A stretch of DNA of 64,000 nucleotides from Bacteroidales bacterium (GTDB lineage: Bacteria; Bacteroidota; Bacteroidia; Bacteroidales; DTGW01): positions 3,393 through 67,392 of the forward strand of contig JAOAFU010000234.1 in the NCBI GenBank assembly GCA_026416115.1. The letters are read 5' to 3'. The position numbers and the translations under genes were made by a program. The notes below the pieces were generated by a model. The model had not been told where the DNA came from and searched no databases. It worked only from the letters and a program-made list of their open reading frames with translations. The stretch's first letter is position 1; the number at the start of each line of letters is the position of its first letter. Of this stretch, positions 1-64,000 are shown piece after piece.

Positions 1-1215
1 GCTAACGATGCACCTGCCTATTACACAAAATCAACCTACTCGTTAGCAAATTATGGCGATGGATGGACATCGGGTATCTCATTCCCATTCTTAGGTTTAA
101 CAGGATATGTTTGGGGAAATACAGCTGGTAATCCCAATCTCAAACCCGAATTCACCCAAAGTTTTGAAACAGGTGTTGATTTTCGATTAATTAATAGCAG
201 AATAGGACTATCAGCTACCTATTTTATTAATAAAAGTACTGATTTGATATTATCAGTACCTGTTGCAGCATCGTCGGGTTATGTTGAAGTTGCCATGAAT
301 GCTGCATCGATGCAAAACAAGGGTATCGAAATAACTGCTGATGTAGACATTATCAAAACCTTGGATTTACGTTGGAATCTTGGCGTAAACTACAGCAAAA
401 TAGATAATGAAGTTCTTTCCTTAGCAGAAGGTGTTAAAAATGTTTTTCTTGGGGGTTTTGAAGGTGCACAGGTACGTGCTGTTAAAGGATACCCATATGG
501 TTCGCTATTTGGGACGATATTTGTTAAAGATGCAAATGGTAATGTGGTGATAGATAGCCGTCCCACAGTCAATGGTCAGCCAAATAAAAATTATGGATAC
601 CCCATGATGTCAGATAAAGAAGAAGCTTTTGGTACAACCTTACCCGATTGGACTGCAGGGATTAATACTACTATATCATATAAAGGTTTCTCCTTATATG
701 CATTGCTTGATATTAGAAAAGGAGGTGTAATGTGGAATGGTACTCGTGGAGCTCTTGTTTCTTTCGGTATGGCAAAAGAAACTGAAGACAGAGGTACTGA
801 AACCATATTTCCCGGCAAACTTGCAAAGCTCGAAAATGGTGATTTTGTATATGATAGTAAAGGAAATATTGTTACAGAGGGAGACAACAATATTAAAGCA
901 GTAAAAGCTGAAAGTTGGTACAATGGTTTGGGTGGAGGTTTTGCCGGACCATCTGAACAATTTACCGAAAAAACAGATTGGGTAAGACTACGTGAAGTAT
1001 CATTATCGTATAACCTTCCTCAAAGCATGTTTAAGAAAGGGTTTGTAAAAGGAATTTCTATTACTGCTTCTGGAAAAAATCTATGGCTTAGCACTCCTTA
1101 TAAAGGAATTGACCCTGAAACAAACCTGATGGGTGCATTCAATGCACAAGGTATTGATTATTTCAATATGCCTAATACTCGGACATACGTGTTTGGGGTT
1201 AAATTTACTTTCTGA
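1..1215 (+). CDS. SusC/RagA-type TonB-dependent outer-membrane receptor, C-terminal part (5' end outside window)
   Basis: Frame 1 is open from base 1 (ANDAPAYYTKSTYSLANYGDGW...), so listed ORF 244..1215 is only the tail. Ends with an aromatic terminal beta-strand (...TRTYVFGVKFTF) typical of TonB-dependent barrels. A SusD-like gene follows 18 nt later. Confidence 0.85.
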   Translation, partial: ANDAPAYYTKSTYSLANYGDGWTSGISFPFLGLTGYVWGNTAGNPNLKPEFTQSFETGVDFRLINSRIGLSATYFINKSTDLILSVPVAASSGYVEVAMNAASMQNKGIEITADVDIIKTLDLRWNLGVNYSKIDNEVLSLAEGVKNVFLGGFEGAQVRAVKGYPYGSLFGTIFVKDANGNVVIDSRPTVNGQPNKNYGYPMMSDKEEAFGTTLPDWTAGINTTISYKGFSLYALLDIRKGGVMWNGTRGALVSFGMAKETEDRGTETIFPGKLAKLENGDFVYDSKGNIVTEGDNNIKAVKAESWYNGLGGGFAGPSEQFTEKTDWVRLREVSLSYNLPQSMFKKGFVKGISITASGKNLWLSTPYKGIDPETNLMGAFNAQGIDYFNMPNTRTYVFGVKFTF

Positions 1216-1233
1216 TTTTTTTTTCTGTCTAAC

Positions 1234-2637
1234 ATGAAAAATATTTTAAATATGAAAAATATAAATGTAAAAGTTTTTCTAGGAGCAATAAGTATTCTAT
1301 TCTTTAGCTCCTGCGAAAAATGGATTGACACGGATTTAAATAATGATCCTAACAATCCAGAAAAAGTAAATTATAATTTAGTTCTACCAACCATTGAGGC
1401 CGGGTTGGCATATCAGTATGGAGGCGATTTGTCGCGTCCAGTTGCAATTTGGATGCAGCAGTTCTCCGGTGTTGGAAATCAACCAATAGCCTTTGACGTA
1501 TATAATTTTACACAAAGCGATGTCAATAACGTATGGGTTTGGGGGATGTATGCCGGTCCTATGATGGATCTCAAGCGAATGATCGTCTCTGCAAAAGCAG
1601 ATGGTTCTCATCATTATTTGGGCGTAGCACAAGTGTTAATGGCATTTTCTGTTGCAACTATGACCGATCTTTTTGGAGATATTCCTTTTTCAGAAGCTTG
1701 GGAAGATGGCAACTTAACACCAAAATATGACACCCAAGAAGCTATATACGATTCGTTATTCAAAATGCTCGATGATGCCATTGTAAACTTAGGACAAGCA
1801 CAAAGTCTGTACTCTCCTTCAAGCGATGACATTATCTATGGTGGCGATCTTGATAAATGGACAAAAGCTGCATATACATTAAAAGCCAGATTAGCACTAC
1901 ATTTAGCAAAAGTTAAATCAGATGCTTATCAAACTGCATTAGATGCAATTGCAAATGGTTTTGCCGATAATTCGGATGATATGTCTGTACCTTTTGGCAC
2001 CAATCAGAACGAATGGAATCCTGCATATCAATACTTTTTAGTTGATCGACCATATGATATAGTTATGGGAGCATTTTTCGTTGAAACGCTTCGTAGCGAT
2101 CCTCGTTTCAATTTATATGTCGATACTGCAGGAGCATGGCAAGATCCATCGTATGGTTATGGAGCTAATCCTGGCCAAGCCGACGGTTTTGCATATCCTG
2201 GTTCAAGCTTTATTTCGCCAAATTCTTCTGTAACTTTCATATCTTACGCCGAAGCAAAATTTGTTGAAGCAGAAGCGGCACTTGCAACCGACAAAGCTCG
2301 AGCAGCTAATGCATACAACGATGCTGTGAGTGCAGCTTTCGCAAAATATGGACTCACTGCTCCAGCAAGCTTAACCTCAGAAACAGCTGGAACCATCTCG
2401 TTGGATAAAATCATTATGCAGAAGTATATTGCATTATTTATGAATCCTGAAACGTTTACAGATTATCGTCGTACAGGATTTCCTCAGCTAACTCCACCAT
2501 CCAATGCCTTAACTTTAGACAAGAAAATGCCACGCAGATGGCCATATCCTACCTCTGAAAGGTTGTATAATACAAAAAATTTCGAACCTTACGAGAATAC
2601 TACAATTTCAACACGAGTTTGGTGGGATAAAGAATAA
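1234..2637 (+). CDS. SusD/RagB-family nutrient-binding outer-membrane lipoprotein
   Basis: 467 aa. Signal peptide with lipobox (...ILFFSSC). Positioned directly after the SusC-like gene. Length and Trp/Tyr-rich helical composition fit SusD-like proteins. Alternative start at 1252. Confidence 0.85.
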   Translation: MKNILNMKNINVKVFLGAISILFFSSCEKWIDTDLNNDPNNPEKVNYNLVLPTIEAGLAYQYGGDLSRPVAIWMQQFSGVGNQPIAFDVYNFTQSDVNNVWVWGMYAGPMMDLKRMIVSAKADGSHHYLGVAQVLMAFSVATMTDLFGDIPFSEAWEDGNLTPKYDTQEAIYDSLFKMLDDAIVNLGQAQSLYSPSSDDIIYGGDLDKWTKAAYTLKARLALHLAKVKSDAYQTALDAIANGFADNSDDMSVPFGTNQNEWNPAYQYFLVDRPYDIVMGAFFVETLRSDPRFNLYVDTAGAWQDPSYGYGANPGQADGFAYPGSSFISPNSSVTFISYAEAKFVEAEAALATDKARAANAYNDAVSAAFAKYGLTAPASLTSETAGTISLDKIIMQKYIALFMNPETFTDYRRTGFPQLTPPSNALTLDKKMPRRWPYPTSERLYNTKNFEPYENTTISTRVWWDKE

Positions 2638-2657
2638 ATGTTTTGCAATATTTTTTG

Positions 2658-2693
2658 GAGGCTGTACTTCGAGTACAGCCTCTTTCTTTTTTT
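2658..2693 (+). terminator. Rho-independent terminator after the SusD-like gene
   Basis: Perfect 11-bp stem GAGGCTGTACT / AGTACAGCCTC (2658-2668 / 2672-2682) with a 3-nt loop, followed by a T-rich run. Confidence 0.8.
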
Positions 2694-2792
2694 CTTATTC
2701 TCTCTTTCCCCAAATTTTTATTACCTTTACCCAATCATATTATTTTAAATATCAATTGTTACAGCAAAATGTTTTTTTAACAAATCTTTACC

Positions 2793-3644
2793 ATGAAAAT
2801 GATTAACGCCTTCGATTCTAATGTTCAGATACCTAAAGACAAAACTTATGAGTTATACCTTGAGGGTAATAGTCAATTTATGCAATTTGCTTTATACGAT
2901 AAAGAGCAGAATCATTTTCTGGGAGTAAAACAATGGATTGCTGAGTTAGGAGAGAAAGTTGAAGACTTATTATCATCGATGCTCGAGGATAATTTATTGA
3001 ATGAAATAAAATTTCAAAATATCATATTTTCCTATTCATCTCATAGGGCAATGCTCGTACCTCAAACCTTGTTTGATGCCGAACACCTTGAAGATTTTCT
3101 AAAGTTTCATCATAAAATTGAAGATAGCGAAAAAATTCTATATCATTATATTCCAAAAGCCGATGCATTCCTAATTTATACTTGTCCTATCAACATAGAA
3201 AATTATCTAAAACCTAAATTCCATAATGTCGAGATTAAACATCATGCTATACCTTTTATATGCATGGCACTTAACAAAAACATCCAAAGCCATTTACCTG
3301 CTGTTCACATATTCCTTGGACATAATTTTTTCGATTTGTTGGTATTAAAACAGGAAAAAATCTTACTTTTTAATTCTTTTTATTATCAAAAACACACCGA
3401 TGTGCTCTATTTCCTTGTTAATGTTTCCAATTTGTTCTCAATTCCTCCCCATAACTCTCAAATGTATGTAAGTGGAAATATTGATCAAAATAGCTATGCT
3501 ACAATTGTTAGTGAGCTTAAAAACATTTTTCCATATATAATCTCTGAAGATACCATATCCGAAAATTTTTCTTATGCTAAGGGTATTTTGGAATTGCCCC
3601 AACATCAGCTTAAAACTCTTATCGCTTTAAAATTATGCGTATAA
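2793..3644 (+). CDS. DUF3822-like protein (conserved Bacteroidota protein of unknown function)
   Basis: 283 aa. Overlaps the rsmD start by 10 nt. The DUF3822-rsmD arrangement is recalled from other Bacteroidota genomes. No catalytic motif recognised. Confidence 0.5.
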   Translation: MKMINAFDSNVQIPKDKTYELYLEGNSQFMQFALYDKEQNHFLGVKQWIAELGEKVEDLLSSMLEDNLLNEIKFQNIIFSYSSHRAMLVPQTLFDAEHLEDFLKFHHKIEDSEKILYHYIPKADAFLIYTCPINIENYLKPKFHNVEIKHHAIPFICMALNKNIQSHLPAVHIFLGHNFFDLLVLKQEKILLFNSFYYQKHTDVLYFLVNVSNLFSIPPHNSQMYVSGNIDQNSYATIVSELKNIFPYIISEDTISENFSYAKGILELPQHQLKTLIALKLCV

Positions 3645-4165
3645 TAGGAGGAAAACACAAGGGAAGATTACTGAAAGGGAAAGTAACAGAAGCTCGTCCT
3701 ACAACCGATTTTGCTAAAGAAAGTCTTTTCAATATACTTAACAATTACTTCCATTTTGAACAAATATCGGTATTAGACCTATTTGCTGGTACAGGTAGTA
3801 TAAGTTTTGAATTTGCGTCGAGGGGTTGTAACAGTATTGACTTAGTTGAATGGAACCATCATAATTATCAATACATTTGTAATAATATTAAAGAGTTGGG
3901 GTTAAGCTTTATTAAGCCATATAAATCCGACGTTTTTAATTATCTACTATTGTGTAAAAAACAGTACGATATCATTTTTGCCGATCCACCCTACGAGTTG
4001 GAAGGTATTTTAAAAATACCTGACTTAATATTCGAAAATAATTTGGTTAAACCCAACGGAATGCTGATAATTGAGCATTCTAAAAACACTGATTTTCAAA
4101 GTCATTCAAATTTCTGGCAGCATAGAAGGTATGGTGCAGTTCATTTTTCATTTTTTTTACCCTAA
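3635..4165 (+). CDS. rsmD: 16S rRNA (guanine966-N2)-methyltransferase RsmD
   Basis: 176 aa. N-terminus MRIIGGKHKGRLL, SAM loop DLFAGTGSISFE and FADPPY motif. Confidence 0.85.
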   Translation: MRIIGGKHKGRLLKGKVTEARPTTDFAKESLFNILNNYFHFEQISVLDLFAGTGSISFEFASRGCNSIDLVEWNHHNYQYICNNIKELGLSFIKPYKSDVFNYLLLCKKQYDIIFADPPYELEGILKIPDLIFENNLVKPNGMLIIEHSKNTDFQSHSNFWQHRRYGAVHFSFFLP

Positions 4166-4170
4166 AAACT

Positions 4171-4200
4171 TTTGCAGAAAAAAAAAATATACTACATTTG
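4171..4200 (+). promoter_or_regulatory. Bacteroidota-type promoter for tRNA-Asp (TTTG ... TAcaTTTG)
   Basis: TTTG at 4171-4174 and TACATTTG at 4193-4200 match the Bacteroides sigma-A consensus (-33 TTTG, -7 TAnnTTTG). The tRNA starts at 4228. Confidence 0.4.
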
Positions 4201-4227
4201 CAGCGCTGAAAATATTACAGCCAACGA

Positions 4228-4301
4228 GGTTCGGTAGTTCAGTTGGTTAGAATACATGCCTGTCACGCATGGGGTCGCGGGTTCGAGTCCCGTCCGAACC
4301 G
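4228..4301 (+). tRNA. tRNA-Asp (anticodon GTC)
   Basis: Cloverleaf read by eye. Acceptor stem GGTTCGG/CCGAACC, D-arm AGTTCAGTTGGTTAGAAT, anticodon loop CTGTCAC, T-arm GGGTTCGAGTCCC, discriminator G. CCA is not encoded. Confidence 0.95.
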
Positions 4302-4336
4302 CAAAAAATTTAAAAACTTTTTTCATCAAAATTTGT

Positions 4337-4344
4337 TATATTTG
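4337..4344 (+). promoter_or_regulatory. -7 box (TATATTTG) of the putative promoter for the leader/pheA operon
   Basis: Exact TAnnTTTG match 16 nt upstream of the leader-peptide ATG. The -33 element is weak. Confidence 0.4.
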
Positions 4345-4359
4345 TAAAAAAGAATTGAG

Positions 4360-4434
4360 ATGCATACTTATTTTAGCAATGGTTATTTTTATTTCTTTTT
4401 TTGGTTTACTTCGGAATTACCGGGGCTAAAATAG
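4360..4434 (+). CDS. Aromatic-rich leader peptide (24 aa) of the aromatic amino-acid operon
   Basis: ATG 4360 to TAG 4432-4434 gives MHTYFSNGYFYFFFWFTSELPGLK. Residues 4-16 contain 6 Phe, 3 Tyr and 1 Trp. Sits between a promoter-like box and a terminator hairpin just upstream of pheA. Too short for the ORF track. Confidence 0.6.
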   Translation: MHTYFSNGYFYFFFWFTSELPGLK

Positions 4435-4465
4435 GTATGATATTACAATATCAAAAAGTCCCGGT
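4419..4465 (+). promoter_or_regulatory. Putative antiterminator pairing of the attenuator
   Basis: ACCGGGGCT (4419-4427, end of leader ORF) can pair with AGTCCCGGT (4457-4465), giving 9 bp including one G:U. This sequesters the 5' arm of the terminator and is mutually exclusive with the terminator helix. Confidence 0.45.
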
Positions 4466-4486
4466 TAAACACCGGGATTTTTTTTT
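4459..4486 (+). terminator. Attenuator terminator immediately upstream of pheA
   Basis: Stem TCCCGGT / ACCGGGA (4459-4465 / 4471-4477), loop TAAAC, followed by nine T (4478-4486). The upstream A-run can extend the stem. It ends 14 nt before the pheA ATG. Confidence 0.7.
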
Positions 4487-4500
4487 AATTTAACGAGAAT

Positions 4501-5358
4501 ATGAGCACAAAAAAAAATGTTAAAAAAATTGCCATCCAAGGAGGCTATGGCGCATTTCACGAAATTGCCGCCAAACATTATTTCGAGAATGAAGAAATAG
4601 AAATTGTAACTGCAAACACTTTTAAAGATCTTTTTAAATCGCTCAGAAACAACCATGCCGATTTAGGTATAATGGCAATTGAAAATTCAATTGCCGGAAG
4701 CATACTCCCCAATTACATGCTTTTGCTCGAATCGAACATGAAAATTATTGGGGAAATTTATTTGCGCATAAAGCAAAACCTTGCCGCATTACCTGGTACA
4801 CGTATTGAAGATATTGAAGAAGTATACTCACAGCCAATCGCCCTGTTACAATGTCAGTTGTTTTTTGATAACTACCCTCATATAAAATTGGTCGATAGTA
4901 TCGACACTGCATTAAGTGCTAAAGAGATTGCTGAAAAAAAGCTAAAAAATAGGGGGGCTATTTGTTCAAAGCTTGCAGCACAAAAGTATGGGCTTGAAAT
5001 TATAGCAGAAGGCATAGAAACAAACAAAACAAATTACACACGCTTTTTAATTTTATCGGACCGGATTGGATATCATAAGATGTCCAAAAATTTGGAAAAA
5101 GCTTCGCTTAGTTTTGCTCTTAAACACGAAACAGGAAGCCTTTCAAAAGTGTTATCCATATTATCGTATTACGGAATCAATTTAACAAAAATCCAATCGA
5201 TGCCCATTCCAGGAAAGGACTGGGAATATCAGTTTTTCGTCGATGTAACCTTCGACGATTATGTAATGTACCGGCAATCGCTCGATGCAATAAGGCCTTT
5301 TACGTCGGGACTTGAGATAATGGGCGAGTATGCCAAAGGAAAAACAGTGATGGAATAA
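4501..5358 (+). CDS. pheA: Prephenate dehydratase (PDT domain plus C-terminal ACT domain)
   Basis: 285 aa. IAIQGGYGAFHE N-terminus, TRF motif region (NYTRFLIL) and a C-terminal ACT-like regulatory domain (GSLSKVLSILSYYGINLTKIQSMP). Confidence 0.9.
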   Translation: MSTKKNVKKIAIQGGYGAFHEIAAKHYFENEEIEIVTANTFKDLFKSLRNNHADLGIMAIENSIAGSILPNYMLLLESNMKIIGEIYLRIKQNLAALPGTRIEDIEEVYSQPIALLQCQLFFDNYPHIKLVDSIDTALSAKEIAEKKLKNRGAICSKLAAQKYGLEIIAEGIETNKTNYTRFLILSDRIGYHKMSKNLEKASLSFALKHETGSLSKVLSILSYYGINLTKIQSMPIPGKDWEYQFFVDVTFDDYVMYRQSLDAIRPFTSGLEIMGEYAKGKTVME

Positions 5359-5371
5359 AGACAAATTAGTC

Positions 5372-6454
5372 ATGGAAACAATGAATTTACAACCTTTTAC
5401 ATTTGAAGGTATTTCGAACGAGCGACCTTTGGTAATAGCAGGTCCTTGTAGTGCAGAGTCGGAAGCTCAAATGGTCCAAACAGCTCAACAACTCGCTGCT
5501 CTAGGAATTAAAATTTTCCGGGCCGGTATATGGAAACCCCGAACTAGGCCAGGTAGTTTTGAAGGATATGGTTCTTTAGCTCTTCCGTGGATGCAAAGTG
5601 TAAAAGAAGCAACTGGTATGTTAACAGCCACGGAGGTAGCAAACGTAAAGCATGTATACGAGGCGCTCAAAGCGGGAATTGATATTCTTTGGATTGGGGC
5701 ACGAACTTCTGCCAATCCATTTGCTGTGCAAGAAATAGCTGATGCATTGCGTGGAGTTGATGTGCCTGTTTTGGTTAAAAACCCTGTTAATCCCGACCTT
5801 GAACTTTGGATTGGAGCTATCGAGCGGCTTTATATGGCAGGGGTTACCCGTCTGGCTGCAGGGCACAGAGGCTTCTCAACTTACGAGAAAATAGCTTACC
5901 GAAACGACCCTAATTGGCAAATCCCTATCGAACTTCGTCGTCGAATTCCCAATATTCCATTGATTGTCGATCCAAGCCATATCTGCGGCAAGCGCGATAC
6001 CCTTTTTGAAATTACACAAAAAGCCATGGACTTGAATTACGATGGTATTATCATCGAGGCCCATATCGATCCCGACCATGCTATGAGCGATGCAAAACAA
6101 CAATTACGACCCGATCAGCTTGGCGAATTACTTAAAAAACTTGTTATCCGTAAAGAATATATCGAGAATGGTTCGTTGGTTACTATCGAAGAACTTCGAT
6201 CGCAGATCGACAAAATCGACGATAAAATTGTCGATCTTCTCGAAAAACGAATGCATATAGCTGAAGAAATTGGTAAGATAAAAAAAGAAAACAACATTGC
6301 TGTTTTGCAAACCAAACGTTGGCATCAAATAATTACCCAGCGCATGAAAGAAGCTCGAGAAAAAGGTCTGAGCGAACATTTTATTGAAAATATTTTCAGA
6401 GCTATTCACGAAGAATCAATTAACCATCAGACCCGAATAATGAACGAAAACTAA
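5372..6454 (+). CDS. Bifunctional 3-deoxy-7-phosphoheptulonate (DAHP) synthase / chorismate mutase type II
   Basis: 360 aa. Type I-beta DAHPS/KdsA-like N-terminal region (RPLVIAGPCSAESE, KPRTRPGSFEG, DPSH). C-terminal ~90 aa AroQ-type chorismate mutase helix bundle (IEELRSQIDKIDDKIVDLLEKRMHIAEEIGKIK). Confidence 0.9.
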   Translation: METMNLQPFTFEGISNERPLVIAGPCSAESEAQMVQTAQQLAALGIKIFRAGIWKPRTRPGSFEGYGSLALPWMQSVKEATGMLTATEVANVKHVYEALKAGIDILWIGARTSANPFAVQEIADALRGVDVPVLVKNPVNPDLELWIGAIERLYMAGVTRLAAGHRGFSTYEKIAYRNDPNWQIPIELRRRIPNIPLIVDPSHICGKRDTLFEITQKAMDLNYDGIIIEAHIDPDHAMSDAKQQLRPDQLGELLKKLVIRKEYIENGSLVTIEELRSQIDKIDDKIVDLLEKRMHIAEEIGKIKKENNIAVLQTKRWHQIITQRMKEAREKGLSEHFIENIFRAIHEESINHQTRIMNEN

Positions 6455-6461
6455 TGCCTTT

Positions 6462-7502
6462 ATGGAAGAAATTACTTTACATACCACCAATAAAACATCT
6501 CGAATTCTTATTGGAGAGAGGCTTGATCATTTAACAAAATACCTTCCCTCAAGTACAAAAATTGTTATTCTATCTGATAGTAATATTATTAAGTTCTATA
6601 AACATAAACTACCAAATTATCCAATAATCGAAATTGGCACAGGCGAAGGTATTAAAAACCTCAACACCATCGACTATATCATGGGGCAACTTATCAAACT
6701 TGAAGCCGATCGTACCTCATTTCTGGTAGGTATTGGAGGTGGAATAGTGTGCGATATTGCCGGTTTTGCTGCCTCAATTTACATGCGTGGTATTCGTTTT
6801 GGTTTTGTGAGCACTACCCTTCTTAGCCAAGTCGATGCAAGTGTTGGTGGTAAAAATGGGGTTAATTACGAGGGTTATAAAAATATGGTGGGCGTATTCA
6901 ACCAGCCCGAATTTGTAATCTGCGATACTTCAATGCTTTCTACCCTACCTCGTGAAGAATATATTGGTGGATATGCCGAAGTTATTAAACATGGCTGTAT
7001 CAGAAGTACTGAATTGTTTGAGTTTCTTGAAAAAAATGTATCAAAAGCATTATCATACGACGAATCGACAATAATCTACTGTGTTGCTCAATCGGTTAAA
7101 ATTAAAGCATCGGTTGTTGAGCATGATGAAAGAGAGAAAGGCGAACGTCGTATTTTAAACTTTGGTCACACCTTTGCCCATGCTATAGAAAAAATTTCTA
7201 CACTGCCCCATGGGCAGGCCGTAGCAATTGGTATGAACTATGCTTCATATATTTCCTACAAATTAGGAATGATAACTAAAAATGACTACCAACGAATTCG
7301 CCAATTGATTATTAACTTTCAATTACCCGTTAATTTTTCGTTCGATACCGAAACGCTTCTCGATGCTATGCGAAAAGATAAAAAGCGAGAAGGTGAAGAT
7401 ATACATCTTATTTTACTCTCATCAATTGGAAATGCAATAGTAAAACCTGTTAGCTATCAACAACTTAAAACATTTATCCATGATTTGCGTGAGCATCAGT
7501 GA
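6462..7502 (+). CDS. aroB: 3-dehydroquinate synthase
   Basis: 346 aa. GGGIVCDIAGFAAS nucleotide loop, DASVGGKNGVN and metal ligands in EVIKHG ... HTFAHAIE. Confidence 0.9.
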   Translation: MEEITLHTTNKTSRILIGERLDHLTKYLPSSTKIVILSDSNIIKFYKHKLPNYPIIEIGTGEGIKNLNTIDYIMGQLIKLEADRTSFLVGIGGGIVCDIAGFAASIYMRGIRFGFVSTTLLSQVDASVGGKNGVNYEGYKNMVGVFNQPEFVICDTSMLSTLPREEYIGGYAEVIKHGCIRSTELFEFLEKNVSKALSYDESTIIYCVAQSVKIKASVVEHDEREKGERRILNFGHTFAHAIEKISTLPHGQAVAIGMNYASYISYKLGMITKNDYQRIRQLIINFQLPVNFSFDTETLLDAMRKDKKREGEDIHLILLSSIGNAIVKPVSYQQLKTFIHDLREHQ

Positions 7503-8121
7503 AAATAATTTTGAAAAATGTCTTGACTTGATAAAAAAGTTTGAGTTATCTGAGATACGCTTAGATTTATGTCAATTCGATAAAACGCAAATTGAGAAGA
7601 TATTTTCATCGGGACAAAAGCTTATAGCTACATGCCGACCCTCTCCCAGCATGAATGAAAATGAAAGACTTGAAATTTTGCTGACAGCAATCCGGTCGGG
7701 TGCAAAATATGTTGATGTTGAAATAGAAACCGATTATAGTTTAAAACAAAAAATAATCTCAGAGGCTATAATGCGAGAATGCGATGTAATTATTTCGTAT
7801 CATAATTTTGACTATACCCCTACCTTGGAACAATTAAAAATTATTGTAAACCAATGCTTTGACATGGGAGCAAATGTAGCAAAAGTTGCGTGTATGGTTC
7901 GAGAACCTTCAGATAATGCTCGATTATTAGCTCTATATCATAATGGAAAAAGAATTGTAGCATTAGGAATGGGAGAATTAGGAAAAATATCGAGGATTGC
8001 TGCCCCCTTTTTAGGTGCAGAATTTACCTTTGCTTCTGCAAATGATGAATTCTCGACTGCACCTGGACAGATAAGCTATCATAAGCTAAACACTATTATT
8101 GAGTTACTCAAAAATTCATAA
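7480..8121 (+). CDS. aroD: Type I 3-dehydroquinate dehydratase
   Basis: 213 aa. EIRLD motif near the N-terminus (SEIRLDL), YVDVE, SYHNF and the Schiff-base Lys region (ANVAKVACM). Overlaps aroB by 23 nt. Confidence 0.85.
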   Translation: MICVSISENNFEKCLDLIKKFELSEIRLDLCQFDKTQIEKIFSSGQKLIATCRPSPSMNENERLEILLTAIRSGAKYVDVEIETDYSLKQKIISEAIMRECDVIISYHNFDYTPTLEQLKIIVNQCFDMGANVAKVACMVREPSDNARLLALYHNGKRIVALGMGELGKISRIAAPFLGAEFTFASANDEFSTAPGQISYHKLNTIIELLKNS

Positions 8122-8123
8122 GC

Positions 8124-9116
8124 ATGAATAGTATAGGCACACTTTTTCGCCTAAGTATATTTGGCGAGTCGCATGGAAAATGTGTAGGAATCGTTGTAGA
8201 TGGTGTACCTGCGGGAATTCCTTTAACTGAATCCGATTTAGAAAAAGACCTATCGCGACGTAAAAGTGGAGCAAAAGGAACTACCCCACGCCAGGAAGCA
8301 GATATTCCCCGAATTATGAGTGGTACTTTTAACGACCATACTACGGGGGCACCCATCATGATACTTTTCGAGAATACTAACACACGCTCGCGCGACTATA
8401 GTTTTTTGCTTGAGACCCCCCGTCCAGGTCATGCCGATTTTGTAGCACACAAAAAATTTGGAGGTTTTGAAGATTATAGGGGAGGTGGACACTTTTCCGG
8501 TCGACTCACGTTGGGAATAGTTGCTGCTGGTGTAATTGCAAAAAAAATGATTCATCCCATCGAAGTAAAATCGTCACTAATAGAGGCTGGCGGTTCAACA
8601 AACATAGACGAAGCCGTTGAGAAAGCTATTGCCGAACAAGACTCTATTGGAGGAATTGTAGAAACTATTGCTACAAATATGCCAGTAGGACTTGGAGAAC
8701 CTTTTTTTGGAAATATTAAGGCTATCATTGCTCACTATATTTTTTCAATCCCTGCAATAAAAGGAATTGAATTTGGATCGGGTTTTGCTGCAGCTCGAAT
8801 GCGAGGATCGGAACATAACGATAAATTTATTGATATAAACGGAAAAACAGCAACCAATTTTGCAGGAGGAATTAATGGTGGAATATCGAACGGAAACGAC
8901 CTGATTTTCCGTGTAGCTGTAAAACCAACTAGTAGCATCCATGCTACTCAACACACCATGAATATGAAAACAGGAACAATGACCGATCTAAACGTAGAAG
9001 GACGACACGATACCTGCATTGCACTTAGAGTACCCGTTGTGGTCGAAGCTGCTACAGCAATAGCCCTAGCGGATCTTATGCTACAGGAACAAAGAGTTAA
9101 ACGTGTTTTTAAGTAA
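8124..9116 (+). CDS. aroC: Chorismate synthase
   Basis: 330 aa. FGESHG signature (SIFGESHGKCVG), RPGHAD, GGGHFSGR. Starts 2 nt after aroD. Confidence 0.9.
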   Translation: MNSIGTLFRLSIFGESHGKCVGIVVDGVPAGIPLTESDLEKDLSRRKSGAKGTTPRQEADIPRIMSGTFNDHTTGAPIMILFENTNTRSRDYSFLLETPRPGHADFVAHKKFGGFEDYRGGGHFSGRLTLGIVAAGVIAKKMIHPIEVKSSLIEAGGSTNIDEAVEKAIAEQDSIGGIVETIATNMPVGLGEPFFGNIKAIIAHYIFSIPAIKGIEFGSGFAAARMRGSEHNDKFIDINGKTATNFAGGINGGISNGNDLIFRVAVKPTSSIHATQHTMNMKTGTMTDLNVEGRHDTCIALRVPVVVEAATAIALADLMLQEQRVKRVFK

Positions 9117-9224
9117 ACTTTTTTACATTTTATTCGTAATTAACCTACAAGCTTGCTATGCATAATTGATTATATTTTCTTAGGCAATTAATAATATCTA
9201 TATCAATTTTTAAGCAAAACGATT

Positions 9225-10631
9225 ATGTCCGAAAGCAATGAAGAACTGGTAAAACGAATAGCAAAACTGGTAAAACAAAATAAAGAGCTTAAAGAAGAAA
9301 TTACACGCCTGAACAACTTGTATCTGAAATTGCAGGACGAAAACGATAATCTCAAAAAGATTCTCAGTAAATTTCAACAACCTACAAACCTTGCTAGTGA
9401 AATTGAGGATCAGAAAACCATGCGATTTCAGATGGCAACAGTACTTTTTGCCAACATCCATGGTTTTTCGCGTATTAGCGATCAAATCAACTCTCAGAAA
9501 GTTATCGATCAGCTCGATTCTATTATGTTTCATTTCGATAACATTGTTCAAAAATATAAAATTGAGAAAATCAAAACCATTGGCGATACGCTAATGTGCG
9601 CTGGTGGTATTCCCCAAAAAAATATTACCAACCCTGTTGAGGTTGTTTTGTCAGCTTTGGAAATGATTCAAATTGTCGACGAAATTCAGCATCAATCCGA
9701 GAATGGAAAAATATGGGAAATTAAAATGGGTATCCATACCGGACCTGTTACTGTAAATATGGGGGGAAATAAAAAGAATACATTTGAAATTAAAGGTGAT
9801 ACTGTCAATATAGCAACAAGGCTCGAATCATCGGGAGTGCCTGGGAATATTATAATTTCGGCCAATACATACGAACTGGTTAAAGAATTTTTTACCTGCG
9901 AATACATGGGAAAAATGCCTATTAAATACCATGGCGACATAGATATATATCTGGTAAAAGGCATAAAACCCGAATTGTCGGTGAATGAACAAGGAAGAAT
10001 TCCCAATGAACTTTTCAGGACACGCTTCGGATTATTACAATTTAATGACCTTCAGGAAATAATTCTTGATCGGCTTGAGAAAGAATTACCTCCTTATTTG
10101 TATTATCATAATGTAAAACACACGGTAGATGTTATTACCGAAGTTGAGCTAATTGGATGGGGTGAAGGGGTAAGCGACGAAGAAATATTACTTTTGAAAA
10201 CTGCAGCTCTGTTTCACGATTCAGGACATATCATCTCTTACGACAATCATGAGTACTTTGGTACCGTCCTTGCACGCGAATATTTGCCAAAATTTAACTA
10301 CACTAACGAGCAGATCGAAATTATTTGCGAACTAATAATGGCTACCAAGTTACCACCCAAACCGAAAAATCTGCTCGAAAAAATTATGTGCGATGCCGAT
10401 CTTGATTATTTGGGACGTTCTGACTTCATCCCTGTATCGAATACTCTTTACAGAGAACTAAAGGAACAAAATAAGATTGGGAGTTTGAACGACTGGAATA
10501 AACTTCAGTTAAAATTTATCTCTGGTCATCAGTATTTTACCCAAACTGCTCTTAGTCTTAGAGAGGTGAACAAGCAAAAACAAATTGAAAGGATTATACA
10601 ACTTATAGAACCCGAACCCAAAAATTTATAA
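9225..10631 (+). CDS. Coiled-coil / class III nucleotidyl cyclase domain / HD phosphohydrolase domain fusion protein
   Basis: 468 aa. Heptad-rich N-terminus. Cyclase motifs VLFANIHGFS, IKTIGDTLMCAGG and GDTVNIATRLES. HD motifs HNVKHTVDV, FHDSGH and DADLDYLG. Confidence 0.8.
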   Translation: MSESNEELVKRIAKLVKQNKELKEEITRLNNLYLKLQDENDNLKKILSKFQQPTNLASEIEDQKTMRFQMATVLFANIHGFSRISDQINSQKVIDQLDSIMFHFDNIVQKYKIEKIKTIGDTLMCAGGIPQKNITNPVEVVLSALEMIQIVDEIQHQSENGKIWEIKMGIHTGPVTVNMGGNKKNTFEIKGDTVNIATRLESSGVPGNIIISANTYELVKEFFTCEYMGKMPIKYHGDIDIYLVKGIKPELSVNEQGRIPNELFRTRFGLLQFNDLQEIILDRLEKELPPYLYYHNVKHTVDVITEVELIGWGEGVSDEEILLLKTAALFHDSGHIISYDNHEYFGTVLAREYLPKFNYTNEQIEIICELIMATKLPPKPKNLLEKIMCDADLDYLGRSDFIPVSNTLYRELKEQNKIGSLNDWNKLQLKFISGHQYFTQTALSLREVNKQKQIERIIQLIEPEPKNL

Positions 10632-10633
10632 CC

Positions 10634-10936
10634 ATGATAACCACATGTGTATATGTTGAGGTAAAACCCGAATATATTGATGAATTCATTGCTGCAACCT
10701 ATGTAAACCATGCAGCATCAATTCAAGAACCTGGTAACCTTCGCTTCGATGTTTTACAAGACAAAGAAGACCCTACTAAGTTTCTCCTATACGAGGCTTA
10801 TGTGAATGAAGAATCAGCAGCAGCTCATAAAGAAACCTCTCACTACAAAATATGGCGTGAAACCGTCGAAAAAATGATGGCAAATCCAAGAAAAGGTGTT
10901 AAGTATCAGTTGCTATACCCTAAAGTTTGCAGCTAA
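10634..10936 (+). CDS. LsrG-like ABM-fold (antibiotic biosynthesis monooxygenase superfamily) protein
   Basis: 100 aa. The segment EPGNLRFDVLQD...YEAY...H..T.HY matches E. coli LsrG as recalled from memory. Starts 2 nt after the cyclase-HD gene. Confidence 0.75.
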   Translation: MITTCVYVEVKPEYIDEFIAATYVNHAASIQEPGNLRFDVLQDKEDPTKFLLYEAYVNEESAAAHKETSHYKIWRETVEKMMANPRKGVKYQLLYPKVCS

Positions 10937-10938
10937 AA

Positions 10939-12105
10939 ATGAATATTTTTGATTTCGCTCCTACTCCCAAATTATTTTTTGGCCCCAACTCTTTGAACGT
11001 ATTACCTAAAGTCATCGAACAATGGGGCGAAAGAGTACTATTGATTACAGGAAACCATTCATTTGATCAACCTAAATTGAAGAATGAATTTCAACAACTT
11101 TTAAGCTCATTTTCTGTCACACACTTTAGCAGTAGTGGAGAACCAACTGTAGAAACTGTTAACAAAATCCTTCAAAAAGTTCGCCCCAATAAATTTGACT
11201 GCGTGATAAGCATAGGAGGAGGGAGTATTATTGATCTTGGTAAAGCCTTGTCGGCTATGTGTACCGTCGACGACGAAATTGAAAACTATCTAGAAGGTTT
11301 ACCAACTTTTAGGCCTCATCCGGGCACAAAAATTCCTTTTATAGCCATTCCAACCACTGCAGGTACAGGGAGCGAAGCAACAAAAAATGCGGTTATTACT
11401 AAATATGGTAAAAATGGATATAAACGTTCATTAAGACATAGTAATTTCGTCCCCAATGTTGCTATAATAGATCCCCTACTCCATCTTTCCTGTCCACCAC
11501 AGGTAACAGCAGCCAGCGGACTAGATGCTCTAACGCAGCTAATTGAATCGTACCTATCGCCTCAATCGAACCTACTTACCGACATTCTGGCAGAGAAAGG
11601 TATTGAATTGGCAGTTCGTTCTTTAAACAAAGCATATGCTGAACCAGAACATCTCGAATCACGCGCTCACATGGCCATGGCAGCATATCTCTCGGGATTA
11701 ACATTGGCTCATGCCGGATTAGGAGCAGTTCACGGATTTGCATCAAGCATTGGTGGTATGTATCAAATTCCGCACGGAGTTATTTGTGGTTGCCTTTTAG
11801 TTAATACCCTTCAGAAAAATTTAAATAAAATGTTGGTTCAATCTGATAATCTGAGCAAAACTAAAATACACAGGCTAGCTGAATTAATTTTATCGTCCCC
11901 CCCTTCGCAAGTAATTGAAGAAAATGTGCATAATATAATTTATCAACTGGAAAACCTTCAAAAAGCATTAAAAATACCTAAGTTACAACAGATAGGAATC
12001 CAACATAACGACATAGACAAAATAGCAGCAGTAACACAAATAAAAAACAATCCTGTTGATCTTGCAATTGAAGAACTTAAGGAAATACTAGTTGCCAGTT
12101 GGTAA
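10939..12105 (+). CDS. Iron-containing (group III) alcohol dehydrogenase family protein
   Basis: Fe-ADH motifs GGGSIIDLGKA and PTTAGTGSE, with a His cluster near GLGAVHGFAS...PHG. The ATG at 10939 (MNIFDF...) sits just after the upstream stop. The track start at 10927 is an alternative. Confidence 0.85.
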   Translation: MNIFDFAPTPKLFFGPNSLNVLPKVIEQWGERVLLITGNHSFDQPKLKNEFQQLLSSFSVTHFSSSGEPTVETVNKILQKVRPNKFDCVISIGGGSIIDLGKALSAMCTVDDEIENYLEGLPTFRPHPGTKIPFIAIPTTAGTGSEATKNAVITKYGKNGYKRSLRHSNFVPNVAIIDPLLHLSCPPQVTAASGLDALTQLIESYLSPQSNLLTDILAEKGIELAVRSLNKAYAEPEHLESRAHMAMAAYLSGLTLAHAGLGAVHGFASSIGGMYQIPHGVICGCLLVNTLQKNLNKMLVQSDNLSKTKIHRLAELILSSPPSQVIEENVHNIIYQLENLQKALKIPKLQQIGIQHNDIDKIAAVTQIKNNPVDLAIEELKEILVASW

Positions 12106-12161
12106 TTTTGGTAAGAAATTTGTAGGATAAATCATACGAAAAACTCTTAAAATTTAAACTT

Positions 12162-12848
12162 ATGTATTGGATAATATTAATTCTAACCTTTGGCTTTAGC
12201 TGGTATATAGGCTGGAAGCTTAAGAAAAAATTTCAGGAATATTCCGAAGTACCTCTCTCGCAGGGTTTAAGCGGCAAGGAAATTGCTGAAAAAATGCTTC
12301 GTGATCATGGTATTTACGATGTAAAAGTAGTTTCGGTAGAGGGAACCCTCACCGACCATTATAACCCGGTAAACAAAACGGTCAATTTGAGTCCCGATGT
12401 GTACTATGGGCGTAACATTTCAGCTGCAGCTGTTGCTGCCCACGAATGTGGTCATGCTGTTCAACATGCCCAAGCATATGCATGGTTAGGATTACGTTCA
12501 GCCCTTGTTCCTATCCAAAACATTAGCGCACAGTTAATGAATGCCATTTTTCTAATCTTATTTTTTGGCTCGTTATTCATAAACGGTTTATTTCCATTAG
12601 CCTTACCTATTATTATTGGTTGTTACTTTATTTTTACCTTGTTTGCATTCATTACCTTACCAGTAGAAATTAATGCCAGCAAACGTGCCTTAGCATGGCT
12701 ATATAGCAGTGGAATAACTTCGAATCAACAACAAACCATGGCAGCCGATGCTCTCAAATGGGCTGCTCGAACTTATGTTGTTGCAGCACTTTCATCATTG
12801 GCAATGTTGCTATACTATTTAATGCTCTTCCTCGGAAGGAGAGATTAA
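12162..12848 (+). CDS. Membrane zinc metallopeptidase (YugP-like neutral zinc metallopeptidase family)
   Basis: 228 aa. N-terminal TM helix, HEXXH motif (AHECGHAVQH) and several C-terminal TM helices. Confidence 0.8.
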   Translation: MYWIILILTFGFSWYIGWKLKKKFQEYSEVPLSQGLSGKEIAEKMLRDHGIYDVKVVSVEGTLTDHYNPVNKTVNLSPDVYYGRNISAAAVAAHECGHAVQHAQAYAWLGLRSALVPIQNISAQLMNAIFLILFFGSLFINGLFPLALPIIIGCYFIFTLFAFITLPVEINASKRALAWLYSSGITSNQQQTMAADALKWAARTYVVAALSSLAMLLYYLMLFLGRRD

Positions 12849-12870
12849 TTTTTGATATCAAATATGAAAG

Positions 12871-12899
12871 AAAAAGGGGGATTATTCCCCCTTTTTTTT
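12871..12899 (+). terminator. Rho-independent terminator
   Basis: AAAAAGGGGG / CCCCCTTTTT stem (GGGGG 12876-12880, CCCCC 12887-12891), 6-nt loop, then eight T. Confidence 0.75.
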
Positions 12900-12924
12900 G
12901 AAATTTACAATAAGCAAAATACAA

Positions 12925-13632
12925 ATGAAAAAGCTATACATTATTGCCTTCCTAATTGCAGGTGTTCTCATAAAAAATTATTCACAGACAACAAGGTATT
13001 TCGAATTCAAAACCCAATGCGGGCATGGAAATTGGCAAGATACCTCCTTTATTGCAGCAACCAGTGTGCAGGAAGTAATTGATTCGGTTCTTACCGATTT
13101 ATCTCGTCCATATGAACAACGTAAATTTATTTCGGGACCTATCGCCCCTGGACATGGTGGGCATAATCATAATGCAAATCATTGGTTTAAATGGCACTTT
13201 ATTCCAGATCAATGGGTACTTGTAGAAATGGCTATAGAAATATGTGATGGCTGTCCATACAGCGATCTTGATTCCGATACTTCATACTGGATAAGGACTA
13301 TTGGTCGATTTTGTCCTTGGTCGGGTAAACCCGTAAGAGAAATTGCGCCTCCTTCCGAATCTATTTTACCAACGAATAAATCAAAAATATCATTTTTCCC
13401 AAACCCTGCACAAAATTACGTGATTGTCAATAAAAAAATTGCTGGTATGCTTTCTCTTAACATCTATAATCTGCAAGGTAAATTAATTTTAAATCGCAAC
13501 ATTGAGGATACCTTTACACAACTTGACATCAAAACATTGCCCGATGGTATTTACTGGATTAAAGCTCGTTATGGGCACAACGTCGAATTGAAAAAAATGC
13601 TGAAAATAAGTTCTCCTCTCCCTAACTACTAA
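12925..13632 (+). CDS. Secreted His/Cys-rich protein with T9SS C-terminal sorting domain
   Basis: The ATG at 12925 gives a signal peptide (MKKLYIIAFLIAGVLI). The track start at 12898 is a TTG inside the terminator. The C-terminal ~80 aa (ISFFPNPAQNYVIV...LNIYNLQGKLI...GIYWIK) matches the Por/T9SS tail. The N-domain has GHGGHNHNANH and several Cys. Confidence 0.7.
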   Translation: MKKLYIIAFLIAGVLIKNYSQTTRYFEFKTQCGHGNWQDTSFIAATSVQEVIDSVLTDLSRPYEQRKFISGPIAPGHGGHNHNANHWFKWHFIPDQWVLVEMAIEICDGCPYSDLDSDTSYWIRTIGRFCPWSGKPVREIAPPSESILPTNKSKISFFPNPAQNYVIVNKKIAGMLSLNIYNLQGKLILNRNIEDTFTQLDIKTLPDGIYWIKARYGHNVELKKMLKISSPLPNY

Positions 13633-14966
13633 TTACTATCTTTCCAAATTCGGTCGAGACTTGTGCCTTTACTCACAATAACCTTATTTTTGTCGAGAAG
13701 ATAAAAGTAAGGTACATTCTCAAAAAAGTATCGACTACGTATATTGCTTTTCTTTAATGGGTCATAACCGTGAATAAAAGGGCTGTCGAATTTTTTAATG
13801 TATTCGATCCAAGGCGCTTTATTCGAGTGCACATAAATAGCTACCACAACAAGATCCCTACTTTTTAACGACTTAACAAGTCTTACTAACTCCTGATATT
13901 TGCTCTGACAAATATCACATTCAGGATCCCAGAAAAATAATATGATTTTTTGTGCCGAAATTTCATCCAATCTAAACGCTTTCTCATTAGGCGAAAACAA
14001 AAGCAAATCGCTCGCTCTTGAGCCAATAGTTGAAGATTTAATCAAGCTTATTTTCTTTTCGAGTTGATTTATAAACCTTTTATCTGCCCAGGGTGCATTA
14101 CCATTGAGATAATATTTTTCGGCCAAATATACATATACCTTTTCGTAAGCAGGAGTTCTGCAATGTCGATAATTTTGGTTGAAGAAACTCAAAAGATATT
14201 TATACATTTCCTCATTTGAACGAGCCTTATCCAAAAAAAGGCTAATCCTCGATATTAATGTATCGGGGTGTTGAGAGATAAAAACGTTAAAATAATAGTT
14301 AAGCTGCTCAAACAATAATCTCGATTGAATTAACCGGTTATCGCTAAAGGGAAAATTTGCAATAAAATGTTTTTCGGCTGCCTGTTGGAGGTTAATGAAA
14401 GTCTTGGAGGATACCTCCTTAGGCATATGATTAGTTCGACGATTTAAACCTAGTAACTTAAAATAAGCAGATAGGAGCGATGTTGGTAGAAACTTATTTA
14501 CCGAATCGATAAAAGCTTCCATTTCTATTTGTAATTGTGCTATTTTAAGACTATCGTTCGATTGTTTCAGCTTTTCAAATTCCATTCGTAACATTTGATG
14601 TTTTATAAACAATGAAGGCTGGGTTGCACCAACAATGGACAATTTCTTCAAAATTGCCGATGTGTCGGTGGTTATAGATAAAAACTGCTCATCATCTATG
14701 AGTAGTTCAAAATACTTTTTATTGGGAAAAGTTACTACATAAACGCCAGGTTTTAATCGAGCTTTGCTAACATAAGCCCCTGTACCCTGTTCATTTAATC
14801 GTATTGTGTCTATTATTATTTGCTTATCGAGATATTCGACGCCAAAAACAACAAAGGAATTTTCTATACCCTTGATTTCGAAATCGATCTGTGTAGCAAT
14901 TTTTTGAGAGAACAAGTTTCCTACGACGAACAACTGAATTGCCACAATAACATGTTGAGCCTTCAT
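13629..14966 (-). CDS. Thioredoxin-fold (TlpA/AhpC-like) exported protein with a long N-terminal domain
   Basis: 445 aa with a signal peptide. C-terminal thioredoxin-like region with a CxxC motif (FFWDPECDICQ). The N-terminal part is unassigned. Confidence 0.6.
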   Translation of the reverse strand: MKAQHVIVAIQLFVVGNLFSQKIATQIDFEIKGIENSFVVFGVEYLDKQIIIDTIRLNEQGTGAYVSKARLKPGVYVVTFPNKKYFELLIDDEQFLSITTDTSAILKKLSIVGATQPSLFIKHQMLRMEFEKLKQSNDSLKIAQLQIEMEAFIDSVNKFLPTSLLSAYFKLLGLNRRTNHMPKEVSSKTFINLQQAAEKHFIANFPFSDNRLIQSRLLFEQLNYYFNVFISQHPDTLISRISLFLDKARSNEEMYKYLLSFFNQNYRHCRTPAYEKVYVYLAEKYYLNGNAPWADKRFINQLEKKISLIKSSTIGSRASDLLLFSPNEKAFRLDEISAQKIILFFWDPECDICQSKYQELVRLVKSLKSRDLVVVAIYVHSNKAPWIEYIKKFDSPFIHGYDPLKKSNIRSRYFFENVPYFYLLDKNKVIVSKGTSLDRIWKDSN

Positions 14967-15120
14967 ATTTTTTTTAGATATTTCTTAAGAATAATAAATT
15001 TCAAAATATTTGAGAGAAGTCTATGTAAAAGCTTTCTTCCTCTTTTTTTCTCTCGAAACACAATAATTTAGTTGAACTTAATAAACCAATGGTAACTTAT
15101 AATTAACTTTTTTCGGACAT

Positions 15121-15660
15121 TTATTTTTTGTTTGCTAACTCATCAAGTTTTATTTTAATCTCTCCGAGCAATTTTTTTAAATAAACAAGTTCATCGGTAT
15201 CGATATGCAAGGTTGATTTGCTATCCTCATAGATTAATTTAAGGTAAATTGTCCATTTCTTTTTAATAGGCGTATAAAAAGCTCCTAAGGTAAAACCTCC
15301 TTTGCAAACATATAAAATATCGACATAGTGATCGAGAGGTTCAAAATTAATCTGCTCCAAAATATGATCGCATGTTTTTCTTAAGGGTTCAATTTCACTT
15401 GCATCAAATTCGTTAATTTTTGGCTGCATTAAAAGTTCGTTTTGAAAAATCATTTCGAGGCGTACGGCTTTTTTGACCGAATTATTGAGTACATCGTTTA
15501 CAATCATGACTTTAAACTCAATGGCATCGATATTTCCTGCATCATAAAAACGAATGTGGAGCAGTTTAGATGGTTCTACTGTTGTTATCTGTGCATCCTG
15601 TGCCAGCAGAATCGATGAAAATTTGAGCAGCAATATGCAAATAATGAATTTTCGTAACAT
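15121..15660 (-). CDS. Hypothetical exported protein
   Basis: 179 aa with a clear signal peptide (MLRKFIICILLLKFSSILLAQ). No recognisable motif. Confidence 0.5.
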   Translation of the reverse strand: MLRKFIICILLLKFSSILLAQDAQITTVEPSKLLHIRFYDAGNIDAIEFKVMIVNDVLNNSVKKAVRLEMIFQNELLMQPKINEFDASEIEPLRKTCDHILEQINFEPLDHYVDILYVCKGGFTLGAFYTPIKKKWTIYLKLIYEDSKSTLHIDTDELVYLKKLLGEIKIKLDELANKK

Positions 15661-15983
15661 AGTAATTCAATTTTAGATAGTTCTAAAATTAGGATAAAAA
15701 AGTTCAAATGTGTCATTTTTTATGAAAAAACTATTTGTTTCACCTTTGCCCAAAATATTTATCAAATACCCCTTTAGCATACCTACAAAGTTGATGACCA
15801 AAAGATATTTTGAATAATTTTCGAATGAATAAAATCACAATCAAGCTTTTACCAATATTAGTTTAATTAATATATAAGAGATTTATTTTTAATAACTTTC
15901 AGTAATACAAAAAATCTTAGCGTGATTCAACTAGGAAACTTAAAAAAATATCGGGAATCTGGTCGAGGAATATTTGAAAAATG

Positions 15984-16016
15984 AAAATAAAAAAAGCCAG
16001 TCGTTTTTGACTGGCT
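15984..16016 (-). terminator. Rho-independent terminator downstream of fba
   Basis: 8-bp stem AGCCAGTC / GACTGGCT (15995-16002 / 16009-16016). On the minus strand it is followed by a T-run (plus-strand A-run 15989-15995). Lies 27 nt after the fba stop. Confidence 0.7.
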
Positions 16017-16042
16017 TAAAAAAGTATTTAATGAAAATCGAA

Positions 16043-17035
16043 TCAAGCTTTATTAGCACTTCCAAGCACATTAATAATTTTATGCTTGTAAAGTTCTTTA
16101 AGAGCATCGCGTGCAGGACCCAAATATTTACGTGGGTCGAATTCGGCAGGATTTTCGGCCAATACCTTACGGATAGCTGCTGTCATAGCCAAACGGCCAT
16201 CGGAGTCGATATTAATTTTACAAACTGCCGAAGCAGCGGCACGGCGTAATTGATCTTCAGGAATACCTACAGCATCTTTTAACTTTCCACCATAGGAGTT
16301 AATTGAGCGAACCAGGTCGACAGGTACCGAAGATGCACCATGCAAAACAATTGGAAAACCAGGAATACGACGCTCAATTTCTTCGAGAATATCGAACCGT
16401 AGAGGAGGTGGTACTAATATTCCGTCTGGAGTACGAGTACATTGTTCGGGTTTAAACTTATTAGCACCATGGGAAGTACCAATGGAAATTGCTAATGAGT
16501 CAACACCCGTTTTCTTAACAAAATCTTCAACTTCTTCGGGACGAGTGTAGTGCGATTGCTCAGCAACAACATCATCTTCTATACCAGCTAGTACCCCTAA
16601 CTCACCTTCAACAGTTACATCATATTTATGAGCATATTCTACAACCGAACGAGTGATTTCAACATTCTTTTCGTATGGATGATGTGAACCATCAATCATA
16701 ACCGACGAAAAGCCCATTTCGATACAGCTCTTGCAAAGTTCGAGAGAATCGCCGTGGTCGAGGTGTAAAACAATGGGAATGGCATAACCCAATTCCTTAG
16801 CATATTCAACAGCCCCTTGTGCCAAATACCGCAAAAGTGTTTGATTAGCGTATTTGCGAGCACCCGACGATACCTGCAAAATAACAGGTGAGCGAGTTTC
16901 GACACAAGCTGAGATTATAGCTTGTAATTGCTCGAGGTTATTAAAGTTAAAGGCAGGTATTGCATATCCTCCCTTAACTGCTTTCTGGAAAAGTTCTCTT
17001 GAATTTACCAGACCTAACTCTTTATAATGAACCAT
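16043..17035 (-). CDS. fba: Class II fructose-1,6-bisphosphate aldolase
   Basis: 330 aa. YAIPAFNFNN near the N-terminus, LHLDHG and HGASS zinc/substrate motifs. Confidence 0.92.
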   Translation of the reverse strand: MVHYKELGLVNSRELFQKAVKGGYAIPAFNFNNLEQLQAIISACVETRSPVILQVSSGARKYANQTLLRYLAQGAVEYAKELGYAIPIVLHLDHGDSLELCKSCIEMGFSSVMIDGSHHPYEKNVEITRSVVEYAHKYDVTVEGELGVLAGIEDDVVAEQSHYTRPEEVEDFVKKTGVDSLAISIGTSHGANKFKPEQCTRTPDGILVPPPLRFDILEEIERRIPGFPIVLHGASSVPVDLVRSINSYGGKLKDAVGIPEDQLRRAAASAVCKINIDSDGRLAMTAAIRKVLAENPAEFDPRKYLGPARDALKELYKHKIINVLGSANKA

Positions 17036-17064
17036 TTTCTTATAGTTTTTGTTAAAATGAACGG

Positions 17065-17072
17065 CAAAGATA
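17065..17072 (-). promoter_or_regulatory. -7 box for fba (TATCTTTG on the minus strand)
   Basis: Plus-strand CAAAGATA is the reverse complement of a TAnnTTTG match, about 30 nt upstream of the fba ATG. Confidence 0.4.
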
Positions 17073-17177
17073 TAAAATAATTTTCATGCTCCATTAATCT
17101 GTTACAATTTATATGCTATTTTATTATTTTTATTTAAAATATTGTTTTTCAAACAGATAGAATATGATAATATCCTA

Positions 17178-17215
17178 CAAAAAAAGCACTCTTCCTACAA
17201 CTTTGGAAGAATGCT
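17178..17215 (-). terminator. Rho-independent terminator downstream of the OmpA-family gene
   Basis: 11-bp stem with one mismatch (AGCACTCTTCC 17185-17195 / GGAAGAATGCT 17205-17215), followed on the minus strand by a T-run. Confidence 0.6.
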
Positions 17216-17241
17216 TAACCAAAATATCGAATAAATATATC

Positions 17242-19302
17242 TTACATCCCTGTAATTTTAAATTCTACCCTTCTGTTTTGGGCTCTACCGTCGGCTGTTT
17301 TATTGGAAGCAACTGGTTGATGAGGACCATATCCCTTATAAGTAAGTCGTCCTTTTTCGATACCATTTTCTACTAGATAGGTTACGACAGCTTTTGCACG
17401 TGCTTCGGATAGGCGAATATTATAGGCTAATCCTCCTACATTATCGGTGTGCCCAGAAATTTCGAGGCGTAAAGTGGGATTCTCTTTAAGAAATGTAATA
17501 ACATTATTTAACTGCTGAAACGATTCCTCTTTAAGAATGGCTTTCCCAGTTTCGAAGAAAATATTCTTGAGTACAACTTTGGCCCCAACACTAAGCGGCT
17601 GGAGAAGAAAATCTTTTTGAATAATATCGGATTTTTCTTTTGTTAAATCAACAACCCCCAGATAAAGCAAATAACCACGGGTATTTATCTCCACACCAAG
17701 AGCTTTACGTTCGGGCAATTGGGTTTTATAATTTCCCAGCGAGTCGCTGAGTAAAGTAGCGACAACTTTCGATTTTTCGGAATCTATAAACTGAATTTTA
17801 GCCATAAGTCCTTTTTGTGTTTCCGAATCGAGTACTCTACCCATTAACACCAATGAGGAATCGACGGTAAGCATGGATATAGCGACACGATTCATGGTGG
17901 GTTTATCGTATAATTCATAAGCAAGTGGACTAGGTTCTCCTAAATTAATAAATTCCTTAGCTGCTCCTAAATACACTACCTTATAAATATCTTTACCACC
18001 AACGGATTGCTCTCTATTCGACGATAAATAGGCAATTTTTCCATTAGATAAGGCTACATAAAACAAATCGTCGTCGGGGGTATTTATGGGATACCCCATG
18101 TTTACAGGTTTCGACCATCCCGATTCGGTTTTTGTCGAATAAAAAATATCGTATCCTCCCATTCCTGGGTGACCTTTTGAGGAGAAGTAGAGTGTTTTCC
18201 CATCGGGCGAAATACTCACTCCCTCTTCATTATAAGGTGTATTAATAAGGGGACCCATGTTTTTGGGTTTCGACCAATCGCCATCTTCATCTTTTTCGCA
18301 GTAGTAGATATCTTTTCCACCAATTGAACCTTTTCGTTCGGCATCGCTAACAAAATAGAGGTACTTACCGTCGGGCGAGAAACAAATCGATGTTTCACGC
18401 GAACCACGAGTATTAATTCTTCTGAAGGCATGCAGCCCACTCCAACGATTCTCTTTTTTGCAAGTAAAATAAATATTTCCGTTGCCTTTGCTGCTGTATA
18501 TATAAAGCGTATCGCCTGAAGGGGAAGCTGCTACAACTGCTTCGTTGTGTTTGGATGTAAGACGCTTATCGAGTAGCTGGGGAGGTGTCCAGTCTCTCGA
18601 GGTTTTCTTCGAAACATAAATATCTTCGCTAAATTTTTGATCGAGAGGGTTGCGCTTAGTGTTTGTACGTGAGGGTCTTCGGGAAGTGAAATACAAAATA
18701 TCTTCTTTTGCCGTAAAAACAGGATAAAAATCGTCGTATTCAGAATTCAGACTTTTACCTAAATTTTGAACTACCACTCGTTTGGGCTCAGCAACAAGCA
18801 TTTTACCTGTTTCACATTGTTCGATAAGCTGATCGAGATTATATGGAATTTTCTTAAGCATTCGTGGTGTTAGACTTGACTTAAATAAACGATATTCTTT
18901 CACAGCATTATCGAAATCGAGGCTCATATGATATGCACGACCTAACTGCAAATGAATATCACGAGAAACATTATTATTGAGCTCGAAAGCTTTCTTAAGG
19001 TACTGTAATGCTTCATTTTTTTCGTCGGCATATAAATAACATATACCTATCCGATAATTTAAAGCAGCATTTTTATCATTGTATGCATAGGCTTTCAAAT
19101 ATTCAACTCGAGCTTCACGATAAAACGCAGGACCTTTATTGTACAATTTATTTCCTTTTTTTATAGCTTTCCATGCTGCCTCACTGCCTTGTTCGGTTGT
19201 AATAAATTGAATTTTTTTAATTCTTACCTTTTCCTGTGCTAAAATTATGGTTGGAAACAACATCAACAAAAATGCTACTTTAATAAAAAAAGTTGTTTTC
19301 AT
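17242..19302 (-). CDS. OmpA-family protein with TPR, TolB-like (PD40/WD40-like) beta-propeller repeats and a C-terminal OmpA peptidoglycan-binding domain
   Basis: 686 aa with a signal peptide. Repeated SPDGKxLYF motifs. C-terminal OmpA_C motifs (ISGHTDNVG...YNIRLSEARAKAV...NRRVEF). Confidence 0.85.
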   Translation of the reverse strand: MKTTFFIKVAFLLMLFPTIILAQEKVRIKKIQFITTEQGSEAAWKAIKKGNKLYNKGPAFYREARVEYLKAYAYNDKNAALNYRIGICYLYADEKNEALQYLKKAFELNNNVSRDIHLQLGRAYHMSLDFDNAVKEYRLFKSSLTPRMLKKIPYNLDQLIEQCETGKMLVAEPKRVVVQNLGKSLNSEYDDFYPVFTAKEDILYFTSRRPSRTNTKRNPLDQKFSEDIYVSKKTSRDWTPPQLLDKRLTSKHNEAVVAASPSGDTLYIYSSKGNGNIYFTCKKENRWSGLHAFRRINTRGSRETSICFSPDGKYLYFVSDAERKGSIGGKDIYYCEKDEDGDWSKPKNMGPLINTPYNEEGVSISPDGKTLYFSSKGHPGMGGYDIFYSTKTESGWSKPVNMGYPINTPDDDLFYVALSNGKIAYLSSNREQSVGGKDIYKVVYLGAAKEFINLGEPSPLAYELYDKPTMNRVAISMLTVDSSLVLMGRVLDSETQKGLMAKIQFIDSEKSKVVATLLSDSLGNYKTQLPERKALGVEINTRGYLLYLGVVDLTKEKSDIIQKDFLLQPLSVGAKVVLKNIFFETGKAILKEESFQQLNNVITFLKENPTLRLEISGHTDNVGGLAYNIRLSEARAKAVVTYLVENGIEKGRLTYKGYGPHQPVASNKTADGRAQNRRVEFKITGM

Positions 19303-19310
19303 GATATGTC

Positions 19311-20360
19311 TTATTTACATTCATTAACGAAATGGGCTGCATCTTGGAACCCTAATGAAAGAGCTGTTTTCCAATCGGAACAGGCTCCATCAATATCGCC
19401 AGTTAATTCTTTACAGAATCCACGATTTAGATATGCCTCTGCCGACTTGCTATTAATCTGCAGAGCTTTATTGTAGCTATCTATTGCATGTTTGTGATCA
19501 TTTTTCTTAGCATATGCATTTCCTAAATTTACGTATGCTTGAAAATAGTCGGATTTCAATTCTGTTACTTTTATAAAATCTTCGATTGCTCCATCATAAT
19601 TTCCTAAGTTATATTTTGCTATACCCCTATTATTGAATGCGATGAAATTTTTAGGCTGTTTGCTTATTAATAGGTCTAACTCTTTAATTGCACCAGCAGG
19701 ATCACCGTTATAAATCTTAGCCAGAGCAATATTGTTGTATGCAGCAATTAAAGTAGAATCGAATTGAACGGCCTGTTGAAAATCATAGATAGCACCACTG
19801 TAGTCTTTTAAGAGAAGTTTTACACGACCTCGATCAAAATAGCTAAGCGCATAACGAGGCTTTTTGTCAATAGCCATCGAAAAATCGGAAGCTGCTCCAG
19901 CAAATTCCTTTTTGTAAACCCTATAAATACCGCGATAATAATATACCTCGGGAATGTTAAAACCGTTCTCCAATGCTTTATTGAAATATTCAGGCTTTAC
20001 AGATGCCGTATCTGTAATCAACTGGATATATGCTAAATAGAACCATGCTTCTCCAAGCTTTTCGTTAAGTTGAACAGCTTTTTCAAGATCTGCCGCAGCT
20101 GCCTTTCGATTATTTGTTTCGAACTGAGCTTTGGCTCGTTGTAAGTAGGCTAATGCATGCTGATTATTTAATTTTATACATTCGTTGAATGCCTCAACGG
20201 CTTGTTTATACTGACCCGACTGAAAAAAACCAACTCCTTTGTTGTATGCTACATCGGCATTTTTTCTTTGTTGTGCCAATTCCCAATCCGATTGGCTATA
20301 ACTCCGTTCCAGTATAAACAATATACTTATTGCAATAGCTGTTATTAGCTTCATTCTCAT
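19311..20360 (-). CDS. Exported tetratricopeptide-repeat protein
   Basis: 349 aa with a signal peptide. About eight 34-aa TPR units (A..YN.G......G.Y..A...F..A). Lies 8 nt upstream of the OmpA-family gene. Confidence 0.8.
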   Translation of the reverse strand: MRMKLITAIAISILFILERSYSQSDWELAQQRKNADVAYNKGVGFFQSGQYKQAVEAFNECIKLNNQHALAYLQRAKAQFETNNRKAAAADLEKAVQLNEKLGEAWFYLAYIQLITDTASVKPEYFNKALENGFNIPEVYYYRGIYRVYKKEFAGAASDFSMAIDKKPRYALSYFDRGRVKLLLKDYSGAIYDFQQAVQFDSTLIAAYNNIALAKIYNGDPAGAIKELDLLISKQPKNFIAFNNRGIAKYNLGNYDGAIEDFIKVTELKSDYFQAYVNLGNAYAKKNDHKHAIDSYNKALQINSKSAEAYLNRGFCKELTGDIDGACSDWKTALSLGFQDAAHFVNECK

Positions 20361-21027
20361 GGCTGTATTTTTTTCATTGCCAGCATTTAATTCTAAGAAA
20401 ACTTCCTATAATAAATAGGATATGCGAATATATTCATTTTTAATGAATTTTTATTTCAATATAGCATATTTTATTTTATATGAAATCCATATAATCCCAA
20501 TCGTGAAAATAGCTTCCATTTATGTTGTATTTCATTAGCTACGATATTCTTTACCCAAGACTATATACTGAAAAATATGTTCACTCTGGCACTCAACAAA
20601 AATCAACGACGTTTTGAAATTAGTATTGAGACAACATACCTTGTTTCATAATTTGATTGCTATCACTCAACAGGTTTATAAAATGACTTTTTTCGATAAA
20701 ACAAATAACCAAGCTGCAGCCATTAAACATGGTTGATTAGTATCTTTGTAATTGAAACCCCTTTGGCCTAAGATTAAGCTCCCATTAGCGACATCTATCT
20801 GCTGGAAAGTAAATCCTACTCATATTATCCAATGTTATTAACCCCTGCTTAAGTGAATTATCTAACAACAGGAATATATTTTTTTGGTACGATTTTCTAC
20901 CTATCCATTATATAGTTAAACATATAGTTAATCATCTGCAATGTTCTATTAAAAAAATTAATCACTTGTTTTTATTTCTTCATATAGATATCAATATAGA
21001 TAAAATACATCTTTAATAAAAAAGTAT

Positions 21028-21035
21028 TATATTTG
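21028..21035 (+). promoter_or_regulatory. -7 box (TATATTTG) upstream of gpx-ohrR
   Basis: Exact TAnnTTTG match 66 nt upstream of the 21102 ATG. Confidence 0.4.
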
Positions 21036-21101
21036 CATCGTGTGCGATATAATCGTACATGATATAAATTAGTAATTAAATTAAGTAAAAACAGTTGTAA
21101 A

Positions 21102-21719
21102 ATGAGAACAATTGAAAACTTAGCTAGGGAAAATTTTAAGCAAAAAGCTTTACGACTACTGTATCCTTTAATCAAAAAAATGGGAAAAAAGGGGAAAAAC
21201 GGAACAGTTTTAATAAATAAAGAACTCAAAGAGCCCATTTCATCATTTTACGCTTTGAAAGCGAAGCTAAATTCTGGAAAAGAATTAGATTTCAGCTTGC
21301 TAAAAGGTAAAAAAGTAATTATTGTGAATACCGCTTCCAATTGTGGTTATACAGCACAATATGCCGAGTTGCAAACATTATATGATCGTTTTGATGAATC
21401 AGTAGAGATTATAGGATTTCCTGCCAACGACTTTGCCGGACAAGAGAAGAGTAATGATAACGAAATAGCCGAATTTTGTAAGCTTAATTATGGTGTGACC
21501 TTTCCAATAGCCAAAAAAGGGGTAGTAATAAAAAATTTCGAACAACAAGAAATTTTCAGATGGCTCACCGATAAAAGATTAAACGGTTGGAACGATCATG
21601 CCCCCGATTGGAACTTCAGTAAATATATTATCAACGAACAAGGTATACTCACTCATTATTTTGGACCTTCAATTTCACCATTGGATGAAGAATTTTTAAT
21701 AGCATTAAAAAATAATTGA
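21102..21719 (+). CDS. Glutathione peroxidase family protein (Cys type)
   Basis: 205 aa. Motifs VNTASNCGYT, GFPANDFAGQE and WNFSKY. The N-terminal ~45 aa extension makes the start uncertain. Confidence 0.85.
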   Translation: MRTIENLARENFKQKALRLLYPLIKKMGKKGKNGTVLINKELKEPISSFYALKAKLNSGKELDFSLLKGKKVIIVNTASNCGYTAQYAELQTLYDRFDESVEIIGFPANDFAGQEKSNDNEIAEFCKLNYGVTFPIAKKGVVIKNFEQQEIFRWLTDKRLNGWNDHAPDWNFSKYIINEQGILTHYFGPSISPLDEEFLIALKNN

Positions 21720-21762
21720 TTTTTCAATATTTCTCCATATTTTCGATTCAAAAAGATAAAGT

Positions 21763-22203
21763 ATGGAATTTCATTATCTTAAATTAGAAAATCAACTATG
21801 TTTTCCTATTTATGCAGCGTCGCGTTTAATAATTAGAGAATATCAGCCTTTTCTGGAAAAGCTTAATATTACCTATCCACAATATCTGGTAATGATGATT
21901 TTGTGGGAGAACGATAGTATTGCTGTAAGTGAAATTGCGAAAAAGCTAATCCTCAATACTAATACTATAACGCCTATACTTAAACGTATGGAACAGCAGG
22001 GGCTGATTGTGAGGACGCGATCGGACGAAGATGAGCGAAAGGTTTTCGTCACATTAACCGAATTGGGCCAGAAATTAAAAGAAGAAGCTGCTAAAATTCC
22101 TGAAGCGTTAATTAATCGATTATTGAACAGTGAATTAAAAGTTGAAGATTTGATTAAGTTAAAGGAAAGTCTTAATGCTTTAATTTCTTTTTTGTCGAAA
22201 TAA
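21763..22203 (+). CDS. ohrR: MarR-family organic-hydroperoxide sensor/repressor OhrR
   Basis: 146 aa. Near-collinear match to B. subtilis OhrR as recalled: LKLENQLCF..YA.SR, KLNITYPQYL, TLTPxLKRMEQQGLI.R.RS.EDER. The sensing Cys is present (ENQLCF). Confidence 0.9.
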   Translation: MEFHYLKLENQLCFPIYAASRLIIREYQPFLEKLNITYPQYLVMMILWENDSIAVSEIAKKLILNTNTITPILKRMEQQGLIVRTRSDEDERKVFVTLTELGQKLKEEAAKIPEALINRLLNSELKVEDLIKLKESLNALISFLSK

Positions 22204-22224
22204 ACCTCCTAGTTGTATGACTAT

Positions 22225-22252
22225 GTAGAGACGTAATTTCTTACGTCTCTAC
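22225..22252. terminator. 12-bp perfect hairpin between convergent ohrR and tolC-like genes (probable bidirectional terminator)
   Basis: GTAGAGACGTAA-TTTC-TTACGTCTCTAC. The T-run is not immediately adjacent, hence moderate confidence. Confidence 0.55.
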
Positions 22253-22345
22253 GTTCTAATATTTTTAAAATACAGTCAAATCAAGCACATACCAACTCTC
22301 TCGTAGCATGTATATCATATGGACTTTTGGGAAGCTAATAACAAA

Positions 22346-23719
22346 CTACATTTTGAGAGCATTCCCCTTGTAAAAGTCGAGCACCTTAGTATTGAAAACA
22401 AACTGATATTTAGCTTGTAACAAGTCCGACTGGGCTTTTAAATAATTGTTTTTTGCAATGTTATAATCGATAGCACTAATGAGGCCAACTTCATATTTTT
22501 GTTGAACGTATTTAAAATTTTCTTCTTGTGATATAAGAGCTTCTTTGCGCGATTTGTAACTCTCGAACGAGGCTAAAGCATCGGCATAGGCTTGTTCAAT
22601 CTCTTTCCGTAGATCGAGCATTGTTTGTCGAAGTTGGTACTCGGCATCGAGTTTTCCTATTTTTGCATTAGATACGTTTGTTTGGATTTGGTAGCGTGTA
22701 AATATTGGGATAGAAAGATTAAGCGATAGTTGTTTGTAGAGTTTATCGTTCAACTGGTCACCTATAGGATATTTCTCGGTTATAGTTGGGTTTTGAGGGT
22801 CGATAGGACGTTCTGCATTAATGTTATACTGGGTATAATAATCGGCAGTTAGCGAAAGTTGAGGCAAACGACTTCCACGAGCCATTGCTAACTGGCTTTT
22901 GGCTTTTTCGAGAGCATAACGTGCACTTTTAATTTCGGGCATATTTTGCAAAGCAGATGCGAAAATAGAATCGGGATTTTCGTTAAAATTTTCGGGGACA
23001 CTGACATCGGGTATAGCTATAGCAAAATTTTTTATTGTATCGAGATCGAGCATCTGGGCTAACGAAAGATACGAAAGGTCGAGTTTATTTTTTGCATTAG
23101 TGAGCGATACCAGTTCGGCTGCATACGATGCTTCCATTTCGAGTAAAGAACCCCGAGCTACATTGCCAACTTCAAATAGTTTTTTGGTTCGTTCGAGTTG
23201 TTGTTTTGTGACCTCGGCTTGGCTCTTAGTAATTTCGTAATATTCGCGGTCGAATAATATCTGCAGGTAGGCCGAAGCTATAGCCAGAGCAACACTGTTT
23301 TTGGTTCGTTCTAACTGTTCTCTAGCCGAAAGAAAAGCATAACGTTGTGCTTTTACAGCATTAATTTTTTGAAAGCCACTAAATAGGGTAACATTACTTC
23401 TTAATCCCATGCTTCCGGCATTAACCTCGTTTGAATATGAGAAACTTGTATAGTCTGCTACCCTACCTTTGCCAACATTATGCGAAGCTCCTGCACCCAA
23501 ATCGGGTAAAAGATCGAAATAGGACTGTTGATAATTGTTTTTTGCAATCTCGGTTTGTAAAACTTGGCGCTTAATCGAAAGGTTGTTCTGATAGGCATAA
23601 GCTATGCACTCTTCGAGAGTCCAAAGACGTTGAGCCTCCAATTGGCTTGAAAATAATAAAAACAATCCAAATAACAAATTCGTAATTGTTAGTTTAAGGT
23701 ATTTCATAATTCGAAACAT
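22346..23719 (-). CDS. TolC-family outer-membrane efflux protein
   Basis: 457 aa with a signal peptide. Two-fold repeated coiled-coil/beta pattern typical of the OEP family (LTLEECIAYAYQNNLSIK...). Alternative start at 23707. Confidence 0.85.
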   Translation of the reverse strand: MFRIMKYLKLTITNLLFGLFLLFSSQLEAQRLWTLEECIAYAYQNNLSIKRQVLQTEIAKNNYQQSYFDLLPDLGAGASHNVGKGRVADYTSFSYSNEVNAGSMGLRSNVTLFSGFQKINAVKAQRYAFLSAREQLERTKNSVALAIASAYLQILFDREYYEITKSQAEVTKQQLERTKKLFEVGNVARGSLLEMEASYAAELVSLTNAKNKLDLSYLSLAQMLDLDTIKNFAIAIPDVSVPENFNENPDSIFASALQNMPEIKSARYALEKAKSQLAMARGSRLPQLSLTADYYTQYNINAERPIDPQNPTITEKYPIGDQLNDKLYKQLSLNLSIPIFTRYQIQTNVSNAKIGKLDAEYQLRQTMLDLRKEIEQAYADALASFESYKSRKEALISQEENFKYVQQKYEVGLISAIDYNIAKNNYLKAQSDLLQAKYQFVFNTKVLDFYKGNALKM

Positions 23720-23930
23720 TAATTGTTTGTTTATAAAATCAAAATATTAATTCAAATTAATTTATTTCTTATCGTTATCCTTACATTTTATAATTATGGA
23801 CAGCAAAAAGCATAGATACATTATAGCAGATTTTTAATATCAAATATTGTAATACATTTTTGTAATGCATATATTAGCAAATGAAAGACGAATAAGTAAT
23901 TGGTAAAGTTACATCAAAAAGGATATTTCT

Positions 23931-24488
23931 ATGGAAAAAAAATATTTGACACTTAAGCTCGATAAGGCATACCGATTGCTAAACTCAGGTGCAGTAGGAA
24001 TTATCTGTTCAAGAAGTCAAAGTGGTAAGTACAATTTAGCGCCAATAGCCTGGATGACACCCGTTGAATACGAACCCGCTACCCGAGTAGTTATAGTACT
24101 GGATAAAGAAAATTGTACATGCAAAAATATTTTAGAAACACAAGAATACGCTATTGCCATTCCTCACTTAAGCCAACTCGAGATGGTTAAGAAGCTTGGA
24201 AGCACAACAGGAAAAACTCACGATAAAATTTCATATTTCGATATTCCCACTTTTCCAGCGAAATTGATAGATGTAAAGCTTCCAGAAGGTTGTATTGCTT
24301 ATCTCGAATGCAAGCTATACAAAAAAATCGACGACGACAGTGTAATGCTATTAATGGCTGAGGTATTGCATGCCCAAGTTTTAGCTTCAGCTTTCGATCG
24401 AAGACTATTAGCAGAAAAAAAAGAAGGAAAAACATTGCATCATCTAGGAGGTAATGTTTTTGTTACTTCATCAGATGTAATTTACTAA
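23931..24488 (+). CDS. Flavin reductase-like (FMN-binding split-barrel) protein
   Basis: 185 aa. The N-terminal pattern (...NLAPIAWMTPV...) is typical of the flavin reductase domain family. Confidence 0.7.
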   Translation: MEKKYLTLKLDKAYRLLNSGAVGIICSRSQSGKYNLAPIAWMTPVEYEPATRVVIVLDKENCTCKNILETQEYAIAIPHLSQLEMVKKLGSTTGKTHDKISYFDIPTFPAKLIDVKLPEGCIAYLECKLYKKIDDDSVMLLMAEVLHAQVLASAFDRRLLAEKKEGKTLHHLGGNVFVTSSDVIY

Positions 24489-24589
24489 AACAGGCTGGTA
24501 TATCTCAATTTATGAATTTTATTATTTACATGCTGAAAATGGTAGATCTCTCCGATTCATAGCAGTAACCATTTAGAATAATGTATATT

Positions 24590-25267
24590 TTACTCAAGTA
24601 GCTTATTAATTATAGAGATCATTTGACGTTTAGAAACTTTTTTATAATCTTCGGGAACCTCCAAAGCAATTCCTTTAATCTCGACTTTTTTGTATTGAGA
24701 TGCAACAACTTTCATTTCGATATTAGGAAGTTGTATATTAAAGGCAACTAAAAGCCCATCAATATCTTTAAAAGGAGTTAAGCGATTGGGTTCTTCAACA
24801 GGCAAATCGTTGGTATAATAAACATCGAAAGGTTTTAAAGTAGTATCCATAAAAGTTACAATAGCTTTCTTACATTTAAAACCAGCTATTTGCAATGTAT
24901 CGTTTGTATGTTGAATTCGAATATTTTGCATGTATTCAAAAAAGAATGGCGCTTCATTTCTTTCGCCAGCATAATATAGCTTTTTATCCATTACTTTCAG
25001 CAAAGTAATGTTTCGGTTTTTGCGCAAATCGGCAATATTGCTTAAGGCAAACATGCCCATAAATCCTTCAATGGTAGTAATATTTTTATTACCGCTAAAT
25101 TTTAAAGTAATTTTTTTTGGCAAAAGGTTGGTTGGCATACTCGATTTGTTGGACAGGTATGTGACCTCGTATTCAATAATACCTTGAGGCTGTTGACTTC
25201 GAAAGCCCTCACGGCAAGCCACAAAGCACATTAAGCAAATCAGTCCACAAATCAGTCGTTGCTTCAT
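24590..25267 (-). CDS. Hypothetical lipoprotein
   Basis: 225 aa with a lipoprotein signal (...LMCFVAC). No other motif recognised. Confidence 0.5.
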   Translation of the reverse strand: MKQRLICGLICLMCFVACREGFRSQQPQGIIEYEVTYLSNKSSMPTNLLPKKITLKFSGNKNITTIEGFMGMFALSNIADLRKNRNITLLKVMDKKLYYAGERNEAPFFFEYMQNIRIQHTNDTLQIAGFKCKKAIVTFMDTTLKPFDVYYTNDLPVEEPNRLTPFKDIDGLLVAFNIQLPNIEMKVVASQYKKVEIKGIALEVPEDYKKVSKRQMISIINKLLE

Positions 25268-25598
25268 TCGCTTACTTGTTTGTATTAAGTATGCATAAAA
25301 TTATTTGCCGAGAAATGAATATACTAATTTTCTTCTTGCCAAATACATGTTTACAGCCAAAATCGTTAGTAATAAAATTTCATAAATAATTTACAATAAT
25401 AAGCATTTAGGCACAACCCTCAAAAAGTTTTTACAATTTAGGTATAAAAATAAATATACACCCATGAGTAATTATGAATTTAAAAAAAGCGTCGACAAGG
25501 GATGAAATAATTGGGCATTATTCTTGTAAGCATGATAAATTTAGATTTTTGAATAGGAAAAATTCTATTACTTTTACTTAGTAATAAAGAATGCAGGA

Positions 25599-26087
25599 AT
25601 GAAAATTTTACATATTCTACGCCATGGAAAATCATCGTGGGACTATCCTGGCATCGATGATTTAGATCGCCCTTTGATAGAACGAGGGATTAAAAACGCT
25701 ATTTCTACTGGAACATATTTGTTCGAGACATATGGTCAACCATCATTGATAATAACATCGCCAGCCATTAGAGCTTTACACACAGCTATTTTGATTGCCC
25801 GCTCGTGCGGTGTACCTTACGGAAAGGTAGTTATAGATGAACGAATTTATGAAAGTTATTCATCATCTATCATTGAGGTAGTTGAAGAATTACCATCGAA
25901 TTACGAGAGCATTGTTGTGGTTGGTCACAATCCTATGTTAACAGAGTTTTGCAACCTGTTTTTACCCGATTATCTTGAGAATTTACCTACCTCTGGATTA
26001 GTAACACTAACTTTTGATATTAAAACTTGGAGTATTGTAAATCAACAACCTGTATTGAGCAAAGTATATTTTCCGCGAAAAGATTAA
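25599..26087 (+). CDS. SixA-like histidine phosphatase family protein
   Basis: 162 aa. RHG catalytic motif (ILRHGKS) and a second His in VVGHNP. Lies 11 nt upstream of ppk1. Confidence 0.8.
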   Translation: MKILHILRHGKSSWDYPGIDDLDRPLIERGIKNAISTGTYLFETYGQPSLIITSPAIRALHTAILIARSCGVPYGKVVIDERIYESYSSSIIEVVEELPSNYESIVVVGHNPMLTEFCNLFLPDYLENLPTSGLVTLTFDIKTWSIVNQQPVLSKVYFPRKD

Positions 26088-26098
26088 GATAAAAAATT

Positions 26099-28165
26099 AT
26101 GAAGCACAAAACCATTAACCGCGAAATTAGCTGGCTGTCATTTAACGAAAGAGTTTTGCAGGAAGCACTAGACGAAAGAGTACCGTTAGTAGAGCGCCTG
26201 CGGTTTTTAGGTATATATTCAAATAATCAGGATGAATTTTTTAAAGTTCGAGTAGCTACGCTTAAACGCATGATTGATTATGGTTATGATCCCAAAAATT
26301 TACAGGGAGAGAAGCCCGAACGCATTTTAGCTAAAATTCAGGAGAAGGTTATTGAGCTGCAGAAAAAATTTACCTTAGCCTATGAACAAATACTTCAAGA
26401 GTTTGAGAAGGAGAATATATTTTTTGTAAATGAAAAACAACTTACACCCGAGCAAGGAAAATATGTAGATGCCTATTTCGATTCGGTAGTACTTCCCTTT
26501 CTTTCTCCAATTTTGTTGAGTAACGTAAACAAATTTCCTTACATGAAGGATAAATCGATATATTTTGCCATTAAGTTAGAAAATACAAAGACTAACCCCC
26601 ATAATATCGATTATGCCTTGATGGAGATTCCTTCACCATTGCTAAATCGTTTTGTTCAACTTCCATCACACGACGGAAAAAAGTACGTTATTTTGCTCGA
26701 CGACATCATACGCTATTGCTTAAAAGATATTTTTGCCATTTTCGATTACAATCATTTCGAAGCATATACCATAAAACTTACGCGCGATGCTGAGCTTGAC
26801 ATCGATAACGATCTATCTAAGAGCTTATTAGAGAAAATATCGAAAGGTGTTAGTGAGCGGAGCCATGGTCAACCTGTTCGATTTGTATATGATAAAGATA
26901 TACCAGCCGATTTGTTGGAATATATTACTAAAAGGTTAAACTTTGATCCTTCCGATACGGTGTTGGCAGGATCGCGTTACCATAATTTTAAGGACTTTAT
27001 GTCGTTTCCGAACTTAGGTGGTCCTCATTTAGAATATCCACCATTTCCACCATCAGAGCATCCTCGAATCGACAGACATGCCAGCATGTTTAAAGTAATT
27101 GCACAGCGCGACCTTATACTCTATTATCCCTATCAAAAATTTGATCACTTTGTCGACTTTCTCCGCGAGGCCTCTATGGATCCAAAAGTAAAGTCGATTT
27201 GCATTACCATTTACCGTGTAGCAAAAAACTCTAAAGTAATGAATGCATTGATCAATGCTGCACGTAACGGAAAAAAGGTTACCGTAGTAATAGAGCTTCA
27301 GGCAAGATTCGATGAGGAATCGAACATTTATTGGTCGAAAAAACTTGAAGAGGTCGGAGCTACTGTTCTATTTGGTATAAAAGGTTTAAAAGTTCATGCC
27401 AAACTTGTGCTTGTAACCCGAGAGGACGGACAATATGCAGCTATTAGCACTGGTAATTTTCACGAAGGAAATGCTTCAGTCTATACCGATATTACCTTAT
27501 TTACTTGTGATAAAAGACTTACATCTGAAGTAGAAAAATTGTTTTATTTTTTTGACAATCCTTATTGGAATTTCGATTACAAACATCTCTTGGTTTCACC
27601 TCTTTACATGCGTAAACGACTTCTTCAACTGATCGATAACGAGATTAAGAATGCCCGTAGAGGAAAAGATGCATACATTATACTAAAAATTAATAATCTG
27701 GTGGATTCGATCATGGTAAGTAAACTTTACCAGGCTAACCGTGCTGGAGTTAAAATTAAATTATTTGTTCGGGGTATATGTTGTATAACGCCTGGAGTTC
27801 CTGGACTAAGCGAAAATATTGAAGCTATAAGCGTGGTAGATAGATTTTTAGAACATTCACGTGTATTTGTTTTCTGTAACAATAATAATGAGCTTTTCTA
27901 TATTTCTTCGGCCGATTGGATGACGCGTAACCTCGATCATCGTGTCGAAGTAGCATGTCCTATCTTCGACGAAGATATAAAAAAGGAAATTAGAAAAACT
28001 CTTGAGGTCCAATTATCGGATAACGTTAAGGCAAGAATCATTAATGATGTCCAAAACAACATGTATATAAAAAATGACTTACCTCCTGTTCATTCGCAAG
28101 TAATATTATATAATTATTATAAAGAATTGTCCGAAAATAGTCCCTTTCATACAAATAACCCATGA
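26099..28165 (+). CDS. ppk1: Polyphosphate kinase 1
   Basis: 688 aa. N-terminus NREISWLSFNERVLQEA, with two PLD-like HKD-type modules (VHAKLVL..., RFLEHSRVF). Confidence 0.95.
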   Translation: MKHKTINREISWLSFNERVLQEALDERVPLVERLRFLGIYSNNQDEFFKVRVATLKRMIDYGYDPKNLQGEKPERILAKIQEKVIELQKKFTLAYEQILQEFEKENIFFVNEKQLTPEQGKYVDAYFDSVVLPFLSPILLSNVNKFPYMKDKSIYFAIKLENTKTNPHNIDYALMEIPSPLLNRFVQLPSHDGKKYVILLDDIIRYCLKDIFAIFDYNHFEAYTIKLTRDAELDIDNDLSKSLLEKISKGVSERSHGQPVRFVYDKDIPADLLEYITKRLNFDPSDTVLAGSRYHNFKDFMSFPNLGGPHLEYPPFPPSEHPRIDRHASMFKVIAQRDLILYYPYQKFDHFVDFLREASMDPKVKSICITIYRVAKNSKVMNALINAARNGKKVTVVIELQARFDEESNIYWSKKLEEVGATVLFGIKGLKVHAKLVLVTREDGQYAAISTGNFHEGNASVYTDITLFTCDKRLTSEVEKLFYFFDNPYWNFDYKHLLVSPLYMRKRLLQLIDNEIKNARRGKDAYIILKINNLVDSIMVSKLYQANRAGVKIKLFVRGICCITPGVPGLSENIEAISVVDRFLEHSRVFVFCNNNNELFYISSADWMTRNLDHRVEVACPIFDEDIKKEIRKTLEVQLSDNVKARIINDVQNNMYIKNDLPPVHSQVILYNYYKELSENSPFHTNNP

Positions 28166-28343
28166 GGAAGTAAACCGCGTCGGATGTGACTATAAAAAAG
28201 AATATTTGCGAAAATTTCATGTGTATAGCTCTACATAATTTCAATAATAAACCTTTCGGGTGTCGTTCACGGTTGCATATTACTTGTAAATCGAGTTAAT
28301 AATTATTTGGCTTAATTATTTGAGAAAAAAATATTTGTATTGG

Positions 28344-31300
28344 TTATCGAAAAAAAATTACCCTTTGAAAAATAACACGTTCAAAGAATTTGAGTGCTTT
28401 TTTTAGCCAATCCTTGAGAAGAACGACATACAACAATAGAGTCATAAGCCATATTGCGACAATATTAAAAAATAGTGTTTCGATAGACATACTTCCAATT
28501 TTTTTAGTTGGAGCATAAAAATGAGCTCTTCCGAACGGAGAAGTAGCATCGTAAAACACAGGTTCGTACTTTCGGTAAAAAGCACCATGATGTTCGATAA
28601 TTTGATAAGTTTCGGTTTTATTTAAAAGTTGTTCGGCTAAACTTTCGTTGTAATATTTCTTTTTAAATTCAACCAGTTTTTCGTGAGATCCTAACTGAAC
28701 AGTAAGTTTTTCGGTAAGATTATCTCGTTTTGCAATAGCCATGTTCAGTATTTTGGTACTCACACTTCTTGCATGTCGTAAATAGCCGCTAATTTTAGCA
28801 ACACATTCTTCATTGAAATTTTCTACCTCAAAACATTCGGGATATTTAAAAGGAGTTATTCGAATCGTTTGGGCTAGTTGATATGATTCCTTTTCAATCA
28901 TTTTTAGCGTACGAGCAAGCGTATCTACACTGTTTGTTTTCTGACAAAAATCTACCTTAGTCAACAGTTCGGGAATCCAATAATTGTTGCAATAGGTAGC
29001 TGTACTTTCTTCTTTTTCAAGATCATAATAAAATTGTTCATACCTATTATTTTTAAACTGACTTACAGCAATTGCCTCATAGGCCCAACGTGAGGCCATC
29101 ATATCGCCAATAACCGGTACATATTGATGATGACTAAGCCATGGATGTAGTTTATCAAATTTTATAACTGTTCCACTTAGCAAAAGCTGTGGTATAAGTA
29201 ATACAGGAATCAAAATGTATATGGCCACTACTGATTTGAGGCTGGCCGAAAGTGTGAGTCCAAGCAGATTTGCAAAACATGCAGTTGAAAATAAGACCGT
29301 CCAATATGCCCCGGTTAACCCTTTGACCGAGAGAATCCAGTGACTTATCAGAACATACGCCAACATTTGAAAAGCAGAGATAGTAAACAGATAAACTATT
29401 TTTGAATGAATGTAGCTTCCACGACTAAGGTTAAGAAAAGATTCTCGTTTAAGTTGCTTGGCATCGCGTATAATTTCTTCGGCACTTACCATCATCCCTA
29501 CAAAAAGAGCAACCACAACGCTCATAAAAATAAAAGCTGGAATATTATCGTTTTCGCCAAAAAGGTACGATTGGTTTTTCGAGTAATATTTTGAGAAAAA
29601 TGAAAGGACAAGCGCTAGAATTGGGGCTTCTAAAATATTGATTATCAAATATTGAGTATCGACAATTTTACACTTGATATTTCTAACAAGGAAATAATAA
29701 AACTGTCGCCATTTATTGGGAACTTTAAATATTGATTTTGGCAAGGGTTTACTGTACAATTGAACATTAATATGCTTATCAATATTTTGCAAGTACATAC
29801 TATACCATTCGTCGGGCGAAATTACTCTCTCCGTGGTTTCGTACCCATTTGCATCTATTTTAACGGTCTCAACAATTTCGAGTATTTGTTCGGGGTTAAT
29901 ATTTCCACACCAAATACATTCATTTTCTTCGGCATTAATATGTTGTGTAATGTTTTTAAAATAGGCAAGCGAATCGATTGTGTTGCCGTAGTATACAGGT
30001 CGCCCCCCCTGATCAAGCACCAACAATCGATCGAACATTTTAAAAATATCGGATGAGGGCTGATGAATATTGACAATAACAATTTTACCTTCGTGAGTCT
30101 GCTGTTTAAGGAGTTCCATCACTTTTTCCGAGTCGCTAGACGAAAGACCCGACGTAGGTTCATCAACGAGTAAAATGGAAGGTTCGCGCATTAATTCGAG
30201 GGCAATATTGAGTCGCTTACGTTGTCCCCCACTGATAAATTGGTTGAGAGGATTGCCTACCTTTAAATCTTTAATTTCATATAGTGATAGCTTTTTTAAT
30301 AATTGAATTACTTTTTTTGAAAGTTCCTCCTCGTTTAGATTTGCAAAACAAAATCTTGCATTGAAAAGTAGATTTTCAAAAACAGTAAGTTCCTCTATCA
30401 GAAAGTCGTCTTGAGGAATAAAACCTATTACCCCTTTAACCTTGTCTGGATATTTGTATATATCGATATGATTAATGTAAACAGAACCTCTATCGGGACG
30501 TTGTTGTCCATTGAGGATGTTGAGTAGGGTTGATTTACCTACCCCACTACCTCCCATAATTGCAATCAGTTCACCCGAATAAGCAACAAAATTAAATTTT
30601 CTTATACCATTTGAGCTATTCTTGTATTTATACTCAATTCCAATGGCTGCTAACTGAATGTCGGAAGTATTGATTCTGCTTAAAAAGTTTTTTGCAATAT
30701 CGGTATAATGAATGGGTTGCATTCCAGGTTTACGAATAGCAAAGCCTTTTTGAAGCTCATATATACGCTCAGATACTATAGGTTTTGCATTTAAAGTATA
30801 TTCCTCCGAGGTGTTTTCAACTCTGAAAAAAAATTGATTTAATCTACTCTGATGGTATACTACAATATAGCCCTTTATGTTTTCGCGATAAACATGATGT
30901 CTGAAAAATCGATTTTCTTCTTCTCCAGAAATTATTAGAAAAGAATAATTTCTTGCTTTGTGCGATAACGTTCCAAATACAAATAGGAACATCTTGTCGT
31001 AATCTTCGGGATCGATGTTAAGAATTCGGGCAAATGTGTTCAAAAAGTCGAGAGCATAAGGAGCTAAAGTATTATCTGGATTTCGAAGGATATCGAAAAG
31101 TTGAAGGATTAAAAAGTTTTTTTGTCTAACGTTTAAACTGTCATTGAGCTGATCGCCAATCAATAAAATTTTTACTGAGAATACAGATAAAAGTTTCTCG
31201 CCACTTTTACCCCCTTTACGTTGCAGATTTTTGAAATGAAATTCGAAAATTTGTAAGTAGTGAGCAGCTTTTTCGGGGTTGGTAAGCTGATTTAAAAATG

Positions 31301-31415
31301 CATTAGCAATTTGTCGAGTGTGTTGAAAGTCGGTGGTTGCATTTTCGGCCGAGGAACGCAAATTGCCTACAATTGCAAACAATCTCATAATAGATTTTAC
31401 AGCCGACTCTGTCAT
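28344..31415 (-). CDS. ABC-G-type (NBD then ABC-2 permease) transporter with ~270-aa N-terminal and ~280-aa C-terminal extensions
   Basis: Walker A GGSGVGKST, signature ISGGQRKR, Walker B ILLVDEPTSGL, then six TM helices and a long helical tail ending in one more TM helix. ATG at 31415 (MTESAVK); the track start at 31439 is a TTG. Confidence 0.85.
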   Translation of the reverse strand: MTESAVKSIMRLFAIVGNLRSSAENATTDFQHTRQIANAFLNQLTNPEKAAHYLQIFEFHFKNLQRKGGKSGEKLLSVFSVKILLIGDQLNDSLNVRQKNFLILQLFDILRNPDNTLAPYALDFLNTFARILNIDPEDYDKMFLFVFGTLSHKARNYSFLIISGEEENRFFRHHVYRENIKGYIVVYHQSRLNQFFFRVENTSEEYTLNAKPIVSERIYELQKGFAIRKPGMQPIHYTDIAKNFLSRINTSDIQLAAIGIEYKYKNSSNGIRKFNFVAYSGELIAIMGGSGVGKSTLLNILNGQQRPDRGSVYINHIDIYKYPDKVKGVIGFIPQDDFLIEELTVFENLLFNARFCFANLNEEELSKKVIQLLKKLSLYEIKDLKVGNPLNQFISGGQRKRLNIALELMREPSILLVDEPTSGLSSSDSEKVMELLKQQTHEGKIVIVNIHQPSSDIFKMFDRLLVLDQGGRPVYYGNTIDSLAYFKNITQHINAEENECIWCGNINPEQILEIVETVKIDANGYETTERVISPDEWYSMYLQNIDKHINVQLYSKPLPKSIFKVPNKWRQFYYFLVRNIKCKIVDTQYLIINILEAPILALVLSFFSKYYSKNQSYLFGENDNIPAFIFMSVVVALFVGMMVSAEEIIRDAKQLKRESFLNLSRGSYIHSKIVYLFTISAFQMLAYVLISHWILSVKGLTGAYWTVLFSTACFANLLGLTLSASLKSVVAIYILIPVLLIPQLLLSGTVIKFDKLHPWLSHHQYVPVIGDMMASRWAYEAIAVSQFKNNRYEQFYYDLEKEESTATYCNNYWIPELLTKVDFCQKTNSVDTLARTLKMIEKESYQLAQTIRITPFKYPECFEVENFNEECVAKISGYLRHARSVSTKILNMAIAKRDNLTEKLTVQLGSHEKLVEFKKKYYNESLAEQLLNKTETYQIIEHHGAFYRKYEPVFYDATSPFGRAHFYAPTKKIGSMSIETLFFNIVAIWLMTLLLYVVLLKDWLKKALKFFERVIFQRVIFFR

Positions 31416-31535
31416 TACGCACACATTAATTTGATGCAAATTTAAGCATCAGAAAGGTATAAAAAAAATAGCATGTTGCAAGCAATAATAAGATAATTCT
31501 CGAATAACTACCTGCAATATGCATTAAGGACTATC

Positions 31536-32279
31536 TTAAATCAACTTCTTTGCAGATAAAGCAGCTCCAATTATACCGGCATTATTTAACAATTGCGCTG
31601 TTACAGTTTTGGTTTTAAGAGTTAGCTGAGATAAAAATTTGTCTTCATGCTTACTAATTCCACCTCCTACAATAAAAAGGTCGGGCCAAAATAAATTTTC
31701 GAGATACATTAGGTATTCATTTATCCGTTTAGCCCATTCTGACCACTCGAGATTAGAACTTTTTCGTGTTGCATCTGATGCATATTTTTCTGCTTCCCTG
31801 TCGCCCGGTAAATAAATATGACCAAGTTCGGTATTGTATATAAGTTTTCCTTTATTTACAATGACGCTACCAATACCCGTACCAATCGTTACGAGAATTA
31901 TAAGTCCCTTATTGTCTTTCCCTGCTCCAAATTTGATCTCGGCTAAACCAGCAGCATCGGCATCGTTGATTAACCTAATAGGACGGTCTACTTTTTTTTT
32001 AAGAAACAATTCATAATTTAACCCAATAAATGACGAATCGATATTGGCAGCAGTATATACAGTACCATTTTTAACGACTGCTGGAAAACCAACTCCCACC
32101 GGACCCTTATAATCAAATTTACTCACCAGTTCAGCTATAGTAATAGCAATATTTTCAGGCGATGGAGGTGTAGGAGTAGGAATTCGAATTCGTTCAGTCG
32201 ATAACTTGCCTTCGCGACAGTTCACGATTGCGCCTTTTATACCCGACCCTCCCACATCGATACCCAAAATTTCTTTCAT
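31536..32279 (-). CDS. ppgK: Polyphosphate glucokinase (ROK family, PPGK-like)
   Basis: 247 aa. Collinear with actinobacterial PPGK as recalled: GIDVGGSGIKGA, RIPTP.P, NDADAAGLAE..FGAG, GTGIGS, NTELGH, WPDLFI.GGGISK. Confidence 0.85.
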   Translation of the reverse strand: MKEILGIDVGGSGIKGAIVNCREGKLSTERIRIPTPTPPSPENIAITIAELVSKFDYKGPVGVGFPAVVKNGTVYTAANIDSSFIGLNYELFLKKKVDRPIRLINDADAAGLAEIKFGAGKDNKGLIILVTIGTGIGSVIVNKGKLIYNTELGHIYLPGDREAEKYASDATRKSSNLEWSEWAKRINEYLMYLENLFWPDLFIVGGGISKHEDKFLSQLTLKTKTVTAQLLNNAGIIGAALSAKKLI

Positions 32280-32312
32280 ATCAACTATTAGGTTAAAAAC
32301 ACAAAAGAAGCA

Positions 32313-33998
32313 TCATTTTACAAACTGGCGTGCATAATATTTTACGCTAAGTTTTTCTCCAGTTGCTTTTTCGATCATTTCATTCCACTGATAACGCATG
32401 CCGGGTTTAAACACTTTTTCTTGTAAAAACTTGCCTACTTCTGGGTGATTATAATAACTTACCCTCCTAATATCGGTTGTATCGTTTACTACGTGGTAAC
32501 AAATATAGTAATGTAATTGGGATGCAAGGAGTTCGCCAAGTAAATAATTGTGATAGTAACAAGGTACAGTAGCAATATGAATTTTACTTGCCCAGTCGGG
32601 TTCATTTCTGTTAAATGGTTTTTTAAGCATTTGATATTTTTCAACAAGTTTCCACCACAAAGCATTTAGATCTTGATCGGGGTTTTCGTACATGCTTTTT
32701 TCGAACCGGTACATCACCTGCGACCAACGGCTAAAAACGAGCTGTTCGAGGCGTAAGGTATTATAACAACTTTCTGAAATGACTTTTGCCTCTTGTTTGC
32801 TTAAACCTATTGCTTCGGTCATCCAGTAAGGATTTTTCGACAGTCGGCCAAAAAGCATTGCAATAGCCTCGGTGGTAAAAATATGAGCAGGTTGGCGTAA
32901 AACAAAGGGTAACTGTCGATCGATATATTTATCATAAACTGCATGACCAAATTCATGAAGCATGGTATTCATCCATTGTTCGTTAGGCTTAATATTGCAA
33001 AGAACTCTAACATCTCCTTCATTATCTATATCTGTGCAGAATGCATGTTGGTTCTTTCCAGGTTTTTCGTAGAGGTCGCTTTTAGCTAAAAGATCGTCAA
33101 TAGGTAAACCAATGCTTTGATAAAATTGCGATGTAACCTTCTCGAGGTTCTGATTTTTATAGTACTTATCTAAGTCGACGGGATAAATCTCTGGAGCTTC
33201 CTGGAAAAATCGATTTTGATAATGCCAAGGCATAAGCTGATCGGGATTTATTTTATATCGTTTAGCTAAAAACTGATCTATTTCAGATTTTACCTTAGCA
33301 AAACTTTCGAAGGTTAGTTTATCCAATTCGTCGAAAAGTTTCTCAATTTCGTTTGGATCCTGGTCGTTGAGCTTAAGACTCATCTCATGAAAATTTGCAA
33401 AACCAAGCTGACGAGCCAAGGTATTACGTTTTTTTACAAGGCTGATGATATCAGCCGATACTACAGGTCCAATCCGCTTGTGGGCTTCCCATGCAGCTTG
33501 AAGCAAAGTATTGTCGGTTGAATTTTTTAGTATGTGTTCTATTTCATTGTCGGTATACGAACTATCGTTAATAACAGCTCGAAAGGTGCTATATTTTTGT
33601 TCAATTTTATTTTCCAGCTCTATAATCTCTTTTTGAAGGTTTGTATCGGCTTGGAATGAAAGATATGTAAGATAGAGCACTTGTAACTGTCGTTGTTCGA
33701 TAGAATCGGTAATAACACCAGAGGCTTTAATTTTTTCGAGCAGTTTAAAAGCATCTCGGTTGGTATGGAACATAGCATACTTCTTTTTTAGCAAAGCATA
33801 ACGCTCATAATCCTCAGTTTTGCCAGAAATTGATGCCGACCATTGTGCCAAGTTCATTTCCTTGCTTAAGGGTACAATAACGCTATCGTATTCGAAAATA
33901 AACTTTTTGAAATCTGCTCTCATTTTTGTTTCGTCTTGATTACAAGCTAACATGAATACAAGTCCGCTAGCTAATATAATTTTTTTCAACAGTTTCAT
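32313..33998 (-). CDS. M2-family (ACE-like) zinc metallopeptidase, exported
   Basis: 561 aa with a lipoprotein-like signal (LVFMLAC). HEFGH followed about 24 aa later by TEAIA, mirroring ACE HEMGH...HEAIGD. N-terminal A.W...SG pattern. Confidence 0.75.
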   Translation of the reverse strand: MKLLKKIILASGLVFMLACNQDETKMRADFKKFIFEYDSVIVPLSKEMNLAQWSASISGKTEDYERYALLKKKYAMFHTNRDAFKLLEKIKASGVITDSIEQRQLQVLYLTYLSFQADTNLQKEIIELENKIEQKYSTFRAVINDSSYTDNEIEHILKNSTDNTLLQAAWEAHKRIGPVVSADIISLVKKRNTLARQLGFANFHEMSLKLNDQDPNEIEKLFDELDKLTFESFAKVKSEIDQFLAKRYKINPDQLMPWHYQNRFFQEAPEIYPVDLDKYYKNQNLEKVTSQFYQSIGLPIDDLLAKSDLYEKPGKNQHAFCTDIDNEGDVRVLCNIKPNEQWMNTMLHEFGHAVYDKYIDRQLPFVLRQPAHIFTTEAIAMLFGRLSKNPYWMTEAIGLSKQEAKVISESCYNTLRLEQLVFSRWSQVMYRFEKSMYENPDQDLNALWWKLVEKYQMLKKPFNRNEPDWASKIHIATVPCYYHNYLLGELLASQLHYYICYHVVNDTTDIRRVSYYNHPEVGKFLQEKVFKPGMRYQWNEMIEKATGEKLSVKYYARQFVK

Positions 33999-34116
33999 AG
34001 TCAGTTTTTTGGGTGAATATTCAGTTAAATTTAATGATGAGTAAAAATAAGCAATGTTTTTTAATTTTTTGGGTGTATTAGTTAATTATAGAGGATGTAT
34101 TATTATTTAAAAAGAA

Positions 34117-35043
34117 CTATAACGATTTATTATTATTTCTGAGCGACTCGATAATGCTTTTTCGTTCGAAGATAGACGGTTTAACCGGAGATTGAAAATT
34201 TAATTGGCCATGAAAATGCTCAATTTTTTCAAAACCAAATTTTTCCATCCAATTGGACAAACAATTGAGAAGCTGCTCGATTTGGAATTGAGCTGGATCG
34301 TTAGGTTTTAAAATCAGAGCATTTGCTCCTGCAAGCAGATGTTTTATGGGTTCATCGGGATGAATATTGATTCGAAGTTGAGTTGCAAAATCGGCACGCG
34401 GAAAATATGCAGAAAGGTAAGCAATCCATTTTAGGTTTATTCCATGACAAAATTCGCTATCAGAATAGCTTTTTAGGAAATATTCGTGTTGATCAATATC
34501 TACATCAAAAACAGGTTGGTAAACCGTAGGACAAAAACCTTGAACACCGCGGTAAAACAGTTGTTCCACCATATTAAATAGGTTAGTAAAGTAAATTGGA
34601 AGAGTAATTAAAACGGGTATTTTAATGCTATAGGAAATTTTTGCGACAGCTTCAAGAAAAATTTTTTCATAGTCGTTCGAGCGAAAATCTTTATCATCGG
34701 GGAAAAAAAACAAGCGAAGATTAAGAGCATCAACCCCTTCTTTTTCTAATTGAGCACATAATTCATCTATTGGCATACCAATAGTTCCATCGATTGAGGC
34801 AATTAGAGGTGTTTCGATTGAATTTTTCCATTCGGAAATTTTCACAAAATAATTTTCCAACAAATTTTCCTCCTGATTTGAATTATTTAAAATCTCGAAA
34901 GGAATAGATGAAAGTAAGACACCACCATATAATTTTGCAAGCTGGAAATCGTTGGGAGAAGTAAATGGATTAATTTCCAAAATAAAAGGATTAGGAAGGG
35001 TAAGTTCGAGAAAAGAAATTTTCAGATCAACCATTGTTGTCAT
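34117..35043 (-). CDS. Dihydroorotate-dehydrogenase-like TIM-barrel protein (function unknown)
   Basis: Start taken at ATG 35043 (MTTMVDLK...), which overlaps the upstream stop as ATGA. The N-terminal L.L.NPF pattern and alternating beta/alpha layout resemble class 1 DHOD-like proteins. Catalytic residues not verified. Confidence 0.5.
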   Translation of the reverse strand: MTTMVDLKISFLELTLPNPFILEINPFTSPNDFQLAKLYGGVLLSSIPFEILNNSNQEENLLENYFVKISEWKNSIETPLIASIDGTIGMPIDELCAQLEKEGVDALNLRLFFFPDDKDFRSNDYEKIFLEAVAKISYSIKIPVLITLPIYFTNLFNMVEQLFYRGVQGFCPTVYQPVFDVDIDQHEYFLKSYSDSEFCHGINLKWIAYLSAYFPRADFATQLRINIHPDEPIKHLLAGANALILKPNDPAQFQIEQLLNCLSNWMEKFGFEKIEHFHGQLNFQSPVKPSIFERKSIIESLRNNNKSL

Positions 35044-35735
35044 TCGATTTCGTCGGTAGAACGTTTTTTCTTGGGTTTTCCTATAGAGTACGTTAATTTC
35101 CAACCCAAAATGTAGGTATAATCATTTTTTTTGAAAAAAGCATCCTGAAGCCCATAAAAGGCAGAAAGTCCCATTTTTTTATTAAATTGATATTTAGCAC
35201 CGAATTGCGTACGATATTTGTCTGAAAAAAACTCAGGATACATTAAAGTAAAGTGTTCGAACGAAAGAAAAAAGATAATGGGTTGGGTTGGCCATCTATA
35301 GTTTAAAGTGATTTTATTTCGCCATTGGATAGCATCATTACTTACATATCCATTATTTGTTTCTGCTATGTATTCCAGGCGGGTTTGCATTTCGAAAGTA
35401 AACCTTTGAATACGGGGTGCATATTTAAGTATGGCTATACCTCTATGTTCGTTGCGGTAAAAGCCTTTAGAGTAAAATCTGCTATACCTATAACCACCCG
35501 AAAGGGTAACCCTTTTAATTAATTTATAGTCGATCCCGCTTTCGGATTGAAATTTTTTTAATTCCGATGAGTTATTATCGTACCTTAATTCGTTATCCCA
35601 AAAAAAGTTGGTTTTTGAACTGAGATTATAATTCAGATCAATAGCATGCCACGATTCGAGATCGGTCTGAGCAAAAGTAATTTTTACAAAGAACAAACCA
35701 ACCAGAGTTGCTGCCTTAATCCTCATCGTCGTCAT
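35040..35735 (-). CDS. DUF2490-like outer-membrane beta-barrel protein
   Basis: 231 aa with a signal peptide. Alternating amphipathic strands rich in Tyr/Arg/Asn, ending in an aromatic-rich strand. Overlaps the upstream gene by 20 nt. Confidence 0.55.
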   Translation of the reverse strand: MTTMRIKAATLVGLFFVKITFAQTDLESWHAIDLNYNLSSKTNFFWDNELRYDNNSSELKKFQSESGIDYKLIKRVTLSGGYRYSRFYSKGFYRNEHRGIAILKYAPRIQRFTFEMQTRLEYIAETNNGYVSNDAIQWRNKITLNYRWPTQPIIFFLSFEHFTLMYPEFFSDKYRTQFGAKYQFNKKMGLSAFYGLQDAFFKKNDYTYILGWKLTYSIGKPKKKRSTDEIE

Positions 35736-36384
35736 TATCGGCGTAATAGTTATCTACAGTGTTTTCGTCGCTATAGTAATAAATACTTATTTGAACGGTA
35801 TCGCGCATAAAGTTAATTTTACCAATCTCTACGCGATTTATTTTTAAACCTGTTCTTTTCTCCAAGTCTGCAATTAACTCCTGTCTTTTCTCTGGTTTAA
35901 TAAGATCGATTTTCTCATAAGTAATAACCTTGCACGATTCGTGTCGAAGTAACCAAATTTTTTCGAGTCCAAAAATCAAAGCTACCACGATAAAATTAGT
36001 AAAAAACAATTCGGCATAACTGGTTTTTTTGTTGGCTAATGCATTAATAACAGAAATCCCAATTATTACAAAAAGATAGGTCATCTCCTTAATAGGCATT
36101 GGATTAGTTCGGTAACGAATTATGCCAAAAACAGCAAAAAGCCCTAAAGCAAACCCAAGCTGCAATTTAACATTACCCAACATAAAACATATCAGAAAAG
36201 TTATAACTGCTATCAAAATATAGGTAAACAGATAGTCCTTACGTTTGGTAATAGGATAGTACAATAACCTAACGATAATAAACACAATAAGTAGATTAAA
36301 CGAAAAACGTAGAAGTAATTCCATAAAACCTTTCGGATCGTAAATATTCAAACCAAAAAGGGTAGCATTCTTAAGTGTTTCCAT
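35716..36384 (-). CDS. DUF4956-like inner-membrane protein
   Basis: 222 aa. Four to five TM helices followed by a ~70-aa soluble C-terminal domain and an acidic tail (DNDDDED). This family is recalled as the usual genomic partner of bacterial VTC-domain proteins. Confidence 0.6.
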   Translation of the reverse strand: METLKNATLFGLNIYDPKGFMELLLRFSFNLLIVFIIVRLLYYPITKRKDYLFTYILIAVITFLICFMLGNVKLQLGFALGLFAVFGIIRYRTNPMPIKEMTYLFVIIGISVINALANKKTSYAELFFTNFIVVALIFGLEKIWLLRHESCKVITYEKIDLIKPEKRQELIADLEKRTGLKINRVEIGKINFMRDTVQISIYYYSDENTVDNYYADNDDDED

Positions 36385-36396
36385 AAATGTATATTC

Positions 36397-37167
36397 CTAT
36401 AAATTATGTAGTTTGAGAATAGTTGGCTTAAAAGCATTAGCTTTTACCTGCCGAGGATACAACGAAACAACCCCGGTACAATATTTGGATAAGCTACAAG
36501 GGTTTGTGTGCAATTGATGCATAATCTCTTTAAGGGGTGAGCAACGTACAGAAAAGTCTTGCTTTATTTCAAGTATTCCAACCTGAGGATATTGTATCGT
36601 TTGCGATGAAGAAGCAAATTCAAGTGCATAATCAAGGGTGGCTCGTTCGGTGAAATTCTTATTTACCAATGTTATTCTAATAAATTTGTTTTGAAGTACT
36701 TCATCAAAAAATTTGGCATTAAAGGGTGTATTTTTTTCCAGAAAACTGATTGCATTGGGGTTAAATACTTCGCTTTGAGTATTTTCAATTCTCTTTTTTA
36801 ACGTTTGACCCTTGTTGTTTTTGTATTTAATCTCAAAATATTCTTTTCCAGTAACATCGTAACGACGCTGACGAATTTTGTAACGATTTAATCTTCCGTT
36901 GTGATGATCGTGATAAAGTTGAAATTCAGGAGTATCAAAATAACGTGTATAATACTGAAATTGTCTTTTACCATTAATTTCAAGAATGCGGTAGTATGGC
37001 AAAGCTTCTTTCAAAACTGTGATAAGATTTGAGACAGTAAAAAAGTATTTTGTATCCAAACGGTTCATTAACTCAACAGCATCCATCTCTGCCAAGGTAA
37101 TGGGCGAATAAGCAGAAACAAGTTGTTCAATCTGGGTCTGAATCTTTTCAATACTATTGGTATTCAT
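36397..37167 (-). CDS. VTC-domain (polyphosphate-polymerase-like, triphosphate-tunnel/CYTH-like) protein
   Basis: 256 aa with no signal peptide. Motifs RLDTKYFF, YYTRYFDTPEFQLYHDHHNGRLNRYKIRQRRY and YFEIKYKNNKGQTLKKR follow the Lys/Arg-lined tunnel pattern of the Vtc4 catalytic domain. Confidence 0.75.
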   Translation of the reverse strand: MNTNSIEKIQTQIEQLVSAYSPITLAEMDAVELMNRLDTKYFFTVSNLITVLKEALPYYRILEINGKRQFQYYTRYFDTPEFQLYHDHHNGRLNRYKIRQRRYDVTGKEYFEIKYKNNKGQTLKKRIENTQSEVFNPNAISFLEKNTPFNAKFFDEVLQNKFIRITLVNKNFTERATLDYALEFASSSQTIQYPQVGILEIKQDFSVRCSPLKEIMHQLHTNPCSLSKYCTGVVSLYPRQVKANAFKPTILKLHNL

Positions 37168-37582
37168 AGATATACTTTTTTTTCTGAATTATTTTACCAC
37201 TTCCGTTATACACAATCTTTTCTTTCTTTAGCCCATTTTCGTATTTAAATTCAATAACTGAAGCAGTTGTCCCTTTTGGTGTTAACGAAGTTTCCTTTAT
37301 TTTATTTCCATCTTTGTCGTATTCGTATAATAAATGTTTTTTTACCTTACCATATTCATCATACTCAATCTCTTCGATTACATTACCTTCTTCGTCAAAT
37401 CGGGTAAAACTATCTTTAACCTGCCTTCCATTGTTTTTCTCATAATCTTCATTATATACGGTAACTGTTTTAATATGTTTTTCTAAAACAGTTTTTTTCT
37501 TTTGGGCATCAACATTTACTAAAGGAAGTATAAGCAAAAGAGCTCCACTTAAAAATAATTTAGCACTCATTGTATTTATCAA
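37154..37582 (-). CDS. Small exported protein with YD-repeat-like beta-hairpin motifs
   Basis: 142 aa with a signal peptide. Four copies of [YF][DN]xxG[NK]xI (FDEEGNVI, YDEYGKVK, YDKDGNKI, YNGSGKII). Overlaps the VTC gene by 14 nt. Confidence 0.5.
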   Translation of the reverse strand: MINTMSAKLFLSGALLLILPLVNVDAQKKKTVLEKHIKTVTVYNEDYEKNNGRQVKDSFTRFDEEGNVIEEIEYDEYGKVKKHLLYEYDKDGNKIKETSLTPKGTTASVIEFKYENGLKKEKIVYNGSGKIIQKKKYIYEYQ

Positions 37583-37585
37583 TAA

Positions 37586-38311
37586 TTAAAAAAGTTTAAT
37601 CGTATCTGTAACAAAAACCTCCTGATTATCCCTGTTAATAGTAATAAATTTTTTGTGAGCTACTTTTTCGGTTGCACCCGTCAGGTTACCAAAGGCATCT
37701 TCTGCCTCGGAATACACATAAACAACATAATCGCCTTTAAGTAGATTGGTAAATGTAAAAGTTCCGTCGTAGTTTGTTCGGGTACGAATATCGTAACTCT
37801 TATGATTTCCGTAAATCAGGTAAACATCAACTTCCTGTGCTAAAGATATATCTTTAATTTCGTATCCATTTTTCTTGTAATTTATTAACCATATTTTTCC
37901 ACTTATGGTGGCATTTCCCTTTTCCACTCCTATTCCTTTAAAAGAATATAATGTATCAATCCAGATTGTTTTACCTGCTTTAACACTAATTTCTTCCGAT
38001 ATAATGGATACTGGACTAGCTATACGCGCAGTATCATCGCTATATACAAAAACAACATAGGTTCCGTCCTCAACCCCTGTGAAAGAAAATAAACCATTAA
38101 ATGAAGTTCTTACCCGGTCGATAACTGCAAAACTCCCAGCCTCAGCCAGAAAAACATCTGCTTCTGGAGCAGGTTGTATTCTTTGTAAATACCTAAACTC
38201 ATTATCAAATATCTTCTGCATAACAACTCCTTGAATTTCTCCTGGTTCCTTTTTACAACTTGTAATGCCCAATAATATGGATAATACAATTAACGTATAG
38301 AATTTCTTCAT
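37586..38311 (-). CDS. Lipoprotein with two carboxypeptidase-regulatory-like (Ig/transthyretin-like) domains
   Basis: The ATG at 38311 gives MKKFYTLIVLSILLGITSC (lipobox). The track start at 38392 adds 27 unlikely residues. Two repeats contain G[TD]Y.V.VYS. Confidence 0.55.
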   Translation of the reverse strand: MKKFYTLIVLSILLGITSCKKEPGEIQGVVMQKIFDNEFRYLQRIQPAPEADVFLAEAGSFAVIDRVRTSFNGLFSFTGVEDGTYVVFVYSDDTARIASPVSIISEEISVKAGKTIWIDTLYSFKGIGVEKGNATISGKIWLINYKKNGYEIKDISLAQEVDVYLIYGNHKSYDIRTRTNYDGTFTFTNLLKGDYVVYVYSEAEDAFGNLTGATEKVAHKKFITINRDNQEVFVTDTIKLF

Positions 38312-38467
38312 AAAAGCATAAACATTTATTAATTCGAAGCGAAAATAAAAAGTATTTCCAATTACTTCATGTTTTTTTACGATTTTCTTCATAATAATTT
38401 TACATGAAATATTACGAAATAAGAAACTGAATGTTACGCTCTAAATAAGGAATATTTATTTTTTGTA

Positions 38468-38486
38468 TTCCAAATTACATTTGGAA
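38468..38486. promoter_or_regulatory. Perfect 19-bp palindrome TTCCAAAT-TAC-ATTTGGAA upstream of the six-gene operon
   Basis: 8-bp perfect inverted arms with a 3-nt spacer, 157 nt upstream of the 38311 ATG. Not followed by a T-run on either strand, so not a terminator. Candidate dimeric-regulator operator. Confidence 0.3.
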
Positions 38487-38711
38487 AAAAGAGATTGTTT
38501 TAATTGAAATTTATTACTCTACTCAATAATTCATTCAATAGCTTATCAATTGCAATCGATAATTTTTCACAATAAGAATATAAAAATCTAAACCTGCATT
38601 TGCAATTAACAAAAATTCACAGGTTCAAAATATTCCCTACATTAAAGTGTTATTAATTATTTTTAAAAAATCATATTAAAAAACTTCAAATCGTTCAAAG
38701 ATCTATTTTTT

Positions 38712-41700
38712 CTACTCCTTTAAGAAAATAAATGTTTTTGTTTCATTAATATTAATAATTCTTATGAAGTAGATACCAGTTGATAAATTTTTTACATTAA
38801 CCTTCTGTTTTGAGTATGAAAGACTACCCATGAGAATAGTTTCACCTTGCAAATTTTGAATCAAGTATGAATACTTGTAATTTATGGGCAAATCAATAAT
38901 CAAATAATCGCTCACTGGATTGGGATATATGCATTCTTTACTATGAAGATTAGCAACCAAAGTACTTTTAGGCACATAAATGCTTGTTTTAGGCAAATCT
39001 GCATTTAGTTCAATATTGCCAGCATTATCGGTAGCGGTACAATAGAAGTTATATGTTCCCGAGCGATGAACTTTAAACGATGTGGTATTCGAATTATACA
39101 AGGTAAAGAATGGGTAAGGGCTTCCAATACCCTCAGATACCTTAAGAGAGTAATTAAAAATTCCGGAAACTAGATCATACCCTTGTGCCTGAATAATAAT
39201 TGAAGAGCTAGTTGAGTCATAGTATGCCGAGATAGATGATACAGGAGGTTCAGTATCGAGTATATTACTATAGGTGTTGGTAAAAATTGGTTTATTTTGG
39301 TCAAATACTATTACCGCTTTATTTTTAATGACAGTACCACTGGAAAGGCTTTCTTTTAATGGAACTGAAAAGGTAACATTACCCTCACCTTCGGGAGAAT
39401 TTATGTTAGGTGGGAGAAAACCTCTATCGGGATCATCAATAAGTTCGTTTGTTAATCTGTCGAGCGAAGCGATTTTCCATTTTACAATTCCCTTGTTATC
39501 AACCGATGCAGTAAATTCCACTTTAATATCCTTTTTAGGATATAGATCTATGAGTTGATAGACAAAATTAGTATCGGTTTTGAAAAAAATAGTTGTATCA
39601 CCAAAGCTAAAACTCGAGAATCGGAGCTTTTTATAATCGAATACATTTGAGTCGAGTGTATCGGAAATAAACACTTCAATTGCATTGGCTGTAGCAGAGT
39701 CTTTGTTTTCGAAATAAATGGTGTAGGCCATCTGTTGAGCATTGATGTAATGATTATCGGAAGATCCGAGGTTTCCTACCTTTTCGTTCGGATCAAGAGA
39801 AGCTACGGTACGTGTTTTAAAACGTCTGCGAATATGAACTTCTCGACATTTTTGATCGGCATCATAATTCTGAGCTATGTCGCTCATCATAGATGCAATA
39901 CCCACACCAATTTTGACAGCTGTGCCCACAGGAATAACATCGGATGCGCAATTGGCAATAGCTGTGGCCCATCCTGCAGCAGTCCTCAATAAGCTACCCC
40001 ATGAATTATCTTCAACAGTATTTGTTCCAGTCATATATTCTACTGGTTGGAAATATTGATCGGCTAAAGAAGAGACACAACCAACTCCTGGTACAAAACC
40101 TGCCATACTTTGTGCAAATGACTTCATGGCAAAAGCAGTAAGACAGGCATTTAGGGCAGTTGAGTTTTTCTTTCGAAATGCTCCAACACCCAAAGTTGAG
40201 GGTAACACTGGTGGTTCGTATGGTTTTATTACCCATGTTTGGAACTCAATATCACCTGGTGCTTTAACTTTGATTTTTTTGTTTATAGTAGCGCCTGCAG
40301 CAATATGGGGTAAATAAAATCCATAAATTCTCCAAGGTCCTGGTTCATCTGAAATGCTATCTACTTTAAAATATAATGAGGTTGAATCGAAATACTCATT
40401 ACCATTCTTGTATGCTACAGAAGGCATGGTTATTTGAACATCGGGAAAATCTACTTCCATATTTTCCTGTTCTTTAATGGCAATAAACAAGGGAACTCCC
40501 CAAGCGTCTTTGTTTCCACTGTTACCGTAACTAAATTCAAAAGTTTGCCAACGATTGGATAGGGTTCTATCTCGTCCTCCCAGAACAATCCAAACATTAG
40601 AAGAAGCATTTTTTTCAACTGTTAATGGTTTCTCTGCTATCACTGAATCATTTCCACGTGTTATTATTAAAGTATATAATAATTTATCGCTACTGGGTTG
40701 AGGAAAGCGAACAAAAATTTTTATTTTATTGAAAGAAGGATCGGATAAAATCACAGTATCGGGGTTAACAATGGTATTGTTATTTTTAAAAAACACCTTA
40801 CATGAATTATTAAATCCTCTTCCTGTTACTTCAATCAAAGAGAAATTACTGTTGTAACCTATTGTCCGTGGATAAAAGTCATTAATAGCCAAAGTGTTTT
40901 CGAATATTGAATCTAAGGCAACAGTGGTAATTACATAATACCCAGCTAAAGGTATATTCCAAGCTTTGACAAAGTTATTTAATGTGTCGATTGAATAATT
41001 GCATAAGTTCCACGAATTTCCACCATCTTGTGAAACATATAAACGGGCTTTACTTTCGTTAATTTTAGAAGCTTCGGCCTGAGTATAGTAAAAAGTTGCA
41101 TAATTTAATCTCTCCTCATAATTTCTGGGGGTATTCCGAATTGCCCACCAATGCTTAATTCCTCTTGTATTAGTGTTAAAATACTGATTGCTGTATGAGT
41201 CGAAAATTATATTTTCTACAGTGCTACCCGATTTAATACGTAACGATGCATAGGGCATATTCAAGTCAGCATAGCTAATTATATTACTTGTTGAGCTTTG
41301 GATGTGTCCGTAAGAAATTATCTGTGACGACAGGTTTCCATCGGATATTACAAGCGTAGCTCCACTATCAATATAACAAATTGAACTATAATTATATGGC
41401 TTAAGATGTGTAGTATTATTTAATCCGGTAAGTACAATAGAATCTGTAAAATAAATGATATCTGCTACAGCACTATTAAGCTTAATTGTTCTTTTACCTT
41501 TACCCGATAAAAATATGTTGGATGATTGCCATGTACCAAAGTTGCTAACATCACCGAAAAACTGTAAGGTATGAGACACGTGCCATCCTGTGTTGTTAAT
41601 AATGGTTCCTTTGTTGGTAAACGAACCATAAAAAACTTTCCATTTTTCTCCAATATTGGCCATAGTGTCGTAATTAACCACATTTCCCTTGAATGTAATA

Positions 41701-42968
41701 CCATCGGACGAGAAATATCCATAAAGCAGTATAGAATCTCCCTCAATAATACTTTTTTCATTATTTCCACACACCGACCCTTTGGAAGAGTATATTTTTT
41801 TAACATTACTCAATTTGAATGCTTTGTCGTAAATATTATAAGTCCATGATGCATTACCTACCAATACAAAATCGTTTGATTGTAAATTAATATTGGTGTT
41901 TCGTATTTCAGATTTTGTGATTAAAGAACCGTGGCACTCAATCCAGCTTGTATCATTATTGAAAATCGGACAAAAAATGGTGTCGCTTGTATTATAAAAA
42001 CGATGCGCTTTATTACCAGTTAAATAAACAGCTGTAGGAGATAGTTTACCAATGGACAATAAATCAGCGCCCAAAGATATATTTAGCTTGGTACCATAAC
42101 AGTAATAATTACTTGCTTTAGTAGTTACAACTCCAAGATTCTTGAATTTATCATTAAAAACAATTGTACCACAACTTCCTTCTCTATTAAAAATACTATC
42201 ATGGTTTATAACAACACCATTGAAAGTAATTCCCGATGTTGCAAATGAGCCATATAGATGAATGGTATCATTGGACATTACTATTACCTTACTCGATTCA
42301 TTATTGCCAATAAAAGAATTCAGAGAAGAATAAATTCTTTTTACATTTTTAATCAACGAAATATAGGGAAAAGTGGCAAAATCGTGCTGTATATTTGCTC
42401 CCTTTGTTAATATTATATCGTTGTTTAACATATCCAGTATGCCATTTACCATCGCCCCTTTGAGGATAAGATTATCATGACAAATAAGTTGGGCAGAATC
42501 CGAAAATACAACAGTACAATTGATAGTATCTTGACCTGGATTGTAAAAGTGATGCTCACCCGATTGAGCTATAATTAATTTTTGAGGTCTAAAATCGCCA
42601 ACACGACTAATATTGCCTAAACATCTAATATTTAAAGTACTTCCATAACAGTAATAATTGGGGCTCTGTGTAAAGACTTTACCATAATTTTGAAAGTTTT
42701 TAGTCACTTTCACTTCACCACAACTTCCAACAGCATTTGAAAGCGAAGCTCCAGATAATATGACCAGTTGCTTACATTCGACCGATCCATTGATACTCAC
42801 ATCTCCCTGAATAATTACACTATCATTGCTAGTGGGTATAACATTGCCAATCCAAGTTCCACTGCTCGACCATATTCCACCTTCAGGTTTTGAAACAACT
42901 TGTGCGTGAGTTTTAACAATAAATAAAATAAATATCAATAAACTTAGTGCTCGAGAAATTGTTTTCAT
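38712..42968 (-). CDS. Giant (1418 aa) secreted multidomain protein with T9SS C-terminal sorting domain
   Basis: Signal peptide (LLIFILFIVKTHAQ). Tandem ~180-aa N-terminal repeats, Ig-like middle domains, a DPNEKVG...YTIYFENK domain, and a C-terminal Por tail (IYPNPVSDYLIIDL...GIYFIRI). Confidence 0.85.
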   Translation of the reverse strand: MKTISRALSLLIFILFIVKTHAQVVSKPEGGIWSSSGTWIGNVIPTSNDSVIIQGDVSINGSVECKQLVILSGASLSNAVGSCGEVKVTKNFQNYGKVFTQSPNYYCYGSTLNIRCLGNISRVGDFRPQKLIIAQSGEHHFYNPGQDTINCTVVFSDSAQLICHDNLILKGAMVNGILDMLNNDIILTKGANIQHDFATFPYISLIKNVKRIYSSLNSFIGNNESSKVIVMSNDTIHLYGSFATSGITFNGVVINHDSIFNREGSCGTIVFNDKFKNLGVVTTKASNYYCYGTKLNISLGADLLSIGKLSPTAVYLTGNKAHRFYNTSDTIFCPIFNNDTSWIECHGSLITKSEIRNTNINLQSNDFVLVGNASWTYNIYDKAFKLSNVKKIYSSKGSVCGNNEKSIIEGDSILLYGYFSSDGITFKGNVVNYDTMANIGEKWKVFYGSFTNKGTIINNTGWHVSHTLQFFGDVSNFGTWQSSNIFLSGKGKRTIKLNSAVADIIYFTDSIVLTGLNNTTHLKPYNYSSICYIDSGATLVISDGNLSSQIISYGHIQSSTSNIISYADLNMPYASLRIKSGSTVENIIFDSYSNQYFNTNTRGIKHWWAIRNTPRNYEERLNYATFYYTQAEASKINESKARLYVSQDGGNSWNLCNYSIDTLNNFVKAWNIPLAGYYVITTVALDSIFENTLAINDFYPRTIGYNSNFSLIEVTGRGFNNSCKVFFKNNNTIVNPDTVILSDPSFNKIKIFVRFPQPSSDKLLYTLIITRGNDSVIAEKPLTVEKNASSNVWIVLGGRDRTLSNRWQTFEFSYGNSGNKDAWGVPLFIAIKEQENMEVDFPDVQITMPSVAYKNGNEYFDSTSLYFKVDSISDEPGPWRIYGFYLPHIAAGATINKKIKVKAPGDIEFQTWVIKPYEPPVLPSTLGVGAFRKKNSTALNACLTAFAMKSFAQSMAGFVPGVGCVSSLADQYFQPVEYMTGTNTVEDNSWGSLLRTAAGWATAIANCASDVIPVGTAVKIGVGIASMMSDIAQNYDADQKCREVHIRRRFKTRTVASLDPNEKVGNLGSSDNHYINAQQMAYTIYFENKDSATANAIEVFISDTLDSNVFDYKKLRFSSFSFGDTTIFFKTDTNFVYQLIDLYPKKDIKVEFTASVDNKGIVKWKIASLDRLTNELIDDPDRGFLPPNINSPEGEGNVTFSVPLKESLSSGTVIKNKAVIVFDQNKPIFTNTYSNILDTEPPVSSISAYYDSTSSSIIIQAQGYDLVSGIFNYSLKVSEGIGSPYPFFTLYNSNTTSFKVHRSGTYNFYCTATDNAGNIELNADLPKTSIYVPKSTLVANLHSKECIYPNPVSDYLIIDLPINYKYSYLIQNLQGETILMGSLSYSKQKVNVKNLSTGIYFIRIININETKTFIFLKE
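41727..42806 (-). repeat. Two full tandem ~180-aa protein repeats (a third, degenerate copy follows) inside the giant T9SS protein
   Basis: Landmarks recur with 177-183 aa spacing: GSCG at aa 81/264, NYYCYG at aa 104/287, H.FYN at aa 139/322, VK.IYSS at aa 209/389, LYG.F...GITF.G at aa 238/415. Confidence 0.6.
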
Positions 42969-43254
42969 ATAACAAAATTAACATTACTCCTGGGTTCTCT
43001 TTCCAAAAAAGTTAAAATGAAGGAAAAGCGCTACTGAAAAATAATAACTCTTTTGACATGATAAATGTAAGAATTTTTATAACAAATACTGCTGTTTGCA
43101 AAAAAAATATTTAAGCTTCTGAACCACAATAAACAATTTTTTATAAAAAAAATGTTTTAACAAATTATGCTGGAGTTTAACATATGATAGCAAAAAAAAT
43201 GAAATATTCCTTTCTTAATTTTATTACTTTCGCTGAAAATTTAAAAATAAACGA

Positions 43255-43551
43255 ATGGTAAGCCTTGTAAAATATTTGTGGCATTTTTTCAAAAACAAAT
43301 ATTTTTTGGCGACGCTATTTTTTCTTTTTTGGCTTATTTTATTCGATCAAAATAATTGGGTCGATAGAGTAAGAATGATTAAAAAAAAGCGTCAAATGGA
43401 AGAGTCGATTAAATATTATCAAGAAAAAATACGCGAGGACAAAAAAAGGTTGCAGGAATTACAAACCGATAGAGAAAACCTGGAAAAGTTTGCTCGTGAG
43501 CAATATTACATGAAACGTGATAATGAAGACATTTTTATACTCGAAGAGTAG
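43255..43551 (+). CDS. Septum formation initiator (FtsB/DivIC-like) protein
   Basis: 98 aa with one N-terminal TM helix, then a coiled coil (IKYYQEKIREDKKRLQELQTDRENLEKFAREQYYMKRDNEDIF). Confidence 0.75.
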   Translation: MVSLVKYLWHFFKNKYFLATLFFLFWLILFDQNNWVDRVRMIKKKRQMEESIKYYQEKIREDKKRLQELQTDRENLEKFAREQYYMKRDNEDIFILEE

Positions 43552-45517
43552 AAAGCAACAAAAATCATTAACACAGCTAAAAAAAACAGCAGTTTTTTTA
43601 TTTGTGTTAATGCACTTCTTATTGGGTTGGGGGCAGCTCAATATAACTCACTGGCTAAACTCTGGTCGCGATAAGCTTATCGACAGCGACAATATGGGAG
43701 CCATGGAATATTTAAACACTTTAATAAAATTTATTCCCGATCTCGACGAAGCATACTACTTGCGAGCTATATCGAAATATAACCTTGGCGATTATCGAGG
43801 AGCATTGGACGATTTGAACAAAGCTATTGAAATAAAACCCTATTTTTCTTATTATTACCTTTATAGGGGAGAGGTTAAAAACAAACTATACGATTTGTAT
43901 GGTGCACGAGAAGATTTTGACAAATCGATAGAGCTAAAGGCCAACAACCCCGATACCTATTTAGGTAGAGGTATCAACTCGCTTATGCAAAAAAAGTATC
44001 AAGATGCTTACGATGATTTCAGCATGGCAATAAGTTTAGATAAAAAAAATCCCTATGCATATCTTTATAGAGCACTTGCACTTCAAGCCTTGCAAAAAAA
44101 TAAAGAGGCGATTCCAGATTTCGATAAAGCCATTTCACTCAGCCCAATAGTCTCTGATTTTTATGTTCGACGGGGTAGAAATTTTATGGAATTACAAGAT
44201 ACCACTTCTGCTCTTTCGGACTTTAATTATGCCATTAGCATCGATTCTTTAAACTCATTTGCTTATTATAATCGATTTATGGTGTATATCGAGAAAGGCG
44301 ACACCGTATCAGCCATAAAAGACCTCAATACTGTTATTCGGCTCGATCCCGAAAATGCTCTTTGCTATTTCAATAGAGCCGAGATAAAATCGAAAAAAGG
44401 TGATTTACCAGGAGCTATTGAAGACTATAATCAGGTAATAAAAATCAATCCCAATAATGTATTCACCTATTTCAACAGAGGAATAGTATATTTTATGCTC
44501 CGTAAATGGAAAAATGCTATCGACGATTATACGAAAGCAATAGAACTTAATCCCGAGTTTGTAGCGGCTTATTATAATCGTTCAATTGCTTGGTATCAGT
44601 TGGGTGAGCTTAAGCGTGCTAAACAGGATTTTGAGAAGGCTGTACAAATCAACAACGAAAAGAATGTCAATCGCGAAACTAAGCTCGATTCCACTCAATT
44701 AGCCAAAATTATCACTTTTAAAGCCGATTTTGAAAAAGGAAATGTGAGCAGTGTAAGGAAGTTAGAAGAAGGACTTACTGCCTTTACCGAATTTCAATTT
44801 ACCTATCTTCCCTCCGACTCTATTAACAAACTTAAACTTTCACAGAGTGAAATGATTCCTGAACTTATTAAACACTCGACAGAAAAAAGCGTATTGTTAA
44901 TCAGTTACCGTCAATTTGCCTTATCGCCCGATACACTTGAAAAGCTTCTTTCTCAATACGACACCCTCAACCTTACTCCACAAAGCCGCGACCTTATCCT
45001 AGCGCGTGCAGTTTTAAAAGCCATGAAACAAAATTATAGTGCAGCTATCGCCGATTGCGACCTTATTATTCGCGAATATCCCGACTATTTTTGGGCCTAT
45101 TTTCTTAGAGGCTCTATACGCTTTAAGCTTATTAACATAATAAAAACGATTAAAAGTCAGAATTTACAATATTATTATATTGGTAAATCGGTCCAAAATA
45201 GAACCGATAAATCTCAAGAAAATTACGACGAAGTGGTTTCAGATTATCAGAAATGCATTGATTTAAATCCCAAATTTACCTATACATATTTCAACCTTGC
45301 TAATGTTGAGATTGAAAAAGCTAACTTCGAAGATGCCATTAAATTTTATACAAAGGCAATAGATTTAAATCCCAAATTCGCCGAAGCGTTTTTTAACCGA
45401 GGACTTACTTATATTTATCTGCAGAAAAATTTGGAAGGCTGCAAGGATATGAGTAAAGCTGGTGAATTGGGGATATCAGGAGCATACACAATTATTCGTA
45501 AATACTGTAATAATTAG
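43517..45517 (+). CDS. Large tetratricopeptide-repeat protein (membrane-anchored or exported)
   Basis: 666 aa. Hydrophobic N-terminal segment and more than 12 TPR units (recurring Y..RG......Y..A..D...AI.L.P). Confidence 0.8.
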   Translation: MIMKTFLYSKSRKQQKSLTQLKKTAVFLFVLMHFLLGWGQLNITHWLNSGRDKLIDSDNMGAMEYLNTLIKFIPDLDEAYYLRAISKYNLGDYRGALDDLNKAIEIKPYFSYYYLYRGEVKNKLYDLYGAREDFDKSIELKANNPDTYLGRGINSLMQKKYQDAYDDFSMAISLDKKNPYAYLYRALALQALQKNKEAIPDFDKAISLSPIVSDFYVRRGRNFMELQDTTSALSDFNYAISIDSLNSFAYYNRFMVYIEKGDTVSAIKDLNTVIRLDPENALCYFNRAEIKSKKGDLPGAIEDYNQVIKINPNNVFTYFNRGIVYFMLRKWKNAIDDYTKAIELNPEFVAAYYNRSIAWYQLGELKRAKQDFEKAVQINNEKNVNRETKLDSTQLAKIITFKADFEKGNVSSVRKLEEGLTAFTEFQFTYLPSDSINKLKLSQSEMIPELIKHSTEKSVLLISYRQFALSPDTLEKLLSQYDTLNLTPQSRDLILARAVLKAMKQNYSAAIADCDLIIREYPDYFWAYFLRGSIRFKLINIIKTIKSQNLQYYYIGKSVQNRTDKSQENYDEVVSDYQKCIDLNPKFTYTYFNLANVEIEKANFEDAIKFYTKAIDLNPKFAEAFFNRGLTYIYLQKNLEGCKDMSKAGELGISGAYTIIRKYCNN

Positions 45518-45523
45518 ATTTTT

Positions 45524-46531
45524 ATGCAGATTACATTAAATCATGGTAGTGGAGGTCGTGTCTCCCATAAACTCATCTCAGAACTGTTTCTTAAATATTT
45601 TCAGAATAATGTACTCTCGGAGCTTACTGATTCAGCTATTTTAGGTTTTTTTGATGGTAAAATTGCATTCACTACCGATAGCTATGTTGTGGATCCTATA
45701 TTTTTCCCTGGAGGCAACATTGGTAAACTTGCTATATGTGGAACCGTGAACGACTTATCGGTAGCGGGAGCTGTACCGAAGTTTCTAAGCGTAGCTGTAA
45801 TACTTGAGGAAGGTTTGCCATATGATGAGTTAGAAACAATAATTAGCACAATGAGCCAGGAAGCCCTTAAAGCTGGAGTAACAATTGTTACTGGCGACAC
45901 GAAAGTTGTACCCAAAGGTAAAGGCGATAAAATATATATAACCACTTCGGGAATTGGTATTCTCGATCCTAAGTTTACAGATATTTCTTATGGAGTACGC
46001 GTAAAACCGGGCGATAAACTAATTATTAACGGAAACATGGGCGATCATGCAATTGCCATTTTGGCTGCTCGCGAATCGTTACGTTTCGAAACCAGCGTCA
46101 TTTCAGATTGTGCAGCCCTAAATCATATGATCCAAAAGATTTTAGAAATATGTCCTCAAGTTAGTTTTATGAGAGACATAACAAGAGGTGGACTTGCTAC
46201 TGTAGCGAATGAACTTGCTGAGAAAACTAAATTAGGGATTAGAATATATGAAGAAAATATCCCTCTTCACCCTAGCACTATGGGAATTTGCGAAATTTTT
46301 GGATTCGACCCCTTGTTTCTGGCCAACGAAGGTAAAATTTTGATAGTTGCTCCTTCGCAATATGCAAATGATATTGTAAATATTATGAAAGATTTTCCCG
46401 AAGGAGAAAATGCTTCTGTTATTGGGGAAGTGGTTGATGAACATCCATCACAAGTAATTTTACAAACACTTTCTGGCGGTAAACGTTTGCTTGAAATGCC
46501 CTCTGGAATTCAACTTCCTAGGATTTGCTAA
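45524..46531 (+). CDS. hypE: Hydrogenase maturation protein HypE (AIR-synthase/PurM superfamily)
   Basis: 335 aa. N-terminus ITLNHGSGG, DPIFFPGGNIGKLAICGTVNDL, and the diagnostic C-terminal PRIC. Confidence 0.9.
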   Translation: MQITLNHGSGGRVSHKLISELFLKYFQNNVLSELTDSAILGFFDGKIAFTTDSYVVDPIFFPGGNIGKLAICGTVNDLSVAGAVPKFLSVAVILEEGLPYDELETIISTMSQEALKAGVTIVTGDTKVVPKGKGDKIYITTSGIGILDPKFTDISYGVRVKPGDKLIINGNMGDHAIAILAARESLRFETSVISDCAALNHMIQKILEICPQVSFMRDITRGGLATVANELAEKTKLGIRIYEENIPLHPSTMGICEIFGFDPLFLANEGKILIVAPSQYANDIVNIMKDFPEGENASVIGEVVDEHPSQVILQTLSGGKRLLEMPSGIQLPRIC

Positions 46532-46610
46532 AATTAATTACTTGTTACCTTATCCAATTATTATCAAATATTTCTTAGCTTTACATTGATTCTTTGATAA
46601 AAAATATGAT

Positions 46611-47651
46611 ATGAAACGCTTTTTTATCCCCTTAACTGTCTTCACTTGCCTTGCATCAATTAACCTAAATGCACAACCCAATTTCGACACAACAAAAGTT
46701 TATGTCGAATATACCCCTTTTCCGGTCATAGTTGATGGCTCATCCAACGACTCATGCTGGAAAACTACCAATTGGCACCCCATCGATAAAGTTTGGATCC
46801 CCTATGCAGCATCAATATCAAAAGATGATTTCGAAGGCGAGTACAAAGCTGTTTGGGATTCAAACTATCTTTACCTTTTAGTAAAAGTTACCGACGACTC
46901 ACTTGCCGACTATTACTCAGACCCACTCTCGAACTGGTGGAACGACGATTGTGTTGAGATTTTTATCGACGAGGACCGTTCAAAAGGATATCACGAATGC
47001 TCATACAATGCTTTCGCCTACCATGTAAGTATTTTTTACGATGCCATCGATATGTCGACTTCATGCGGTGGTATTAATTTAAAAAATAACCTTACCGTTG
47101 TAATAGACACAATTGCACCAAAAACTTACCTATGGGAATTTGCAATAAAAATCTACAACAAAAATTTTAATCCTCAAAAACCCGAAAACTCTAGAGTAAA
47201 GCTTTTCCCCGGCAAACGAATGGGGTTTGCATTAGCATACTGCGACTATGATGGTAATAGTAAGCATGAAAGAGAAAATTTTATAGGTTCAATTTTTATG
47301 CCTGCGGCTCATAATAACGATAATTATCGAACAGCCGATTATTTAGGCGAAATGCTTCTCGTCGATACCAAAAATCTATGGGATGGATCGCCAGTTGGAA
47401 TTCAAACATCCTTTAGGCCTGATATTTCTTTTTCATACAATAACAAAACAAATGCGCTGATTATTGATAACATCTTTTCGGATGTTAAAGGAAAAATTCA
47501 GGTATATTCTATGGATGGGAAAATGGTATACCAAAACAATCTAAAAAAGAACCATTTGGTTTATTATTTGCCTAAATTTCCTAATGGAACCTATTTGGTT
47601 AAAATCAGTAGTGAGCATATTGTTTCATCTGGCAAAATCATTATAAATTAA
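46611..47651 (+). CDS. CBM9-like carbohydrate-binding protein with T9SS C-terminal sorting domain
   Basis: 346 aa with a signal peptide. CBM9-like motifs (WKTTNWHPIDKVW..., YLYLLVKVTDD, DDCVEIFIDED). C-terminal Por tail (IQVYSMDGKMV...GTYLVKI). Confidence 0.75.
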   Translation: MKRFFIPLTVFTCLASINLNAQPNFDTTKVYVEYTPFPVIVDGSSNDSCWKTTNWHPIDKVWIPYAASISKDDFEGEYKAVWDSNYLYLLVKVTDDSLADYYSDPLSNWWNDDCVEIFIDEDRSKGYHECSYNAFAYHVSIFYDAIDMSTSCGGINLKNNLTVVIDTIAPKTYLWEFAIKIYNKNFNPQKPENSRVKLFPGKRMGFALAYCDYDGNSKHERENFIGSIFMPAAHNNDNYRTADYLGEMLLVDTKNLWDGSPVGIQTSFRPDISFSYNNKTNALIIDNIFSDVKGKIQVYSMDGKMVYQNNLKKNHLVYYLPKFPNGTYLVKISSEHIVSSGKIIIN

Positions 47652-47653
47652 AG

Positions 47654-47690
47654 AAAAAAGCTGCAACTAATTTCGTTGCAGCTTGTATTT
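47654..47690. terminator. Bidirectional Rho-independent terminator between convergent genes
   Basis: 10-bp stem AAGCTGCAAC / GTTGCAGCTT (47658-47667 / 47675-47684), with an A-run upstream and a T-rich tract downstream. Confidence 0.7.
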
Positions 47691-47723
47691 TACTTGTATT
47701 TTAATGTACTTTTTTTTCAGATT

Positions 47724-48083
47724 TTACTTTTTTTCTTCCAACTCGTCGAACTCAATTTCAGCAAAATCTTCGGCTAACTCGTCCGAGGTTTCAGAAATAA
47801 TCAATGGATTGGAAGTCTTGATAAAATCGATCATTTCTGTAAGTCCATCGATAAATTTGTCGAAATCTTCTTTATAAAGGAAAATTTTGTGTTTTTCGTA
47901 ATAAAATTTTCCGTCACGCCCAACTCTTTTTTTACTTTCTGTAATGGTTAGATAGTAGTCGTTTTGTTTTGTCGATTTAACATCGAGAAAATACGTTCTT
48001 TTGCCTGCCCGAATAGCTTTCGAATAAATATCTTCCCTCACTGGGGCTTCATGTTCAGCTAGTTTTTCTATTCCTTCTTCCAT
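47724..48083 (-). CDS. DUF3276 (PUR-alpha-like nucleic-acid-binding) protein
   Basis: Start taken at Met28 of the track ORF (MEEGIEKL...). Motifs KRTYFLDVKSTKQNDYYLTITESKK and KHKIFLYKEDFDKF match the PUR-repeat-like family. Acidic C-terminal tail. Confidence 0.7.
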   Translation of the reverse strand: MEEGIEKLAEHEAPVREDIYSKAIRAGKRTYFLDVKSTKQNDYYLTITESKKRVGRDGKFYYEKHKIFLYKEDFDKFIDGLTEMIDFIKTSNPLIISETSDELAEDFAEIEFDELEEKK

Positions 48084-48215
48084 TTCTTTCCTATTTTTTA
48101 GTTGATAACTAAAAAGGGTGTTTAAAATCTGGGAAAAATTAAAAAATTTTCTAGTAAATAACAAATTTTTTTGAACAGTATCTGCATTATATTTTTTACG
48201 GTAAATTGATGTTAA

Positions 48216-50867
48216 TCATTTTACTACAAGTCTTATGATGTTGTATTTTGTTGAACCTTTGATTTGCAAACAATAAATACCCATCGGAAGATTATCTACT
48301 GCTATATTCAACGAATAATCTCCAGCAGGTTTAGCTAAAACTTTAGAATAGTATAGTTTTCCATCGGTTGCTACCAATTTAATATACAAATTTTCGGACA
48401 CAGGCGAAGAATACCAAAGAGTAAAGCATCCGTTATTAGGATTGGGATAAATAATTGCTGCTGCCTCATTCTCGGTAACAAATGATGTAGAGGTAATTTC
48501 TTTTTTTGTTTCGCCCAACGGCCCGTCACCAACAGTAATATAAAATTCGCCTTCATCGCCTCCACCACTTCCATCAATCTGAATCCAGTATGTTTTACCA
48601 GGTATAACATTTAGCTCATATATTGCAGCCTCGTATGGTTCTGTCAGATAATAATCATCATTAGCAGCAACAAGGTCCGATTTTTTGATATTGACACAGG
48701 TATCGGCGTCGTATACAGCTATTTGGGTATCCATCCCTTTAGTATCAATACTAAGTTTACCTGTTGCCGGTCCTATCACTTTAAACCAAACACTATTTTG
48801 AAGGCCCCCTTCGTTACACCAGGTTTTTTCGTCGTAACAACTGGTATCGGCGGGCATAGGTTCGTTGGGTTCGACAGTTGCACCTACATTTGTATAGGGT
48901 CCACTTGTACCCAAGGGTAATAAAATGGCATTACAGGCATCGTCGTTTATAGGGGGTTGTTTAACATTAACATTTACTGTGTAACTTCCCTTACAACTAC
49001 CGCTCGATGCAGTAACTGTAAATTTATGTAAACCAACATGTTGTGGTTTAAAATGTACAACTTTGCTCGTACTATCTGACAAGTATTGATTGGGATACCA
49101 CAAATACGAATCGGCTGAAGCAATTGCAGTAAGCTTAGCAGTATCGCGCATTTTTATATAGTCGGGGCTTCCTATCAATACACTCAAATTTTTCACAACC
49201 CTGTAATTATACTCAAAACTGTCAACCCCGTCGGGGCCAGATATTTTTAACTGAGCAGTAAGCATTTGTTCATTCATCGAATTGGGGATAGCCACCGTAT
49301 GAGGTCCAACTCCCGAAGCCGTCGATGGGATAACACCGCTCCCAAATTTCCATTCGTAATTAGTAATGTTGCCGAGCGATTTGTTGGTAAAAGTAATAGT
49401 ACTTCCAGGGCATACTTCTTTTTTGTTTGTTTCGAAGTATGCAACAGGCGAAGTTGTCGATGAAGCATAAACGTGCAATACGATATTAGCCTCCCAATCT
49501 TTTGTATCTTTTCCTATAGGTTGCCAGTCTGTGGCATCTTCACTCACCCATTGGCTTCCGGTTGGTTGTATGATCGGGTCGGCATAAACCTCTCCCAGAA
49601 TTTCGGCTTTCATTTCAATGGGGATGGGTCGCTGTAAACCTGGCGTATAGTAACGAGCCAACACGTAAAATGTACCATTAACCTTAACAGGAACACTGTA
49701 GGCATAAAATCCTGGTGACATGGCTGGTTCACTTTCGAAATGAACAAGTAAATCCCCTAATGTATCATTCTTCTGGTTAAAAATACTAAGTTCGACAATA
49801 GAGCCCGTGCGAGGTATAAACGTACCTATTTTCTTAATGTACTTTTCGGATAAAGCTGTAAACTTTAGTAATGCATAGGCATAATCTTTCGAGTAACCAA
49901 AAAAGCTAACTACTCCAACATTGTCCTTACACATCAAGGTATCGAATATATTGTTGGGTAATAAAGTTGGATAAAACGAAGCAGGTTTCAAGATATGTCG
50001 ATCGCCATATGCAATATAGAAATATCCATTTTCGCCCCATCCAGTACCCCAGCTATTTTTAGCTATCCATGCTCCTTTTCCGTGTTGAGTTAAAATGTTA
50101 TCGTCCCATCCAACAAGATCTATTGCATGGTTAGGGCCGTTCCTATCATCGGAATAAAAGGTATTTGTGGATGAACGGAAATAAGCATCATCCCAATGAA
50201 TATTGGTCGACACTGCACCATATCGCATGATCATTTTCTTGGTAAGTGCTGGGTTGTTATATATCCAACGTGTTTCGATAATATAAGAGACAGGTTTAAA
50301 AGAGTCGTTGCAATGATGAGTTGAAGTATCGTCGGTATTATATGGAACCTGGCTTTCTTTTACTGGACCCTTAAGTCGGGTATAATAAGCCATGGGAAAG
50401 TATTCATTTCCACCTTCTCCAAAAGCCCATTCGTAACCATGACAAGTTGCCATGTGATGTTCGGAAAGGTCAGCAGCTCCAATAGCATTCAGTTGACTTA
50501 ACCACCACGATTCGACAGATCCTGTACTTGAAAAAGCCCAGCAATTTCCTCCGAAATTGCCCTGCCCCTGATTTTTTACCGATGAAACTTTACCTTTTTC
50601 ACGTAAGTCGAAACGATCGGGTAGTCCAACCGAATAAAGCCTCGATTGTTCAGGAGTTTCGTAATACTCGGGTAATTGAACATACGGAGGAATATAACCC
50701 GTTAACTGTTTGTTGTTTTTTATAGGGGTTTTAAGAACAGTTTTCTTTTTTTCCTGATAATATTTTACCAAATCGGGGTTAACGGGCATAATATGCTTTG
50801 ATATTTGGCCTGCAACCCATAAAGAAGGGAAAAATATGGTGGAACAAACTATTAAAAATCTACGCAT
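48216..50867 (-). CDS. Papain-like (C1 family) cysteine peptidase with PKD and PPC-like domains and a T9SS C-terminal sorting domain
   Basis: Catalytic Cys in GNCWAFSSTGS, His in NHAIDLVGWDD, Asn/Trp in KNSWGTGWGENGYFYI. PKD-like VCPGSTITFTNKS...YEWKFG. C-terminal Por tail (IIYPNPNNGCFTLWY...GIYCLQI). ATG at 50867 gives a signal peptide. Confidence 0.85.
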   Translation of the reverse strand: MRRFLIVCSTIFFPSLWVAGQISKHIMPVNPDLVKYYQEKKKTVLKTPIKNNKQLTGYIPPYVQLPEYYETPEQSRLYSVGLPDRFDLREKGKVSSVKNQGQGNFGGNCWAFSSTGSVESWWLSQLNAIGAADLSEHHMATCHGYEWAFGEGGNEYFPMAYYTRLKGPVKESQVPYNTDDTSTHHCNDSFKPVSYIIETRWIYNNPALTKKMIMRYGAVSTNIHWDDAYFRSSTNTFYSDDRNGPNHAIDLVGWDDNILTQHGKGAWIAKNSWGTGWGENGYFYIAYGDRHILKPASFYPTLLPNNIFDTLMCKDNVGVVSFFGYSKDYAYALLKFTALSEKYIKKIGTFIPRTGSIVELSIFNQKNDTLGDLLVHFESEPAMSPGFYAYSVPVKVNGTFYVLARYYTPGLQRPIPIEMKAEILGEVYADPIIQPTGSQWVSEDATDWQPIGKDTKDWEANIVLHVYASSTTSPVAYFETNKKEVCPGSTITFTNKSLGNITNYEWKFGSGVIPSTASGVGPHTVAIPNSMNEQMLTAQLKISGPDGVDSFEYNYRVVKNLSVLIGSPDYIKMRDTAKLTAIASADSYLWYPNQYLSDSTSKVVHFKPQHVGLHKFTVTASSGSCKGSYTVNVNVKQPPINDDACNAILLPLGTSGPYTNVGATVEPNEPMPADTSCYDEKTWCNEGGLQNSVWFKVIGPATGKLSIDTKGMDTQIAVYDADTCVNIKKSDLVAANDDYYLTEPYEAAIYELNVIPGKTYWIQIDGSGGGDEGEFYITVGDGPLGETKKEITSTSFVTENEAAAIIYPNPNNGCFTLWYSSPVSENLYIKLVATDGKLYYSKVLAKPAGDYSLNIAVDNLPMGIYCLQIKGSTKYNIIRLVVK

Positions 50868-50877
50868 AGGAAAAGGT

Positions 50878-51309
50878 TTAAAATTTAAAAATGTCATCAA
50901 GGGTAATGACCTTTAAGTTGTTCTCTTCAATAACTTTAAAAGCCAATGTACGATTGCTGGTTCGCATAACGACAATACCCTTATCTTTCATAGAGAAAGC
51001 ATACATATACTCTATGCTAATCTGAGCATCGGCAAAAGGTTTAAGAATACGAGCAAGAGATCCGGCTTCGGCAGGAGTTTCAAGACCAATTACATCGGTC
51101 AAATTAACGCTGAAATTTTTATCCTTAAGCAGGTTTACAGCTTCAACAGGATCTGAAACAATAAGCCGAAGAATTCCATATTCTGAAGTGTCGGCAACGC
51201 TAAGGGCTGCTATATTAATCCTTTTTTGACCAAGGATATCCAAAACCTCGTTCAAACGTCCCGATTTGTTCTCGAGAAAAATTGATAGTTGCTTTATCGA
51301 CATATACAT
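50878..51309 (-). CDS. ACT-domain protein (partner of the PaaK-like ligase)
   Basis: 143 aa with two ACT-like halves (QLSIFLENKSGRLNEVLDILG...). Start overlaps the PaaK-like stop. Confidence 0.75.
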   Translation of the reverse strand: MYMSIKQLSIFLENKSGRLNEVLDILGQKRINIAALSVADTSEYGILRLIVSDPVEAVNLLKDKNFSVNLTDVIGLETPAEAGSLARILKPFADAQISIEYMYAFSMKDKGIVVMRTSNRTLAFKVIEENNLKVITLDDIFKF

Positions 51310-52622
51310 TACGATTTATTTCTCCGATCAACGACCTGCTTAAGATGCTTAATGTTTTGCTGGATAAAATGATTGTTTTGAACCAGCTTAATCCGAGGTG
51401 TGACTTTAGTTTCTTCAAAAATACGGGTGGAAATATTTTTGGTTAAGCATTCGAGTTTCCCATAATTATCGAGATAAAGATTATCTACAACTTCTACTTC
51501 GATGATTAGCTGATCGTTGTTATTTTCTGTATCGATATAAATCACATAATTATCCCCTACCTCAGGAACTCTTTTAAGCGTCTCGGCAATTTGAATAGGA
51601 TAAAGCGCTCTACCCTGTATAAAGAAGAGATCGTCGAGACGTTGTGAAACCACATCGAGACGTTGATGGGTACGGCCACAACCACAGGGTTTATCAATAA
51701 TTCTTGTAACATCGCCAGTTCGATAACGAACTAATGGCATAGCCTCTTGGTTTAGAGTGGTTATTACAAGTTCTCCCCATTGTCCCGCTGGTAGAGGTTT
51801 AAGTGTGACTGGATCTATAATTTCTACCAGGAAATAATCTTCCCAGATGTGCATTCCATCTTGCTGCTCACATTCAATAGCCATACCTGGCGAATTGATT
51901 TCCAATATTCCATATGAGCGAATAATGGGTATCTTTAAAAGGTTATCATATTTATTTTTTTGCTGAGGAGTTAAAAGATCTTCTCCTGCAATTATAAGTC
52001 GAACATCGGTATCAAGCGTAGGAGTTAGGTTTAAATCGTAAAACGTATCGACTAGTGATGGTAAAATACCAGCAGGAAGATATAAAACAGTACTCCCCAA
52101 TTCTTTCATTAACTGAATTTGGCGATGAAGGCTAATGTTGCCGGCCGGAATAACCAGTACTCCCATCTCTTCACCTCCAATCTCACAACCATGTCCTGTG
52201 TTTTGCAGACCAAAATCTACCATTACCTGAAGAATATCGGTACTAACCATCCCGGCAGTGGTAAAACTTCGAGCTACTAAAGCCGACCAAGCTGAAAGAT
52301 CATCTTTCGTATAGAAAATTCCTTTTTTTGGTGCAAAAGCTCCACTATTGCTATGAAAACAAACAACTTCACTACGCTCGACCGAAAGGATTCCGAAGGG
52401 ATAATGTGACGAAAGATCGTTTCTTGTAGTAAAGGGTAAATTCTGAATATCCTGAAGTTTTGTAATAGCATCGGGTTTTACCTGAAATTGCTTGAATAAC
52501 GATCGATAAAACAATGAAGCATTTGCACGCTGGATCGTATTTTTAAGTCGATATAGCTGAAGCTTTTCTAGTTCTTCTCTCGAAATGGTCTCCAATCTTA
52601 TATCCCAGAACTGCCCCTCCAT
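51309..52622 (-). CDS. Phenylacetate-CoA ligase family (PaaK-like) adenylate-forming enzyme
   Basis: 437 aa. N-terminus REELEKLQLYRLKNTI. YRTGD motif (RYRTGDVTRI) followed by CGCGRTHQR. Confidence 0.85.
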   Translation of the reverse strand: MEGQFWDIRLETISREELEKLQLYRLKNTIQRANASLFYRSLFKQFQVKPDAITKLQDIQNLPFTTRNDLSSHYPFGILSVERSEVVCFHSNSGAFAPKKGIFYTKDDLSAWSALVARSFTTAGMVSTDILQVMVDFGLQNTGHGCEIGGEEMGVLVIPAGNISLHRQIQLMKELGSTVLYLPAGILPSLVDTFYDLNLTPTLDTDVRLIIAGEDLLTPQQKNKYDNLLKIPIIRSYGILEINSPGMAIECEQQDGMHIWEDYFLVEIIDPVTLKPLPAGQWGELVITTLNQEAMPLVRYRTGDVTRIIDKPCGCGRTHQRLDVVSQRLDDLFFIQGRALYPIQIAETLKRVPEVGDNYVIYIDTENNNDQLIIEVEVVDNLYLDNYGKLECLTKNISTRIFEETKVTPRIKLVQNNHFIQQNIKHLKQVVDRRNKS

Positions 52623-52636
52623 AGTAGTTTTTTTTT

Positions 52637-52644
52637 CAAATATA
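52637..52644 (-). promoter_or_regulatory. -7 box for the paaK-like operon (TATATTTG on the minus strand)
   Basis: Plus-strand CAAATATA is the reverse complement of a TAnnTTTG match, 15 nt upstream of ATG 52622. Confidence 0.35.
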
Positions 52645-52721
52645 AAAAAATATTGTTCATATTTCCAATTTACCTATTTTTTGAAGTAAATTTGAGAAAA
52701 TACATTAAAAATGAGCAGTAT

Positions 52722-53435
52722 ATGCGAGCAATTCGGATATTAATTGCAATTATTTCGTTAACAAGTATAAACTGCAGTATGAGTCAAGATAAAGAATATC
52801 TGCGACAACGAGAACAAATGGTAGCCGAGCAGATTATTGAACGAGGAATAAAAGATAAAAATGTTATTTCAGCTATGCTAAAAGTAGAACGGCATAAATT
52901 TGTTCCAGATGAATATAAACATGCAGCATACGGGGATCATCCGTTACCCATAGGGTATGAACAAACCATTTCCCAACCATACGTAGTAGCTTTTATGACC
53001 GAAGCACTCCAGTTAAAACCTACCGATAAAGTGCTCGAAATCGGAACAGGATCGGGTTATCAAGCAGCCATTTTGGCTGAGATTTGCGATTCGGTTTTTA
53101 CCATTGAAATTATCCCAGAACTTGCCGAAAGTTCGGAAAAAGTTTTAAAAAATTTAGGTTATAAGAATGTTTGGGTTAAATGTGATGATGGATATAAGGG
53201 TTGGCCAGAAAAAGCACCATTTGACGCTATAATCGTAACTTGTTCGCCAACTAAAATTCCTCAGCCACTTAAAGAACAGCTAAAAGAAGGAGGAAAAATG
53301 ATTATTCCAATCGGCAGTGCTGCTTATGGACAAGAACTTTATATAATAAAGAAAGAAAATGGCAAGCTAATAGAAAAGGCGGTTTTACCTGTTCGATTTG
53401 TCCCCATGGTAAATTTCGAAAAAAAAGTCTATTAA
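52722..53435 (+). CDS. pcm: Protein-L-isoaspartate O-methyltransferase
   Basis: The ATG at 52722 gives a signal-like N-terminus. The track start at 52653 is a TTG. SAM motif VLEIGTGSGYQAAILAE, plus QTISQPY. Confidence 0.9.
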   Translation: MRAIRILIAIISLTSINCSMSQDKEYLRQREQMVAEQIIERGIKDKNVISAMLKVERHKFVPDEYKHAAYGDHPLPIGYEQTISQPYVVAFMTEALQLKPTDKVLEIGTGSGYQAAILAEICDSVFTIEIIPELAESSEKVLKNLGYKNVWVKCDDGYKGWPEKAPFDAIIVTCSPTKIPQPLKEQLKEGGKMIIPIGSAAYGQELYIIKKENGKLIEKAVLPVRFVPMVNFEKKVY

Positions 53436-53487
53436 CTTAACTGATTTGCATGATATTTGCTTAGAATTAGCCCAAAAGTAAAATCCT

Positions 53488-53952
53488 ATGACTGTAGTTG
53501 AAATAATTCAAAGTATGTTGGCCCCCGGAATTATGATTTCTGCTTGTGGGCTACTTTTACTTGGTATGAACAATAAATACTCGCAGGTTATAAATCGAAT
53601 TCGAATACTCGACGATGAAAAAAGACGACTTCTAAGTAAAAAACGCGATCAAAAACTAAGCGAAATTGAGGAAAGTAGGTTATCAAACATCGACTTACAA
53701 TTACCTAAGTTAGCCTACCGGATCAAACTTGTTCGTAATGCAGTTGTTTTTTATAGCTTGGCTGTTGGTTTTTTTATAGTTAGCTGCTTATTTATAGGCT
53801 TTAATATTTTGAACCCCATGTTCAACATTTCAAATCTGGCTATTATTTCCTTCCTTTTGGGCATGTTGTCAGTGTTAACTGGTGTTGGATACGCATGTCG
53901 AGAAGTGATTAAAGGATTCCAGATAGTTATGATAGAAATGAATTCGCACTAA
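53488..53952 (+). CDS. DUF2721-like membrane protein
   Basis: 154 aa. One TM helix, an amphipathic charged linker, then two TM helices. N-terminus ...APGIMISACGLLLLGMNNKY resembles DUF2721. Confidence 0.6.
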   Translation: MTVVEIIQSMLAPGIMISACGLLLLGMNNKYSQVINRIRILDDEKRRLLSKKRDQKLSEIEESRLSNIDLQLPKLAYRIKLVRNAVVFYSLAVGFFIVSCLFIGFNILNPMFNISNLAIISFLLGMLSVLTGVGYACREVIKGFQIVMIEMNSH

Positions 53953-53986
53953 TAAACCAGCACAAAATACAATAAGAAGTTGGAGA

Positions 53987-55111
53987 ATGAAAGTTATTGC
54001 AGATAAGCATATACCCTTTTTGAAAGGTTTATTAGAGCCATATTGTAAGGTCGAATATTTAGATCCTAAGGAAATTACCCGAGAAAGTATTTCAGATGCC
54101 GATGCTCTGATCATTCGCACCCGAACCCGATGCAATAGAGAATTACTTGAAGGAACCAAGGTTAAATTTATTGCGACAGCTACCATTGGTTACGATCATA
54201 TTGATACGGAATATTGCCAAAAAAATGGAATAACCTGGACCAATGCTCCTGGTTGTAACTCTGGATCTGTTATGCAGTATGTAGCTGCATCTCTTATAAT
54301 GCTGCAACAAAAATTTGGTTTTCGATTTTCCGACATGACCATAGGTGTTGTTGGATATGGAAATGTGGGCAAGAAAGTAGTTCAACTTGCTGAAAATCTT
54401 GGGATGCGAGTTTTAATTAACGATCCGCCACTGGCACGGCAGGGTTTGTGTGGATTGATTAGTCTCAATCTTCTTTTAAAAGAATCAGATATTGTAACTG
54501 TTCATACTCCTCTGAATAGAGATGGAATAGATAAAACATATCACCTCTTCGATAAAGAAATATTTCAAACCATGCGTCCCAAAACTTTCTTTATCAATAC
54601 CTCGCGAGGCGAAGTGGTAGAAACACAAGCTCTTAATGCAATGATTGATTCGGGTCATATTGCTGCTGCTGTAATTGATGTGTGGGAAAACGAACCTGAG
54701 ATAAACCAAGAGCTCTTAAGCAAAGCCTTTATAGCAACTCCTCATATTGCAGGGTATTCGACCGATGGCAAAGCCAATGCTACTATCATGTCGATTATGG
54801 CATTAAACCATTTTTATAATTTAGGAATAAAGGAGGTTAAACTTCAACTTCCCGTTCCGGAAAACAATACTATATCTCTGGAATTTGAAAATAATAATTT
54901 CGAAAAAGTGGTTGGAAAAGCCATTTTGCATACCTACCCTATTCAAAGAGATCACTCTCAATTAACAAAAGAACCACACAATTTTGAACTGTTTAGAGAA
55001 AAATATCCCCTTCGAAGAGAATTTATGGCATATACCCTTTTATCGAAATCTAATTTAACAAATATTAACGATTGTTTGCATAAAATGGGGTTCAATTTGA
55101 AACTGATATAA
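53987..55111 (+). CDS. pdxB: 4-phosphoerythronate dehydrogenase
   Basis: 374 aa. N-terminus MKVIADKHIPF. NAD loop GVVGYGNVGKKV. Catalytic region of D-2-hydroxyacid dehydrogenases (TPHIAGYS). PdxB-specific C-terminal dimerisation domain. Confidence 0.85.
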   Translation: MKVIADKHIPFLKGLLEPYCKVEYLDPKEITRESISDADALIIRTRTRCNRELLEGTKVKFIATATIGYDHIDTEYCQKNGITWTNAPGCNSGSVMQYVAASLIMLQQKFGFRFSDMTIGVVGYGNVGKKVVQLAENLGMRVLINDPPLARQGLCGLISLNLLLKESDIVTVHTPLNRDGIDKTYHLFDKEIFQTMRPKTFFINTSRGEVVETQALNAMIDSGHIAAAVIDVWENEPEINQELLSKAFIATPHIAGYSTDGKANATIMSIMALNHFYNLGIKEVKLQLPVPENNTISLEFENNNFEKVVGKAILHTYPIQRDHSQLTKEPHNFELFREKYPLRREFMAYTLLSKSNLTNINDCLHKMGFNLKLI

Positions 55112-55151
55112 AACAAATACATAGCTAGATTGTTAAACTTGGAAAAAAGGT

Positions 55152-55316
55152 ATGCAAAAATACAGATGTATAGTTTGTGGTTATGTCTACGATCCTGAGG
55201 AAGGCGACCCCGACAGTGGTATTCCACCAGGTACACCTTTTGAAGAAATACCCGACGATTGGGTATGTCCGGTATGTGGGGTGACTAAAAAAGATTTTGT
55301 ACCTATTGAATTTTAA
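55152..55316 (+). CDS. Rubredoxin (54 aa)
   Basis: [54 protein letters not shown]. Two CxxCG knuckles plus the YDP and PF..IPDDW core. Absent from the ORF track, which instead lists a spurious antisense ORF at 55125..55430. Confidence 0.9.
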
Positions 55317-55348
55317 CAGATTGAAATTTGATATTTCAAAATAAATTT

Positions 55349-55356
55349 TATATTTG
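55349..55356 (+). promoter_or_regulatory. -7 box (TATATTTG) upstream of the first NUMOD4-HNH gene
   Basis: Exact TAnnTTTG match. Implies a ~140-nt 5' UTR. Confidence 0.4.
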
Positions 55357-55502
55357 CAAAAAAAAATAACATTAACTTTGCGTTTGAATTGATGTAAAAA
55401 ATAAACCCGACGATTTAAAACCCCAAACATACCTCTTATTACCTTTTTTCAAATAATGTAAATACTTATATAAGAATTTTAGAACTATAGTGGGGAAATT
55501 TC

Positions 55503-56075
55503 ATGATTGTTAAGTCTCAGGGACGAAGACTAAGAAAGCTCGTAGATGAAGAATGGAAGGAAATTCCAAATTCTAATGGAATGTATTTCATAAGTAATTA
55601 CGGACGAGTAAAGTCATTTATGCTTGATAAAACAAAGGGGCAAATTTTAAAGCTCCATTTGTTGCAAGGGTATTATGCTGTAACTATCAATGCATTATCG
55701 GGGAGCAAATATGTTCATCGAATGGTAGCAGAAACATGGCTCAAGCAACCCTCACCTCTTCATACATTTGTTATTCATCTCGATGGTAATAAACGCAACA
55801 ATCATGTTTCAAATTTGGCATGGGCAACCCTTGAGGAAGTAAATGCCCGAAGCTCTGAATTAATGAGAAATAAAAGTAGAAATACCGATAAAAAAAAGTT
55901 AATCACCCGAGCGAAATTAAAGGAAGAAGATGTAAAAATTATCAAATCCATGCTTCAAAGAGGTATAACCCAGAATGTTATAGCAAAATTGTTTAAGATA
56001 AGTGAAATGCAAGTTACCCGTATAAAAAGGGGTGAAAATTGGAATCATATTAAAGTAAATGAAGAAACTAATTAA
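55503..56075 (+). CDS. NUMOD4 / HNH(HNH_3-type) / C-terminal HTH protein, paralog 1
   Basis: 190 aa. NUMOD4 motif EEWKEIPNSNGMYFISNYGRVKS. HNH_3-like VHRMVAE...IHLDGNKRNNHVSNLAW. C-terminal HTH KLKEEDVKIIKSMLQRGITQNVIAKLFKISEMQVTRIKRGENW. Confidence 0.75.
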   Translation: MIVKSQGRRLRKLVDEEWKEIPNSNGMYFISNYGRVKSFMLDKTKGQILKLHLLQGYYAVTINALSGSKYVHRMVAETWLKQPSPLHTFVIHLDGNKRNNHVSNLAWATLEEVNARSSELMRNKSRNTDKKKLITRAKLKEEDVKIIKSMLQRGITQNVIAKLFKISEMQVTRIKRGENWNHIKVNEETN

Positions 56076-56079
56076 AATA

Positions 56080-56087
56080 TATATTTG
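56080..56087 (+). promoter_or_regulatory. -7 box (TATATTTG) upstream of the second NUMOD4-HNH gene
   Basis: Exact TAnnTTTG match 46 nt upstream of ATG 56134. Confidence 0.4.
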
Positions 56088-56133
56088 CACTTAAACGTTC
56101 AATCATAAATTAACAGATTCAATTATAACAACT

Positions 56134-56724
56134 ATGGGAAAAAAAGTCAATGGCAAGACAGCAGAAACATTCACTGATGAAATCTGGAAAGAAATTCCAG
56201 GTACAGAGGGAATGTATCTAATTAGTAATTACGGTAGGCTAAAGTCTTACCGTCGTGAAAAAGGCGAGGGTAAAATAATGAAATTAGCACAGGTAAAAGG
56301 TTTTAGAACAGCAAACATAAAAATTAATGGAAGATACAAATCATGTTTAGTCCACAAATTAGTAGCCGAAGCATTTGTACCCAAGCCCTCCGAACTTCAT
56401 AACTACATAACTCATATTGATGGAGATGTTGGAAACAATAGGGCTACAAATTTAAAATGGATTACCCGCGAAGAGAACTATGCTCACGTGATTCAACGTT
56501 TAAACGAAGCTAATCGTAATCGACCGGGACGTTTTGCGCCTTATGCTAAATTAACCCTTGAAGATGTTAAGCATATCAAAAACATGTTACATTTAGGGGT
56601 TAAACAAAAAGTTATTGCCAAAATGTTTTGTGTAAGCGAAATGCAGATTACACGTATTAAAAAAGGAATTAATTGGCCCGAGGTACAACACGATGAAAAC
56701 GTGAAAACCATTACCTTTCGGTAA
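56134..56724 (+). CDS. NUMOD4 / HNH(HNH_3-type) / C-terminal HTH protein, paralog 2
   Basis: 196 aa, collinear with paralog 1. Motifs EIWKEIPGTEGMYLISNYGRLKS, VHKLVAE...THIDGDVGNNRATNLKWITREEN and KLTLEDVKHIKNMLHLGVKQKVIAKMFCVSEMQITRIKKGINW. Confidence 0.75.
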   Translation: MGKKVNGKTAETFTDEIWKEIPGTEGMYLISNYGRLKSYRREKGEGKIMKLAQVKGFRTANIKINGRYKSCLVHKLVAEAFVPKPSELHNYITHIDGDVGNNRATNLKWITREENYAHVIQRLNEANRNRPGRFAPYAKLTLEDVKHIKNMLHLGVKQKVIAKMFCVSEMQITRIKKGINWPEVQHDENVKTITFR

Positions 56725-56734
56725 CCAATTATTT

Positions 56735-57002
56735 ATTAACCAATTATTAACCTAAATCATGAAGGAGGTTGCCAGTTGAGGCTCCTCCTTTTTTTATACA
56801 ATTTTGAAATTTACCTATTAACCCTCTATCTCAACGAAATAGCCGAATTATACAAGCTTACATCTAACCTACAATTAAACTTTTATTTGCTTTGTGATTT
56901 TTAACTGAACTTATTCGAAACTAATATTATGTATTGCTAAATAAAATAAAATTAACAATTGCCAAAAACAAAATTAAACCGACTATTAACTTAAAATTAA
57001 CC
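56735..57002 (+). repeat. Same-strand ATTAAC(C) boxes, several pairs with starts 11 or 22 nt apart
   Basis: Exact ATTAAC at 56735, 56746, 56817, 56951, 56985 and 56996. Variant ATTAAAC at 56874 and 56973. Start-to-start spacings are 11 nt (56735/56746), 22 nt (56951/56973), 12 nt (56973/56985) and 11 nt (56985/56996). No GTTAAT seen in this interval. Confidence 0.45.
56762..56795 (+). terminator. Rho-independent terminator after paralog 2
   Basis: AAGGAGG (56762-68) / CCTCCTT (56784-90) with an inner GCC/GGC pairing, followed by a T-run. Confidence 0.6.
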
Positions 57003-57065
57003 TTGAATTAATGATATACTTAATCGATAATCATTCCTTTGAACTCGAACAAAAAGTAGAAATTT

Positions 57066-57890
57066 ATGAAAACTTTATTCACCCTTACACTTTATTTATT
57101 AGCAAATATTTTTGTTAGTGCACAAACACAGGTAGTTCGTATCAAAGGAAGCGATACCATGCTCCCGCTTTCACAGAAAGAAGCTGAGGAATTTATGAAA
57201 CAAAACAAAGATTACAAAGTGATAGTAACAGGAGGTGGATCAGTTACAGCCGTTAATGCGCTCTTATCGGGCGATGCCGATCTTGGCATGATGTCGCGAA
57301 TTATGAATGCAGAAGAGAAGTTAAAATTTCAGCAAAAAGGCATTAAACTTACCGAGATAATTATTGGTTTCGATGCGTTAGCAGTGATTGTTCACCCTTC
57401 GAATAAAATAGACAAGCTAACAATAGAGCAGGTCGAGGCAATTTTTACAGGTGCAATAGAAAATTGGAAAGATTTAGGAGGCGATGATCGAAAGATTATA
57501 ACCGTTTCGCGCGAATCGAGCTCGGGAACTTACGGTTTTTTTAAAGAACATGTTTTACGTGATAAGGATTATGCGCCTTCAGTCCTTTTGATGCCGAATT
57601 CGGAATCGATTGTAAATGTAGTTTCGGAAACACCTGGAGCAATTGGTTATGTAGGCTTGGCCTATGTTGAAGGAAAAATAAAAACCATTGCTTTATCGAA
57701 CGATAAAGGTAAAAATTATTATAGCCCCAATCTAAACAATTGCAAAAGTCACAAATATCCGGTTTCACGTCCTCTTTTTTACTATTATCGCGACGAGTCT
57801 GAAAAACTAGTAAAACCATTTGTACAATATGTTCTCTCGGAACAAGGACAACGTAATATTCAGCTGGTAGGTTATGTTCCTTTACAGTAA
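57066..57890 (+). CDS. PstS-family phosphate-binding periplasmic protein (no adjacent pstCAB)
   Basis: 274 aa with a signal peptide. Motifs IKGSDTM and SRESSSGTYGFF are typical of PBP-like_2/PstS-family binding proteins. Confidence 0.8.
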   Translation: MKTLFTLTLYLLANIFVSAQTQVVRIKGSDTMLPLSQKEAEEFMKQNKDYKVIVTGGGSVTAVNALLSGDADLGMMSRIMNAEEKLKFQQKGIKLTEIIIGFDALAVIVHPSNKIDKLTIEQVEAIFTGAIENWKDLGGDDRKIITVSRESSSGTYGFFKEHVLRDKDYAPSVLLMPNSESIVNVVSETPGAIGYVGLAYVEGKIKTIALSNDKGKNYYSPNLNNCKSHKYPVSRPLFYYYRDESEKLVKPFVQYVLSEQGQRNIQLVGYVPLQ

Positions 57891-57913
57891 AGTGAACTAA
57901 AAATTCACTCACC

Positions 57914-58420
57914 ATGAGGTATATTTTAATTATAGGGCTTTGCTTGCAAGGCATGGTAGCTCTTTGCCAATACAAAACCATAACAATAGGTAACAAAATC
58001 TGGATGGCAGAAAACCTTAACCGCGATATACCAGGTAGCTACGTATACAATGGACAACCCGAGTTAGCTAAAAAATACGGCAGGTTATATACCTGGGAAG
58101 CAGCACGGAATGCATGTCCTACTGGTTGGAGATTACCAACTGCAAGCGAATGGGACGAGTTAATTGCGGCAGTCGGAAATGAAAATAATGCCGGAAAACA
58201 GTTAAAAGCGAATGGTTCTAGCGGATTTAATGCGCTTTATGCAGGGTATACAAATGGTCAATCGTTCTTTTTCCTAGAGTCGATGGGAGGTTTCTGGAGT
58301 GCCACAGAATACGACCAAATGCACGCTTGGTATTACTTTTTCACAAACAAGAACGATGCATTCACAAAAAGTTATTTTAATAAAAACTATGCCTTCTCGG
58401 TTCGTTGCATTAAAAAGTAA
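57914..58420 (+). CDS. FISUMP (Fibrobacter succinogenes major paralogous) domain protein
   Basis: 168 aa with a signal peptide. Motifs IGNKIWMAENLN, YGRLYTWEAA, CPTGWRLPT..EW, GGFWSAT, AFSVRCIK. Confidence 0.85.
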   Translation: MRYILIIGLCLQGMVALCQYKTITIGNKIWMAENLNRDIPGSYVYNGQPELAKKYGRLYTWEAARNACPTGWRLPTASEWDELIAAVGNENNAGKQLKANGSSGFNALYAGYTNGQSFFFLESMGGFWSATEYDQMHAWYYFFTNKNDAFTKSYFNKNYAFSVRCIKK

Positions 58421-58423
58421 AAT

Positions 58424-59965
58424 ATGCAGATAACTATTGCTAAAAGGTTTTCCTTAGGTTTGTTGTTAATTTTTGCAGGCGTACTGACAAATATTTTTTA
58501 TACTTCTATTATAGTTTATAAAAATAAAAAGCTTAACGAGCGTATCACACGGCAGTACCAACCAGTAAGAGCTCATTTACAAGAGCTTTCAGTTATGATT
58601 CGTCGAAGCGAGATGCTTATCCGTAGCTGGGTTTTTATCGATCGCATCAGTAAAACCCCCGATAAACTCGAGTTGGAAAACATCATTCAAAATAAATTCC
58701 CAGTTCTCGACGAAAACATAAATATGCTTAGATTAAGGTGGAATAGTAACGATAGCATTAAGTTTGCAGATTGGTATACATCAATTTCAGACGATATTCG
58801 AAAAAAATTATTTTCTGGGTACTCCGAAATAATGACCCAATTATCGAGTCCCGAAAGCTATAACGATCCCCTAACGATGTTGAATATCGTCCCAAAAGTT
58901 GAGTACAAAGGAGAACTTCTCACCCTTGGCGACAGTATTATTAACGAGATAGACAAAATGTATACAAAAATGGCAGCTGTCGAAAACAGGGGACGTGAAC
59001 AAATGGCAAGCTTTTTCGATAACTTCTACAAAATGGCTATTATTTCGGGAATTATCATAATTCTGATTGCTATAATTGTATCATCCTGGTTTGGTAAAAC
59101 CCTATTGATCCCATTAAAAAATACTATTCAATTTGCCCGACAAATTCAATTAGGCAGATTAAGTGTAAAACTACAAACAAGTAGGAAGGATGAGATAGGA
59201 ATAATGATAGGCACCTTAAATAGCATGAAAGATCAACTAGCGGAAATTATTGGCGATATAAAGTCGGCTGTAACGAATATGTCAAAATCGAGCGAAGAGA
59301 TACTGCATGCTGCCAACATGTTATCGTCAAATGCGAATCAGCAGGCATCTTTTGTTGAGGAAATCTCAGCTTCGATCGAAGAAATGACAGCTAATACAGC
59401 ACAGAATGCAGATCATTCGAAACATGTTCGCGACATGTCGGTCTTAATTTCGAAAGAATTGGAGGAAGTAGGTGCCACTGTGCGAAAATCGTCAGAATCG
59501 ATGAGAAATATAGCAGAAAAAATTAATATCATCAGCGACATTGCATTTCAAACCAACTTGCTTGCATTAAACGCAGCAGTCGAAGCAGCTCGAGCCGGAG
59601 AAAACGGAAAAGGTTTTGCTGTTGTAGCCACTGAGGTAAGAAAACTTGCAGAACGAAGCCGGATGGCAGCCGACGAAATTATTTCCCTTACGCATTCTTC
59701 GTTCGAAATATCAGAATATTCTACTGCTCAAGTTGAGAAGATTATTCCTCAAATTCTTCACCATTCTCAACTGGTTGATGAAATGTATCATGCCAACCAA
59801 GAATTGAAAGTAACCATCGAACACATTAACCATTCAACCCAACAACTTAGTCAATTTACCCAATACGTTGCTCAACTTGCCACAGAATTGCACGAGCGCT
59901 CGAAACAAATTGATACCTTATCTGAACATTTCGAGCAAAAAACTGCTTTTTTTGTTTTAAACTGA
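58424..59965 (+). CDS. Methyl-accepting chemotaxis protein (two TM helices, periplasmic sensor region, HAMP, MA signalling domain)
   Basis: 513 aa. TM1 at aa ~10-32 and TM2 at aa ~205-226, followed by HAMP. Highly conserved hairpin tip [40 protein letters not shown]. Confidence 0.9.
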
Positions 59966-60052
59966 TATGCTTGACTTTCCGAAGAAAAAACTTTTTATTT
60001 CCTTATGCATTAGCTATTTGTTTTAACAATTTCAAAAATATTCTAAAGTAAT

Positions 60053-60060
60053 TACCTTTG
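60053..60060 (+). promoter_or_regulatory. -7 box (TACCTTTG) upstream of DUF3109/purB
   Basis: Exact TAnnTTTG match 15 nt upstream of ATG 60075. Confidence 0.35.
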
Positions 60061-60074
60061 CTGAAATTTTTCTC

Positions 60075-60680
60075 ATGGAGATGTTTCAGATTCGAAATAC
60101 TATTGTTAGCCGCGAAATCATTGAAACACGGTTTGGCTGCGATTTAGGACAATGCAAAGGTAACTGCTGTGTGCATGGCGATGCAGGTGCACCCCTCGAA
60201 CCCCACGAAGCATCAGAGATTGAAATACATTTTGATGCAATTCGGCCATATTTACAACCCGAGGGTATTGATGCAATCAAAAAACAAGGGTTTGCTATTA
60301 AAGATGAAGAAGGAGAGCTAGTTACACCTCTTATCGAGGGTCGCGAATGTGCATACTGTTACTTTGAAAATGGCATTGCCCGCTGTGGTATCGAAAAAGC
60401 ATACCTCGAAAAAAAAATTACTTTCCGTAAGCCTATCTCATGTTGGCTCTATCCAATAAGAGTCTCCCGCTTAAGTGCCATGCACGCGGTTGTTCTTCAT
60501 AGGTGGAAAATTTGCCAGCCTGCTTATGAAAAAGGTGCAAAAGAAGGAATACCTGTATTTAGATACTTAAAAAATCCTCTTATTGCTCGTTTTGGGCAAG
60601 AATGGTATGACGAATTGGAACAAGTTGCCCAAGAATGGCAAAATGAAGTTGAAAAACCACAAGTTGTTATCAATAAATAA
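60075..60680 (+). CDS. DUF3109-like Cys-rich protein
   Basis: 201 aa. The Cys cluster FGCDLGQCKGNCCVHGDAGAPL resembles the DUF3109 family as recalled. Confidence 0.6.
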   Translation: MEMFQIRNTIVSREIIETRFGCDLGQCKGNCCVHGDAGAPLEPHEASEIEIHFDAIRPYLQPEGIDAIKKQGFAIKDEEGELVTPLIEGRECAYCYFENGIARCGIEKAYLEKKITFRKPISCWLYPIRVSRLSAMHAVVLHRWKICQPAYEKGAKEGIPVFRYLKNPLIARFGQEWYDELEQVAQEWQNEVEKPQVVINK

Positions 60681-60697
60681 ACTATAATCGCCTACAT

Positions 60698-62050
60698 ATG
60701 ATGTCATTAACTGAGCTTACTGCTATTAGTCCAATAGATGGTCGATATCGTCAGAAAGTTGAAGATTTATATAATTATTTTTCCGAATTTGCCTTAATAA
60801 AGTACAGAGTATTGGTTGAAATTGAATACTTTATTGCTTTATGTCAAATTCCCCTTCCCCAGCTACAAAATTTCGGGATAGAAAACTTCGCAAAACTTAG
60901 AACAATTTACCAAAATTTTTCTATCGATGATGCACAAAAAATTAAGGATACAGAAAAAATTACCAATCACGACGTAAAAGCGGTTGAATACTTTATTAAA
61001 GAAAAGTTCGACAGCTGGGGATATGCGAATGTTAGGGAATTTGTCCATTTTGGGCTTACTTCGCAAGATATAAATAATACTGCATTTCCGATGATGTTGA
61101 GAGATGCTATAGTTAATTCGTACTTCCCTTTGATGAATAAATTGCTTGAAAAACTTAGCGAACTAATTAAAGAATGGGAAGATATACCCATGTTAGCCCG
61201 TACCCACGGTCAACCCGCATCGCCAACTCGTCTTGGAAAAGAGATAAAAGTTTTTTTCGAACGTTTAGAAAAGCAACTTAACCAATTAGAATCCATCGAA
61301 TGGTCGGCTAAATTTGGAGGAGCTACTGGTAATTTTAATGCTCACTTAGCAGCCTATCCCCAGATAAACTGGATCGATTTTGCAAATCATTTTGTTAACA
61401 ATGTACTTAAGCTCTCGCGTTCTCAAACAACAACTCAAATCGAACATTACGATAATCTGGCAGCTGTTTTCGATACACTAAAACGCATCAATACTATTCT
61501 TATCGACATGGCAAGAGATTTCTGGATTTACATAAGTATGGAATACTTTCGCCAGAAGATTAAAAAAGAAGAAGTAGGTTCATCGGCTATGCCTCACAAA
61601 GTAAATCCTATTGATTTTGAAAATGCAGAAGGTAACCTTGGTGTAGCAAATGCATTGTTCGAACATCTATCGGCCAAATTACCTGTTTCGCGCTTACAGC
61701 GCGATTTAACCGATTCGACCGTTTTGAGAAATATCGGGGTTCCCATTGCCCATAGTGTTTTAGCCATTAAGTCGATTTTGGTTGGACTCGATAAAATTTA
61801 TGTCAACACAGAAGCTATATACGCCGATCTCGAAAAAAACTGGGTGGTTATCTCGGAGGCCATTCAAACAATCCTTCGTCGTGAGGGAATTCCGAACGCA
61901 TACGAGCTAATGAAAAATCTTACCAGAGGTAATCTATTAGTTACCAAAAAACGTCTGCACGAGTTTATCGACACACTTCCTGTAACCGATGAAGTAAAAA
62001 ATGAACTTAAGGCTTTAACACCTTATACGTATACAGGATATAAAATTTGA
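60698..62050 (+). CDS. purB: Adenylosuccinate lyase
   Basis: 450 aa. N-terminus LTAISPIDGRY, GLTSQDINNTA, and the fumarate-lyase signature SSAMPHKVNP. Confidence 0.93.
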   Translation: MMSLTELTAISPIDGRYRQKVEDLYNYFSEFALIKYRVLVEIEYFIALCQIPLPQLQNFGIENFAKLRTIYQNFSIDDAQKIKDTEKITNHDVKAVEYFIKEKFDSWGYANVREFVHFGLTSQDINNTAFPMMLRDAIVNSYFPLMNKLLEKLSELIKEWEDIPMLARTHGQPASPTRLGKEIKVFFERLEKQLNQLESIEWSAKFGGATGNFNAHLAAYPQINWIDFANHFVNNVLKLSRSQTTTQIEHYDNLAAVFDTLKRINTILIDMARDFWIYISMEYFRQKIKKEEVGSSAMPHKVNPIDFENAEGNLGVANALFEHLSAKLPVSRLQRDLTDSTVLRNIGVPIAHSVLAIKSILVGLDKIYVNTEAIYADLEKNWVVISEAIQTILRREGIPNAYELMKNLTRGNLLVTKKRLHEFIDTLPVTDEVKNELKALTPYTYTGYKI

Positions 62051-62091
62051 TTTTTTTTACAACATTGGTGTGAAGTAGTACTTAAAAAATA

Positions 62092-62099
62092 TACATTTG
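62092..62099 (+). promoter_or_regulatory. -7 box (TACATTTG) upstream of the msbA-like gene
   Basis: Exact TAnnTTTG match 37 nt upstream of ATG 62137. Confidence 0.4.
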
Positions 62100-62136
62100 T
62101 ACGATTTTTTGCTTTACTGCGTAATTGTTACGAATA

Positions 62137-63957
62137 ATGAATAAATTTTTTGCATTTCTTCCGTATCTTAAGCCATACTGGCGTCAAGGAGTACTCAATA
62201 TTTTATTTAACCTGTTATCGGTAGTATTCTCCATATTTTCTCTTTTGATGTTAGCCCCATTTCTTGGGATATTATTCGGAACACAACCAATGGTTGACCG
62301 CCCACCCCAATTTAACATCTTAGAATTTAAAGACAACTTAAACTATATATTTAGCGAACTTATTAGACAATTTGGTAAGTTTAATACGCTGCTTATTGTA
62401 AGTGGCGCAATTACGCTCTTCTCATTCTTACGAAATTCTTTCGCATATCTAGCCAATCATTTCCTAACCTCATTACGTGCAGGGATAGTTCGAGATATAA
62501 GAAATAAATTATTCCGTAAAGTGCTCGATTTACAGCTTTCTTATTACTCCTCAGAACGTAAAGGCGACTTAATGTCGCGTATGACTAACGATGTAATGGA
62601 AATAGAAACATCTATCATTAGTTCGCTCGAAATGATATTTCGCGATCCCCTCACAATTCTGATTTATCTTATCTTTCTTTTTTCTGTTAGTACTCAGTTG
62701 ACGCTTTTTGTTCTTATAATGCTTCCTATCAGTGGATTTATTATTGGGCGAATTGGTCGAACACTCAGAAAAAAATCATACAAAAGCCAAACCAAACTTG
62801 GCTCTTTACTAACTTTAATCGAAGAATCTATTTCGGGTTTAAGAATAATTAAAGCTTTCAATGCTGAAAAGACAATTTTACACAGGTTTAGCGAATTAAA
62901 TGATGACTTCACCCGATTGAATGTCAAGATCAATCGTAGAAGAGCTCTGGCTAGTCCGGTCGGCGAATTTCTTGGAACATTGGTAATAATCATTATTATG
63001 ATTTATGGAGCCTCGCTAATACTAGGGCATCGCTCTTCCCTCGCCCCACAGCTGCTCATTACATACCTGTCAACCTTTTATTTGATCATCGAACCCTCGA
63101 AACGTTTCTCTACAGCCTATTATAATATTCAAAAAGGACTTGCTTCGTCCGACAGAATAGACGCCATCCTAAAAGCCGAATCGAAAATAAAGGAAAAGAA
63201 AAATGCTATTGAGAAAAAATCTTTTGAAGATTGTATTGAGTATATCAATGTTTCGTTCAAATACGATCAAGTATATGTTCTTAAAAATATTAATCTAAAA
63301 ATAGAAAAAGGTAAAACGGTGGCTATTGTTGGCCAATCGGGGAGTGGAAAATCGACATTAGTCGACCTGTTACCAAGATTTTACGATATCGATCATGGAG
63401 AGATTCTGATTGATGGAATAAATATTAAAGACTTAAAAGTAGCCGATTTAAGATCGCTTATGGGCATTGTAAATCAGGAACCCATTTTGTTTAACGATAC
63501 TATATTCAATAACATTGTATTTGGAAGAGAAGGATACAGCATGGACGACGTAGTAGCTGCAGCTAAGGTAGCAAACGCTCACGACTTTATTATGGCTACC
63601 AAGCATCAGTACCAAACGGTAATAGGCGATCGAGGTGGAAAACTTTCGGGTGGCCAACGTCAGCGTTTAAGCATTGCCCGTGCTGTACTAAGCAATCCAC
63701 CTATTCTCATTCTCGACGAAGCCACATCTTCGCTCGATACCGAAAGTGAACGATTGGTACAGGAGGCCCTTACAAATTTGATGCGAAACCGAACCACAAT
63801 TGTCATAGCACACAGGCTTTCAACTGTTGTACATGCCGACGAAATAGTAGTTCTTCACGAAGGAAGTATTGTAGAGCGTGGTCGACATGACGAATTGCTT
63901 GCTTTAGGTGGACATTATAAAAAATTATACGACCTTCAAGCTTTTGCTGAAGATTAA
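62137..63957 (+). CDS. ABC exporter, fused permease/ATPase (MsbA-like)
   Basis: Six TM helices, then an NBD with Walker A GQSGSGKST, signature LSGGQRQR and Walker B ILILDEATS. ATG at 62137; the track start at 62125 is a TTG. Confidence 0.88.
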   Translation: MNKFFAFLPYLKPYWRQGVLNILFNLLSVVFSIFSLLMLAPFLGILFGTQPMVDRPPQFNILEFKDNLNYIFSELIRQFGKFNTLLIVSGAITLFSFLRNSFAYLANHFLTSLRAGIVRDIRNKLFRKVLDLQLSYYSSERKGDLMSRMTNDVMEIETSIISSLEMIFRDPLTILIYLIFLFSVSTQLTLFVLIMLPISGFIIGRIGRTLRKKSYKSQTKLGSLLTLIEESISGLRIIKAFNAEKTILHRFSELNDDFTRLNVKINRRRALASPVGEFLGTLVIIIIMIYGASLILGHRSSLAPQLLITYLSTFYLIIEPSKRFSTAYYNIQKGLASSDRIDAILKAESKIKEKKNAIEKKSFEDCIEYINVSFKYDQVYVLKNINLKIEKGKTVAIVGQSGSGKSTLVDLLPRFYDIDHGEILIDGINIKDLKVADLRSLMGIVNQEPILFNDTIFNNIVFGREGYSMDDVVAAAKVANAHDFIMATKHQYQTVIGDRGGKLSGGQRQRLSIARAVLSNPPILILDEATSSLDTESERLVQEALTNLMRNRTTIVIAHRLSTVVHADEIVVLHEGSIVERGRHDELLALGGHYKKLYDLQAFAED

Positions 63958-64000
63958 TATTCCATGCCTATGCGTATCAGCGGATTTTCGATGGGTAAAG

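Follow-up and report, generated by a model that had tools for sequence, protein, structure and literature searches.

A probable leader-peptide attenuator for phenylalanine and tyrosine before the pheA operon of a Bacteroidales bacterium

The window, that is, the whole 64-kb stretch of DNA analysed here, carries an aromatic amino-acid operon of an uncultured Bacteroidales bacterium on its forward strand. Pfam domains confirm the gene order read previously from the letters alone: pheA, encoding prephenate dehydratase with an ACT domain, is followed by the genes for DAHP synthase/chorismate mutase, AroB, AroD and AroC (Table 1), and the tight spacing of the genes from 5372 to 9116 suggests that they are co-transcribed. 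The PheA protein is 100% identical to a protein of a Bacteroidales MAG. Directly after aroC, a gene at 9225-10631 encodes an adenylate/guanylate cyclase domain fused to an HD domain, and the genes for an ABM monooxygenase and an Fe-alcohol dehydrogenase come next; all three appear to be unrelated to the regulatory element described below. On the other side of the operon, a tRNA-Asp (GTC) gene was found at 4228-4302 by both ARAGORN and Rfam, 57 nt upstream of the leader ATG. L001 and L081, the closest relatives, have this tRNA gene before the leader as well, and it is absent from that place in more distant ones.

Table 1. Features of the pheA leader and operon in the window, and first units of tandem pairs in related loci.
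Feature	Coordinates	Strand	Basis
Bacteroidota-type -7 promoter box TATATTTG, consensus TAnnTTTG	4337..4344	+	sequence and conservation
Region 1, 5' strand of the long anti-antiterminator (1:2) helix, including leader AUG and codons 1-6	4352..4377	+	MFE folds
Leader ORF, 24 codons, MHTYFSNGYFYFFFWFTSELPGLK, stop TAG	4360..4434	+	sequence; equivalents in 70/80 pheA loci
Regulatory codon run Y4-F16 (6 Phe, 3 Tyr, 1 Trp)	4369..4407	+	sequence; stalling predicted
Antiterminator 5' arm ACCGGGGCU (region 2a)	4419..4427	+	folds, complementarity, covariation (66 leaders)
Region 2b, 3' strand of the 1:2 helix, spanning the leader stop codon	4425..4452	+	folds
Terminator 5' arm (region 3), GC core 4457-4465, common to the antiterminator	4453..4465	+	folds, terminator scan, covariation
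Terminator 3' arm (region 4)	4471..4483	+	folds, terminator scan, covariation
U9 tract of intrinsic terminator; predicted 3' end of attenuated transcript	4478..4486	+	sequence, terminator scan
pheA, prephenate dehydratase + ACT domain, first regulated gene	4501..5358	+	Pfam PF00800, PF01842
DAHP synthase/chorismate mutase	5372-6454	+	Pfam
aroB	6462-7502	+	Pfam
aroD	7480-8121	+	Pfam
aroC	8124-9116	+	Pfam
First of two tandem units, L002	2213-2331		
First of two tandem units, L019 and L026	2241-2339		
First of two tandem units, L029	2124-2248		
First of two tandem units, L057	2029-2155		
First of two tandem units, L074	2147-2271		
First of two tandem units, L088	511-602		

Upstream of pheA, a short ORF starts with the ATG at 4360 and stops with the TAG at 4432-4434. 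Ten of the thirteen residues at positions 4-16 of its product, MHTYFSNGYFYFFFWFTSELPGLK, are aromatic (6 F, 3 Y and 1 W); the sequence-only reading had proposed this ORF, and its coordinates, sequence and aromatic count all agree with ours. Of the 936 ORFs in the window that start with ATG and have 10-45 codons (both strands), the leader ORF ranks first with 10 aromatic residues in its best 13-residue span, and the runner-up has 7. The whole 64-kb window was also scanned for a second leader-like ORF with single-amino-acid runs, and none was convincing. The promoter box that had been noted before the leader is present, although the spacing to the ATG is 15 nt and not 16. Among related loci, 54 of 67 have TAnnTTTG 8-34 nt before the leader ATG, versus 3.6% of background 60-nt windows. 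From what is generally known of Bacteroidetes promoters, transcription presumably starts a few nt past the TATATTTG box, at about 4350.

Between the leader ORF and pheA, TCCCGGT (4459-4465) faces ACCGGGA (4471-4477), followed by nine T at 4478-4486, and 14 nt separate the end of this tract from the pheA ATG (4501). The GC-rich 7-bp core and the T-run had been recognized before, while the full 13-bp stem (4453-4483), which was returned by a simple terminator scan, had been overlooked. The hairpin folds at -16.4 kcal/mol. With the A-tract AAAAAG 5' of the stem and the U-tract 3' of it, the structure is also recognized as a minus-strand terminator (4477..4459), and the A-tract flanks the stem in the same way in most relatives.

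The end of the leader ORF is complementary to the 5' arm of this terminator, as had been claimed: ACCGGGGCT (4419-4427) pairs with AGTCCCGGT (4457-4465) over 9 bp, including one G:U. Only 15 nonamers on the plus strand of the 64-kb window could pair fully with 4457-4465, which is about one per 4 kb, so that the probability of finding one by chance in the roughly 40 nt that separate the aromatic run from the terminator is about 1%. The leader region as a whole folds at -45.3 kcal/mol (z = -6.7 against shuffles), and the leader ORF with its helices is beyond chance. The equilibrium energies of the two competing helices are nearly equal, -16.1 kcal/mol for the antiterminator next to the terminator value given above, and therefore the kinetics, that is, the order of synthesis, would decide the outcome. 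The E. coli trp attenuator also depends on the order of synthesis, but there the terminator is the more stable helix. The window holds three features of a classical attenuator of the trpL/pheL/hisL type: a short ORF rich in codons for the amino acids that the regulated pathway produces, an intrinsic terminator between this ORF and the first structural gene, and an antiterminator helix that shares a strand with the terminator.

The same layout was then sought across 80 pheA loci of Bacteroidales and neighbouring groups, obtained by a pattern scan of species-representative genomes with PheA alignment; Parabacteroides, Bacteroides, Alistipes, Dysgonomonas, Paludibacter, Marinilabiliaceae, Lentimicrobiaceae and Saprospiraceae are represented among them. 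An ATG-ORF with at least six aromatic residues in ten occurs inside the 350 nt upstream of pheA in 70 of the 80 loci, and the same criterion is satisfied by 4 of 952 control windows taken elsewhere in the same loci. These F/Y-rich mini-ORFs are 16-28 codons long, with MNRFSFTYYFYYFYFSRVKAGVCM and MTRFFTYFYFYFYFKR as typical peptides, and they are also present in nine closer metagenomic relatives, whose PheA proteins are 75-93% identical to that of the window. Of 73 loci, 69 have a hairpin with a T-run after the leader ORF. Almost all loci possess a G-rich segment that is complementary to the 5' arm of their own terminator and is located either directly behind the leader stop codon or 11-20 nt ahead of it. 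For example, GAGCAGGAU matches AUCCUGCUC, AGGCAGGA matches UCCUGCC, GGUGGGC matches ACCCGCC and GGUCGGG matches CCCGGCU. The mean duplex energy is -12.3 kcal/mol with the locus's own arm, compared with -8.2 kcal/mol when arms are swapped between loci and -8.3 kcal/mol when the arm is reversed.

Covariation was evaluated on alignment A2, a sequence-only MAFFT alignment of 66 leaders that was not fitted to the helices; L008 and L031, where the wrong ORF had been picked automatically, and L024, with a poor antiterminator, were left out. For the terminator, 95.5% of the cells are paired (slid controls 33-60%) and 97 cells carry double changes, against a shuffled mean of 31.6. For the antiterminator, 76% of the cells are paired (slid controls 34-50%), with 71 double-change cells against a shuffled mean of 33, and individual pairs alternate between G-C (33) and A-U (19) or between C-G (16) and U-A (14). 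In neither helix did any of the 500 shuffles attain the observed covariation score or percentage of pairing. The comparison with relatives therefore bears out both the short aromatic ORF and the two mutually exclusive helices.

These data also weigh on the possibility that the hairpin is a constitutive terminator or insulator for tRNA-Asp or neighbouring transcription, and that the aromatic ORF is a by-product of T-rich intergenic DNA. The region is indeed T-rich, the tRNA gene lies close upstream, and the stem with its A-tract and U-tract can be read as a terminator from the other strand as well. However, the promoter box sits between the tRNA and the leader, and the upstream neighbours vary among relatives (methyltransferase/tRNA, SpoIIE-domain protein, DJ-1, TIR protein, ABC ATPase) while leader and terminator stay with pheA. 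The concentration of aromatic ORFs upstream of pheA relative to the control windows speaks against it too, and the covarying antiterminator would be left unexplained. We consequently regard a constitutive terminator as very improbable.

The peptide itself is conserved in one respect. The F/Y run is the sole feature kept family-wide, whereas the length, the N-terminus and the C-terminus vary freely. Among close relatives, the nucleotides CCGGGGC are fixed, but the frame in which the leader crosses them and the position of the stop codon differ, giving the tails PGLK*, SRG*, RRG*, HRGQYSIA* and TGAELLLQ* (window 4419-4434; L083, L085, L087, L088, L091 and L092). The 3' end of the ORF is thus constrained as RNA and the F/Y run as codons. 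It might be argued that the product of the mini-ORF is a small hydrophobic or aromatic peptide with a function of its own, and that the hairpins are incidental, since the ORF is conserved and probably translated, and small hydrophobic proteins are common. A peptide conserved only in its F/Y composition, with 16-28 residues, two variable termini and a C-terminal frame that shifts over a fixed RNA sequence, hardly suits such a role, nor does its constant place between promoter box and terminator, directly before pheA; this explanation seems to us scarcely credible.

In addition to the terminator and antiterminator, the leader of the window can form a third helix, which the sequence-only reading had missed. 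In the MFE fold, 4352-4377 pairs with 4425-4452 and 4380-4383 with 4419-4422, and the hairpin spanning 4352-4452 folds at -27.8 kcal/mol. Region 2b overlaps the antiterminator arm by GCU. The arm at 4419-4427 accordingly has alternative partners, either 4457-4465, or 4380-4383 and 4375-4377. This 1:2 helix ties up the antiterminator arm in ribosome-free RNA, and the predicted default of an untranslated leader in the window is therefore termination. L001 keeps the helix by one-sided compatible changes, at -22.6 kcal/mol. A family-wide 1:2 candidate, UUUACAUA with UAUGUAAA (A2 columns 40-49 and 151-160), is 65% paired, compared with 59% in shuffles and 57% after a slide of +/-2, owing to TA periodicity, and the region-swap duplex test gives a small margin (-9.7 vs -7.9 kcal/mol). 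Of 75 loci folded without a ribosome, only 20 have the arm sequestered by upstream pairing, and 52 form the antiterminator by default. The 1:2 helix thus appears to be lineage-specific and lacks family-wide support.

The effect of a translating ribosome was modelled by folding the nascent RNA 4346-4470, in which the 3' arm of the terminator is still unmade, with a 30-nt ribosome mask. In the absence of a ribosome, the 1:2 helix forms and the terminator 5' arm is free; in the full-length RNA, the 1:2 helix coexists with the terminator. With the A-site on Y4 or Y9, the antiterminator 4419-4427:4457-4465 belongs to the MFE structure (-18.1 kcal/mol), and with the ribosome on the UAG, the antiterminator arm is covered and the terminator forms. 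Hence the masked states reproduce the logic of termination and antitermination that had been proposed for the two competing structures. For A-site positions 4393-4405, the folding program lets regions 1 and 2 pair again around the masked ribosome, a sterically doubtful result; antitermination from such late stalls would depend on queued ribosomes or steric exclusion to prevent this pairing. The earlier idea that a stall anywhere on 4369-4407 would free 4419-4427 holds for the earlier stalls, while a ribosome on the last one or two aromatic codons (4402-4407) reaches the 5' end of the arm. Across the family, an early stall places the antiterminator in the MFE structure in 69 of 75 loci, and half or more of the antiterminator arm is covered by a ribosome at the stop codon in 68 of 75; overall, the mask folds behave as predicted in 67-69 of the 75 loci. 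In the window, the arm ends 4 nt before the UAG, and this placement of the stop codon agrees with an attenuator by geometry and thermodynamics only.

Taken together, the mini-ORF, the terminator, the antiterminator and the mask folds lend computational backing to the attenuator interpretation. We consider it highly probable that this is a ribosome-mediated leader-peptide transcription attenuator, which would sense charged tRNA-Phe and tRNA-Tyr, and marginally tRNA-Trp, and control read-through into the pheA operon; the leader very probably switches the aromatic operon on when Phe or Tyr runs short. According to the model, transcription would start just past TATATTTG, and a ribosome would load on the AUG at 4360 while RNA polymerase advances. 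If Phe and Tyr are plentiful, the ribosome would reach the UAG at 4432 and cover ACCGGGGCU (4419-4427), so that the terminator at 4453-4483 with its U9 could form and transcription would end near 4486. If charged tRNA-Phe or tRNA-Tyr is short, the codon run 4369..4407 is the proposed stall site; a ribosome stalled in 4369-4400 would occupy or block region 1, and the free 4419-4427 would pair with 4457-4465 once the latter is made, which would prevent the terminator and allow the operon to be transcribed. If the leader is not translated at all, 4352-4377 would pair with 4425-4452 and 4380-4383 with 4419-4422, the arm would be sequestered and termination would be expected. Each of these states is thermodynamically feasible in the folds. 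The scheme presumes coupling of translation to transcription, and we know of no demonstration of such coupling in Bacteroidota. Joint sensing of Phe and Tyr fits an operon that joins pheA with common-pathway genes.

A stalled ribosome could also act by other means, with control exerted mainly via Rho, mRNA stability or pheA translation and not via the intrinsic terminator, for instance if stalling exposed RNA to Rho or altered access to the pheA start. The pheA ATG is just 14 nt past the U-tract, and uncoupling by stalled ribosomes does invite Rho in other bacteria. On the other hand, the canonical GC-rich stem with U9 is conserved and covarying, and Rho polarity would make starvation lower expression, the opposite of what a biosynthetic operon requires. 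Such control is very improbable in our estimation, though slightly less so than the other alternatives considered here.

Known RNA families were searched with Rfam 15, and none reached its gathering score over the leader in the window or in nine relatives. With permissive E-values, sub-threshold matches only were obtained (Trp_leader, Phe_leader and assorted sRNAs). Phe_leader (RF01859) scores 24.3 bits against a gathering score of 55, so no homology to it is detectable, and Trp_leader (RF00513) scores 26.2 bits against 41; Bacteroid-trp (RF01692) is absent among the matches up to E = 10. A further candidate, the HPnc0260 antisense RNA on the minus strand at 4270-4396 (42 bits against 59), was rejected as the reverse complement of the 3' half of tRNA-Asp. 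No T-box or riboswitch model matches at E <= 10 in 4100-4600, and none does at the gathering score in nine relatives. A translation-independent switch (riboswitch, T-box or TRAP-like protein target) sensing an amino acid or tRNA directly would likewise use alternative terminator and antiterminator helices as its expression platform. Nevertheless, besides the lack of any Rfam family at the gathering score, there is no conserved aptamer-like structure, and what is conserved from the start to the arm is an in-frame F/Y codon run with its ATG and stop, so that a switch of this kind is most unlikely.

Compared with E. coli pheL-pheA, the attenuator proposed here is alike in its logic, in the first regulated gene, in the ORF of regulatory codons, in the predicted 1:2, 2:3 and 3:4 helices and in the terminator before pheA. 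It differs in that pheL senses Phe alone, whereas the sensor of the window mixes Phe and Tyr with one Trp, and in having no Shine-Dalgarno sequence, a Bacteroidota-type promoter and common-pathway genes in the operon. The element would work like E. coli pheL, yet it is outside the Rfam family of the latter. Attenuators that respond to several amino acids are known from the thr operon (Thr and Ile) and from ilvGMEDA (Ile, Leu and Val). As in these, a single leader would read the availability of at least two amino acids that the regulated pathway produces; the amino acids and the phylum are different, and in the window the F and Y codons alternate (FYFYF). Attenuators in Bacteroidetes/Chlorobi are reportedly mentioned in the abstract of a 2004 study by Vitreschak and colleagues.

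The closest precedent comes from Flavobacterium psychrophilum, where a leader-peptide attenuation element is described, in the supplement, for the pheA-aspC3 mRNA (Guerin et al., 2021; PMC9723704). Terminator and antiterminator hairpins are drawn there, read-through is reported to be condition-dependent by RNA-seq, and the element is conserved in Flavobacteriaceae and has no Rfam match (PMC9723704). An equivalent pheA leader element is thus already described for the phylum. The published sequence lies likewise in the pheA 5' region and contains the aromatic-rich short ORF MNTNNTFYSNNSFYFYWNIGRDCYMVI, whose G-rich end segment GGGAUUGU is complementary to the 5' arm of the terminator, ACAAUCCC; a U-run comes next, and this layout is that of the window and of the 66 aligned leaders. 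The two differ in order and class, Flavobacteriales there and Bacteroidales here, and in operon content, which is pheA-DAHPS/CM-aroB-aroD-aroC here; only the window has the extra 5' helix of -27.8 kcal/mol, in which the start codon and part of the antiterminator arm are hidden. The same source reports a WWW leader before trpE in F. psychrophilum (PMC9723704). The Bacteroid-trp motif (RF01692) is listed as a cis-regulatory motif in Bacteroidetes (Weinberg, 2010); it and E. coli trpL (RF00513) are also cis-regulatory leaders of an aromatic amino-acid operon, but the operon and the regulatory codons are different. F/Y uORFs occur before shikimate genes in the genomes analysed by Stav et al. (2019), and sORFs of B. 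thetaiotaomicron were described only as ‘reminiscent of leader peptides’ (Ryan et al., 2020). Bacteroidetes are unmentioned by Naville and Gautheret (2010), and our literature search found no description of a Bacteroides or Bacteroidales pheA leader.

The mechanism is a textbook one, and the conceptual gain is small. What is added here is the breadth across Bacteroidales and the covariation of the antiterminator, neither of which is documented in the accessible part of Guerin et al. (2021), together with the apparently lineage-specific third helix and the tandem units in some relatives. A regulatory element that had no annotation, located before the aromatic operon of an uncultured bacterium, gains a well-supported one, and the design is common to most Bacteroidales, among them the gut genera Parabacteroides, Bacteroides, Alistipes and Dysgonomonas. 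Since the family is absent from Rfam, the covariation alignment could seed a model and improve the annotation of gut-microbiome genomes. A wider view, which we put forward tentatively and hold to be rather doubtful as a whole, is that the window element belongs to a phylum-wide Phe and Tyr attenuator family not curated in Rfam, that its lineage gained the -27.8 kcal/mol helix burying the start codon and antiterminator arm and so turned the untranslated default from read-through to termination, and that some relatives duplicated the whole unit in tandem. If such a phylum-wide family exists, the lead ribosome and RNA polymerase would have to be kinetically coupled in Bacteroidota, where initiation is not led by a Shine-Dalgarno sequence, and functional leader-peptide attenuators would be indirect evidence for transcription-translation coupling where initiation differs from that in E. 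coli.

Seven relatives carry tandem attenuator units upstream of pheA, while the window has one. Each tandem unit is complete, with an F/Y leader ORF, a G-rich antiterminator segment and a terminator (the first units are listed in Table 1), and the arrangement may give a sharper response. Finally, a pheA of Bacteroidales type (54% identity) occurs in L046, a GC-rich MAG that is labelled Lentisphaerae, and mis-binning or horizontal transfer may account for it. A weaker candidate leader, MTALRYYGTSYAFRFSG, was found there at 157-285, with its own covarying antiterminator and terminator.

Follow-up and report, generated by a model that had tools for sequence, protein, structure and literature searches.

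In a 64-kb stretch of DNA (the window), eight plus-strand copies of ATTAAC are gathered around two HNH-HTH genes and upstream of an operon that begins with a pstS-like gene, which raises the question of whether they belong to a single motif system and which protein would read them. A first-pass annotation had offered two readings, Pho boxes of a PhoB-type regulator or recognition sites of the adjacent HNH-HTH proteins. The copies start at 55371, 56109, 56735, 56746, 56817, 56951, 56985 and 56996, exactly as that annotation had listed them; those at 56735, 56746, 56817 and 56996 extend to ATTAACC, and a variant, ATTAAAC, lies at 56973. The three intergenic pieces that contain them (585 bp in total) hold no GTTAAT, and the spacings of 22, 12 and 11 nt given for the last cluster, as well as the 64 nt that separate it from the ATG at 57066, were found to be correct.

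The three pieces have a GC content of 25%, and a first-order Markov model predicts 0.48–0.83 ATTAAC in 585 bp. The remaining 4980 bp of intergenic DNA contain five plus-strand and three minus-strand copies, corresponding to ~0.5 expected per 585 bp per strand against the eight observed. Sporadic copies elsewhere, also pointed out earlier, do exist, though the one cited at 20847 actually lies at 20837. Over the whole window there is no enrichment (80 copies on both strands vs 75.6 expected). In a look-elsewhere test, hexamers with three or more different letters were counted in every 585 bp of the concatenated intergenic DNA and the highest count was kept; in 300 dinucleotide-preserving shuffles it never exceeded seven (seven in 8 of 300). 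As none of the 300 shuffles reached eight, the local enrichment was regarded as real. A single motif system for all eight boxes was rejected because conservation and context differ from box to box; the enrichment arises from at least three different things. Elsewhere in the window, clusters of five identical hexamers within 350 bp are also present. A 45-nt similarity between 55332–55376 and 56912–56956 (71%) was judged to be AT-rich noise.

The boxes nearest the operon form a phased array of five TTAAC-like units on the plus strand (56951–57018), a candidate Pho box, that is, a candidate site for a PhoB-type response regulator. Counted from the pstS-like ATG, the units are TTAAC at 56952 (−114), TTAAAC at 56974 (−92), TTAAC at 56986 (−80), TTAAC at 56997 (−69) and TTAAT at 57008 (−58), giving unit-to-unit spacings of 22, 12, 11 and 11 nt on a single strand. 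Written as 8-bp boxes with 3-bp linkers, the array reads ATTAACTT aaa ATTAACCT tga ATTAATGA, and it has the direct-repeat form of a Pho box (at least two units, one strand, ~11-bp period). A score of at least 13/15 for a triplet of TTAAC units at exact 11-nt spacing was reached solely at 56975 and 56986 (+) on both strands of the 64-kb window, and block shuffles gave 0.033 matches scoring at least 14 per window. Spacings of 6–10 and 12–17 nt tried at the array gave no matches there. The array is not perfectly regular: the units at 56974 and 56986 are separated by 12 nt instead of 11, and 56963 is a degenerate position.

Orthologous loci (the window, L081, L012 and L084/85), whose PstS proteins are 71–73% identical, were compared by ATG-anchored, ungapped alignment. 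TTAA cores at −80, −69 and −58 are present in all four independent loci, and 12 of 12 TTAA core positions are invariant vs 8 of 21 other positions (Fisher p = 3.6e-4). The linkers and all sequence farther upstream have diverged between the loci, and the similarity starts exactly at the first of the three shared units. Spacer lengths also differ, being 341, 165, 439 and 165 nt in the window, L081, L012 and L084/85, respectively. The L081 array reads CTTAACCT-aaa-CTTAAACC-aat-GTTAAACA.

Between the array and the ATG lies a −7-like element, TTCCTTTG (57034–57041, plus strand), which resembles the Bacteroidota consensus TAnnTTTG with the TA missing. The array ends 26 nt before the conserved TTTG of this element. 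CTTTG is invariant: in the window and L081 it follows the last unit by exactly 23 nt, and in L012 and L084 its distance from the ATG is unchanged. A −33 TTTG was looked for upstream of TTCCTTTG and none was found; the last array unit occupies the expected place. TTCCTTTG is presumably the −7 promoter element of the operon, and a weak one. The first gene (57066–57890, plus strand) codes for a pstS-like periplasmic phosphate-binding protein (PBP_like_2, E = 2.6e-46), the best solved relatives of which are the phosphate-binding proteins 4pqj and 4omb (E about 1e-40); with 50–55% identity to PstS of pst operons in Saprospiraceae and Bacteroidales, the product is, as judged from homology, a true PstS relative. 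The second gene (57914–58420) codes for a Fib_succ_major domain protein and the third (58424–59965) for a methyl-accepting chemotaxis protein (MCP) with HAMP and MCPsignal domains, both on the plus strand and assigned with Pfam; this gene order is kept in the relatives (L081, L012, L084 and L085 for the second gene). A Pfam scan of 30 window genes turned up no phoB or phoR, and an Rfam scan of 55100–57200 with E up to 1 returned no known RNA element.

The same array type was found at Pho-regulon genes elsewhere. The motif was defined on the window first; the cross-locus test was independent of the window but used a simple match score and no trained model. Arrays scoring at least 12/15 with 11-nt spacing, on the coding strand and within 300 nt upstream, were present at 25 of 78 independent pstS-homologue loci from many phyla, whereas control spacings of 9, 10, 12 and 13 nt gave 0–2 loci only. 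Array density was 1.54 per kb upstream of pstS homologues vs 0.049 per kb elsewhere, a difference of about 31-fold. Two canonical Bacteroidales operons, pstS-pstC-pstA-pstB-phoU in L007 and pstS-pstC-pstA in L009, carry the array. In L035 an array precedes pstC beside a gene pair for an OmpR-family regulator and a histidine kinase, and the arrays counted as elsewhere that were checked, in L038 and L080, precede genes for phosphate-selective porin O/P. The arrays stand out even in genomes of 65–70% GC (for example GTTAACACCGAATTAACACGGTCATAACA in L038), and many of those in other phyla read TTAACA. A position weight matrix built from the other-phyla arrays was left out as evidence because its training sites had been chosen by their TTAAC score, which makes it circular.

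The array was compared with characterised Pho boxes. The E. coli PhoB Pho box comprises two 11-bp direct-repeat units with the core CTGTCAT and stands in place of the −35 element. The window array resembles it in the 11-bp direct-repeat architecture, which implies head-to-tail dimers, and in its location directly upstream of the proximal promoter element with no −35/−33 hexamer, but differs in the core (CTGTCAT vs TTAAC) and in the number of units (2–4 vs five in the window). Bacillus subtilis PhoP boxes are TT(A/T/C)ACA repeats about 11 bp apart; the window array likewise consists of TTAACA-like hexamers in direct repeat at one-helical-turn spacing, but its units are followed by T or C, not A. 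In Synechocystis, the Pho box of SphR, the cyanobacterial PhoB orthologue, is built of three or more 8-bp CTTAACCT repeats separated by 3-bp linkers, table entries including, for example, TTTAACTTgaaATTAACCA (PMC1906773, which cites the Synechocystis work). The window array shares with the SphR box the TTAAC core, the 8 + 3 = 11-bp unit, the direct orientation, the presence of three or more units and the location upstream of pstS-type genes, whereas the first box position is A in the window and not C/T. Further differences are that the window host is Bacteroidales-like and not a cyanobacterium, that the putative window promoter is of the Bacteroidota −7/−33 type, and that the operon codes for a chemoreceptor instead of PstCAB. 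PHO boxes generally consist of 11-nt direct-repeat units bound head to tail, and OmpR-family proteins in general read 10–11-bp direct repeats (PMC4415409). A literature search found no published Bacteroidota Pho box for comparison.

The array at 56951–57018 is probably an ordinary Pho box, made of 11-bp TTAAC direct repeats and driving the pstS-like operon; the boxes at the HNH genes are unrelated to it. Mechanistically it is nothing new. When phosphate is limiting, a phosphorylated PhoB/SphR-type (OmpR-family) regulator would bind as dimers, head to tail, on the units at −114, −92, −80, −69 and −58. As the array ends at the −33 place upstream of the weak −7 element TTCCTTTG, the bound regulator would substitute for the missing −33 contact and recruit RNA polymerase, leading to transcription of the pstS-like/Fib_succ_major/MCP operon. 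Which protein binds, where transcription starts, how activation is arranged in space and whether phosphate is the signal are inferences. The Pho-box proposal of the first-pass annotation is well supported for 56951–57012 only, on the basis of 11-nt phasing, uniqueness in the window, conserved position and recurrence at pstS, pstC and porin genes.

The array could instead be read by a direct-repeat regulator other than PhoB, for example an OmpR-family one dedicated to the chemoreceptor operon, with a signal other than phosphate. The 10–11-bp repeats read by OmpR-family proteins as a group (PMC4415409) would accommodate such a regulator, the operon combines a PstS-like protein with an MCP and is not a transporter operon, and phoBR was not seen among the 30 window genes scanned. 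However, identical core, spacing and orientation occur at canonical Bacteroidales pstSCAB-phoU operons and, in different phyla, at genes for PstS, PstC and phosphate porins, the motif matches a characterised Pho box (PMC1906773), and a separate regulator copying Pho-box specificity would be less parsimonious; this alternative is considered unlikely. If the array is functional as a Pho box, the PstS-like protein and the chemoreceptor of this Bacteroidales lineage would be under phosphate-starvation control, which would point to phosphate-directed chemosensory signalling in a phylum with rare chemotaxis-type systems. It would also provide a concrete Pho-box model for Bacteroidota, with a TTAAC core and 11-bp units. 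The recurrence of TTAAC(A) across phyla suggests a much wider distribution for Pho boxes of the cyanobacterial type than for those of the E. coli type, which would be useful for regulon prediction in metagenome-assembled genomes.

The two genes upstream of the operon, HNH1 (55503–56075, plus strand, 190 aa) and HNH2 (56134–56724, plus strand, 196 aa), code for I-HmuI-like NUMOD4-HNH-HTH proteins that are 44% identical to each other, and their NUMOD4 and HNH_3 Pfam scores exceed the gathering thresholds. The sole PDB match of the family profile was 1u3e (I-HmuI; E = 3.4e-16), and the HNH2 model (pLDDT 84) gave a full-length Foldseek match to the same fold (E = 7e-8 over 178 columns). I-HmuI, a nicking HNH homing endonuclease encoded in an intron of phage SPO1, is the closest known relative, sharing the NUMOD4 sheet, the HNH motif, the helical linker and the C-terminal HTH, whereas the window genes are chromosomal, free-standing and syntenic after pdxB-rubredoxin. 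The C-terminal HTH of the HNH proteins is highly conserved. In I-HmuI, D74, H75 and N96 are metal-binding or catalytic residues, D74 being a metal ligand. The equivalent of H75 is invariant, that of D74 is I, T or C in 25 of 25 aligned members, and that of N96 is found in the HNH2 clade but missing from HNH1 and most others. With D74 replaced and N96 mostly missing, the HNH proteins are therefore possibly non-catalytic DNA binders. The pdxB-rubredoxin-HNH synteny is kept across relatives at 54–94% identity, whichever gene follows, and a mobile, sporadically distributed invader, intron-borne or free-standing, does not agree with this synteny. HNH1 orthologues are intact in L082 and L083 and decayed or missing in L081, L012, L084 and L086.

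None of the five exact ATTAAC copies outside the array (55371, 56109, 56735, 56746 and 56817) is part of the candidate Pho operator. The copy at 55371 overlaps (55371–55380, plus strand) a second TAnnTTTG match, TAACTTTG (55373–55380), 24 nt downstream of the first −7 box, TATATTTG (55349). In L086 this ATTAAC is changed to TTTAAC, yet TAACTTTG is retained; the region is not alignable in L082 and L083. The 55371 box is better explained as part of a putative tandem −7 promoter box of HNH1. In the HNH2 leader, a single ATTAAC (56109–56114, plus strand) lies 22 nt after the −7 TTTG and has no phased partner; it is kept in L081, L012 and L084, reduced to TTAAC in L082, and lost in L086 (AAAAAC) and L087. 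Another single copy, ATTAACC at 56817–56823 (plus strand), is located in a part of the spacer, 56800–56950, that L081 and L084/85 lack and that resembles nothing in L012. These two singletons are not conserved and are compatible with the AT-rich background.

The boxes at 56735 and 56746 make up a perfect pair of units with 11-nt spacing within the HNH2 3′ tail, TAACCAATTATTTATTAACCAATTATTAACCT (56722–56753, plus strand), between the stop codon and the terminator. TAACCA-TTATTA of the tail is invariant in six aligned loci (the window, L081, L012, L084, L085 and L087), L082 carries the variant CTAATCAATTATTAAC, and L083 has no tail; the tail is also retained in L082 and L087, which have a gene unrelated to pstS downstream. 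The intrinsic terminator of HNH2 (56761–56798, plus strand; hairpin GAAGGAGG...CCTCCTTT followed by a T run) was detected by folding (−16.8 kcal/mol, z = −3.1), a consensus terminator scan having given no match, and its hairpin is kept in relatives with different stem sequences. It stands between the tail boxes and the pstS promoter. The tail might serve as an auxiliary PhoB site, which is a tentative suggestion. Neither the 56800–56950 segment nor the tail has further copies in the window or the loci, and a dispersed repeat or MITE was rejected. The Pho-box reading does not cover the HNH-gene boxes, as 55371 coincides with the −7 box, 56109 is lost in close relatives and 56735/56746 go with HNH2 and not with pstS.

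The other proposal of the first-pass annotation was that all boxes are sites of the adjacent I-HmuI-like HNH-HTH proteins, which would use them for autoregulation or control of the downstream operon, or would have left them as homing-site remnants. The conserved C-terminal HTH and the full-length I-HmuI-like fold agree with DNA binding, boxes lie in both HNH promoters and right after HNH2, and the two TTAACC units of the tail are kept with HNH2 regardless of the downstream gene. However, TTAAC was not enriched near non-redundant HNH-HTH family genes (27 vs 24.5 expected at 57 upstream regions and 10 vs 9.3 at 58 downstream regions), and the proposal is therefore not supported; the enriched word at these loci is ACGTT (27 vs 9.9 expected), an AACGTT palindrome being present in the window at 56091–56105, and the association of the motif with the family is conserved solely as the 3′ tail of HNH2 orthologues. 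Arrays also accompany pstS, porin and pstC genes where HNH genes are missing from the locus or the phylum, whereas L082 and L083, with both HNH genes present but no pstS, have no array other than the HNH2 tail. I-HmuI contacts DNA as a monomer at a single long, asymmetric site, unlike helically phased short direct repeats. Together with the −7 box explanation of 55371 and the loss of 56109 in L086 and L087, these observations make the proposal very unlikely. Also very unlikely is a mixed case in which the HNH2 tail and the TTAAC copies of the HNH promoters are sites of domesticated, possibly non-catalytic HNH-HTH proteins, a former homing endonuclease pair turned transcription factors, that share the TTAAC core with PhoB and engage in cross-talk with it at the phosphate-chemoreceptor operon.

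It is likewise very unlikely that the whole enrichment is a functionless by-product of AT-rich, low-complexity DNA and small local duplication: the low GC content, the five-hexamer clusters elsewhere, the origin of two boxes from one 11-nt tandem duplication and the lack of conservation of 56109 and 56817 agree with it, but the shuffles, the uniqueness of the array in the window and its specificity for 11-nt spacing, the TTAA cores, which stay invariant and keep their distance from the ATG between diverging linkers, and the prominence of arrays in GC-rich genomes argue against it. It is the best account of 56109 and 56817 only.

The three intergenic pieces around HNH1 (55503-56075) and HNH2 (56134-56724), two adjacent I-HmuI-like NUMOD4-HNH-HTH genes, contain eight exact plus-strand ATTAAC copies (55371, 56109, 56735, 56746, 56817, 56951, 56985 and 56996), a variant ATTAAAC at 56973, and no GTTAAT, as the first-pass annotation had reported; its background example at 20847 is in fact located at 20837. 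Across the whole window, ATTAAC shows no enrichment (80 copies, both strands counted, vs 75.6 expected). Because the other 4980 bp of intergenic DNA hold five plus-strand and three minus-strand copies, about 0.5 copies are expected per 585 bp, the length of the three pieces combined. Since both the word and its location had been picked after the fact, the test covered all hexamers composed of three or more distinct letters: intergenic DNA was concatenated, and the highest count that any of them attained within a 585-bp stretch was always below eight in 300 dinucleotide-preserving shuffles. The suspected local enrichment is therefore real, and the eight boxes fall into three groups rather than one system.

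The first group is a phased array at 56951-57018 (+), upstream of the pstS-like ATG (57066). When the 64 kb were scored on both strands for three TTAAC units at an exact spacing of 11 nt (maximum 15), scores of at least 13 were found only at 56975 and 56986 (+), each 14, which jointly represent TAAAC-TTAAC-TTAAC-TTAAT at 56975, 56986, 56997 and 57008; a unit at 56952 lies in phase two turns farther upstream. Block shuffles yielded 0.033 such hits per window, and spacings other than 11 nt gave no array match at this cluster. Four relatives (L081, L012, L084 and L085), retrieved via their PstS and HNH2 proteins, carry the same operon with PstS 71-73% identical. In the ungapped ATG-anchored comparison, TTAA cores occur at -80, -69 and -58 in every locus, followed by CTTTG at a constant distance. 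Similarity to the window has its upstream limit precisely at the -80 unit; beyond it, the spacers differ in sequence as well as in length (341, 165, 439 and 165 nt). All 12 core positions were invariant, as opposed to 8 of the 21 others (p = 3.6e-4).

The product of the pstS-like gene (57066-57890) matched PBP_like_2 (E = 2.6e-46), had phosphate-binding proteins as its top solved-structure relatives (E ~1e-40), and showed 50-55% identity to PstS of canonical pst operons; judged by these matches, it is a true PstS relative. The gene is followed by those for a Fib_succ_major protein (57914-58420) and an MCP (58424-59965), and this operon (57066-59965) is kept in the four relatives, which belong to a Bacteroidales-like lineage. 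The window itself comes from a Bacteroidota organism, as shown by SusD, T9SS sorting domains and promoters with TAnnTTTG at -7. Che systems are uncommon in this phylum, and a CheA gene is located near the locus in L082 (1-954), an HNH-bearing relative. The conserved operon and the nearby CheA suggest PstS-coupled phosphate chemosensing.

Arrays of this type were then sought in 78 pstS-homologue loci from many phyla, none of which had been used in defining the motif. In 25 of the 78 loci, the 300 nt preceding the gene contain a coding-strand array that scores at least 12/15 with 11-nt spacing, whereas spacings of 9, 10, 12 and 13 were found in 0-2 loci. Array density was 1.54 per kb upstream of pstS homologues vs 0.049 per kb everywhere else, and arrays were conspicuous even at 65-70% GC (e.g. 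GTTAACACCGAATTAACACGGTCATAACA). Two Bacteroidales loci carry [T/G]TAAC(A) arrays, one with four units at a full pstS-pstC-pstA-pstB-phoU operon (L007) and the other at pstS-pstC-pstA (L009). Two arrays checked away from pstS (L038 and L080) each lie upstream of a phosphate-selective porin O/P gene, and L035 has one array before pstS and another before pstC, next to a pair of genes for an OmpR-family regulator and a histidine kinase. By this comparison, the TTAAC-type Pho box appears widespread across phyla. A second phased array (TTTAACCAAAACGTAACCATTTCTTCAAT) is located at the pstC/pstA junction of L007 (6065-6093), and arrays also occur in the pstS-pstC interval of L035 and L039; Pho boxes internal to pst operons seem common. 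Elsewhere in the window, further phosphate-related genes on the minus strand (26099-28165 and 35040-37167), for polyphosphate kinase 1 and a VTC-domain/DUF4956/DUF2490 cluster, have no adjoining phased TTAAC array of at least 12/15.

PHO boxes are built from direct repeats of 11-nt units, to which PhoB-type regulators bind head-to-tail (PMC4415409). The Synechocystis SphR box, as outlined in PMC1906773, has three or more 8-bp repeats of CTTAACCT, separated by 3-bp linkers, and the same format is seen in the window (ATTAACTT-aaa-ATTAACCT-tga-ATTAATGA) and in L081 (CTTAACCT-aaa-CTTAAACC-aat-GTTAAACA). A conserved -7-like element without TA (TTCCTTTG, 57034-57041) lies 26 nt downstream of the array end, and no -33 TTTG is found upstream of it. 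This layout would fit a promoter that depends on an activator, with the proximal regulator dimer standing in for the upstream hexamer, as is outlined for E. coli Pho promoters. Phosphorylated PhoB-type dimers on the five units would then switch on the pstS-like/Fib_succ/MCP operon when phosphate is limiting; phoBR was not found among the 30 window genes scanned. The proposal that the boxes are Pho boxes is well supported for the pstS-proximal cluster, given its 11-nt phasing, conserved positions and recurrence at pstS loci, and fails as a single explanation of all boxes. The cluster is probably a Pho-box operator of known type, which would place a PstS-plus-chemoreceptor operon under phosphate control in a Bacteroidales lineage.

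The boxes had alternatively been proposed as recognition sites of the adjacent HNH-HTH proteins. At metagenome loci of this family, TTAAC was close to expectation both upstream (27 vs 24.5 in 57 non-redundant regions) and downstream (10 vs 9.3 in 58 regions), and phased arrays track pstS rather than HNH genes; so this reading gains no support at the array. The second group, the 56735 and 56746 boxes, is an unlikely candidate for such a site. The two boxes lie in a 3' tail (TAACCAATTATTTATTAACCAATTATTAACCT, 56722-56753) directly after the HNH2 stop codon, transcribed ahead of the HNH2 terminator (-16.8 kcal/mol). Six HNH2 orthologue loci share an invariant tail core, L082 has a variant, and L083 lacks the tail. 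As the tail is retained in L082 and L087 although the downstream genes are unrelated, it travels with HNH2, not pstS. The ATTAACC pair itself is changed in close relatives, to CTAACC/TTAATC (L081 and L012) or CTAACC/TTATCC (L087). A repeat check ruled out a dispersed repeat.

The remaining boxes (55371, 56109 and 56817) have no phased partner. The 55371 box overlaps a second match to the -7 consensus (TAACTTTG), located 24 nt downstream of the first match, and in L086 its ATTAAC is lost with TAACTTTG retained; the 56109 box is lost in L086 and L087, and the 56817 box lies in spacer DNA without a counterpart in relatives.

HNH1 and HNH2 share 44% identity, and their NUMOD4 and HNH_3 domains exceed Pfam thresholds. 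The sole match in a PDB sequence search was 1u3e (I-HmuI, E = 3.4e-16), and an AlphaFold model (pLDDT 84) aligned with 1u3e along the entire length, C-terminal HTH included, so the predicted structures are similar to I-HmuI. The genes are not obviously mobile; the order pdxB-like (53987-55111), rubredoxin (55152-55316), HNH is kept in relatives down to ~50% identity, independent of the next gene. In I-HmuI, D74 is a metal ligand. Across an alignment of 25 family members, the general-base histidine is retained, the D74 equivalent is absent from 25/25, and most members, HNH1 among them, lack the N96 equivalent. These losses and the conserved synteny suggest DNA-binding proteins that have been domesticated and are possibly non-catalytic. 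An intact HNH1 is present in the window, L082 and L083; the gene is decayed or missing in the closest pstS-bearing relatives (L081 4410-4889, with a remnant at 4416-4688 of 31% identity over 90 aa; L012 2399-2902; L084 2040-2500), where HNH2 is 92-94% identical.

The HNH1 leader (55381-55502), which runs for ~120-145 nt after the -7 boxes, had no Rfam match; it contains a short C-rich motif (AAAACCCCAAAC; conserved CCCCAA around 55424-55429) also present in L081, L012, L084, L086 and L082. Directly after the HNH2 -7 box, an AACGTT-centred near-palindrome (TTTGCACTTAAACGTTCAAT, 56084-56105) is conserved in orthologues. This element and its counterparts in the wider family were noted in L081, L012, L084, L087, L089, L106, L110, L113, L119, L121, L138, L140, L149, L151, L154 and L160, and no other 5-mer upstream of family genes is as enriched as ACGTT (27 vs 9.9 expected); the element is a candidate autoregulatory operator of the HNH-HTH proteins. 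An inverted copy lies within the HNH2 coding region (56489-56503), and a distant HNH-HTH subfamily has TTCGTCATAACGTTTAAAC at about -80, several members also carrying AAAACGTTATAA at about -24.
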